Source: Auanema rhodensis
Lineage: Eukaryota; Animalia; Nematoda
DNA: 64,000 nucleotides
Direction: 5' to 3'
Assembly: GCA_964057225.1 (NCBI GenBank)
Contig: OZ059895.1
Span: forward strand, 14,198,001 to 14,262,000
The position numbers were made by a program, and so were the translations under genes. This document shows, piece by piece, positions 1 to 64,000 of this stretch; the first letter of the stretch is position 1; each line of letters starts with the position of its first letter. The notes under the pieces were generated by a model, which had not been told where the DNA came from, made no database searches, and was given only the letters and a program-made list of their open reading frames with translations.

Positions 1-2934
1 ATGCATCAGGTTTAAGAATATCATTAAGTACATCTATATCATTCTGAGCATATCCAAAGTTAAAATAGCAGAAAGTGATAATCTAAAAGAATTTTAAAAT
101 ATATATATTGATTTATTTAAAAATAATATTAATAATATTAAAATTATTAATAATTTATGTAATAATTACCAAAAATAATCGCATAATCCAAGATATATCG
201 TTTGTTTGAAGTAATCTGATTGACTAATAAGATCAAGAATATACTGAAGAATGTGAAATATAAAATATATTAAAGAAAAATGAATGAATGAATGAAGAAG
301 AAGAAGAAGAAGATGTATTTAAGTTTGAACATGAAGACAATGGCTATTTAAATACTTTTTTATTTCCATTTGTTTTAATTTTCTTAAGTTTAAGGTCGTA
401 TTAGCCTGCGGGCATATTACAACATAGGTGCGAAAACAAAAGACATCGAAACTAATGGTCGAACTTATGTAACTTCATTTCCGATTTCTTTTCTCGTTCT
501 AACATTTCCATCTCTTTTCAATTTCAAATACTGTTCCTTTTTAAAAATCATCAAAATTTAAAAAGAAGAAGAAGAAGAAATGAGATTAGAAGAAAAGAGA
601 ATAAAGAAAAAAAAAAGAAATAAAAGGTGAAATATTAAAAAATAAAAAGTCTTCTATATCAGCATAAGTTATAACTTTATTATAATTATATAAATAATTA
701 TATATTAAATATATTTAAAGCTTTCTGTTTAAAGATAATACTTTATGAACTTTTGTGATGTAAGACTATAATATTTCAGATACGATGAAACTTTATATAA
801 GGAGAAATGTTACAACAACAACATATATTGAAGAAACAATATGTATTCTCTTTATCAAATACACATGTAATATTTGAGATGAAACAAAAAAAAAAAAAAA
901 AAAGAAAAGAATAGAGAACGGAAACTTGTATTCGAGATTGAAAAACCGTTTTGTCGTTTACATCAGCATCAAAAGCTTTATATGGAAATTAAGGAAAATC
1001 GTATGATATATGACCTTGTTCTTTAAAAAAAAAACTTTTTTTCATACAATATCATATGTTATATAACTATATGTTTATTATGTTGTTTTCTAATAAGTTT
1101 TTTTTTGTACAAAACAAATCGAATAATACGAGGACGTGTCGATGTATCTTAGAATATATGTAGGTTCAGGTCAAAAATCATAGAATTTCGATTTTTCGCA
1201 TAAAAAAGTTCAAATTATGATCATTAAAAATAACTGTGACGTTATATCACGATACATATTTTAGAAGGCAGATAAGAGAAAAAACTTGTTAAAGAACAGC
1301 TAAGAAAGTTTCAAAAATCAAAAGTTTCGGAAGAAAGTTCAATAAGATTCTATAGGTCAAAAGGTGAAAAATGTATATTTTCATGGAATAATTGAAGTAA
1401 AAAGAAAGAAAACGAAGAAAAATATTATATAATTCAACGTTTTACGAAAGCATAGTATGTTTCTGAAACTTATGTTTCGAAGTAAAAGAGCAGCATGACA
1501 GGCGTGGAATGATTTTATATACCCTGAGGCATGTTCGAACGGTCAATTTCATTGTTCTATTGTGATGATGATGCAGGTGCAGTTAGACAGAATTCAACTT
1601 TTTTCCAAACGAATTCGAATTAGGCAGTTGTGTCCTAATAAACAACAAACATGACACAACAAGATAACAAAATAGAAAGGAAAACATCACATTAAATGAT
1701 TCTTGAACGGACAACTTCTTCAAAATATCATTCAGAAGATGATGTTTAGACGCTGGACAACAAACATTTTCCTTTTTTTTTGTTGTTGGTTTTCTTTCTA
1801 ATTTGAATATTTTAATTTAATAAAATATGTTTATTATAATCTATATACATATAGTTAACTCATATCATTTGATTAATTTCTTTTTTGCCCTACCATCAAC
1901 TCAGCACCACGCTTATTCTCGTCCAATATTGAACTTGAAAAGAAGCATTTTCTCGAGTGTGGGAATAATGCGCGAAAATCATAAAAGAGATAGATGACTC
2001 ATTATTAGTTTCTCAATTTTTTTTTCTCCCAATTCTGATATCTTTTATTAAATAAATAGACAAATATTTCTTATATTATATACTATAAACTATAATAATT
2101 TTATTAAAAATTATTAAAAATAAATAAATTATTAAATTAAATTATTAAAAATTAATTATTATTTATAAATAATTAAGTGAATAATTCAAATATACATAAT
2201 AAAATAAAATAAGTTCATGATGATGATGATGATGCTTCATAATCAGCAAACTCATCTTGAGTTAGAAGAAGAATAAAAAGAAAACAGTGAACTTGAACTA
2301 ACTAGATTTCAATGTTCGATGTGTGAACGTTTTCATCTGATATATGCTATAATCATATAAAATCTTTATTATAATTAATAAGTTAACGCAACAGGGGGTA
2401 CGAACAGATTAAAGGCGAGGTAGATGGAGTTGAAGTTGTTACAACTCAATCAAAATATGATTCATCTCTGAATTGCATTCCAAAATAAAAATAACTATAA
2501 CTATGTAATTATACGTATAGTTAAAGGACTGTGCGTATGATTATTCTAATTTTACGTGAAATCTTATTTTTCATTTTGATTCATCTATGTTAAAGTGATC
2601 GGTTGCATTCATTGAGCTATCAGCTTTTTCAAATTTTCAAAACTTTTTTCTTAAATATTTATTTAAAAATTAATATTTTTATGTTTATTTTTAATTATAT
2701 ATGTATAGTTATATTCGTATAGTTTAATGATTTAATAACTAAATGTTATCATGTTAATGTAATTTTCTAAAATATATGTATGTGTATGTATGTGTATGTA
2801 TGCCTGAGGGTTTATTACAAAACAATTGTCCAACTTGGCCAAACTATAAGATAAACCCGTTCTTTTTCTTCTAATATGATAGTTCTTCTACATATAAGCA
2901 AACTTTGCAAGAACCAATATGGAAATAGAAGTGA

Positions 2935-2966
2935 CAGAGAGACGAGAGAGAGAGAGAGAGAGAGAG
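2935..2966. repeat. (GA)n microsatellite
   Basis: Visible, slightly interrupted GA run. Confidence 0.9.
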
Positions 2967-3302
2967 GAATACGAGTGTAGTAGTAGTGCCATGTGTTTGG
3001 TTTGCATCAGTTAAAAGGGAGAGGGGATGGGCTAGGTGAAGCAAGTAAGGTTAGATGGTGTGTTTGGCGTAAAACTTGATTCTCGAATAGCCCCAGGGCT
3101 GTATTCGCAACAATACCGTTTCTTTCTTTCACAAAAAAAGTTCCTTGACGTTTCTGATGTGATAGATGGCTTTCATTCATTTTCTTTATTTATAATTTTA
3201 AAATATTATATTATAAAATATTTTTAAAGCATATTTAACTATTTATATTATATAATTTATAAGAAAAGCATAATAATTTAGGATTTAGTTCAGTATATTT
3301 CT

Positions 3303-5734
3303 TTATGAAACTGATGACATGATGGATGAATTCGTTAGTTCACTCTGTTGTTTTCGACAAATAAATCTTGTCAGCTTTTCCCACTGAAAATCGCAAAAGA
3401 TATTTTTTAGACAAGAAAATTGAATTGAGATGGATTACCCCGCTTCTGAGTACGGCTAATAGTTTGGCATCAGCTGCAGTGTTGATGATAGGATCAAGAA
3501 TCATTGCCAGTAACCTGCAATCGCAAGTAACTGCTTTGATGTAAAGATCAGGATACTTACCAAACTACAGCAGCTATACTAGCCAATATTTCAACTTGAA
3601 TGAATAAACGGCTATTTAGATAAGTTTTACAAGGTGTTTTCTCCCCTTCTCCTAAATGAATGTAAAGCATTATTCTCTTGAAATGAAGGAAATATTAGTA
3701 TATCATACCTAATGAACTTAATTGTCTAAGATTAGCTAAAGCAACAATACAAACAACAACAATAGGAACTGATCCAATTGCAAATGTAATCATATTCATG
3801 CTTAAACGATTCATCGCCCGTAAACTTGATGTTAATTGACTATATGACGATGAAACTGTACTCTAAAATATTAGAAAAATCATTGAAAATCATAAAAATC
3901 TTTCAAAAATTCTTATAATGCAACTAACATGTCTCTTAATTTTTGCTTTGTTATGACGACCACGTAAACGAAACCATAGAAAACCATAAATTATTTGTAC
4001 AGAACTATACCAAATCGCTAATGATATGACTAAAAACAGTTTTAATACCAAATAATTCGAGAAAAAAGAATTATTATACCAATTACAATAGATAATGGTC
4101 GTTGGCATTTCTCAAACGAACATGTTACCGGTGCACTATCCGGGTAAAAGAGTGTTGCACCCCATAGCCCAACACATACCTTAATAATGAATTTAAATTC
4201 TTTCAAAACAAAAAGATTTCTGAAGGTCATCAGAGTTAAAAAGCATTAACCAACATGGCTGGATTCTAGATATTAGATTGTCATCATTGACCTATCGAAC
4301 AATAAGATTTATGAATTCCATTTGAATGTTTTAACGTATATGATACGCGTGTTATGAATCAAATGTTTAAAAACAATTTCGATCAATAATTTTAAAAAGT
4401 CTTTAAACTTCTATCATTAATCATTCTAAATCATTCAAACAATTTACAATTCTATTACCTTCAATCAACAACGATATGTTGTATTTCAAAGCTGCTAAAC
4501 AGCAATCAAAAATATTTTTTTTTACTCACAGGCCTCAGAGTTAAAAAGCATAATCCAACATGGCTGGATTCTAGATGTAAAATGTTCATCACAAGCCTGT
4601 TGCATAAAGACAGTGTACAAGTGGAATGAAACATGCGCCGTATATCTTATGGGTTACGCGCTGATTGAATCAAAATGGTGAAAGAATGGCTAGTAGTAGT
4701 GGGCTTGTGAGAGATTCAGAATTCAAAAAAAAAGAAAGAAGAACTAACCGATGCTATCAAAGAGAATAACCATATAGCTAAAACACAATAATAACAATAA
4801 CGAAGAGTAAGCCTAGTTTTATAGATAATAGGATGTACTATAGCCGTATATAATAGACAAGAGAGGGCAATATAGGTACCTGAAATTAAGAAGAAAAATA
4901 TCTTTTTTTTCAAGTAAAATCTGAAATAAAAAGTTAAATCAGTTAAGCATTACCGGCAATGGAGAGAAATGAGAGACATCCAACAAGCATAAAGATCATA
5001 GCTGTCATATATTGAAATCCACCAGCTTTCCATACAATAATCACGATATACAAAAGAAGCAAAGCCATAATAGCACTCATGGAACGACTAATAAGAAAGC
5101 AATATCGTTTACGATAACTAGAAAAATATGAAAATTTATATGAAAAAATAGAAAAAATAGATTATTACCCTGATGATTCATTACGATATACTTTAATTTG
5201 AATACATAAATATATAATATTTAAAATAAAAGCAAATACAGAGAATACGATGGGTAGAATTGCCAAAAAATATGTTCGGAAATCTTTGGCACGATGTAAT
5301 TCCTTAAATAAATCATAAATGAATCTTGTATATAGGCTTTAGCTCTTCAAAACTCAACAATGCTTCGGTATGTCAATCCAAATTGTTTTTAAGGTTTAGT
5401 TTGAAGATTTGAAGCATACTTTACTCTTTCAAAAGCTCAAAAAAAACTGTGGAAAAGACAAACCTTTAGCAAATAACATGGATCAGTTGAATCTGTGATA
5501 TTATCAATACAGATCAGATATTTATTGTCGCCATCACGAAAGTATTGTGGACATGCTTGAAATTGTCCTTCAGGCTCGCTAGTAAGAACTCGAGCATTAT
5601 CCGTAAATATTAGAAAATGAGATAGAGGTGTCAATTCTAAGCTAAAAAAAAATAATTAAAAGTAGATTCTATAACGATAAAGAGTTTAAAGGTAAAACAA
5701 CTAACGTGGTCCCATCATGGAGCGAAGATTGCAT
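3303..5734 (-). CDS. Multi-exon 7TM GPCR, AEX-2/AEXR-like neuropeptide receptor family
   Basis: Exons splice in frame: ...DPCYLLK|ELHRAKDFRTYFLAILPIVFSVFAFILNIIY...|YRKRYCFLISRSMS...|GTYIALSCLLYTAIVHPIIYK...|VCVGLWGATLFYP...|SLRAMNRLSMNMITFAIGSVPIVVVCIVA...|LLAMILDPIIN...|WEKLTRFICRK...SSVS* (stop 3303-3305). Start is 5734 or 5718. Family call is from recalled similarity. Confidence 0.8.
4224..4293 (-). ncRNA. Box C/D snoRNA, U36/snR47-type guide for 18S rRNA 2'-O-methylation (copy A)
   Basis: Minus strand: AGGTCA-ATGATGA(C box)...GCTTTTTAACT-CTGA(D box)-TGACCT. Perfect 6-bp terminal stem. The D guide is complementary to conserved 18S (A/G)GTTAAAAAGC, and the +5 rule points to the first A (human Am668/yeast Am619 site). 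Intronic and sense to the GPCR. Confidence 0.88.
4528..4600 (-). ncRNA. Box C/D snoRNA, U36/snR47-type (copy B)
   Basis: Minus strand: ACAGGCTT-GTGATGA...GCTTTTTAACT-CTGA-GGCCTGT. Its terminal stem differs in sequence from copy A but still pairs. Same guide, plus internal hairpin ATCCAGC-CAT-GTTGGAT. Confidence 0.88.
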
Positions 5735-7674
5735 TACTTGTTGCCATCAAGCAACTTGTAACTTGCTGAAACTATTGCTAATTAAAACAAAAACCTTTTT
5801 TAAAAAAAAGGAAAAAGAAGTTGAAATAAAAATAAAATAAAACGATCTATGATGTTATAATCTGTATATTATTGATGTAAAATTGAAACTATTGAAAACG
5901 TTTTTAATACAACTATTTTTTGGGGAAAATAAAGAAAGGGAACAGATAATATTTGATAATCAAATATCAATCTTTCTTTCTATCTATCTATCTATCTATA
6001 TACATATATATATAAAGAATCATTAAATGAGTCATATAGATAGTGTTCTTAAGACTTTATTTGCAGATTAACTGATACAGATATATGCTCAAAAAGCAGA
6101 GTTGTAAGAGCAAAAAGAAGCTAGAGATATTCATTTTTGAAGAATTAAATGATAGTTCTGATATTTGGCGAAGATAGCCATGTATTCAGTAGTATATTTC
6201 GAAGTTTTTTACAGCTTTATCACTAGCAACTGATAACAATTCCAATTAAAAATGATAAAATTGATTAATGAGATCACAAATCTGTTTACTTCTCAGAGTA
6301 GAGGGAATGCCCGAATTGTCACAAATTAGGAGAAAAGTGAAGAGAAGTGTGAGATTTCACAGAAAACAGATAGAGAAATGTCGGTGAACTGTTGAGCATA
6401 GCATGCCAACAGAGTCATCATACAGATGGATGGAAGGCATTTCAACGACGTTCAAAGTCAATATTGAGGAACAACAATCTCTTCTACCCTTTCTAGCCTA
6501 GAGCACCTATCACATTTACGAATAAATATATTGAAGATATAAAAAAAACTTGAAATATTGAAAAAAAAGAGAAAAAATAACAATTTGGGATATCATTTAA
6601 ACAATAAATATTAATGTTATATACATATAACCATTGATTTATAACTGTATTTCATTTATTTTATTTGTGTCAAATGAATTGAAAAATAAAGTTTTATATT
6701 TGAAAAAAGATACATATTTATATACTATATCATATATAGTTTATATACAATGTACTTATAGATTATAACAAAACTAGAAGCAAAAATGAATTAAATGTTC
6801 CAGTTTTACTACGTTATCCGACGATTTAAATAGGAAAAATATATTGTTGTTATTTGTTGTTAAGTTTACTGAAAATAGTAAAAGTTGTTATTAACTAAAA
6901 CAAATATAATAAATATATTTAAACTTTATATTTGAAATCTAATTTCAACAAAAAAAAATTTATTTCATTTTATAAAATTATAATAATAAATTTGAATTTA
7001 TGGTTTATGTAAGTATAGATGTTAGTTGCGAAGTTTATACACTTTTAATTCATTGAAATTTCATAAAAAACGAAAGGTCGAACTATCAACCTTGTTTGCC
7101 AGTTCGGCAAATCTTTTATTTGTTCTGTTAACAGCTTCAGGAGATGCAGTCTCCATGACGTCATGTTCAGAACTTCCTAAGAGGACAAACTCTATGTGAT
7201 CTTTAACAAAGACAATCAAAATTCTGTCCAAAAACACACAAAGAAGACATATGTATATCTATATGTATATATATAATTATTATTTTAATTAATATAAATT
7301 ATCAATTGAACTCATATAATGTTTCTTATTTCTTAATATTATATGAATAATGTTTATTTTAAAGATTAATCAATCACTAAACTGTATTCTAATATGAAAT
7401 TATTATCTTAAACGAATGAAAAAATAATAATTTCTCCTTAAATTTGAAAGATTATCTTGCTTCCCACACACATGAATGACATAAGATGCTTATGTGAATG
7501 TATATTTTTTTTTTTGAAAATCTAATCAATTGTTTGATGGGTTGTATTCAAACTGATATTATGTCTCATAGTTTATCAAATAATTGTAAGATTCTGTGAT
7601 AAAAGAAATGTTTTTCTCTTTTGATATAAACAAACAAATAATTTCTGTCTTTAAACTATTTATTAACTATATGC

Positions 7675-7735
7675 TTCGTCTTCTTCTTCTTCTTCTTCTT
7701 CTTCGTCATCTTCGTCGTCTTCTTCTTATTCTTCT
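7675..7735. repeat. (TTC/GTC)n trinucleotide repeat just 3' of the ttr stop
   Basis: Visible repeat. Confidence 0.85.
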
Positions 7736-7738
7736 AAT

Positions 7739-8354
7739 TTAGTTTACACAATCGCGTGATTCTCCTGGGAATACTCCGGCGAGTTGAATAGTTCCTGCAT
7801 CGAAAATATTCTTAGGAACCTAAAAACGAATATGTTTACTGTTAATGACCTAGTACAAGCTTTAAAATGTAATTCGTGGACACACATAAACCAGTTAGCG
7901 AGCTCGATCGCTTGTACTTACCTTTCCACGGCTGATGTATCTGTCTGGGAGCTTGATGGTGAACTTGCGCTGGCATGGCTAAACTCGTTTCATGAATTGA
8001 GCTCGTGGAATTGGTATAGCAAACCTTAATTCCATCTTGGCAATCATGGTAGATATTAAGCTTGGGATCGATGTCAGTAACCTCATCAGTGTGTCCGCTA
8101 AGCTGGAATCTGCCTTGAGCGTCAGTTTTTCCGGATGCCATCAAGTCATCAGCATCAATTCCTTCAATTCTTGCGGATTAAACGAGATATTCGATGTGTT
8201 TCTTGCCTCTGTCATCATCATACAGCTTGACCTTAACACCGGCAGCTGGCTTGCCATCGCACATAAGGACACCACGAACACCGGAAGACTGTGTGGTACC
8301 AAGTAAGGCAGCAGAAACGCCGATAAGAGCGCAGAGAACGAAAAGTTTGAGCAT
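7739..8354 (-). CDS. Secreted transthyretin-like protein (nematode TTR-52/DUF290 family), 4 exons
   Basis: Signal peptide MLKLFVLCALIGVSAA; motifs GVRGVLMCDGKPA, VKVKLYDDD, GRFQLSG, DPKLNIYHDC, PCQRKF, GESRDCVN*. TTTTCAG acceptor 3 nt before the ATG. Confidence 0.93.
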
Positions 8355-9279
8355 TATCTGAAAACGGAAGCTTAACCAGTTCAAAACAATGATTTGAACG
8401 ATAGCAATTGAAAAGGAAAATACTAGTAAACAGACAAACCATAAACTAATGTTTACAAATATAGAACAACTCTCTTAAGACGGATAGCTTCTGATAACAA
8501 AAAAAGGAAGCATTCTTCTAAATTTAACCTCTTCCTTGTCTGTTAGTCTTCTTCCTCTCTCTCTCTGCATCATCTGGTGCTATCTGGCATGTAAAACTCT
8601 ATCAGTTTTGCCATCTTTCATTCGTCTAAACTCTCGACTTTTTTTCTGATTCTTTTATGATCCCAAGAGGCAAATTTCTAGCATATTCCATTTTTCGGCA
8701 GTATTCGAATGGACAACTTTTGTTTTTGAAATTTCAGCAAAAGGCTAAATAATGTTAGTTTCGTATACAGATAGTAATAACTATATTTATAAGAACGATA
8801 TTTGAAGAAAACATTGAAGAAATTATAAAAACGTGTTCACGACAACGAAGATACTCGACTGAGCTGAATCTTCTAAAGCTTCAAAACACCATCATGTTAC
8901 AACAAGCTTTCCATTAAACACTGAAAGGCTTGAGCTGAAACGAAATTAAAAAAATTATTTTGTGTATTAGTCTTATCCACCAAGCAACTGTTTGATAGGC
9001 TTTGTGATAAATTGAAAATTTCAGGCATTTTCTTTGATTAATCAACATCATTCAATAGAATATTACTAAGTATTACAATTTTATAGTTAAGTTAGTATTG
9101 TTGGTTGAATATCTTTCAATGTTAGATGGTTATAACTATTCTAAACATTTCTTTTATTTCATTTGAAAATCTAAATTAAGAAGAATTTTATTTCGGAATT
9201 CTTACAAAACTAATAGATAACTCTGATGTCACATCTTTTGATACACGTCGTCTGATCTTATATTGCAGATCATTCAAGT

Positions 9280-9811
9280 TCAAGAAGTACGAATAATAAC
9301 TTGTAGGCGATTCTTGGCCGAAGTGCTCCCAGTACTTGTGGAGGGAGGTTCTACAACTTCTGGTCCAGTTGCCCTTCGCATTCCATCTGATGTCGTCATC
9401 ACCACTTTTTCTTGAATCATCGTCTCGGGACCTATGAAACAGAAGTTTATTATCATGACTTATATCTAAACAGGAAAAAACATTAAGTTTTTGCAACATT
9501 TTTTTCAGTTGAACATTTTGCAGAATGAATATTTGATCTGAAGTTCAAAAAAAAAAGGTTTGAACACTCAAATTCAAAAGAAGCATATTCTCAGATCTCG
9601 GACTAACCTTTATGCTGTATTACGGCTTCTTGAGGAACGATTTCGATGTTTTCTATGGATCGCCGAACTATAGAACCTTAAATAAATGAAATAATATAAA
9701 AGAAAAAAAGTTGAAAAATTCTAGTATCTATATCTCTCAACTCATTAGAAGTAATGAGAGGCTTGTAAAAGTAAACATACCACCTCTTTGAGAGAGATAT
9801 GTAGACGACAT
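9280..9811 (-). CDS. Predicted 83-aa orphan protein, 3 exons (9811-9781, 9676-9608, 9431-9280)
   Basis: GT-AG junctions, both phase 1, give MSSTYLSQRGGSIVRRSIENIEIVPQEAVIQHKGPETMIQEKVVMTTSDGMRRATGPEVVEPPSTSTGSTSAKNRLQVIIRTS*. Upstream TTCATTCAG acceptor and a GGCGGAGC motif at ~10310. Confidence 0.55.
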
Positions 9812-10497
9812 TTCCTATTCTTCGATTCAACTTTGAGATCTGAATGAAATGAAAGGTAAACAAAAGTCTTCCCATGAATAATTAAATTATTAAAAGAAAC
9901 AGCATTCTTTATAAGAATTAGAAAATATAAGAAATGGAACACTTCGGGTGTTAGAAGGCTTGTTCTGCACCTATCTGTGCCGAATGATTATGGTAGAAAT
10001 GGGAGAAGCATGATGAAAAGAAGTCGGACAAGTGACGTGAAAGGCTCGTTCAAACTCCTCCTTTCTGTATTCAACTCTCCGGCCCATATATATCATACGA
10101 AGCATAAGCTCCAGGGAATTCCAGGCTAACAGCTTCTGAGCTTGATGTAAAGATGAACTAGCTCAACAAGCTCTGGAAGTGAAATGAGACACAATGCACT
10201 ATCCAGAAACAGAAGAAATTTTTTTAAATCTCACAAATCTCAGTGACATCACCAGTTGTTCAAAGAAGCAAACTATTAACGGACATCTTTGTGCCAAATA
10301 GTTTACAAGCTCCGCCTTTCAAATGCCGTCACCGGTCAATCCTAACCGAGTTAATGTGGTCACTCACTTTGATCGGAGACTGAACACTCCCAAAAACAAC
10401 AGCTTGATATAAAATAAAGTTTATTCGTTATCAGATATATATCTACAAATGACAATGCAAAACAAAAAACTTCTACGACATTAGAAAAAAAAAGTTA

Positions 10498-13400
10498 TTA
10501 AGCGTTATATCTCAATGCTGATAATGCCCCTCCAATATTGATGAAACTATTGTACTTGTTCAAGTCCATTTCACCCGAAGTAGAATCACTGAAATAGTTT
10601 TAATTAGGAAATAAATGATTCTAAATTTAATACTCGATTTGATGGAAGACATTAAGGCCTCTCTTCGCACATTCTCCAGCTACCTTCAATGGAGCAGGTA
10701 CACTAATAGACATGTTCACGATGCCATGCATGAAGCACAAGCCATGAGTCATGGCTTCAAGTTGATCCATGGACATATTAGCTTCATCTACGATGACTGA
10801 ATACTTTGGGGTCTTGGCAGTACCCTAAGAAAAACCATATAACTATATATCATTAGGTTACCAAACCTGGAAAGCGGAATGAGAGTTCAAATAGAACTCA
10901 GATACCGATGGAGACACAATAGTAGTATCAACAACGGTTCCGGGAGGAACATTCTGATCAGCAGCTTTACGGGAATTCGGGATTTGCTTTCTGAACAAGC
11001 GTTCAGTATGGTCCTTACTGACAACCAGAATAGTAAATTTAGGTTGATAGTTTGCACTTAAGCTGGTGCAAGCGGCCTTAAGCTGTTTCATATAATCAGT
11101 ACATACCTGAAATTTAAAATAAGCTATTTTTGCAAATAAACGAAACATACCAATGCCCATTGCCCCTGACTGATACCATTAAGATACATAATAATGTGGT
11201 TAGGAGCATGATTAGAGTTAGCACTTCTGAATTTAGTAATTATGAATCTTGAAAGGTTATATAATTCTTGTCCGATCATCTAAAAAAAATGTTGAAAAAG
11301 ATAATAGAAACTTCAACAGACATCGCTCTCTCTTGGTTTGATGTAACGGTAATCTCCTAAGAAATATTGAGGATGCTTAGCATAGTTTGCACCCCATCCC
11401 AAAACAGATGGAGTTCTGTATCCCATGTTGCGAGCCTTTTCAGCACCAGATAAAGGAGCAGGATGGCTCATTTCAATACCGACATAGAACTTACGGGCAC
11501 TGGGTTCAAAACTGAACAAATTCCTAAAAGATAATAATACTAAAAGTTCTCAGAATAACGATCTTACTGGGTAGAAACTTCTGCTGGCAACAAAATCGAA
11601 TAATTAACTCCTCCCAATTTAAGATTAGTTTTGTTAACAACATTATCAAGTGTTTGATTTTGACCCTTCTCGAGTACTGCGAGTACTTTGCTCACACGTA
11701 CTTCTTGTGTAAGAACCTGGTGAGCACTAGCTCTGTACTTGATGAAGTCTGCAATAATAATAATATAAATGCCCTAAAATAGAACGACTACCATGTAAAG
11801 TAATACTATCCGAAGTAATAAAGAAGACGAGCTGTTTTTTCTGTACTTGAGCCTCTGATAAAATGGAATCAATGCATTCACGGCTTGGTCTTCTATCGGC
11901 GATAACTTGAGGCTTCGATACAGTCATGCCAAACTTCATCATTCGGTCAGCTAACTTTTGAATGTAGACTCTAGAAAAACAAAATGCATTGCAGTAAAGA
12001 ATAAAAGCAGATTACTGGTAATTTAAACGTTTCACATCTCTTTGATCTGCAAGTATGACAACAGTCCAATTAGTTAAAACAGCTGGACACTCGTACTTTA
12101 CATGATCACCAGACCACTTAGCCTGAATCACCTCTATTATTTAAAACAAATAGATTCATGTACATACGTTATCTGCAGATCTCACTTGTTTCTTCTCTCC
12201 AAAAACAATAGCAGGGGCTTGAAGTTGGCGCCCATTAATGTCTTGAGCTTCTTGGGCAACACTGATACCAACAGATTGAAGAACTTTACTATTACTATTA
12301 ATATTCAAGGCTTGTTTCATCTTGTCACACTGGAACTTTCTTTGCTCTGGGACTGTAGCACAAGCCTAACAAAAAACAATCTGGTTTTTTAAGTAAGATC
12401 ACTCTTCTTACTCTAATGGTAGAAGCCATTTGATTGGGAGTTTGCTGTGCGGTTGTAACTCGTTGACTCTTGGCCACATTTAAAACTTCTGACGGGAAGT
12501 AGCAATCCTTTCCTTTGATATGAGCAACAACGAGTGGAAGATCCGGGTACCTGATAAATAAAAATTATGAGAACAGTAATATTGCACCTACTTCAAAACC
12601 ATGTCGTACTTCTCACGGTAGTACTGCGCCACCGAAATACGTCCATTTGGACCTTCGAAGCTTAAAAAAAACATAATTCAATACAGCAGAAATAACTTAC
12701 AAAGTCTGGTTAGCGCTTCCAGCTAAGCCACAAACTGGGAAGGCATTCTTATTTCTCAGATGTGTAGGATACACAAAAACTCCTTTGATCAAATCACGAA
12801 TAGCCTTGTTGGTCGAGTTTACATCGCCTTTCAGTTCGTGTTTATACATCCCTATTTTCTCAGCTAACATCTGATCATCGCAGTGGAAAGCAGTCTTAAT
12901 TACTTCGACCCCTACAAATGCAGCGCATTTTTCATTGGGCAATCCATCTACGACCTTTACGGCCTTTTTGGCTCCGATGCCCATGTACTTTCCTTCAGCA
13001 CTAAGATCAGCCATCTCAGCTCTAAAAGTTAAACTATGAATAATAATGTATTTGAAAAAATACCTGAATCCGGCATCATTTTCGTCCATTAAATAATGTC
13101 CAGCATTACCATAGGTAACCCACTTGTAGGGATTCATCAAAGCTTCCTGCCCTAGGATTACATTAAGAGCCTCAAAAATAGTGAGATCTTGAGCTCCAGG
13201 ATTCGAATTCACAGCTTTGTTCAAATCATTGGTATTTGTCTAGAATCGAATTATAAGAACTATTCAGATTAGAGATGAAACTTACTTGGTATCCCTCTTG
13301 AACTTTCTTGATAGTAACTTGGAATCCAATGTGACCATCAAAAGGAACTTCACCAGCATAATCAGCGGGTAAATCAGTTTCAGAATCCTAAAAAGAAAAG

Positions 13401-13936
13401 ACATCAAATTAAAAAATATCACCCTGTAAACTTTGAGCATCTCCAAAGAAAAAAGAATGGCAGCCCTATCATAGAAGGATGATTTTCCAACAATATTTTT
13501 TTTTTCTTCGCATAGACGTTTGTATATAGCTACAGTAATAGCCTTACGGGTCTGTTCGTTATAGCTGTAAATTAGATTTTTTTAATGTTTACTGTTATAT
13601 TACCACTCACTCATCTCTAGTTTGCTTGGTAAGTTCCTTACAGCGTCCCTCCTTGAACAAAACGTTAATTCTAATATCATACTTGTAAATGGGAAGATTA
13701 GGTTTCAAAGCTGAAATATAGCAGTTCAGATAAGAAAATTATGTGCTCCTCACTAAGTCTCCACATATTGGTCTTAAGAGGACATGCAGCTCCTCTTGTA
13801 CCAGCAGGCTTCCTGGGTGCAAATGTCGCCTTAAGCGACATAGCCTTTGCTTTCTCAGTTAATACATCTAAACCATATCAGATGAAGAAGTTTACACAAC
13901 CTTATGGCTGATAAAGCATTATTAAAACATACCCAT
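10498..13936 (-). CDS. Worm-specific Argonaute (WAGO clade), PAZ-MID-PIWI
   Basis: N-term FAPRKPAGTRG..LKTNMW; PAZ region; PIWI motifs KTNLKLGGVNY, FYVGIEMSHP, VVSKDHTERLF, NVPPGTVVDTTIVSP..EFYLNSHSAFQGTAKTPKY; ends RYNA*. Confidence 0.93.
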
Positions 13937-15890
13937 ATTCGTTAGACAAGAAAGCAACGGCTGTTGACTTCACTGAGTTTGGTTTGAATGAATCAACTAA
14001 TTAAGTAAAAAATTTTAGGCGGTTAACTAGCAACCTTCTTCTGATCTACCTACAACTGGGAAAAATGATCACAAATAACCAAATAAATATTTCAACATAA
14101 TGGCATATTGCCAAATATTGATTGAAATTACAGTAATACTCATTAGTATTATGAGAAAGTGTTCGGAGCTTATGTTTCACAACTCATAAATCCCAAAATT
14201 CCCACGTTAATTATATAGTCAAACTTACCGATTCGTAGAACGCTATGAACCTTCTGATATCTGTAGATTATTTTTCAAATAATCTTTACGTGAAAAATTA
14301 GAATATATGTTTTCTCGGACATGTAAAAAACATGAAAAGTACTTGTTAAGCTTATCATATTTGATTTCTCAAGTTTTAGTAATAAAACTTTATTTATTTT
14401 TAAAATCATGTTAATCTATCAACCCGCGGTTGCCAAAAATATCTGGCTGTCGCATAGAAAAATAGACTTATTGCATTGAAGAAGATATATCAGAAGCAGT
14501 TAGTCTTCCTATTGTCCTGTCGTCTATTCGTGTTACCACCATATCTTTACGCAATTCCCTTGAGATCAAAGTTTCCAATCTAAGAAGGATAGAATACTAA
14601 GACAATCCACTAACTTACATTCGCAATCTTATAAATAAAATCATAAATTTTCAGAAGGCCTACAGCACTGTTTTATAAATAATTCTAAACTTGACATCTG
14701 ATGTATTATCGGAAGTTATGTTATATTCTCTACAACAATGATATGACTTATAGCTGTTATTGCTTTTGTTAATTATTTGTTTTTAATATTTAAAGATAAT
14801 TTAATGGCTATTTTAACAAAATAAAATAATAATCTCAAGAGATACTGATATGAATTAGCTTTCCTTTTCCCCTTCATTCTAATTATATATATATACTTTT
14901 TAAGTAGAAAGGAAGATCTGTATTATTTTAATATGTTCACTCAATAGTTTGTTACAACTCTACAAGCCAAGCCAATCTTTGCCTGCTATTCTTGATCAAA
15001 TTTCTTATTTTTATAGCGTTCACCTCTTTCAATACTGAAAAAACAAAGTAAGATCTATTCAATTTTCTCTAAATTAAGAAAAATTAAGTTTCTTAGTTCG
15101 TTTGGCGACAGAGTAGTTAGTAGTACATTCTTATTTTGAATATTGCACACAAGGTAAGCAATGCTCACTAGAGGTCAATCCTGCTGATCTAATGGTTTGT
15201 TGAGATTTGCCTTTCTAGAGTTATAACTACAACTGGCCGAATCCAATTCGCTTACATTTTCTTAGAGTGTTGTGCTGCATTGCCCAAGTTTGGTTCTGCA
15301 GACAGCGGCCTATAGATTCTGGAAGAACATCCGTCTCGACTTTGTAGTTTCGTGATGTGTCTTTTGGAATATCTCCATTCTTCTAGTACTTAAGTTTCTC
15401 CATTAGCCATGATCAATTCATCTCGATCAGAAGAACAATTACTGTCCCATAAGTCTCACAGCCATCCTTAAAGTGCATACAAAACTGCAACTAATATGTA
15501 GCTCTCCTAAACCTTCTCTGCTCACTATGAATGTCTTTGTTGTTTTTTCCTCGAAGACTGTCTGATATTCTTAGATTCTTAGATTCATTGATGCTTTGTT
15601 CTGATTCAAGGAACAGAACATGGTTGTGAAGGGAGCGAACATAAGTCCGTAACAAATAATAATGAGGAAGTATGCTTTATGGTGTTAAATCCATAAAAAC
15701 TATTCGTTTGTGATTTTCTTTTTTCTAAGCTTTCTGTCTTTAATGCATTCCCGACTCATTCATCTAATTGAGCTAGCCACCCATAGATGCAGTATCCGGT
15801 TTCTTCTGAATTTCTTCAAATATCTACTTTTGAAACTTTTGAAATGTTTTTTATTTCTTTAATAGCTTCTATGTTTATTTTTACTTTTAG

Positions 15891-18800
15891 ATGCTGGTAT
15901 TACACCAGACAGTTTCATCCAATCATAAGTCAGATCTATGTCAGAATAGCAACGTAGATTGTATTCATGCTTCTACATCAAGAATCATGTCATGGATCAA
16001 GAACCAGGTATTTTTATTTCATTTTTTCTTCAGTGTACTTAATAGGAAGCTGTATAGTGCAGACAATTATCCATTTAAAACCTTTTCAAGAGTGTAACTC
16101 ATTTCGAATTGTGTTTTGACTACAAATGCTTAATAGTTCATTATATAACCTTAAATTAGAGAAAAACTTGACAGTCTTAATTAGAGTAACGAATAGAAAT
16201 TAATTAAACTTTGTAAAAGCTTGAATATATCTTCAGACTATTGATGTGGCATGGAATCTGTGCAGCACCAGTCCAAATATGATGGATTGGATAGGGATTT
16301 TCGATCAAGGTTAGCATTACTTCCTTTGTTTTGAATAAGTTCATATGTATAGTTCAAAAGTATTATTCATATTTTAAGAAACTTCCACTCAGCTCTCTTA
16401 CTTGGACTCGAGGCAGATAGGTCTCGGTTCCACTGGCACTTTAAAGTGGACGACTAACGAAGAAGTTTTAGCTTGTTCTAATAGTTTTTATTTTGCGTAA
16501 GTCAATCTTTTCCCTCTTGTCTTCTTCTCAAAATCTTTGCTCCCACTCACTCTTATAAGATAAAAATATCCAAAAATCCGAAGAAGATTTTTTATTTTAT
16601 GTTTTGCATTGGCAGTTTTCGTTTTTCCTTGTCAGGCATGAGTAAATATTGCTTGTATGTATGTAGAACGTTTTGCTCTGAGGTTTAAAAAAGAAGATTT
16701 TTAGCTTTTTGTTTTTCTTCAGTCTGGGGGCACATTATGTCACGCCCCCGATTTGTCCCTTGGGTCCATCATTTTCTCTGTAATTCCAATGTTTTTGAAG
16801 CAAAACTTTGACGGATGACAAACTAGGAGAGCCTGATAGGAAAATTTGTGTTAAGTCGTCTCATCTGACATAGCATGCTTTCATTCTTTCATGTGTTCTT
16901 TAGCACCTTTATTAAGTTTTCTTTTTGAAATCAGAACTAAACTATTGTTTGAGTCGGTTTAGAGCATGGTCCCCATACATATGCATCTATATGTCTTCAA
17001 GTTCATTCTTCTCATAATCATAAATAATATTCAAAGCCAATATATCTCTATAATAGAGCTATCCTTCACTTTATCTACTTCTAAACCATTTTTCTATTTA
17101 TAAATTTCTTAATGGCAATGCGATATTGGTGACATTCAGCCTTTAGTGCGAAATAATTGAACGTTTGCCATGCAACAATGTTCTTTGGGACACACAATGG
17201 CATTTACAAAAAGCTTAAAAACATTGGAAACTACTTGAAAACAATTTAGTTGGCGAGTTCATGAATGCTTGTGGCAAGCGGATATTCATCCTTCAGAAGA
17301 ATTATGCTTCACGTTTTCTCATCTACATTTGATAAATGATCTTCAAGTTGTGCTGTTCTTTTCATTTTTTGCCAATTTGAACTACAATCAGTGGTGTGTT
17401 CAATACGTCAACGTTGTCCGGCAATTTGTCAGAATCCCCTGAGACTTCTCCTCATCCTATCCCGATACCCCATCCTTTCTTCTCAATTTGCTTGACCTTC
17501 AAATCTTAATATTAGCTTTTCAAATTGAGATTTTCTTTAAATTGCTTCTAAATTTTTACATAAGCTGCATCTTTTTAGATACATTAACGGTCTTTCTGGT
17601 ATTGTTATCACTCGGTCAGAGCCAATAGCTGTAACAAATCAAGGCGAATTAGTTGTTAAAGGTATGTTTAGCTTGAATTATTTCTTATTTTTTGTTTTTT
17701 TTTTTTCAAATATTTTGCAAAGAAGTCATTTGAAAAACATTATAATGATTTATTAAACGGGAACTCTTGAAGTTATGAATAACATGTCATATTATGAGAT
17801 TGTTAGTTAGAAGCATGATAAGAAACGATTAAAATCCCTCATGTGTGTCAGATTATTTTAAGTTCATTGTTTTTAGATCTCAGTATACATGGAGAACTGA
17901 AAGAAGTCACTGAAATTAAATTTTCAATCGAAAATCATCGTCCAGTATCTTCAGTTATTATTAACAACAACTTACAGCCTTTTCAAGTAAATTTTTTTTT
18001 TTTTGGTTTTGGGTTTCTTGATTTCCTTTGAATGTCATCGTCTAAAATGATTCAATAAAAGCTCTGATTCCTATTAGACATCGGAAGCAATCAGAGGTTT
18101 CAATTTCAGCCATTTACCCTGTCGATTGTGAACGCTGAGACTAATCCTCTAATCGTTCAAATTGGTCGAACTCGCTTAAGTATTCCCCTACAAGACATAG
18201 CTACATTGAATAGGTCAGTTAAAGTTTTAAACATTTTTGTTTAATGGAAAGTATGCTGAGAAGTGTTGTTAATGTAGTACTAAAGTCTCTTTATTAGTGT
18301 TTTGAGAGCCTATAAAGTAAAAGCTAATAAAATAATTGAAATGCTGCCACATTCATGCAGGCATTCATCCCCTTTTCAACTTTTCTCCAAAACTTTACAG
18401 CCTGTTACTTAGATGGTAAAACATGAAGAAGAAGCCGTCGGCTAATTCTGAAATTGCGTGATTGTGGAAACAACCGAAAAAAAATTAAACTTAACTAAAA
18501 CAATTGAAGTTGACTGGCAGCTGTATTTGGTTGTTTGAGAAAACATAGGCAAATGATGTTGGCATTTAGAATTCAGCTCTGAATTTTGTTAAATGTCTCA
18601 TTGTTACTAAAGATGTAAGTTGACACAAGCGTTTCGGCCTACAATTTTGAGAGAAAAAAAATATTCATTGAAGCTTGCTGATTAGTTATAACATTAATCA
18701 GAAAGACTAGTGACATCCTTATAAATGACTTCTCGGTGAAGTGCTTAAAGCCTTGTTTCGAGGTCGCTTTTATCTTCCATTCTTGGCTTAATTTAAGCAT

Positions 18801-21800
18801 CGTTTGACAACTCATTCATCCCAAAGGGAGTTGAGAAAGCATCTTTTGAACCATAGCTTATGACAGAGACGAGAGAAAGATGAGAGAAAAACACGAGCTT
18901 AGAGATGAATGCACGATGTTTCTAAAAGTTGCAGATTGTAAGAGAAAAAAGAACAAGACATGCTTGTAAATCAAGCTGTTGAGCTTCATAGCTCTTTGAG
19001 TTTTCTTAAATCACGCTTTTTCTTTATCTGGCATGATCTACTGAAAATCTGACTGCATGCATGCTGGACGTGTCAGAACTCTTCTCCATCAAAATCGTCT
19101 GGCATTTTCTCACTGCTCCATTTATTTTGGGCCGTATCTCATAGCACCGATAGGAGTTTCAACTCGTTTTTCTATGACGATGTCGCTTAAAATCATACAT
19201 TTAAAACCCAGAAAAATATATTTCTTGTTATTGTTTTGTTATAAATAAATCATGAATCTTGATTTATTTTGAATTATTACGATTAAACTTCCTTGTAAGC
19301 ATAACCTGGAGGAGGGAATATGAATAGTATCTGCAAATAGCTTGTAGCTCAATAGATTTGACTCTCATACTCATAACAATATACGTAACACAAGAACACA
19401 ATATAATTAGTGACGTCAGACTTTCAATATTTTCTTTTATTTATTTTTTTATTTCATGTTTTTTATATTTATGGTTCATGCTTTTAGTAATTTGAACATC
19501 TCACTACCAACTGGACTGCAAAATTGCTTTACAATAGTCTTGGATGTGAAGATAATGCCTTTTATCCGAACTGGTAAGTTAGTTGAAGTATATCTTATTC
19601 ACCTACAATTCGTATTTTCTATTCTGTTCCACATTTTTTTCACTTTTCTGCATTTTAGATAGTTTTTCCTCTCCTACGGACACTCCCCTTGTTACCCCTT
19701 CAGTTTCTGGAAGTTCAATGAGTCAAACAAGGTTAGTTTTTGAAATATATTTTGGAGCTGCAGTAATAGACCTATTAGTCTATGCTGTTTCTCTTTATTT
19801 TTCAAATTATTAATAGTAATAAACTAAATGTTCAATTTCAGTTCTTCAAGTTCATCAAGTACTGATATTGTTGCTTCCAGAACATCAACATATCTTCCAA
19901 CGGGTTACTAGTTTTATTTTTCTTTTGTTGTTTTTGAATTTAGCAAAAAAAAAAAGAGTCCAAAAACCATGTTTCGCAACATATTTATCCCAATTTTGAG
20001 AACGGCGAATGAGTTGCAGACAAGGCTGTGAACCTCAGTTATGCTAATTTAGTTGACGTAAATTTTTTTGTAACATATCCTTTTCAAATTTTGAATTTGA
20101 AAAATTATAAATACAAATCATTTATCATTATTATTCTAAATTTATAAATATTATTATGTTATTAAAGTTATTTATAGGCTGGGAAGCTTGCAAAGATAAA
20201 AATGGAAGAACTTTCTATATTGATCATAAAACGAAAAAAACGACTTGGCAACACCCTTCATTTCCATCAACATTTAACTTGAATCCTGAATCAAAAAGGT
20301 TTTCAAATATAATAATGATATTATTATATTTATTTATTATCTCTATATAGATATTCTATGGTTAGAAGAACAATAGGCTTATCTCCGCCACCCTTTTGTT
20401 CATCTTCTGCTCAATTGTTTCTACAACGAGATGATTTTATAAGTTTATTACACGAACATCCTGTATGTCCTTGTTCATATATTTGTTTACAAAAAAATGA
20501 TTTTATTTATTTAAGAATGCTTTATCTATGTATAACTCATCTCCCTTATTGAAACATATGATTCATCGAATACGTAAATGTGGTGATGCTTGCGAAAAGT
20601 TCGAAGGTCACAAAGATTTTGTACAGTTCATTAATCATTTTGCTGATACTACTCAGCCTTTACCTCCACATTGGCAAGCGTCAGGAAAACATCCGGTAGC
20701 ATTGAAATCATTTATATGAAAAACAATGACGACCTGAAATTCAGACTGTATTCATAGATCACGGAGGCAGAAAAACAACATTACTGGATCCTCGACTTCC
20801 TACTACCTCAGCAACATCAGATAGACGTCGTGGTAAATCAGCACCACCCAGTCGCCGAAGCCAAGTATGGCATAGTGATTTGTATGTGATCTGTAACAAT
20901 AACGCTTTTCAGCTTGACAATAATGGTAACATGCTTGACATTGTCAATAGAACAAAGGAAATAGCAAGTATAGTCGAGAAACGTATGCCAGAATTGGCTC
21001 CTAAAATTAGAAAAAAATTGAGGTCTTGCTTGATCAGTTGTCATGATATTTCATTTATGTCTGTTCAGATTAATTGAGAGACTTGGTCACTTAGCATTAA
21101 GCAGAATGGCCAATGATGTTGATCTGATAATGGCTATAAGTATCTTAGAAGCGGATGATCCGGTCACGACAAGTGAAATGGAGGAAAAGTTAAATCATTT
21201 CTATACATCCCTTCACCGAAGTGGATATGGTAAAGGCCCACAGAAGATTAGGTGAATTTCTAATCACTGCTTTAACCAAATCGATCTTGACTTCTTGCAG
21301 ATTCCGTTTTAGTCGACAAAATTTGCTGAAAGATGCGTTTGAGCAAGTCTTAAATATTGATTCAACCCTCCTAAAAAAAGCAAGATTATCAATCACTTTT
21401 GATGATGAAGACGGGTATTTTCTAGAAAATATGATTCAAAAAACTAACAGTAAACGACATTTCAGATTAGATTATGGAGGGCCTTCAAGGGAACTTTTTT
21501 TCTTGCTCTCTCGAGAACTTTTCAATCCCTATTATGGTCTGTTCGAATATGGTTCCACGGATCATTACACTGTTCAAATCAGCTCCAATTCAGCATTAGT
21601 TGATAATGACACAAAATGGTAACAAACGAAAGTTTTTTGATACTTCGTACAGTGATTTCATAAACAAAGTAATATGAAATTTATGGATTGATCAATACAT
21701 GCCTACATGTATTTGTCAGTTTTAAATTCTTATCAGACTGTTATTCAAAAATATTTTGTTTTTCTGATTATTATAGTGATAAATTGAATATTTCTCTCGA

Positions 21801-23820
21801 AACTTGACATAATTTTGATAGTTTAGGTTTGAATTAGCAGGACGTGTGTTAGGATTGGCCCTCTTGCATCGATGCTTGATCGACACTTTCTTTTCACCCA
21901 CATTTTATAAAATGTTATTAGAAGTGTAAGTGTGTGTGTATTAATGATGTGGAAGTAAATCACAAATGATGTAGGCCTGTAACATTACAAGATATGGAAC
22001 AGATAGATAACGAATTCTATAGAAGTCTTTTATGGATTCGAGAAAACCCTGTTGACGAATCACTAGCCTTGACATTCACCTCCACTCATACTATCAACAA
22101 TAAGGTATGAGGAAATAGCTGAATCGATAAGCTAAATATGTTTTTTTCTAGATAGTAGAACATGAACTTCTTCCAAACGGTAATGAATTAAAAGTGAATG
22201 ATACAAACAAAGAGGAATTCATCTCGTTGATGATCAAATGGCGTTTAGAAAGGGGAATTGAACGACAAAGCAAAGCTCTTCTCAGAGGACTTCATCAAGT
22301 GAGCATTTTCAAAACAGTCCTGTTCAACCCTGACTATTTTCTAATTTTGAAGAGCAGTCCTTCCCTTCACCCATTTTCATACACCTCCCAGACCTTTTTT
22401 CCCCTCCTTTTCCTCATTTGTTTGTTTGTATTTCCGTTTGTCGTGATTCATCAAACATTGAGATTCCCAGAAGCCTTGTCTTAAAAAACGATCGGAGTGC
22501 TATTTACTAAGCGAATTCTCTTTTTAAGATTATTGATCGCGATTTCCTTCATGTATTTACACCGGGCTTGCTAGAATTAGTTTTGTCTGGAACAGTTGAG
22601 ATCAATCTAGATGATTGGCGTGCCAACACAGAGTATCGTGTATGTTTTTGCTTGTTCTAATGTGGAAACTATTTCACAGCCTTAATTTGAGAAACTTGTC
22701 ATGATGTTACATATTACAGGGAGGATATTATGATGAACATGTGGTAGTTGAATGGTTCTGGTGTACTGTTGAACAAATGACAAATGCTGAGCGTTTAAAA
22801 CTTCTCCAGGTTTGCTTTCGTTCATCTTCGCATCAATCGCAAAGTATAGCAACCGTTTTCATTGTTAGCTTTGATCTATGTTCCTTTTGTTATGCTAAGC
22901 CATGACTACCGAATAGAAAATAACTGGAAAGCAGGCTGTATGTATGATTATGTATGCACATCACTTTATTATTGCTTTATAACGAATTATTTTTTGCCTA
23001 GTTTTTGCATTTCAAAATTCGATACTTTTATGTTTTGTATAAGTATTAACTCGCACCAGAAAAATAGTTCCTCTTCAACCTTGAAAGTAAGGTTTTAAAG
23101 TGACTCGCTATCGTTCATCATCGAATACCTGGCCAGCTGGATTTTGTTAACAACAACAGCTGGCTCATTGTCCTTTGGTCCATTTGTTCTTATGCATGGT
23201 CGACAAATTCTTTCTAAATTTTTTATCAAGTGTAAAAAGAGGGCGAGAATTTGAAAAAAAATGTATATTGAATGAATTACGATCACATGCTTAAATATTG
23301 TTTTCATTTCCATACTATTTATACAATATAAGCTTGTTTATACAAAAAAACTTGTTAAAGTAACACTTGGTCGAAATTCCAGAAAAAAAAAAACGAAAAT
23401 TGACAAAACTATTTCGAAATTTTAAAAGTTCTAGAGCTTTCTTTTAGTTTGTGACTGGAACGTCGAGCGTCCCGTTCGAAGGATTTTCAATGTTACGAGG
23501 AAGTAATGGGTTGAAGCGATTCACTATTGAGAAATGGGGTGACGAATACAGCCTTCCAAGGTTGGTCAATCTATCTTTTATAAATTTGACAATGTGATAA
23601 TCTATTAGAAGCTTTAGAAAAAAAATATAATAACATGTCATTTTATCGTATCGATGATAAAAATGTATCTTAAGATGTCATAGTTCCTTTTTATCATGTG
23701 ATTTATAGAGCACATACATGCTTCAATCGACTGGATCTACCTAGTTACCCCACAAGACATATTCTGCGCAGCAAATTGTACTTGGCCATTAATGAAGGAA
23801 TCAACTATGCTATTGAATAG
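15891..23820 (+). CDS. hecw-1: HECW-type WW/HECT E3 ubiquitin ligase
   Basis: HECW N-terminal-like exons ([20 protein letters not shown]), WW ([27 protein letters not shown]), HECW helical bundle ([14 protein letters not shown]...), HECT ([16 protein letters not shown]...[13 protein letters not shown]...[12 protein letters not shown], catalytic Cys), stop 23818-23820. 5' end uncertain. Confidence 0.9.
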
Positions 23821-25312
23821 GAAAAAAAGGAATTAGTTTAAAATAATATCCAATGTGTTCGGACGAAATTTATTACAGCAACTACTTATCTGTTGAGAAA
23901 TTTTGTTTATAAAATCATAGAATCATAAAACAATGATGTTGTGTAAATATAAGTGAACCGAGCGAAAGTTCATCTCTCATCTAATATTGTTGGAAAAAAA
24001 ACAATTTTTTTATTTTAAGAAAGCAGATTAGGTTGTTACAATCGTTTTTACAAGTATGTAATTATTCATTGTATGCTTATTGACATTTATTTTGTGTTTA
24101 TGTAATTATTTGAAGCCATCTCATTTTACAGGTATTAATAAAGCTGATGAAATATTTACAACTCTCTAGCATTTAGTCGTAGATCTGACGAAAGCCAAAA
24201 CGTAATAATGACGAAACGCTCGACGAAAGATTGAATGTTAAGATGGCATCCATTTTAAGAAACTAGAGACCTTCGCTACACCACTTTTACTTTTTCCTAA
24301 TGATTCTAAGTTGAGAACCAGTTTGACTTGTCTATCCTTTATAGCAAATGTTTGAAGCACATCCCTGTAAATAGATACATGATCACTAGTTCTTTTTCTT
24401 TCGACATGGAGGAAATTAGTTATATTTTAAACACAATATTAATGCCCCAAAGTAAGATTTTCATTACATTTCAACAATATTCATTTGATTTCAAGCTTGA
24501 AGGAGATGAATCATTAAATTTTTTATCAAACAACGTTTTATATAGGGGGAAATTGCTTTCTTTCGTGTTACTCATTGAATTTTCAATAACAGGCAGACAG
24601 GCAGAGACCGAAAGAGAGAGGGGGAGGAGAGAAAAGGGGCGGAGCCGCTATGGACGATGGTTATGATCAATGTGGAGGGAGAAAACTCATTCGCTTCTGA
24701 TCAGAATTTCGTAAGTGTTGACTGTCTATTTCGTAAATCATCATAAACCTAATCTTCTTATCTTATCTTTCTGACTCTAGGTCTTTATTTTTATAAATTT
24801 CATCTATATAAATTGCCAACTAATGGAATAAACTAGTTTTCTTTTTAAAATGTTCTCAGTCAAGTTTCTTCTTCATAGCACTATGTCAATATTTTTTCAT
24901 TAATTTAATCAACATGTTACTTATTCTTCATGTCTACTCTTATTCCATTTTTATAAGCTTTCTTTGTCATGGGACTGTGAGAAGCTAAACAGGCCCCAGC
25001 ATTGGTTTCCTCTTTTCGGTCAAACCAGAAACCGGACTGGCTATTTCTGCTTCTAGTCTGTCAGACCAATCAAACTCTTAAACAATCGGTCATCCTGTTT
25101 TGCCAAATTTCATTTCAGAAACTCGAACTGATTTCCCTTATTGAACATATCTATTAAAGATGAAAATAATATATTATAAGCAAAACAAATAGATTTTACA
25201 TTTTATCAAAACAATTCTTCCTATTTCGTTCATTTTTTTTCAGTTTGTCTTCTTATTTACATCAACAATTTTTTAGAGAAAGCTTAATGGTCAAAACAAA
25301 GTATTTGCCGCT

Positions 25313-25895
25313 TCAAAATAGTATTGTAAACATTCGATAACGCTTGCAGATGAGGAAAACGTAGTCTAATGGAGACATTACCTCTTCAGACAGCCTTCTA
25401 TACAAATCTCCCCATGCAAAATATCTTCGAAAGAGCCTATATGCCCTTGCCTGACCTTTCGTTTTCAATAGATCTATACACTCTAACATAGCGGTCTTTC
25501 TATCTCTATGCTCTCCTACATACATTGATGTATACGCCTCTATGCTCTGTTCAATTTTACTGTTTACGCTCTTTGGCTCGAGTGCAGCCTACCTAGTAGG
25601 TCAAGTTCAGTACATCGCCATTTCAGCCATAAACCTTTCGGCTTTGTACTTTTCGAACAACTGATACTTCTGATACTGAACTCCATGATCAACGATCCTA
25701 TTTCTGATGCTCCAGCCATTTGCGAACATTTTTTTTTGCCCTCCTCTCTTTTATTACAAAGTAGTCAGCTGCAGTCAATTCCAATTCGCGCGTGAGAGTA
25801 TCACGCGACGAGAATTGTGCGTCACCAATTAGATCATTTACGAAATTTTTATAAATTTGAGCGGCTGATCTTCGAGTGGTGTACAAGGTATCCAA
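25313..25895 (-). pseudogene. Decayed intronless coding remnant of unknown (possibly mobile or viral) origin
   Basis: Two ORF-track fragments joined by a frameshift and in-frame stops. No splice signals, and GC is higher than the flanks. Confidence 0.4.
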
Positions 25896-26022
25896 AATAC
25901 AAATTTTTGTTTTTTTATTTCGTATATTAAAACATTTACGTGATAAAAATTAATCTTTTTTCCTCTTATACGATAAGAGATTGTTGTTATCATTACAACT
26001 TTTATCAAATCAAATAAAATGA

Positions 26023-29109
<3,087 letters not shown>

Positions 29110-29465
29110 TTATTGGGAGAATGCTAAATGGATAAATAACATTATTTTTTTTCGATTTACCGATCTCTTGTAAATTTTTCTTAATTAAAAATTGGCATGT
29201 CCCTCATTCCTCCTGTATGATGAATATTTATGAGAATAGGTTGTTTTATTTATGTTAAACAATGAAATATGTTGGCTAGTTTGAAAGATATTTAAATGAA
29301 ATTAATGAACGGATCGAAAAGGTTAAAAGATGGTTTTCGAATCAGGATTTTTCTACCAATGGACAATGAGATATCATTCTCTTGTTTGCGTAGTCGATCT
29401 TCAATCCCAGAAGAAGTAGTGGGTTGGAAACGCTTCTCATTGTTGGTCGTCCTGTTCTGCGAACA

Positions 29466-30024
29466 ATGTCTCTCAAGTTAATAGTCTGTTTTATTCTGGT
29501 TATAGTAGTTTCAAAGGGTAAGTTCGAGATTCGTCAATATATTACAAACGCATTCGTAGCTCAATTCGTGAATCCACCATGCAATGTATGTCCTGACCCC
29601 CTGAGCTCCCTTTTCACTACGACAGAAGCGAGCAAGGTAACATGTGCTTTCTATTACCGCTGAATTATGCATTTGCAAGTATCGGAGTATTAAAATGAAT
29701 CATTTGCATTATTATTCAGGAGAGCACTACCAAAGGGCCACCAAACCGTTTTAACATGGATGGTTGGGAAACAGATGATAATGGAAATGTATTCATCGGT
29801 ATAACTAAGTCAACTTTCATTTTTATTCACATCAGCAATGAGTAGTTGCAGTTCTCCACTAACAGAAACAGATATAATAATTTTCAATATACTAACAGTA
29901 CTGCTTTTCAGGGGATGATAATGCAAAACTGTATTTGATCACTGTTGGATCTTATTGGCCATTCCCAAAGGACTACAGAAAAAAGAGAAGCATTAGTCTT
30001 TTTGATATTGTCAGATCTATTTAA
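29466..30024 (+). CDS. Predicted 106-aa secreted protein, 4 exons
   Basis: Canonical phase-compatible junctions give MSLKLIVCFILVIVVSKA-QFVNPPCNVCPDPLSSLFTTTEASKESTTKGPPNRFNMDGWETDDNGNVFIGDDNAKLYLITVGSYWPFPKDYRKKRSISLFDIVRSI*. Clear signal peptide. Confidence 0.75.
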
Positions 30025-30157
30025 ATATATTTTCTTTTAATGAGGCAGAACGCAATTCGAAATTAAATATTTATTGAATATGGCATTTACATCCATTTCC
30101 TACATACAGCTATCACAAAGTTATAACAAGAACAAATAACAATCCATAATAATGAAA

Positions 30158-32400
30158 CTAACTGCGACTATATTCAAGAAGCGATGTTTTTTTCTGCAGC
30201 GAACCTATCAATGTTTGAGACGAACAATTATTAATCTGTAATGAGAAAATCAAAAACCACGAACGAAACTAATGGTCACCTTAACAACCACGTAATCACC
30301 AGGACAGATATCATCTGCACGGTTGAAAACTACTTTTGTGCCCCCATCACAGCGTCCTTGCATATGTTCAATAGATCTCTTCGATGTCTGAAAAAAAATA
30401 TCTCTGAGATAATCATCTTTGTATACACTAACCCCTTCCACCAACACAAGTTGGGTACTTCCTATCAAACTCGAATGCAAGGATAAAGAAGTTTCGCGAA
30501 AAACTGCAGCTAACTCTTCATGTCTTCTTTTTTTTATTTCAGCGGGAACATCATCTACAAGGCGATGATGGGCTCTTGTTTTCTAAATGTCATCATAACT
30601 TCAGCAAGAATTTGGTTAAAATGAACATACCCCACGCATACTGTACGGAAAAACATAACAGAAAGAATATCTAACAGTCCTAATAAGATCTAAAGTTTGT
30701 TGATGAGCTTCCTCTGTTTCGCCACAGAATCCAGCAATAAAATCACTAGTTATAGAAACATCTAAAAAAGATTCTGATTAAGATTATGCTTCATTATGGC
30801 CCCACCTGGTAACACTCTACGAACATCTTCTACCAAATTTATATATGCCTCTCGAGTATATCCCCGTCCCATTCTCTCAAGAGTTGCATTGTCCCCACTT
30901 TGAGCGGGCATGTGAAGCTGATTGCATATATTCGGCCTATCGCGAATAAGTTGAATTACCTGCAGTTAGAAACAAATAATTTCCAAAGTTAATTATCGAA
31001 GCCTACTTCAAACGGGAAATCCTTTGGATGAGGCGATGTGAATCGGATCCTCATCTCAGGATCTATTTCCGATACTTTTTCTAGTAGCGTTGTGAATGTT
31101 CTACCACCTTCCTTTGGCCTATGAAATCAAACTAGCTTTTTTTTTTCTAAATACAGATAAATCCTACTTGTATACTGTGGAAAAACCTTGTACACTTTCT
31201 GTAACAACAGGTGTAATGTTATGAATAGATTCCGACATATCACGGTAACTATTCACATTTTGCCCTAGAAGAGTAATCTGTTTGTATCCCTAACAAAACA
31301 AAAAAATGTTACAAAATATAATAAACGTGTAAAAACCTCTCCACTAAGACGGCGAACCTCTTCTAATATGGAATCAATAGGCCTACTTCTTTCTCTTCCT
31401 CGAGTAAAAGGAACTACACAATATGTACACATATTGTCACAACCTCTCATGATGGACCTGAAAACAAAATATTTAGAATAATTTATAGATTAATAAACTT
31501 ACACAAATGCAGTTCGTGTTTCCTGATCCACTCTTACCGGGGTAACATCAGCGTATGTTTCTTCCAAAGATAACTGAACATTAATGGCATTGATACCAGA
31601 TCGGGCAACAGCTAATAATCTTGTTAAATCTTTATATGAATCCGGACCTGAAACAATATCAGTGTTCTGGTAATGAAAGGTAGCACACACCAGCTACTAC
31701 ATCTACGAGTCCTTTGCGATCAAATAGACCGTGTTTTACATTTTCTGCCATACATCCTGCAAAAAATATAGTATTTTTTAAAATTATCAATTTAATTGTA
31801 AACCTAGAACTCCAACAATTTGAGACCTTGTAGCATTTCTTTTTATTTTTTTAAGCTCTTTCCAAACTTTTTCTTCAGCCCCTTCTCTTATTGAACATGT
31901 CATTAGCAATACTATATCAGCCTACATGTTGAATTGAATATTTGGAATCATACATGAAAAATTACCAATTGACTGCTATCAGTTTCTTCATAGCCACTTT
32001 GTAACAATAACGATTTTACTATTTCAATATCATTAACATTCATTTGGCATCCATATGTCACAAATTTTACTAAAATCTAAGTTCCTATATGTTTTTGAAA
32101 TTTTCACACCTTTTCTCCCTGCGCCGTTTAAATCTTCGGCATTCAAATACGTATCTGATTCTTGTATAGACGGAGATATTTTCTTATGTCTCTGACGTCT
32201 ATGTTCAGCTACTATAAAGTCATTAAGACTCGGTCCATCTACAAACCAGCATTTCTTAATTTAAATTCAAACGAAATACCTTTCAAACGGGATCTTCGAG
32301 CTTCGCTAGCCGAAATTTCTGAGCTAGAAGCTTGTACTGAATAAAATCTACTGGCAATAGTTCTAGTACAATTTAAAATAAAATTTGTCCTTTTAATCAT
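30158..32400 (-). CDS. CDK5RAP1: CDK5RAP1/MiaB-like mitochondrial tRNA methylthiotransferase
   Basis: TYGCQMN and TCSIRE (UPF0004 domain), [13 protein letters not shown], radical-SAM CxxxCxxC ([23 protein letters not shown]), [10 protein letters not shown]-terminal TRAM domain; basic mitochondrial-type N-terminus. Confidence 0.95.
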
Positions 32401-32653
32401 TATAAAAACTTAGATATTCATAATCAACTCAGATGAAATCCTTCAAAACCCATGAGTTATGGCTGAATTTGGTCCCGGTCAGATCAGACCACAGACGACA
32501 AGGGGAGATTGATTGGGGTCAGAGACGAAGAGTAAACAGCGTGTTCTGTGATATTAACGCATTTTGTCTTATCCACTTTTGAGCAAAGGTGTTATTTACT
32601 TACTTTAATTTCTTATTATTAATATTAATATTTTCAGACATTCTTCATTGAAA

Positions 32654-35178
32654 ATGTCACGTGATAGAAAGCCAGAAAGGGAAGAACGTCGGTACGAGGA
32701 TAGAAGAAGAGTTGATAGAGAGGATGGGTACGTTATTTTTATTTACTGTGCATGATATTGATATATTTTAATGTATTGTTATTCTCTCCTACATTCAATT
32801 GGATTCTAAATTTTTTGTCTTGTGTTTTCTTCTAATGGGATTTAATTTCTTGTACTTTTCTATGGAAATAAGCGTAAAAATTGACTATAATGTCACTTAA
32901 TTTTGACTCTTTTCTTAGTATTTTACAAAATTTATTTGCCCGGCAAAACATGCTTCTTCTCTTTACTGTCTCTGTATTCTTTCACTATGCATGTTATTTT
33001 TGAAACTATTCATATTTAGCTTGTATATATTTATATAAAGCCCAGTTCATTTTTGCAGCCGGCATCGTCGTGAACATGGTAGCCCAGGGCAGGGTCGCCC
33101 TCATAGATCCACAAACGTATCCGAGAAAAGAAATCCTTCTCATCATTATGCTAATCGTAATGAAAGAGGAATGGCTAGTTTCACAGGTTCTCCTTTCTTA
33201 GAAGGAGACCTTATGGCAGAAATTCCAAAAAAGAAATTTACTGGGCGTTGTCGCCTTTTTGTTGGTAACTTACCCAATGAAGTCAGTGAAGATGAATTAA
33301 AGAAACTCTTCTCTCCTCACGGAGATATCTCTGAATGTTACCTTAGCGGAAAGGGATTCGCTTTTCTTCGATTGGTGAATATTTATTATTAACTTGAGGG
33401 GTGGATTCTTAGGTGGACTGGGTTTATTTCTGTATGATTTGGACAAGTGTGTTTTCGGACTTTAAGCTTTAACTTTGGACTCTAGCTCAACTAATCCACC
33501 CCTCACATCTTTTTCTTGGGTTTTACACTTTTTTCTTATTAGGATACAAGAGCGCATGCCGAGAGCGCCAAAGAGGCCATAGATGGAAGAGCTCTCCATG
33601 GACGTCCCATCCGTGTCCGCTTCGCCGTGCATGGCGCTGCGCTTAGAATCAAGGAATTATCTCCAACTGTTTCAAACGAAATGCTTTATCATGCTTTTGC
33701 TCATTTTGGTGATGTTGAGAGAGCCATTCATATAGTTGATGAAAAAGGAAGACCAACGGGCGAAGGAATCGTTGAATTTGAAAGAAAGGGTCCTTGTCAG
33801 GAAGCATTACAAGCCATCAGAGAAAATGTCTTCATTCTCACAGCGTAAGTATTCATGATTTTCTTTTTTTCTTGCACCATTAACAGTTACCTATCCACTG
33901 TTGATCATTTGATTGTTGATTTGACTATTGTGTATAATCTAAAAATAGGAACTCGAAGCCTATCAGTGCTGAATCATTGGAACAAAAAGATGAAGATGAC
34001 GGGTTAGCTGAACGTATGATTCTTCGCACCCCTCAATTAAACAAGTAAGCTCTTGGACTAGTTTGGACTTGTCATGTGTATCAAATATGGACTGTCTGGG
34101 CATTTTAAATTTTTTTTCGTATTGGACTAACTTAGGGAGCGTGAAGTCGGACCTCGTTTTCCTGGTCCTAATTCTTTCGAATACATTTACGGTATGAAAT
34201 GGAAGGAGTTATACGAACTGGAAAAGCAACGTCGCTCTCAGTTCGAGGAAGAGCTCCTAGAAAGTAGACGTCGTCTCGAAGCAGACATGGAAGTAGCACA
34301 TCAGGACTATCAAGCACAAATGTTGAGAGAGGGTTAGTTGTTAATTACAACTTCTTAGTGGAACTCGCGAATGATCATAATCATTCGCCTCTTTTTTGCT
34401 TTTTATCTGGACTGCTTCGCATATTTTGCTCTACTTCATTATTTAACGGTGGCAGCCTTATGAATGTGTTTCTTATTATACTTAGACATTGAATATACTT
34501 TCAATATCATAGATAATTATATGCTTTCTAGATCTTCAACGTAGGCAACAAGAATTAGAGCGCTTAGAAGCCATGAGACGCGATCGTGTGCGCGCACCAC
34601 CTGGCGGGCCTGGAGGACCAGGGGGGCCAAATGGTCCTAGTGGGCCTCATGGTGGCCCAAGCGGCCCAGGCGGACCAGGCGGACCAATGATGGGTCCTAA
34701 CTCTGAATTTAATAAACATAATAAAATGTATGGACCACCACCTGGTCCTGGTGGACCTAACGGGCCTTTTAATCAGCCACGTAAGTGTTTGAAGTAAGTA
34801 TATTTAAAAACTATATTTTCAGCATTTGGAAGACCGCCAATGGGTAATCAGTATGGAGGCCCACCAATGAACATGGGATTTAGTGGACCACCACCTTCAA
34901 ATCATCATGAAGGACATCGTGGTGGTTAGTTAGGATGATTGATTTGCATAGTTTATTTCGTTCTTTTAGGCCCAGAAAGACCAAATCAATCCAATATGTT
35001 GGAAGGTGTACAAAGATTGTTACAAATATTTAAAAATGAACCAGCAGGGCCACCATCACCAAGGGGTTAGGAAGTTCATCAGATTTCGTTTTAATTTGCC
35101 AAAAATTTAGGAGGTCCAATGTATGGTGGATATGGTGGACCGGGAGATTTTCCACCTGAAAAACGGGCTCGTCGCTAA
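32654..35178 (+). CDS. nono-1: DBHS-family (NONO/SFPQ) RNA-binding protein
   Basis: RRM1 RCRLFVGNLP..KGFAFLRL, RRM2 ERAIHIVDEKGRPTGEGIVEF, NOPS domain (EDDGLAE...GPRFPGPNSFEYIYGMKWKELY), coiled coil, Gly/Pro-rich tail, C-terminal PEKRARR*. Confidence 0.95.
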
Positions 35179-35820
35179 GCTTACCAATATTTCAGTTTTG
35201 ATCTTATGCTTTATGGTGATCACCATATAATAATAATGTACATGCTCATCTCCTTTATTTTGCAAACAATATAATTTTTTATTACGTTTTAATTTATATA
35301 ATTATTGTTCAAGGGTTGAATAAAATAATTAAAAGAGTGTAATTTATTTCTCAAAAAATTCACATTTCATGATAAAGAAGTTGAACAAATCATTATCAGT
35401 AAGAACCAAATTAATGAAACAATTCTATTTCTAATGATCGTTCCTCAACACTACGATATATACTAGTTAAAAATAATTATCTTGATATAAGTGAAAAAAG
35501 ATGCAGTCAAATAACTTTCAAATTCTTTTTTATTTTAGATTAAATATAATATTAATTGAAACTTCATAGAAAGAACTTCTAATTCTCATTAGTGAAAGAA
35601 CAAGAATATATGAATTACGAACGAAAAATAAGATTGAAAACAATTTCTCTGTGCTAGGAGTCTTATTTCAATCTCAAGAATTCCTTCACCCACCGGTCTT
35701 CCATTTTCATCAACTATATGAATAGCTAACCACTATTTGCACTTGTAATCACGTCCTCGATATCTTTCATTTCTGTGCTTCCGTACCGTCGCCACCATCA
35801 ACATGTGTACATTTAAATTC

Positions 35821-35905
35821 CCCGCCCACCTCTGTGACGCGGCTATCAGACCCGGCTGTATGCTCTGGACTCGGCTGTGCGACGCGGCTAAAAAGGCGGA
35901 GCTTG
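35821..35905 (+). promoter_or_regulatory. GC-rich dlc-1 promoter module: CCCGCCCAC, 4x GACNCGGCT, GGCGGAGC
   Basis: Direct motif repeats ~330-410 bp upstream of the dlc-1 ATG, in AT-rich context. Confidence 0.55.
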
Positions 35906-36234
35906 CACTCGTGGCGCCATCACGGCCACTCTAGAACATTGGCTCGTTTAGTATTATTTCACTCAGAAATGACTTCAGTAAAATATTTTTTCTTACATTA
36001 TTATCTTTTGCTGAGCTGTGTTATGCTTACATATCGCTTTCTTTTATGTTAACTTCCCTTTGTGATTGTTCCATGTGCTATCACCTTTTTTTATCATTGA
36101 ATTGAGAATGACGTTATCTCAAAGCTATATGTTCCATATACTATAAGATGTTCAATTATTTTCATTTTTCTCTTTTACTGCTTTTCGTATCATTGTTTTC
36201 TCGTATTATGTTATATTTTGTTTGTTGCAGAAAA

Positions 36235-36667
<433 letters not shown>

Positions 36668-37340
36668 TTTTGAGTTTTTATGATTGTGTTTCTCATGTGA
36701 TGATCTTCTTATATAAAGCTACCCGCATTGGGCATAAATATTCTAATGTTTTTGTGAAGATAATGATTTGAGATGGGGTAGATAAAATTTGAAATAGCCA
36801 GAGTTTTCTGATTAATATTAACACAGTTAACATGTGAACAGATGAATTGAAGGTATTCGTAGTGGAACTCAAATATCTTCTATAAATACAACCGGCCAGC
36901 AGCGTACAAAAGTTGAATCAGCTGCAGCTGCATTGTTGAAAAATCTTTTAATTTAGGTTGCTCCGTTTGCAGAATGTGGATGGCCAAAAAGGATGCGTGA
37001 TCAAGCTACAGCAAGTGCTCACCGTGTTTGAGTTTAGTGATTTGTTCTTAAAGTTTGGATAAGTTTTTTTTTAAAAATGTGGACAACGTTCAATCATCTT
37101 AGACTTGTTTGGATAAAGGATAGGTTGATGACAGACGAAAAAAACTCTTTTCTTTGAATCATCAATTATGCTCTAATACCAATATCAGTATAACAATAAG
37201 TAATAGCACTTGCTAGTTGTCTTATCCTAGATGAAAATGTTGGTTGAAGACATGGAAGCAAAACGAAAATTCTTTATTATTTATTAGAATGAATTAATTG
37301 TTTCTAAGAAAATCACAGTTGCTGAAATATGATATGAAAT

Positions 37341-40300
37341 TTAAAACATTCCTCCTCTTCGTTTGCGATCAGCTCCTCTTTTCTTCATATCATTCTTATG
37401 CTTTTCTTTCATCTGTCTTTCTCGACCACCCGTGTAGTTGGAAGGGCGTGAAGACACTGGTGCGCCGTCTGTAAGTTAATGATACGATAGTGTCTATTAA
37501 GATATAACTGAATGTATTCCAGGGTATATTTTTTCGGAAGCGTCATCAAATTTCATGTCCTGTTCAAAACGAAATGAGTGAAAGTGCTGAACAAATATCT
37601 CGTATTCTTATCGAACGTTTTTTATGTAAAGCTATCTGCTCTCAAAAGTTTGAACCTAGTTTCCAAGACAATATAGATCTTTACAAATGGTTTTAAGAAA
37701 AGGTTACCAGGTGTTGCTGCAGGGGCTCCTCTTCCTCGCCCTCGATATCCTCTCGTTGGATTTCCTCCTCTTCTTACACCATTATCACTATTGGAAACAG
37801 CTGGTGCTCTGTCATCATTATCTTCATCATCCTCATCTCCATCTGATTTTGGCAGATCTTCGCTAAACATTTCTTGGTAACCGAATGAAAATCCGAAAAA
37901 AGCTTACTTCAGAGGTTCAACTTGGAATTCCCTAGCTTCATAACCATCATCATACTCGTCGTTATAAAGGTCGTCTTCAAACACACTTTCCATTTTATAA
38001 CTTTCGTATGTAGGACGGGTAGCAATCCTATCTTTTTCAGTGACTTTAAACTTAGTAATGCCATGTCTGAAAGTGCCATATATTAATAATCAGCTGCCTT
38101 ACTTGAAAGTCACTTTTTCGAAGAGGCCATGGGAATCAAAACTTCACCATGAAGTCCTTCCTGAGTCTTGTTAGAGCTCTCATTAGGTACTTCTTCTGGT
38201 ATGCTTGTTTTCAATCGATTCAAGCTTCTCCTAAGCTGTTCCATTGCCTATATTAATCAGTTTTTTGTTATTTTGGATATATATGTTCATGCAAACCTGC
38301 TCAATGTTATCAAACAAATCTGGTGGGGATTTCACAACATCTTCTTTTTTTGGAGGCGCTAAGCTGAATAAACCCTTAAAAGAAAAAATGTTAGCTGATT
38401 CTTAAAAATCTGAATGAACAACTTTAAACATGTTTGTTGAGCTTGAAGCATGATTTGGAGCGTCAACAACAGATCTTTCCGGACATGGTATTGCATTAGC
38501 AACAGCATCTGATGATAAAGAGTATATTTTGAGTGAACTAATTCAATTACCATGATCACTGAACGATAAACAAGGAAGTATCTGTTGAGTATTGCCATCT
38601 GGTCGCTGTAAATCAGCATTCTCCACTGTTAGGAGATCAAGAGGAAGAAAAGCTTCTTTCTGTACAAGTGCTTCAATAGCCTCCGTTGAGGAAAAATTGA
38701 AATGACGAAGCAGTAGCTGAAACACGACCGATTTCAAAATTCAAAAAAATGACTTCGAGCAAAATTATTTTAGTTTTTTAGCTGTTGGTAGGCGGCTGCT
38801 CACACAATTTTACTAACTTTCACGGTAAATGAATCTATTAACCCGTTACACCCTAAGAAATGAATTTGGTTTAGATGCTAGAGTTTCCTTTCCCCATAGA
38901 TCCAGCAACACAAAAATATACATTCGAATATACTGACCCTAAACCGATTTCTCCTGTTCGGCTGTCACCTGACAATCCTACATATCGTATGCTTTTCAAA
39001 TCATTAGTCATGAAAAAAATGTATTTGTTTTAGAGTTCATAGAGATATTAAATTTATTTGAAGTTTCATGTAAAAAGTTACTTTCTCAAAAAAAATCTCC
39101 GAGCTTAAGAGATTCTGTTTTGCTGCGAAATATGTGTAACCGATTATTGGATCATCTTCAAAAACTATTGAATGTTGATATTTTCAATTAGAGAGGTTAG
39201 TAAGATTTCGTAATAATTGAAAAAGTTTGAAATTCAAACATACGTGAACAAAAGCTGGTGTTAAGTCTGGGAAGATATCCAATATTTCTTGAACAGAATT
39301 CTTTTGGGATTGATTTAATGCTTCGAAGTTTCCGAGATTCTAAAAATTTGATATTTCAGACTGAATGCAAACTAACATCTTCACAATTAAATATATTTTA
39401 CTAACTACTATTTGTTTCTATATTCTATTGAATAAACTTTTCACCTTAAGTAATCCTAACTTTGCAAGTTTTTGAAATGTTTTCTCGATTTGAACTAATG
39501 ATATTCCTTCAACTAGATTTTGGTATTGATGTACTTTATCTGGGCAATCTTGCAGAAAATTGATAATATCATATTTTTTATGAAGGACAAAGATGAACCT
39601 GAAATCAAAATCAAATCTCTAACAATCCCGAAATTTCAGATAAAAGATAGTTAGATTACCTTTCATTGATAGCAGCATCAGAAATTAATTTAAATCTCGA
39701 TTCAGTTGTCTTCAAGTTTGATAGCAACGTTTTGAACAAAGAAACAGCTTCATATTCAATCATGGACATAAGTCTAAGGAGCCGCCTAAAAGAAGGAAAA
39801 TTTATTATTTCTCGATGAATTAAGTAAATACTTTTGAGGATTGAAAGGTAAATTCATAGAAATATCGAAAATATCCTCAATTTGTAAGGTGGACGATATA
39901 ATTTCTACAAGTTCTGGTAATCTGAAGATAATAAATTAATATATATTTGACAGAACTTGGTAAGCTAACCCTGCAACGAAGTCAACTATCCTTGTTAAAG
40001 TCAAAGAACTTTTTTCTAAGACTTGGAATGTTATATGAGTGACATATATATGATTGAGGACTGTTATCAAGTACTCGTCGATCAATTTGGCGTATTGGTA
40101 TTTCTTATAATTATGATTTCTTTTAAAACCTTTCAACAACACGTCTACATACTCTCCTAAGCGTCCATTCATCTAAAGTCAATTAGTCATATTTTATTTC
40201 TACGAATATCCTACTTCTCCTAAACTACTTGTGAAAGCTGGAATTTCCTTTTTGTGCCATTCACTTAGTTTTGATCTATAGTTGACTATCTAAATCTTTT

Positions 40301-40997
40301 CTAATACAAGCATTTTAAAATATGTTATTATACCTTAACAAAAAGATTTGTGTTGCTAGGGAAGTGTGCCCAAACACTTGTTTCTAATGCAAAAGACATC
40401 ACATTTTCTTGTCTAATTATTTCCAACCATTGCTTTTGACCTAAGTCAGAATCCTATAATTATAAAAAAAATAATCAGAATGCTTGGTGGAATAGAACCA
40501 TAATTTCGTTATAATTCGCTATTCTTAGATATAATCCAAGAAGAATTGTTCTTAGATGACAAGCTGTTCGAGAGATATGTTCTTCCCATTCGTAAAAAGC
40601 ATGAAATAGCTCCTGGTCAAGAACACTAAAACAAAAATATTTTTATGAACCGCATAAAACCCAATAATAATAAAACTCACGTTGGTAAGCTGTTCAGAGC
40701 CGCCGAAAAAGCTTGTTGAAAATTGGGACTATGGACTACGGTACTCCAAAATATGTCAGAAAGAGAGCTTAGAAGACTAAATCTGTGGTTAAAGGATTTG
40801 CTGGGCAATTAAGAAACAACCTTTCAAATGAAACAATCAGTTTTTTAGCTTCATCATTCCAACTATTCAACTCTTCGTATGTTACTCCGATACTACATTT
40901 TTCCAAAATAATAAATTGTTTTCCATAAACTTTGTCCTAAAAAGAAAAAAAACGAAAAATTTGATTAAGTAGCTTAATGCTTGTTTACCAATATCAT
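37341..40997 (-). CDS. ASCC2: ASCC2-like CUE-domain protein
   Basis: N-term LLSSLSDIFWSTVVHSPNFQQAF; CUE domain (VQEILDIFPDLTPAFVHLLLRHF...EAIEAL); acidic DLYNDEYDDGYE; RGG stretch; C-term KKRGADRKRRGGMF*. Start inferred as MIL|DKVY at 40997. Confidence 0.85.
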
Positions 40998-41246
40998 ATC
41001 TATTGCACTCCAAATAAATATTCCAAAGTTTTTCTATAAACTCTACAGAAAAATAGCTGATTATAGACAAATGCGAAGATAAATTTGGAAAATATGACTT
41101 TGACTGAACTTTCATAAAAAAATAAAAAAATAAAATAATAAAGTATTTAGTTCAATTAATTTGATAACAATACATATAACAAACAAGTAATCAACAATTA
41201 TCCACTAAAGGATATAACAACAAATTTCAACAAAAATAAAAAATTC

Positions 41247-44200
41247 TTAAACATAATGCTTATTTCTTCCCATTTTCTGAGTTTTATTTTCTATTGGTGG
41301 CCACATTAATGTGATTTCTGAGTGCAATGATTCTGGAGCCCAGTCTAAGTATTGCTCCAACAAAAAGTTTTCATCCTTATGAAATTCTTCGACAAGTGCA
41401 GCACGGGTACAAATCTGTAAAAAATTAAAATAAGGTTTAATCCAAAAATTTTTCAAAACTTACATCCTTTTCAATAAGAGCATTCAACAGATTTTCTGTT
41501 CTTTGTTGTAATTTAGCCCAGGACTTCACCATCGTAGTAGGGGGTGCTAATAATTTAGAAGAAAACTCAGCTAGCATAGGCAAAACCTTGAATACGTAGA
41601 CACGATTACGACATATTGTGCAATAGGTGACATACCTCTCCCTTTAATAAAAATTGACAGAAATATCTGTAATACATAATATCTTGATTGATTGGTCTAT
41701 CAGCTTTGTCAATTGCCCATTCCAGAGGACCAAATTTAACAGAAACACTTTTAACAATGCTATCACTTGTAGGACAATATCTAGAGTAAATAATCGATTT
41801 AAAGATATGATATGAGGCATAAGGTGCAACTCACCTAGGTTCAACATCTTTGTCCATAGTACCGAAATCACAATATGATTCAGCAAGCTTAGGGAACCAC
41901 TCAAAATCAACGGTCATAATAGTTTGCATACATTTTTTCTCTCCTTAAACAGAAAAAGTCACAAAAATGCATTAAGAAGAATATAACCTAGCTGTACAAT
42001 GTCCTGGTATAAGACATAATCAGGTTCTTCAGTATATATCACACTACATGGATCAATAAATACATACTCCTGTTTTGAAAAGTTAAAATTATTTTCTAAA
42101 TTCATGAAAAGTACCTTGAGTTTCATTGTTTGATAAGCTCCGCGAGGAACGTCCTCATCCGTAGCAGATCGGTCAACTCGCCTTGCTATTTGATCGGCAA
42201 GTCCAGCTACCATCATTTGGCTAAACAAACATCTTAGAAAATAATAAATGATTTATATACCGAAGCATTTGAGCTTGTGCTGGGGAAGGAGGAGCAAGTT
42301 TCAAATCAAGAGGGATGTTATCAGTGTCTTTGAAAGATGTGTTAACAATATTCGTAAGTTGAGTTCTCAATCTTCGGATTTCTGTCATAGCCTTAGCTCT
42401 GAGACCTATTTTACCACAGGCTTGAGCGTCCATCTTAAAAATCAAAACTGCTATTATAAATTAAAGAAATATAAAACCTCGTAGTCTTCGCTACAAGCTA
42501 CTGCTCTCATTAGTACTAATAAATCTCCTAGTCGTCTAGGAGCTCCCTATAAAAAATCCTCAAAAACAGAAATGATAAAGTGGCTTACGCTTCCACACCA
42601 TCCTCGTCTGAGTTTCAACACCTCAGTCATCATATTCTTAGTCTCTTCTTCAGTATCACCTCTCAGTGAGTATACTGGCACAAGAGGTTCTCTTACTAAA
42701 ACCGAGATATCATATTTCAGCAAAATATGAAATTCTCACCGGATAATGCTGCTATTAAACTTATAGCATGTGGCATCAGACCATGTTGATTTGCCATTGC
42801 AATGACTTTAGCATAGGCTGGTGAAAGGGGGAAAATAGATAATGTACGACCAAGAGTAGTAATACGAGCCTCAGTCTGTAAATGTCAAGAATAATGATCT
42901 GTTTATATCCCTTAGAGCCTACTTTTCCATTTCTGGTTGTAGTAGCTAGAGCATCTAATTTAATTAGTCGATTCTCAGCTGCTTCAAGAATTTCAGAATC
43001 TGGTGGTGAAGGGAAGGGGAAGTTTATTACCTGAATGTGCAATTGAACTATAATACTTGACCTAAACTAAACCTTCACAATATTCATGGACTTTAAATGA
43101 AGTACAAGTTGATCAGCAGGTTTATCTAAGATTTCAGGTCTTGAGAACTTTTGCAAGTCTTGGAAAATAGCAGATGAGAATAATCTGAAAATAATTCATA
43201 AAACTTTTAAAAAATTCAAATTCAAAAACATCCGTAATACATATCTACTACTTGAAAAGTACTATGTGTCATATCATAAAAAACTAAAATAAAATACCTA
43301 TAAGCATGACCAGCAGAAATTCTACCAGCTCGACCAGCTCTTTGGTCAGCAGAAGCTTGACTAATCCTAGATACAATAAACCTTGAGACTCCAGTTATGG
43401 GATCATAAAGTCTGAAGTAAATAATAATCAATATAATAAAATTTGATATAGTTACCGTCTTTTCTCGAAACCAGCGTCAACTACGTATTTTATTCCAGGA
43501 ATAGTCAAAGAGGTTTCAGCAACATTTGTAGAAATTACACAAAGTCTATAATTAATAAAATGAAAATAAACAAAGAAAGTCAAAGATGAACCGTGTTCCT
43601 TCAGGAATAGCTCCAAACACCCTCCGTTGTTTCTCCGAGGAGAGTAAGGAATACAGGGGAAGACAATACAGTGCACGAGCATCAGAAGGTGGAGGACCCA
43701 ATTTTGAATCCTGAAATAAATAGGTAATATTAGAAAATTATAAAAAAAAATGATAAACTCACTGAAATATCTTCATTGGCAAATTCTTCATCATAGTCGT
43801 CCCAAACATCTCCTCCGACTCCACTTTCAAGAAGATCTTCACCATCTACGTTTTCTATTTCCTAAAAACATGCAAAAGTTTAAAATATTATTTATAATTT
43901 GAGTCAAACATTCTGAGCAGTCTGTTGGAAATCTTCCAATTTTAAGTTTTTAACTTCTTCAATCTTTTTAGTTTTCCATTTCTTTCCTCCTTTGACAAGC
44001 ATTTCTCCCCCTTTCTTCTCGAATTGAATCTAAAACCCTTATATAGAGAAAGAAGAAGGCTAAGTTATACCGGATAACGAGCTATCAATTTATTAACAAG
44101 TTGGCGAACTTCTTGTTGTCCACTTACAAATATTAATATACCACCCTCAGGCAAGCTTTCATGAATTCGACAAGTCTAGAACAATGGAAGTAAAAATAAA

Positions 44201-46253
44201 CGAAAATGAAAATAATAACTTACTTTCCTAAATGCTAAACTCATGTAATCATCAGGAGTTTTCTTCTCAAAATGAACTGTAACAGGAAATTGACGAGCAT
44301 CAACCTTGATAACTTTTGGTTGGACAGTTGGGAATAACCTGAAACAAGATTTAAAATTTGGTTTCAATTGACACAATACCTTTTCTGTAGAAAATCTTCA
44401 AGTCGTAAAGTAGCAGACATAATAACAAGTCGAAGAGGATTGCTAGTTTTAGCTCGCAAAGGAGCAATTCTAGATAACATTCCAATGAGCACATCACTGT
44501 ACATGGATCTTTCGTGAGCTTCGTCAATCAGAATAGCGGAATATCTGGAATACAAGGAAATATCTTGTAAACATTAAGAAAACAAACTTTTTCAGCATTA
44601 TGTCTTTCTCCATTTCTTTCATTAGTACTCCATCAGTCATGAACAAAATTTTAGTATCATCATTTCGTGTTCCTTCATACCGAATCTGAATAAATCTAGC
44701 AGATGTAATAGTTAAATTAAAAATGCACTCACCTGGTAACTGACAATATTTGGTTGTCCTAATTCTTCTCCTACTCTTTGTGCCATTGAAATAGCAGCAA
44801 CTCGTCTAGGTTCAGTAATACCAATAATTTGACCATCACTAGCATAGCCAGCTTCATACAAAAACTGAGGGATTTGAGTAGTCTTTCCTGAACCTGTTTC
44901 TCCACAAACAACCGTTACCTTAAAACAAATAATTAGCATCATTACATATAGTAATTTGTAGTTTTGTAGCTTCTAACTTACAACATTCTCATTGATAGCT
45001 TCAACAATAGGAACTTCTTCACCATAAATTGGTAATTCCTTCCGCTTATTTTCAATTTCTTCTGAGCGCTGCACGAAAACGTGCTTCCTTTGGAAAATTT
45101 TATCATTAACTGGGAGAGCGTCCTATAATTTTACCATAAAACCACTAATTTCTATAAAAAATTTTTTTACTTGTTTTGAGTTTTCATCATCATCATCATC
45201 AGGTTCATCGGTTTTAGTTCCAACAATGATCTAAAATAAAAATTATATCAAGAATTAGCAACGATAAAGCAATACCCGACTCTTTTTCTGGTGGTGCCTA
45301 ACTTTTCGCTCCTCATCTAATCCTACATCACGATTCTCCATCAATAGAGCTTCATTAGCTTTTTGGATCTGAGAAACGAATATTAAAAAATTTTGAAATA
45401 TGGCAAAAAAACTCACCTCCTCAGTGCTCATGGCAGTTGTAGATTCTTCTGCGGTTTCATCTTCTTTGTCACAAGTTTTTTCTTTTTCTTCATTTTGTTT
45501 CTCTTCTTCTTCTAGTTCTACATCAGCAGCAGCATCTTCCTCATCTGATTCTTCGTCGTCAGTTGGATAATAATTTTCCTATTTGAGCAAAACTGATTAG
45601 AATCAATTAGAAAAAGCATACTTGTACACGGTCCTTTTGATGAACAGTTTCGGCAAGTTTAACTTTGCCCGAAAACGCTTTTAACTTTGAAGCGAATTGA
45701 GGCTCATCATGATCTTTTTGACTAAATGTTTGATGAAATAAATTTCCTAAGAACACCACTCACCCTCCATCTTTGTCTTGCATATGAACTGTTGAATTTA
45801 ATTGTTTTAACTTTTTAGGGTCTAACTGGTATTCAGCAAGTGAAGCGAATAATTCTTCTTGCTATATTATAGTCATTATTTAAATATAATTGTTCAAATA
45901 AGCTTACAGTAAGTTTATTCTGTTTTCTCTGTTGAACTGCGGCTAGTTGCCGCTTCATTTTTTTAGTTACCTACAACATTGCATTATAAATACATAAGAA
46001 AACAGTTTTTACCCTCTCCTTTTCCTTTTCTTTTGCATAATTTCTACTCTTTTTACCTCCAGTAGCATCTTTCTGAGCAAAAATATCCCGTTCAGCTTGC
46101 TTCTTTTTCGTTCCAATAATAAAATTTATGATCAACTCGCTGCAGCTTATTTGAAATACCTGGTATAATTATTAAATCACTTGATTGAGGATCAAGGACT
46201 AGATCAGATTCATCAACTAGTGGAGCAGTTTTCCTCTTTTTAGCTGCACTCAT
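41247..46253 (-). CDS. rha-2: DEAH-box RNA helicase DHX37/Dhr1
   Basis: [77 protein letters not shown]2/OB regions. Confidence 0.96.
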
Positions 46254-48576
46254 TCTAAACTATATCAATATTGTAAAAATATTAATAATTAAAAAATATG
46301 AAAGAAAAGTTAGAAATTTTAATATTTTTTAATAAATACGCAATTTCCCGTCAAAAAAATAATACTAACCATTTTCAACTTTAAAGTTTTTCTAAAAAAC
46401 CTATTTAAATGGAGTATATTTAATGGTAATTTTGAAATAAACTATATTTCTTAAACAAAAAAAAAACATTATGTGAAAATTTTTATTACTATCCACACAT
46501 TATAAATCATCTAAGCTTGACAAATTCATCTTCTTTCCGCTGAGCCATTGAATGAGCCAGACAAGAAAGCCCGAGTTGCTTGGATATTGAATATTAAGGG
46601 AGAGTTATGAAATCTTTTTCTAAATATTATTGGGGAATCTGAATTCTTTTGGAAGCTCTTTAATATGCATGAATTTTCACTGTTTAATTTAATAGTACAT
46701 GTATAATATATAATAAAGTTCTAAATAAAAACTTTAATTGCTATTAGAATTTTTCTTTAAATTCTTGATGTTTGATAATTAATTTGAATTTTGTTAATGA
46801 GTTATTATATGAGTATAAATAAAAAATTTGTTTTTTTCTCGTATACAACCAGCTATTTTATTCAAGTCTAACTAATATTAGTTGGCAATAAGAATTTAAC
46901 TTCGTGAAAAATTCCGATTGTTTTGTTATCCGACATATTTTGCAAATAGCAATACTCTTATCATTTCAATCTGTTCTATTTTGAAATAGAAATTATTGAA
47001 TGTGAGGTAATTTTTCTTTCTTTGTATCTATTTAAGCTTATGCTTGTATGTATTGAATCACTTTTTTCTATATATTTACTATGAATTCTAAACATTTTAC
47101 AACCAAGAAATGAACACTGGTTAGATATTTGGTTGGCTACATCATGGATGAATCTTCTCTTTTTTTAAATTTATAATGTCTCATAGTACGATCAAATTTC
47201 ACAGAATTCAAAATGAATTCTGTTGGAATATATATACTGGCTAAGAAACATTGAAGATTCAACGAATCGAAAACGTAGTTTTCCCATATTTTGGAAATAA
47301 TTGTTTGGTGTAAGGTTTACAATACAATTCTGAAAGAAAGATGCTTCGCTCGTGGATGAATTTCAAAACTAATCAGGCTACTTCCTCTTGTTCAGTCATT
47401 TGAACCACCAGTATGTCTGATTTTCCGAAATGAAACGAAGTTTTTGGCTATTTTTAACGACAAAAATAGACGATTCGAAAAGGTTTCTTTAACATGTTGC
47501 GTGAAAAAAGTGATTTTCGTCCTCAACATTACCTTAACAACTAACATTTAAGTGTCATTTCCTATTTATTTCTGCATGATAACACATTGTTGTGTAAATA
47601 CTGAAAAATTAATTTCTGAGTTTCTGCAGCGCCATAGTTCCAAAATAAGGAAAATTTCAAACGGAACAAGACAGATATGTTCCCAAATAATTTATTTCAC
47701 AGCTTTTTTAAGTGGCGCAAGTTAGAAATTCTATAGGTCTGTTCTTCTTCTCTTTATCTCAATTTACATTTTGCTAAAATAGAGAAGTTGGCTGGCATGT
47801 GAAAAGACGATAGTCCTTAACTCCTTTGAAATGAAAAAACTCGGAGTTACTGAAGTTTGACGACGTATAACATGCTTTTGAACGATTAAATGAGGCAGAA
47901 TAAACATCCGACAATACAATTTTGTGGTTCATCTTTCTGGAATAACACTGAAGAGACTAAAATTTTGTGGCAATAGCCAGGAGTCCTAATTATTCGTTTT
48001 TGTGGAAAGAATTCGTTGTTATAGCAGAATATATGCAGCTGGTTCGACGGTTTGTTGTTACTACTTTCAATTTCTTTTGAATATTGTTCATATTTTGCGT
48101 CTCCTTGCCTAGTCTTCGAGTACATCTCCCTCTCAACACACCAGTAGAAATTGAAGATTTCCGACTTTTCTGACTTATAGCTTAGCTGACATCAATTAGA
48201 GGCTTGTCACTATTTAGGACAAATTGCTTTGACATAGAAATTCGCCGCCAAAAGACTTTTATTTTCTTACAGTTATGAGCATCCTAAGCTTTGTTCCGTG
48301 ATTGAAGGCTTTTTCGGCTACAAATCTAATATTCCAGATTCCAATTCAATTTTTTTTGACCTTATCGTTTTCTACAACTTTCAACTTACTACTATTCAAC
48401 TGAAGAATCTTATCATGTTGTTCATCTAATATGATTGTCGTCGTCGGCTACATAGTAGTTGGACTTGTCAATCGACTGCCTAACTGAAGAGCTCGAGTAC
48501 TTCACCAAGTATTGAGCATCATATGTAGTCATGAGTTGGATGAGTCTTTTCTCGTTCTTTCCCCATCCTCCTCAAC

Positions 48577-48612
48577 GTCGTCGTCATCATCATCATCATC
48601 ATCATCATCATC
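48577..48612. repeat. (CGT)n(CAT)n microsatellite
   Basis: Visible repeat; explains the poly-Met ORF 48519-48707. Confidence 0.9.
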
Positions 48613-50544
48613 AACAACATCTGAATTGATCTAAAGAAGTTGAAACAGCTCCGCCTCCTTTTCGCATCTCTCTCAATACTTTTTTCCTTTCCTGTGTCTA
48701 ACTGCAAGAAATGTCATTTTTGTCTCGCACAAATGCGTTTATTCTCAATCTGAAAGCTTATTCCACTTGTTTGTATCTGAAATCCCTTAGCGCTTTATAC
48801 TTCATCATGATGATCATTTTCAAGTATTCATTCACTTCCTTGCACGTAGCTACATGACGTCATGTGTTCCTGTGTGAGTAACATGGCCACTGAGAATTCC
48901 TGCAGAGAACGGTAGCAGAGCAAACGCAGCAAAATCTTTGACGCTGCTGTCTGATATCAGATTATAGCTTTTGATATGTCTTAATCTTCAAGCTCAAGTT
49001 GTTTATTAAAACTTCAGAACATGTATGTATATATTTTCTGTTTTTTCCTTTTTAGCAATAGGAAATTGGTTGCATGCAGTGTCTTGATAAACTAACGATG
49101 AATTTAACCAATAAAGCCTCTTTTAAAGAATTTAAATAAATTCTTCACTTATTACTATTTTCTCATATTATATTGAGTATTTCTTGAGTTTTCTGTTTAT
49201 TTTTCAATTTGTTCATCAACAGTTTTCTCAGCTTAACCAGCATTCATACGCTTCCGCCTTAGTTTTTTCTTGAAATTGACATATCTTCTACAAGCTCACT
49301 ACTAGGAGCTGTGACATTTTTCTTGACTTTTTTCCAAAATAAACATGAAGTTTTCTCATTTTCGGTTTCAACTTAACTTCCAGCTGAAGAGGCGGTACTG
49401 GTTCTATTGGTTTTCTCGCCCTTGTTCGGATTTATTTCATTTTCTTGAAAGTTGCTTTGATATATCCACTTGTTGTTAAGATCACGAAACGAAATAGAGC
49501 GCTTGCTAACGGTTTGCTGACAGCCGTCAAACATAATTTCAATGGGTTACATCTTGAAGAAGCTTCGATTGCTTCATAACTCGTGATTCGACATTTAATT
49601 AAAAATTTAAAAAATGCTTGCAGTTCTATATTCTATTGTCTCCATTCCTTTTTGCTTTTCAGATTTTTTGCTCGCATTTTCGTAACTTCGTGCAGCTATT
49701 GCATTCTCAAAGATATATTCAGATCAAAGACAAAAATCTGATGAATGACGAAGTATTGACGGTGATGAGCAGAATGAATGAGACCAAGGGCGCAAGAGCA
49801 AATTTGCATCAAGAAGGGTTGTGAAAATCTGAAAATCAAAGAATGTTTGAGTCGAAGTAGTACATAGTACGTATTAGAGATGTGAATGCTTTATTCAGTA
49901 ATTGTCAGTAGTAAGGTTAGCGTCTGCGTCTTAAATCTCAGATTTTCACTGATTCGTCTTTCATTTCCTTCCTTCTCTTCATTACATCAAATCATGATTT
50001 CTCAAACTTTGAAGAGAGATCAGAAAGTTTTTTTCAAGAAATATGTCTTTCTTTCTATTTTAATCTTAGAAAATATTTGGTCAACCTTAACTCATTTCAT
50101 TTCTTTTATTGATAAAAAGTAAACATTCCATAATATCTACTAGATTCTGTTCAATTCAGCTATAAAAAGTATTAAATGAAACTAATTTCTTTTTTTTCTC
50201 TCTTTAGTTTGCTTATTAAACAAAAGAAGAAGACATTGCCTGCATGATGTTTAAGTAAAATGAGCCTTGCCTCAACTAGCAGTGGCAATATGATCTTACA
50301 AAGTTCGTTGTAGTTCATCGGTAGCAAGCCACCAGCACCACACATGCAAATTATTATATTTTTTCAAATAAAATTAAGGTATTACATTAAAATGAAATTA
50401 TATTTTTCCCCTTTTTCTAATTAAATTTATTCCGCTAGATAATTGAACACTGAAAAATTTGTTTGTTCTCTGATGTTGACCTGTTTGTGTTTGTATTCAT
50501 AAATATAAAATAAAAAAATTTTCTTTCAACCATTCCGTTTGGGC

Positions 50545-50548
<4 letters not shown>

Positions 50549-50577
<29 letters not shown>
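50549..50577. repeat. (TG)n microsatellite
   Basis: Visible repeat. Confidence 0.95.
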
Positions 50578-50581
<4 letters not shown>

Positions 50582-52950
50582 TGAGGGTGGCACGCGTGAA
50601 ATTTTCATTTGAACGTCGCTGTCAGAGGTGAACGGTTGTGTTTGCAGGTAACATCATTCTCCTATTCTTTGCTTATTGTTTATATTTTCTTTTTTTTGTT
50701 TCTTTTGTTATTTCATACCTTTGTCGTAATGTAACGTTATATTATATTACTTTTTTTTCTCTATTCTTACTGCAGCTTCTGACCTGTAATCAAAGATGAT
50801 TCCGAAGCCTTCGGTTCAATGAACCCATCTGACTTAGCCAGCCAATCTGTTTTTCCATTTCAAAGCTGTGAAATAGAGAAAACATCAACAACAGCAATAA
50901 TATTACTATATATGGCTCTGCATGGCTAATAAGTCGATTGGCGGACGGAAATAGCTGAGAATTCTGCTTCAAAAAAAAAAGAAAAAAAGAAAAAAAAGCT
51001 AGCTTGGAAATGAAACAGAGGGATGATAGCAGCCTCATATTTACCGATTCCGTAAAAAGCTGGCGACGCTAAATGAATTAACCTGCTCTCTGTGCATTTT
51101 ATTTTGCTCCAAACTGATTGTCTCTTTATTAACATTTCTAAAGCATATTCGAAATACTTGACACCGTTGAGAAACTTCTTCGCTCTCACGTTTGATTATG
51201 AATTTTTCATTAAGTTTGAGATGAAGTATCTCATGCTTTGTGATCTTTCTCCGATCCCATTTCTTTTATTCAATTCCTTTATATTTCTTTTTAACCAATT
51301 ATTTCCTTTCCCCGCGGTTAATCTCCATTGAAATTTGCCCAAGCTTGTTCATTCTTGCCAATATTATATGGATCATGAGCGTTTCATATTTAGATTTTCT
51401 TGGTTTATTATAATTTCAACAGAGTCTGAGCAAATTCACGTTTCTCCAATGGATTGAAAGATTCTGGGAATACAAGTTTTGGGTTGAGAGGCTGTGACTG
51501 AGCAAGCTAGGGGAGTGTCGAGAGACAAGAAGCATTTGTGGAACTTTAATAATAGAAGAAGGAGATCTCCATCTATGGTTTGAGCTTTCTCGAAAGAGAG
51601 GACACACGCATACACAAACTCTTTAGATTCCTAAATCAACTATACCCACAGAACTTTCTTAATCTGCCTCTTTTCCCATTTCGTTTTTGAGTTGTCTATC
51701 TTCTGAACTCTGAAACTCTGTCCAGCAACTCAAATCTGGCCAAGTCCTTTAGTTTTTGAATTTTATTTCCTCTTAGAACGTCATATAATAAATCTTTTAC
51801 TCTGCGAGGAGACTTTATGATCAATAGGCGATTAGTTCTAGAATTTTTCAGTTTGCAAAATCTTAATTCATTCTATAAACGTGCATTTATCTATTACCAT
51901 GTTCACTCTTCTCCCAAATTTTGCCATATTTTGAGGAGATTGGACTAGCCTTGAGTCTTTCCAATTCAGCTTTCATGTTTCAACAACTGAATCAAACAGG
52001 ACATAATGTACAGTAGGAAGTAACACTTTCTCTCAACAAATTTTGTCCTTTAATGGTCAATTGCTTGATGAAGTTCAACTTTTATTGAAAGGCTATGTCT
52101 GCTGTTACCACGAAAAAACTGAGATTAGGACTTTTCCCTCAAGCCGTTTTTTCAGAAAATCTTAATTTTTTTGTAAATATAACGTTCTACATTATGGAAA
52201 TTGTTGTGAGTAACAAGAAAGGCAACCATATATTGATGATGGCAATTCGCCGTGGGACCTGAAGATATGCTGAAACTACCTCCACATATGGCAGTCAGCT
52301 CTGTCTTCGTCTTCTTCTTTCCAAAGCGCTTTATCTTTTTCCATTTTAGCTTTTCACACTTTTTGAGTCTTGAGACTCGTCAGTCATTTTATGTGATTAG
52401 TTGGCTAAATTTTTGTGTTTTGTATCTACTAATACTTCATCATTATGAATCTACATAGATAAATGTTCCTGTTTTTTTGCTGAAAAATAGCGAATGATTA
52501 CGATACGTTCCTTGTAGTATCTGCATAATTTACTTATTCATTTTCCTTTAGTTACGTAGTTATAATCTTTAAATGTTTGATTAGGTTTCTGCTGATTTTA
52601 ATGGATATTATGAGCATAGTTTATAAGCATGAAAGCATAATCAATGATCGTTAAGTAGTTTATTAATGTGAACTTAACTATGCGATGAACCTCTTTTTTT
52701 ATTTTCTTTTTCACATCAAAACTTCAGATTTCTTACTTTCACTTACTATCTTTGAAATCTTTTCGTGTGTGATTTTAAATGAAGTTGGACGAAATCGCGT
52801 GTTTGAGGGCTAAGTACCTGCTAGGCATGCTGCTCATAATCATTTATATGAGAAATTATTCTTTGATGTTGAGGCCTGATGCTAGAACTGAATGAGAGTT
52901 GTAGGAACCGCTAAGATGAACTAGGAAGACTACTGAAGTGAATTGAGTGA

Positions 52951-52955
<5 letters not shown>

Positions 52956-52990
<35 letters not shown>
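52956..52990. repeat. (AG)n microsatellite
   Basis: Visible repeat. Confidence 0.95.
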
Positions 52991-52994
<4 letters not shown>

Positions 52995-55900
52995 TAAAAG
53001 TAGCTTCAATATGACAGCTCTATAGAGGGCAATGTCAACTGATCCTCAGCTTCATCCTGGAGATTTCGTCTTTATTTTATGTCTGTCACCGTCCATCCAT
53101 CATCATCGTCTAACCTGACGCCAGTCAATGTCTTCGACGTCCTCGAAACTTCAAATGATTTTCTCTCCTCTTAAACATTTTACCTCATAGCTCTATCATA
53201 AGAGCGTGTCAAAATTCTATCCCTGCTTGTTTTGTTTCCAAATTTTTTTTTGACAAGATTATATTTCGAACCTTTAGCGATTTTTTTCTCAAAAGTTTAC
53301 ATTTCAATTAGCTACTCTTTGATGTCTTGTTTTCTTTTTTCTTCTCAAATATTCATCCTATTTGATTTCATCTAAACAAAGATGTCTACCAGACTACTCT
53401 TAGATATTATTCTGATTCTGTTTCCCTTTGTTTTTCACTTTTTCTTTCCTTTGATCTCATATTCTTTTTTTCTTTTTATTTTTATTAACAATAAATCATA
53501 AGATCAATGCTTTCAATTCTTTCTATTTGATTCACATATTTTGATTTTGAAGCAATTGTCCCGAATTTACTGCTGTGTCTCATCTAAAATCATTGGTTCG
53601 CCTATCAATTACAATCATTTTTTTCTTTTAAAAACCTGGACTTCTTGACAAAACAAGGTTCATTCAGACAACCTGACGACAATAATGATGGCTCAAGGCT
53701 CCGAAGGGAACTAATAATGATGTGAGTTAGTGACATAAGCAAGAGTTTTTTCACCAATCCTGAAAATGATTTGATCTATTTTTCTCTAAATTTCTCTTAT
53801 ACTTTTTTCTTTTTCTCATTATTTACTATATCTAATAGTAGAAATATTTAACTTATATGTATAGTTAAGCTTATATTTTCATGAGAATATTCAGATTTTT
53901 TTTAATTTAATTGTTTGAAAGAAAAAGTTTTGTTGTAATTTTGAAAAAGGTTTCCTTACAGTTTTACCTGCATAATCAACTCTTATATCACTTGTTCACT
54001 GATTATAATTTCGGTTTGAGTTGAGATGATTGAGAAAATGTGGTTAAGATAGATAGAAAAAGTGAAAGAAAAAGAAGACTGAGGTATATATAGAGAGAGA
54101 GAAATAGAAAGAGAAAGAGAGAGAGAGAAAGATAGAAAAGGGGAATGGGAAAGAGACATCTGCTAAGCTTCTCCTCCCATTTTGCTCTCCTCCTATCTTC
54201 TATGCTTGACCCACTCAATATGTAAGAAAGTAGTTCCTTCTATCTCATCTGTTATCTCTTCTGTTCTATTCATTCATCGTCTCATGGTTTAACAATTTTT
54301 TTCATTTCTCTTAATCTTCTAATTTTACTTCAAACAAATAATGTCATAATCACGACTGATATGTTCAAATCTTTTTTTTCTTTTCTGTCGGCAACATCTG
54401 AAAGTAGTCTAACTTTGACCACCGACTGCTTTATTTTTTCTCTTCTTCTTCAAGTCTTAAAACGAAATATAGCCTAAAGATGATCGTTAATACTGAAAAA
54501 AGGCTGAACGGGTGGCTCTGAAGGAATTTCTTCTCATAAGCGTTATTACTACTACTACGGCTTTACCTCTATTGTTTCATCTTTTGAACATCCAACCAAG
54601 AATGTTTTCTCTCAAATGCTAATGTCATGTTGTTTGTAAGCATATTCACTGTACTTTATCCCTCCGAATTCTCAGGACCTTCCCTCCCATTTTTTCTATT
54701 TCTAATCCCTACTTTGTTAATATTCTTCTGTTTCCTATACGTTGTTTTGTGTTTAGTTTTGTTGACAGAAGTGATGAATCAGTCCTTCCTTGCCTCTCCA
54801 AATGTATATGAGCAAATCTCACGAAAAATCGGCAAAGCTCCGATACTTACTGTTTCTTTCGTTTGGTTTGCATTCTTATTCTCCCTGAAGGCCCTGAGGC
54901 CATACATTGTCGAAAACCACTCTTTTCGCCCCATCTGGAGCACACTAGCCCACCCGGAACGTTTATGATGGCCAATAGAAGCTGAAATTTTGGTATTGGC
55001 CAGTGTTTGCCTGAACTGCCTGACATATAGATACATCTTGATTTTATTTTCCAAAACATTCAAACAAACTATCTCATATCACTCATGTGATTTACCGCAA
55101 AATCATATCCAGTTTCTATCTCAAGAACATCATTTTGACTATGCTTGTTAATCATAAAGGACAAGCTTAACTTGTCATGTTTAATCTCTTCTTCTTTCTT
55201 TCTTTTTTTCATAATTTTCTACTTTGTCATATGTACATACACACATATCATTTCTTCTGATAGTCATCTGCTGATGTGGAATGAATACGTTGATACAGAT
55301 TCCAATAGAAACAGCACGTATTGAATTTCAAGAGATAAGATAGATAGATGTCCTTTTCATTTTGTAAAAGTAGTCTGAACTAGACAAGCATACTCTATTC
55401 TACAAACTTTCATCTATATTTTGTGATTTAAATTTATTTTTTAAAATTCATTTAGAAGCAGTACCTACTCCTAACTTCTCACTCCGGCCTGGCTATTCCT
55501 CATTTTCAAAATGTTATTTGTTGGTTTTAGTTTGAGTTGGTTTTCTTTTCAACTAAGTTCATAATTCAGTTCAGTAACAGATATATGAATAGCCAAGACA
55601 ACAAGAGAAGTTTGTCTAAGCTTCTCTTAGTTGAGTTACATGCTCAAAGAAAAGATTACTATACCTGTCACTTAAAATCAAGATTATTGTCATTTACCTT
55701 GAGAAATGTTAAAGAAAGCGTTAATATACTCGTATTCATTTGGCTGATTTCAAGAAGTCTGCATAGCAGCTGATGCTTCATGTATATGTTAAGCATAGTT
55801 TTCATATTTAAAAAAAAAAAAAAAAGAATTTCACATTCAATTGTGATGTAGAAAAATTTATTAAAAATTTCTTCTCCATCCCATCGGGCAGTTGTGGAAC

Positions 55901-58900
55901 TTCAAAGAGTAGTTTATGTTTTATAGAATATATTCGTTCGCACCTAATTGACTTGACGCTACACATTGTATTCATTTATGTCAGACGTCTGATTACTTTA
56001 TACGGATCCTGACGATCATCGTTGTCGTCGTCGTTGTTCTTTCAAGAAACGTTTTTGAACTTTATGGCTTTTTCTTCGTCTTCTTCATTCTTCTTCTACT
56101 TTCCATCTTCTCCCTTTTTTGAAGTTTTTCCTATTTTTCATATCTTCCACTTTTTTTTATTCACGTACATGATATGCATAGCTTGTTGTGCTGATTCGTT
56201 CGTTGTGCTTTCGGCCAAACTCGTTCGACTGCCAGTTTTCACATAAGCAAATGGCCTCTTCTTACGTCATGCTCATTCTCTTGATGTGTTGTGTATCACA
56301 GGAGAAAGCTATATTAACTTCAACGCACCTGATAACATGTATAAATAGAAGACGAAACGTTATAGATAAGACAACTTTTATCCGATGAACGACTAAATAG
56401 ACTCTATTTCAATTGGATATTGAACAAATGGTGTTGCCTCAGGCGATATAAACAAGCTATCCAGAGCATAATTTCAGATTATTTATGTCTGTACAGAAAA
56501 AAAAAGAAGATTTTTCATGTTGTTCAGGGCATTTTTTTAATTTTTCTATTTCCGAATATCTTTTTTCACTTATAATATCTTGTGTCTTTCGATTTTTTTA
56601 TGTATTCCTACATATCCGACATATTTGTAAAGTTTACTCTCGGATTCTTCTTGTTTTTCACACGTTATTACTGGCTGCTTACGTATTTCACGTGAAAATT
56701 ACACGTGAAAGTTTTACGTCAAATTAGCAAATCATTTTTGGAGGTACAAGCGCAATGATTGCTAAGAATTTTTTCTTTTTTTTTTAAATGAGCATTATGC
56801 TGGAAGATTTCGGTTTTTTATTTGAAAAATACTATTGAATAAGCTTGTGAATTAGCTTGAGGGGCTTGATGATGATATTGATGATAGACACTTAGAGCTA
56901 AATACAAGAGCTACTAAAGCTTTAAAGCTCATGTTGACCTTGTGTTGTCGACAGCGTGATTCCTGAAATTCTAATCGGTGCCTTAGTTGAGATCGGAATA
57001 TAGAACAACGATTTTCGGATATCAGATATCTGACTGGTTAGAAGATGAAGAAGAAGATGCAACAGCAGAAGGGTGGAATGTAATATCAAGGGCATAGTTC
57101 TCTTTGCTTCTATCTTTCCCACTTCTTCTGCAGCACCATCGTTTCTTATGCTCATTTCGTTACATTATATTTCTCCGGCGTTTCCCTCCTTTGATTAATT
57201 CTTTATCGTTTGGAAACCATATTTCATGTCAAAATCTCAAACATGTAACTTTTCGTCCTATTATCACCTGTTCATAGCTTCATTATATCTTTCTGATCTT
57301 ATCAGTTATCTCGATAATGACTTTTCGACACTCTGCCCTCATCATCAGTCACAAAATATGAAAAAAAAATATTGAAAAAACGCTGTAATGCCCTCTTATT
57401 GGCATTTGGTCTAAGCAATTTTACACTTTTGCAAAGCCTATCAACCTTCAGTCAGTCAGTTTCAGCTTGCAATCTACAGCTTCATCTCCTCATCATCGTC
57501 ATGATCATCATCATCATCGTTTCAGTGCCAAAATTTGAAAACCAACAGATGATTAATGGATTTAGGATGATCTAGAGATAACAAATATTAGAGAAATACA
57601 AAGGTCATAAATTTTTGCGGTCACGAAGATAGAGCTCGTTCATATTAAAGCGAATTTAAATTGGCTCTTGCCAACTGCTTAGTCTAGTTGCTCTCCCATT
57701 CTGTAACTTTGACACACAATTCCATTGTTCGTTTCGTCATAATCTCCTGAAACATTATATCCGTTCGTTTCACGATTGTGGCTCTGTCTTCCGCCTAAGT
57801 TGGGAAGTGTGAGCACAAGTTCAGGTAATCACGAGAATTACTTCGGACGAAAGTTCCTACGGAGAAAAAACATAGCATGACGAAGAGGAGAGAATGAGAC
57901 ACATGCGTATTCATTCGAATCGCTTTCCGTCTGAACTCCTCATCCTTATATTTTCCTTTTCTCTTTTTTTTTCAATCACTATGTGTCGTTCATTCTATTT
58001 TGCTCTCTTTCTCGTTTCCCGTCTCGCTCTATTTTTCCGTCTTTTGCCCTCTCACTCACACATATTCCTTTCTTGGATTTAGAACTCAGAATACGCTATA
58101 ATAGTCCTTGGAGACTAATTTAGATCCGTTTTGCGAACAGGAGTCATCATTCACTGATTCAAGCTTCACAGCATATGCTTGAAACATTCTCTGACCAAGT
58201 CTCGATATATGAAAAGGACATTTTCAATGAGTTCGTAGTTCCGTCCTTCATAGATATAGAATTTTTCGTTTCGACTATATTTTTGTCAATTTTTCTTTCT
58301 AATATGCATATTGCGTCAAGGCTTGATGATCATGTAATGGACCGTTGATGTGAGTGCTTCATTCCTCTTCCCTTTCGGTTGACTATATTCATACCAATTA
58401 TATGTACATATATCTAGATATATCTAACTATATACATATAAATATATATGGTAAACTATATGTAAACAAATAGAAATATACAAATATCCTTCTATATTCT
58501 TATCTTCTTTCCTTGGTAGTCCTGTTCAATTCTTGACATTTTCTAATACATTAATTAATTCGTTTGCATTGTTTTTGCTTTTCGACATCTCCATTTATTC
58601 TTGGTTATACCCAGAATTCAGTATTTGTTGCTTATTTACCAATATTTCCTTCACCTTTTTATATTCATAAATTGAATGTAATCCCAATATCAAAACTTTA
58701 TTTCAAGAATACAAAGTTTGAAATGCGACCGTTCACCAGTTTGTCTAATTTCAAAATGAAGTATTACGTGAAGTGCGTGAACTCCTAGCATCCTATTATT
58801 CGAATTCTATATGTGCTATGTTACGAAGAAAAGTTTTGAAAAAAAAATTGAAAAGTTGATTTGTTACATGCAAGTGCTCCTGAAAAGCAAAACTTCGTGA

Positions 58901-59184
58901 AGTTGTAGGAAAAAAGAAAAATATATCATTCAAGTTGAGTGTGAATTTTAAAAACACAAACTTTCAGTATTGTTATTTACAATATGACGTTCAAGGTATT
59001 CTTATCGTTTATGTTTTTCTTCTTTATTTTTTCATCATTTTTATTAAATTTTCTATTTATAAACTTATTTATTTATTCTTTTATTCTTTTATTTATTTTT
59101 GTTAAAACATATAATTACAATTTTATTATTCTCATTTAGATGTGTTAATTGTAACCGGGAAATGAACCTTGTACAATCTATAGG

Positions 59185-61781
59185 ATGATGAATTATGAAG
59201 CTTTTCGTCTTTTTAGGTAAAAACTGCTTCGATTGGTTCATTTAATTCACATTTCTTGCTTTAGCTTGCTTCTTCTCGTCACATCAATATACTGCCATTC
59301 GTCTGAAGGGTTTTCCGTCTCATCAACATCATCAGAATCTACTCAAGACAACGATGGTGATGGCATAGCAACGTCATTATCGAATACTGTCTCACCGCGT
59401 TCCACTAAAGATAAACGATGTTCAAGAAACAGTATCAATCTAGGAAAACTTATCGATACTTTACTAACTGATTATGATGTTCATCTGTTGCCTGAGGCTG
59501 AGGGTGTTAATGTAACTATTGAGTTGCATGTACAGGTTCATATACTCTTCATTTCTGAATCATAGGCATAACAAATCATTTTCTAGGGTGTATCTGGCAT
59601 ATCAGAGATCACAGGAGATTTTTCATTAGATGTCATGTATAGTGAAATCTGGCAAGATCCAAGATTATCTTTTAAACATCTGAACGTTTGTGCCACTAAT
59701 ATAACACTAAAGGTTTTTTTTGAATTAGTAAAGTTACATTTCATTCATCTTCTCAATGATTTCAGTCTGATTTTCGAAAAAAAATCTGGACACCTGATAC
59801 TTGCATTATAAATTCAAAATCGTCGTCCATTCATAGTTCTCCGTCTGAAAATACATTCGTTATTCTCTATGAGAATGGTCTTGTATGGAGTAACTTTAGG
59901 TATTTTCCATTGAAAACACCATCGTCGTCTTACTGATATATCTTTTCAGATTGAATGTCAAAACACCATGTTCCGTCAATTTGAAAGTAATTCTCCAGAG
60001 AATTTTAAATTTTTAAATTAAATTTATATCGTTATAGATGTTCCCATTCGATTCGTTATCATGTGAAATTGTTTTGGAAAGTTATTCCTTCAATACTGAT
60101 GAAGTACGACTGTTATGGCACGATGTTCCAATAACAATGATGGAGAAAGTAAGTTATACTATTATATAGTTGAAGTAGCTTATGCTTTATCATTAGGTTG
60201 AATTACCTGACTTTGATCTAATCGGTTGGTCTACTGATCATCAGAGATTAGAATATCCAAATGGAATTTGGGATCGAGCTAAGGTTGGTGAAAAGTATAA
60301 TATCTCATCATCTACATCTTCATAACATATGTTATCAATGAAATGAAATTGAATTTCTATTCTTCCAGGTGAAATTCACATTTGCTCGACGTTATGGGTT
60401 TTACCTTTTCCAATCGTATTTCCCAACATCACTTACTGTTATTAGTTCTTGGGTTGGATTCTTCTTTGATGTACGATCTGTATCTGCTAGGTAAGCTTCA
60501 AGCAAGCATGTTTTCTCATATACAGACACCCACAATTCAAGTTCTACTAGAATAGGCTTATGAGATGAAATTGAATTTTCAGAATCACCTTGGGTGTATC
60601 GTCTTTACTTGCGTTAACATTCCAATTTGGAAATGTATTACGACATCTACCACGTGTAAGCTATATAAAGGTAAATTTATTGAAAATATGACGAAAATGA
60701 AATCAAATTGTTCGTAGTGCCTTGATGTTTGGATGATATTCTCTGTCATTTTCATATTTTGCACCTTGGTTGAGTTGGCAATAGTATGTCAATTGAATAG
60801 GTTAGTATTAAGTTTTGCAAAAAAAATTAAATTAAAGCTTGTATTCAGATGGGAACGTGAACGACAAATAGGTTCTAAAGTACTAGGACATTGGCTAAAT
60901 CAAATCAGGTTAGTTCTTCTTCTTCGTCTATGCTTGTCTTCAGGTTTTTTCTTTCTAATTAATGTGCTTCATTAGCCTTTTGAACAACTGTTTTAATCTT
61001 GTTGTTATTTCTATTAAACTTTACTAAGAAAACAGAAAATCTGTGAATTTAATTAATTGCCCAAATTTCTTTTATAAATTAATTTTATAGTTGGTATAAG
61101 AGCAATATATCTGTTGTGTTTAGAAAGACGAGAAAAAATGAGGCTAAGTCGAACGGACAATCTGAAAACCAGCCGACTAAGAAAGCTTTTAACTGGGGTA
61201 CCGTAGGATCTTCTTCTGCAGGAAATGGCGGTGTTCTTGCTACCGATTCTAATGCAGGAAGTACAATCGTACATCGTGAGAAATCTAGCGAGGTAATATT
61301 CTCCGGAATAATACGTTTTCTATTATTTCTAAAGGTGGATGGCAGTCCATTTATAATGCAATCATCTGCGGATCATGATTACACATATGAAACAGTAAAG
61401 AAGAAGAGCCGTTGGCGAAATTGCATTCAACGCGTTGTATATGCTCTTTGTCCACCAGATCGAGATTGGACTGTTACTTCCGTACAGGTATGTCAACTCG
61501 ATAAGTATACGTCGAAATTAGCATATCTTCAAATAGAGGTGTCAATCAATATATAATTATAATTCGATAACGCATGTTGATCGGTTGCATTCAATTAATT
61601 CCAATTTCATTTTTTAATTCTTTTTCAATTCCAGGTAGACCGGTGCTCAATGATTATGTTCCCTCTGTCATTCTTAGTTTTTAACATAGTGTAAGTTTTT
61701 ATTAATTAATATTAAATCTAATATTGATTATTTTATAGATACTGGTCTATATATTTTATGAAAATGGATCGACCAATGTAA
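59185..61781 (+). CDS. lgc-50: Cys-loop ligand-gated ion channel, MOD-1 paralog (LGC-50-like)
   Basis: Signal peptide; Cys loop [15 protein letters not shown]; MOD-1-like [30 protein letters not shown]; pre-M2 motif SAR instead of PAR, as recalled for LGC-50; stop 61779-61781. Confidence 0.8.
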
Positions 61782-62549
61782 TTGGTTTATTTGAAAGCTT
61801 TAACGATTTATCGCCATTTTGCCTTGTATATACCTGTGCCATGAAGATACCAGATGACATGAGATAACTCAACTTGTTTTCATTTTCGAAACGTTTCCAG
61901 AAAGATTTTGCCTGTTCTTTTACTAATCATACTTTTTTCCATTTGCACCTCATTATTTCTGGAAACAGGTTAGAACATCATCATCTTCAAAGTATTCCCC
62001 TGCAAAGTTTGTGTACGATACTCCGAAATGCTAGAAATTTCTATTTTCCAATAATGAGATAAGCTTCATGTCCTTTTATATTATATTTACATTTTACTTA
62101 ACTGCCGTAAGAGAAAGCAGTGAAAAAATAAATCGATTATATTCGGAAAAAAAAGAATTATATTTTAAAATATGACAAAATAAATTCATTTCAGCGTTCT
62201 CACAACAACAATTGAATATGATACAAATAATGTAACCATAAAGTCAGTAAAGAAAAGTTAAAACATCATGACACACATTTTCAACACTCGGTAGAACATC
62301 TAATTAGGGATAATAATTAATCTTGATTAAACTAAAGATATGAAAGAGAGGTGGTCGTTGCAGTTGTGTACATATATAGAATTTAAATATCAATGTAATT
62401 TTATATGATATTGTTTTTTACATACTTTTATGGTAAATAATGTTAAAAAAACTGAACAGAGTGTTTGTGGATAACTATAAGTTGTATATACCACATAAAA
62501 CATGGGTGGGTGATAATAGCCAACTGTGAAATAAAAGCAAAAAAAAAAT

Positions 62550-64000
<1,451 letters not shown>

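Follow-up and report, generated by a model that had tools for sequence, protein, structure and literature searches.

A conserved UGGACU array in the introns of nematode nono-1, a candidate structured platform for the control of unproductive splicing

Comparison of the nono-1 gene of Auanema rhodensis with its orthologues supports the view that an array of the hexamer TGGACT (UGGACU in RNA) is a conserved, sense-only and gene-specific feature of nematode nono-1 introns. This array is very probably a functional element at the level of RNA, and it probably controls the splicing or retention of nono-1. The explanation towards which we lean is that a multivalent structured RNA platform in these introns controls unproductive splicing, with NONO-1 as the likeliest candidate reader; taken as a claim of its own, the chances that NONO-1 itself reads the array appear slightly below even. 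DBHS proteins (NONO, SFPQ and PSPC1) have central roles in paraspeckles, in the handling of nuclear RNA and in motor-neuron disease. Their RNA specificity has been described as promiscuous and their autoregulation has been little more than sketched; evolution of the introns considered here points to one strict six-letter word and to a definite RNA architecture within the sole DBHS gene of nematodes.

The host gene and its TGGACT copies

The window (i.e., the whole 64-kb stretch of A. rhodensis DNA that was analysed) contains a nono-1-type gene in which Pfam RRM_1 matches were found in exon 2 (E 1.7e-10) and exon 3 (E 5.9e-13) and a NOPS match was divided over exons 4 and 5 (E 1.2e-6 and 4.3e-9), giving the tandem RRM pair followed by NOPS that marks a DBHS protein. 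In comparisons made exon by exon, the closest protein was that of Auanema sp. JU1783, with 84-93% identity per exon over exons 2-5, while other nematode DBHS matches for exon 3 were C. brenneri CBN-PSF-1 and C. briggsae (approximately 85%). A six-frame family search of the 181-Mb genome returned NOPS matches from nono-1 alone, nono-1 DNA was present as a single copy, and the gene was taken as the single-copy orthologue of named nematode NONO-1/PSF-1. Intron lengths determined from spliced RNA contigs were 168 nt for intron 2, 91 nt for intron 4, 199 nt for intron 5 and 42-45 nt for introns 6-8. An inverted fragment of exon 3 noted downstream of nono-1 was considered as a conserved antisense partner and dropped, being absent from Auanema sp. 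JU1783. The features of the gene to which the text refers are as follows.

32654..35179, + strand: nono-1-type DBHS gene, start to stop codon; nine exons with GT..AG joints and spliced RNA contigs from four runs
32654-32727, 33059-33374, 33543-33844, + strand: exons 1-3
33949-34044, 34136-34332, 34532-34780, + strand: exons 4-6, after which three short exons end the gene
33375..33542, + strand: intron 2, dividing RRM1 and bearing the structured module
33395..33407, + strand: 5' arm of the closing helix, TGAGGGGTGGATT, one half of a perfect 13-bp inverted repeat
33414..33419, + strand: first TGGACT of intron 2, 6 nt past the 5' helix arm; conserved in Auanema sp. JU1783
33440..33445, + strand: variant TGGACA in the loop of intron 2; identical in Auanema sp. 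JU1783
33456..33461, + strand: variant CGGACT in the loop of intron 2; identical in Auanema sp. JU1783
33476..33481, + strand: second TGGACT of intron 2, 11 nt ahead of the 3' helix arm
33493..33505, + strand: 3' arm of the closing helix, AATCCACCCCTCA, which pairs with 33395..33407
34045..34135, + strand: intron 4, dividing the NOPS domain; joint 34044/34136
34054..34059, + strand: first TGGACT of intron 4, at +10, adjoining the 5' splice site; same place in Auanema sp. JU1783 and C. briggsae
34064..34069, + strand: second TGGACT of intron 4; CGGACT here in Auanema sp. JU1783
34088..34093, + strand: third TGGACT of intron 4
34123..34128, + strand: fourth TGGACT of intron 4, at -13 to -8 of the acceptor; same place in Auanema sp. 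JU1783 and Cylicocyclus
34408..34413, + strand: lone TGGACT of intron 5 (34333-34531), within the sole conserved block of that intron

The seven sense copies of TGGACT, four of them in intron 4, and the variants TGGACA and CGGACT were all located where an earlier note on this DNA had placed them, and the boundaries that it had given to the 91-nt intron 4 agreed with spliced RNA contigs. As it had also described, the copy at 34123 overlaps ACTAAC, and it lies 5 nt before the acceptor CTTAG/G. This acceptor is weak, reading AACUUAG/G as opposed to the nematode consensus UUUUCAG/R (PMC2762039). The placement of TGGACT in intron 4 is conserved at donor and acceptor alike, and the copy in intron 5 stands at a similar spacing from the 5' splice site in Auanema sp. 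JU1783 and C. briggsae.

Conservation of the array and its enclosing helix

Judged from the window alone, the clustering of TGGACT was no more than suggestive. The total number of copies in the window was ordinary (22 on both strands versus 23.6 expected), 7 of the 16 copies on the + strand fell within 1 kb, and the occurrence of four copies in 80 nt was the top cluster among non-self-overlapping hexamers at that scale, with an uncorrected p of about 2e-5 that rose to about 0.1 after correction for all hexamers and both strands. The case for an element became decisive because the array was replicated in other species and was unique in the 181-Mb genome. Thus, a triple-copy TGGACT pattern gave 69 matches in the whole genome, compared with 5 for a reversed-pattern control, and the matches listed were mostly tandem repeats (an 8.4-kb unit present on many contigs, and coding repeats). 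Five non-tandem triples lay outside the 8.4-kb repeat family, one of which was nono-1 and another of which was at a contig end (C27:138); the three inspected triples other than nono-1 were in collagen coding sequence, in a V-ATPase-proteolipid-like coding exon and in a repetitive coding-like tract. Among the clusters inspected, therefore, nono-1 was the only non-coding, non-repeat cluster of at least three TGGACT in the genome, and the impression recorded in the earlier note that no comparable cluster exists elsewhere holds among these triples. The idea of a genome-wide TGGACT regulon was dropped, since the inspected triples elsewhere were tandem repeats or coding or coding-like sequence. The nono-1 copies themselves lie outside any tandem or dispersed repeat.

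Hexamers were counted in the orthologous introns 2-5 of nono-1 from ten other nematodes of clades III, IV and V, A. rhodensis being excluded; C. elegans (374-aa isoform), Brugia malayi, Trichinella papuae, clades I and II and non-nematodes stood outside this set. In these introns TGGACT ranked first of 4096 hexamers, occurring 44 times in sense (6.5 expected, Poisson p 5e-22) and only 3 times in antisense (binomial p 2.5e-10), and its enrichment was evident also when the close relative Auanema sp. JU1783 was left out (37 copies versus 6.15 expected). The motif was kept in nono-1 introns by nine of the ten species. The exception was C. bovis, where it has been lost and where no replacement motif was visible; TGGACT was also absent from L043 and L045, two low-GC eukaryotic contigs with DBHS genes from outside the ten-nematode set. 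Individual copies turn over among species while copy number is maintained. No wider consensus was noted around 45 aligned copies (12 nt on each side) apart from a slight upstream preference for U, and the enrichment of TTGGAC was an overlapping shadow of that of TGGACT. The element has been kept over three major clades, whereas the surrounding intron sequence is alignable only to the closest relative. In that relative, Auanema sp. JU1783, intron 2 is 80% identical to its A. rhodensis counterpart, which is the level of exons, as compared with 33-60% for the remaining nono-1 introns and 61% for third codon positions.

The exon-like conservation of intron 2 and the helix that encloses its TGGACT copies are new with respect to the earlier note. 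The 13-bp helix of intron 2 appeared in the minimum-free-energy fold, a perfect repeat of this length was reached by none of 1000 shuffles, and Auanema sp. JU1783 has an identical 12-bp core. An enclosing helix was clear in eight species including A. rhodensis, with arm sequences that are unrelated to one another. The longest were those of C. briggsae (about 22 bp) and Pristionchus (21 nt with a 14-bp perfect core), followed by environmental contig L042 (16 nt with one mismatch), by Bursaphelenchus, Steinernema and Mesorhabditis (11 bp each) and by Cercopithifilaria (10 nt, 90%), while Cylicocyclus gave only a weak 10-bp candidate. In shuffle tests performed without Auanema sp. JU1783, Fisher p values were 1e-8 for perfect-run length and 5e-7 for duplex energy. 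Recurrence of the helix with differing arms may be read as whole-helix covariation; the two closest species have identical arms, and support for the helix comes from cross-species recurrence as opposed to base-by-base compensatory changes. Three or four UGGACU were present per module in most species, as opposed to two exact copies and two one-letter variants in A. rhodensis and Auanema sp. JU1783, and the first UGGACU usually occurred 6-15 nt past the 5' arm. The module resides in intron 2 of A. rhodensis and in intron 2, 4 or 5 according to lineage.

Other predictions of structure were negative. TGGACT copies did not differ from their surroundings in predicted unpaired probability (0.35 versus 0.39, p 0.43), giving no accessibility signal, and the fold of intron 4 was no better than that of shuffles (z +0.54). 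A long-range duplex between 33386-33403 and 34027-34044, at the end of exon 4 (18 nt, 83%), was dropped because it was, by eye, weaker in Auanema sp. JU1783 and because its exon side is constrained by coding. A search of 32000-37500 with the covariance models of Rfam 15 gave no match except a sub-threshold SNORD11-like one outside nono-1, and a tRNA search of the nono-1 region gave none.

Unspliced RNA and the proposed mechanism

The RNA data consisted of assembled contigs from four small runs of one study, and such contigs cannot measure RNA levels. Intron 2 was found unspliced in all four runs, in a contig (33346-33571) that extends 29 nt into both flanking exons, and the k-mer depth of the unspliced form was roughly one quarter of that of spliced and unspliced forms together, a rough figure given that contig depth is not RNA level. 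Introns 3 and 4 were covered in two of the four runs (X1 and X4) and intron 1 in three, whereas introns 5-8 were covered in none. That introns 5-8 were never kept indicates that the unspliced contigs did not arise from genomic DNA. The earlier note had allowed that splicing of these introns might prove constitutive; introns 1-4 were instead found unspliced in RNA contigs. Of the motif-bearing introns whose retention it supposed to be under control, introns 2 and 4, with the main clusters, were among those found unspliced, and intron 5 was never kept. More generally, retention did not track the number of TGGACT copies, since introns 1 and 3, with zero copies, were kept and intron 5, with one conserved copy, never was.

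Retention of intron 2 ends the reading frame after 5 codons and retention of intron 4 does so at once (AAG TAA). In-frame stops occur within 1-6 codons of entry into introns 2-4; in intron 1 the stop is the tenth codon. An unproductive isoform with a premature stop is thus present in the RNA contigs, at levels that are known only roughly, and a conserved cis element lies inside the pre-mRNA of the same gene, as in genes of the autoregulated class.

In the explanation that we favour, UGGACU binding, the identity of the reader, a causal role of the array in retention and the fate of the retained transcripts are steps that we infer, and the platform has two components. The first is a GC-rich helix of approximately 10-25 bp that closes off 70-260 nt of RNA containing two to four UGGACU, and the second comprises the UGGACU on both splice sites of intron 4 (+10 at the donor and -13 to -8 at the weak acceptor) together with the copy in intron 5. 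An abundant UGGACU-reading protein would load cooperatively onto this array, where it would block U1 and U2AF at intron 4 and stall removal of the neighbouring introns. Transcripts that keep introns 2-4, with their immediate stops, would then undergo nuclear detention or decay, and NONO-1 output would drop as a result. NONO-1 would suit the part of reader in that its obligate dimer would offer four RRMs and that DBHS proteins polymerise through the coiled coil, and its action as reader would make the system a negative feedback loop. DBHS proteins have been described as binding RNA promiscuously, their affinity for G- or U-rich homopolymers being low-micromolar (PMC8754649; bioRxiv 10.1101/2020.03.18.996827). 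UGGACU was not given as a DBHS motif in the papers found, and no paper was found that ties UGGACU/TGGACT to nono-1, DBHS proteins or nematode introns. A bolder version, which we regard as improbable, is that UGGACU is the specific recognition word of a DBHS protein and the module an ancient nematode seeding RNA for NONO-1 dimer polymerisation, serving as a feedback sensor and possibly, once excised, as a NEAT1-like architectural RNA.

Alternatives and related systems

The strongest alternative, though an unlikely one, is that the same element is read by a different RNA-binding protein (an IMP/IGF2BP-type KH, hnRNP or SR protein), nono-1 being a target and not self-regulated. The evidence from conservation, strand and structure fits such a reader equally, and the difference in retention between runs X1 and X4 on the one hand and X2 and X3 on the other could reflect a stage- or sex-specific regulator. 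In addition, known RNA binding by DBHS proteins seems weakly specific, while IGF2BP proteins are reported to favour a UGGAC consensus (PMC10491980). A general splicing regulator, however, should have many clustered targets, and none other was found among the inspected triples of the 181-Mb genome. Arrays of a motif in the gene of an RNA-binding protein are, moreover, typically sites of self-recognition, and IMP proteins are mostly cytoplasmic.

Less probable again, at a low level, is a role in trans, in which the excised stem-closed module would persist as a discrete, stable intronic RNA, for instance a scaffold or sponge for NONO-1, and retention would be a by-product. In mammals, DBHS proteins are organised by the architectural RNA NEAT1. 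The nono-1 module is self-contained and closed by a helix. It lies far from splice sites in long introns (nt 1067-1207 of a 2.3-kb intron in Bursaphelenchus and nt 114-239 of a 905-nt intron in C. briggsae), and its host intron varies by lineage (2, 4 or 5) as might that of a portable unit. The intron 2 contig, however, runs into both exons and so places exon-intron junctions in RNA, the copies in intron 4 are on the splice sites themselves and point to splicing control, and a match in Rfam was absent.

That the array is a DNA-level element (an intronic enhancer or transcription-factor array), or else a functionless chance or lineage-specific repeat, is very improbable. Intronic enhancers are frequent in nematode genes, and the window cluster was marginal after all-hexamer correction. 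A sense to antisense ratio of 44:3 in ten other species is unexpected for DNA sites, however, and complementary arms that are specific to each species make sense only in RNA. Chance is ruled out because the array is replicated in clades III-V, and the copies belong to no tandem or dispersed repeat.

The least probable reading is that the GGACU cores are m6A sites of a METTL3/14-type enzyme, with modification steering splicing. Intronic m6A can influence splicing and UGGACU includes the canonical DRACH core GGACU, but the likeness of the word to DRACH and to the UGGAC of IGF2BP (PMC10491980) is one of letters and nothing more. TGGACT was far above other GGAC hexamers, other DRACH variants were not enriched, the enriched word is strict over all six letters, with an invariant U at either end, and is conserved in one gene and within an RNA helix, and the closing helix plays no part in an m6A model. 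The doubt about m6A expressed in the earlier note gained support from six-frame family searches of the 181-Mb genome, in which neither MT-A70 (PF05063) nor YTH (PF04146), the writer and reader, had a match; the same method found NOPS exon pieces of 25-29 residues, and the negative is a weak one, from a first look without candidates in which the named control genomes were silent.

If NONO-1 does read UGGACU, the array would provide a DBHS binding code together with a compact model of DBHS homeostasis, and if another protein reads it, a dedicated nono-1 regulator would be revealed. The recombinant C. elegans NONO-1 dimer has reportedly been crystallised (Knott et al. 2015), and C. bovis, in which the element is lost, constitutes a natural control.

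The closest parallel is human SFPQ, which binds its own retained intron (PMC5964114) and for which autoregulation through unproductive splicing has been proposed (PMC6547761). Both SFPQ and nono-1 belong to the DBHS family, have a regulatory region in their own pre-mRNA and give an intron-retaining or unproductive isoform, self-binding being a proposal in the case of nono-1. In SFPQ the region is the 9-kb last intron (intron 9) with a switch to a distal 3' UTR, and a short motif or closing helix has not been reported, whereas in nono-1 it consists of short internal introns, which interrupt RRM1 and NOPS and contain a covarying helix as well as an array of one strict hexamer. Self-binding of SFPQ was shown by CLIP, whereas nono-1 is known here from sequence and RNA contigs.

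A second parallel is C. elegans uaf-1, in which MacMorris, Zorio and Blumenthal reportedly described in 1999 an alternative exon with about ten UUUUCAG/R sites for U2AF that leads to nuclear-retained RNA. Like nono-1, uaf-1 is a nematode RNA-processing gene with a conserved array of a short word in its own pre-mRNA and an unproductive, retained transcript; unlike in nono-1, the word is a known site of the encoded protein and an enclosing helix has not been described.

Detained introns and retention-coupled decay are known as a class in genes for RNA-binding proteins. As in nono-1, neighbouring introns of such genes stay in a considerable share of the transcripts although others of the same gene are removed, but kinetics and weak sites are what usually defines a detained intron and not, as in nono-1, a strict hexamer array in a structured module.

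Intron boundaries and TGGACT copies of nono-1

Intron boundaries of nono-1 were taken from spliced contigs of four public RNA runs from one study (X1 to X4), with GT..AG at every intron.

Features of nono-1 in the window (introns are GT..AG joints seen in spliced RNA contigs)
32654-35179, + strand: nono-1 gene, start codon to stop codon, nine exons
32728-33058, + strand: intron 1, 331 nt
33375-33542, + strand: intron 2, 168 nt
33845-33948, + strand: intron 3, 104 nt
34045-34135, + strand: intron 4, 91 nt
34333-34531, + strand: intron 5, 199 nt
Introns 6-8, + strand: 42-45 nt each

Protein searches performed with single exons, one at a time, indicated RRM_1 in exons 2 and 3, a NOPS domain interrupted by intron 4, and nematode NONO-1/PSF-1 proteins as the nearest relatives. 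The closest protein was that of Auanema sp. JU1783 (84-93% per exon, exons 2-5; third codon positions 61% identical), so that the source organism is a rhabditid close to Auanema, distinct from C. elegans. The gene was the sole NOPS match in the 181-Mb genome and was present there as a single DNA copy.

The motif coordinates of the earlier note were all correct on recount. TGGACT was of ordinary abundance in the window (22 found, 23.6 expected), with 7 of the 16 + strand copies inside 1 kb. A group of four within 80 nt formed the top cluster among non-self-overlapping hexamers at that scale, although p was approximately 0.1 once corrected for all hexamers and both strands, so that the window by itself proves little about the cluster. 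Every stronger 1-kb hexamer cluster in the window was explained by a polyubiquitin gene of head-to-tail ubiquitin repeats (26800-29000, + strand).

Genome-wide, three TGGACT copies separated by 30 nt or less were matched 69 times as opposed to 5 times for the reversed-pattern control; among the matches listed, most were tandem repeats, and three further unique clusters inspected were coding or repetitive coding-like sequence. The impression that no comparable cluster occurs elsewhere held among the inspected genome clusters, of which only the nono-1 array was both non-coding and non-repeat. A tandem unit of approximately 8.4 kb on many genome contigs (C8, C12, C13, C20, C21, C50 and C75; e.g., loci L020-L028) contained repeated TGGACTTGGAAATTTTTTTT and is possibly a ribosomal DNA unit or satellite.

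Conservation of the motif and its closing helix

Orthologous nono-1 exons were located with tblastn at ten loci, all nematode: Auanema sp. JU1783, Mesorhabditis belari, C. briggsae, C. bovis, Pristionchus fissidentatus, Cylicocyclus nassatus, Steinernema carpocapsae, Bursaphelenchus xylophilus, Cercopithifilaria johnstoni and one environmental nematode contig; C. elegans, Brugia and Trichinella were not among them. In introns 2-5 of these ten, with the window left out as the discovery set, TGGACT ranked first of 4096 hexamers, bearing out the enrichment and conservation implied by the regulatory role first proposed. There were 44 sense copies versus 6.5 expected (Poisson p 5e-22; 37 versus 6.15 without Auanema sp. 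JU1783) and 3 antisense copies (binomial p 2.5e-10), with at least three copies in nine of the ten species. Copies compared across species had no consensus outside the six letters. Introns 2-5 of C. bovis (locus L034) contained neither TGGACT nor a visible substitute motif, the nono-1 introns there being still long (1.1-1.4 kb); the element has been lost naturally in this species.

Comparison of the window with Auanema sp. JU1783 showed single copies gained or lost at a maintained copy number, which fits selection on the array. Two positions were fixed, one near position +10 of intron 4 (window, Auanema sp. JU1783 and C. briggsae) and one ending 8 nt upstream of the intron 4 acceptor (window, Auanema sp. 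JU1783 and Cylicocyclus). In the latter three, this acceptor, previously described as weak in the window, does deviate from the nematode consensus UUUUCAG/R read by U2AF (PMC2762039).

A feature absent from the earlier note was a perfect 13-bp inverted repeat in intron 2 (arms 33395-33407 and 33493-33505) enclosing two TGGACT copies and two one-letter variants. In other species a GC-rich helix, different in sequence in each, likewise surrounded the main cluster.

Helices enclosing the main TGGACT cluster in other nematodes
C. briggsae: about 22 bp
Pristionchus: 21 nt, 14-bp perfect core
Environmental contig (L042): 16 nt, one mismatch
Bursaphelenchus: 11 bp, perfect
Steinernema: 11 bp, perfect
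Mesorhabditis: 11 bp, perfect
Cercopithifilaria: 10 nt, 90%
Cylicocyclus: weak 10-bp candidate only

Against dinucleotide shuffles of the flanks, with Auanema sp. JU1783 left out, Fisher's combined p was 1e-8 for longest perfect run and 5e-7 for duplex energy. Intron 2 hosted the module of helix and cluster in most lineages, whereas Mesorhabditis and Cercopithifilaria carried it in intron 4 and Steinernema in intron 5; the module thus behaves as a portable unit. Over its full length, intron 2 of the window shared 80% identity with that of Auanema sp. JU1783, the level of the flanking exons, as opposed to 33-60% for the remaining introns. No Rfam family matched in the nono-1 introns.

Intron retention and the proposed reader of the array

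The RNA data were assembled contigs from one study with library type not on record, for which depth is only a rough guide. An unspliced intron 2 contig (33346-33571), extending 29 nt into each flanking exon, was present in all four runs at roughly a quarter of the spliced plus unspliced k-mer depth. Introns 3 and 4 were covered in X1 and X4 only and intron 1 in three runs, whereas introns 5-8 were covered in none of the four, which rules out genomic DNA as the source. Read from the sequence, a stop codon follows within 1-6 codons when intron 2, 3 or 4 is retained and at the tenth codon for intron 1. The proposal that the motifs govern retention was partly supported: introns 1-4 were seen unspliced in RNA contigs, but retention did not simply track motif count, introns 1 and 3 being covered without TGGACT and intron 5 spliced despite one copy.

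Two further patterns were each seen in one run. A frame-shifted joint of exon 1 to exon 6 in X4 (32726 to 34531), which drops every RRM and NOPS exon, had a contig depth of 17.5, the regular joint of exons 1 and 2 having 40.7. In X1, intron 1 was continuous with exon 2 (32699-33375), the exon 1-2 joint was not seen and 32600-32690 was uncovered, reflecting either an alternative start within intron 1 or lost 5' coverage.

Splice-site-proximal copies and selective retention point to control of nono-1 splicing by the array. Uniqueness in the genome and location in the only gene of the DBHS (NONO/SFPQ/PSPC1) family point to self-recognition, in which NONO-1 would be the candidate reader of the array in its own pre-mRNA. 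Members of this family form obligate dimers and oligomerise, which would suit a multivalent array. C. elegans uaf-1 bears arrayed binding sites for its own product and is a precedent for the array in nono-1. Human SFPQ provides others, since it binds its own retained intron (PMC5964114) and autoregulation via unproductive splicing has been proposed for it (PMC6547761). The weak specificity of known DBHS RNA binding counts against NONO-1, and the array may instead be read by a different protein, a possible but rather doubtful alternative. Strand bias and species-specific helices place the element's function in RNA; a stable intronic RNA acting in trans is improbable, and a DNA element or chance very much more so. 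Still less credible is m6A at the motif copies, since MT-A70 and YTH were not found in the genome by the method that did find NOPS (positive control) and the conserved word is a strict hexamer.

An intronic array regulating an RNA-binding protein's own gene is a kind of element already known; what appears new is the UGGACU word, its enclosure by a helix and how deeply it is conserved. Full-text searches found no link of UGGACU/TGGACT to nono-1, DBHS proteins or nematode introns.

Surroundings of nono-1

A 65-nt inverted copy of part of exon 3 (33722-33786) lay approximately 480 nt past the stop codon (35663-35727, - strand, 83% identical) and could pair with exon 3 if the 3' UTR extends that far; it was not present in Auanema sp. 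JU1783. A GC-rich block (35840-35960) in the AT-rich intergenic DNA before the dynein light chain gene matched neither an Rfam family nor a tRNA. A SNORD11-like C/D box hit below threshold (37030-37106, + strand; 24 bits, gathering score 55, E 0.42) is probably due to chance. The dynein light chain (LC8-type) gene (36235-36667, + strand) shared the strand of nono-1 in the window but lay on the opposite strand in Auanema sp. JU1783, indicating that the two species differ by a small inversion.
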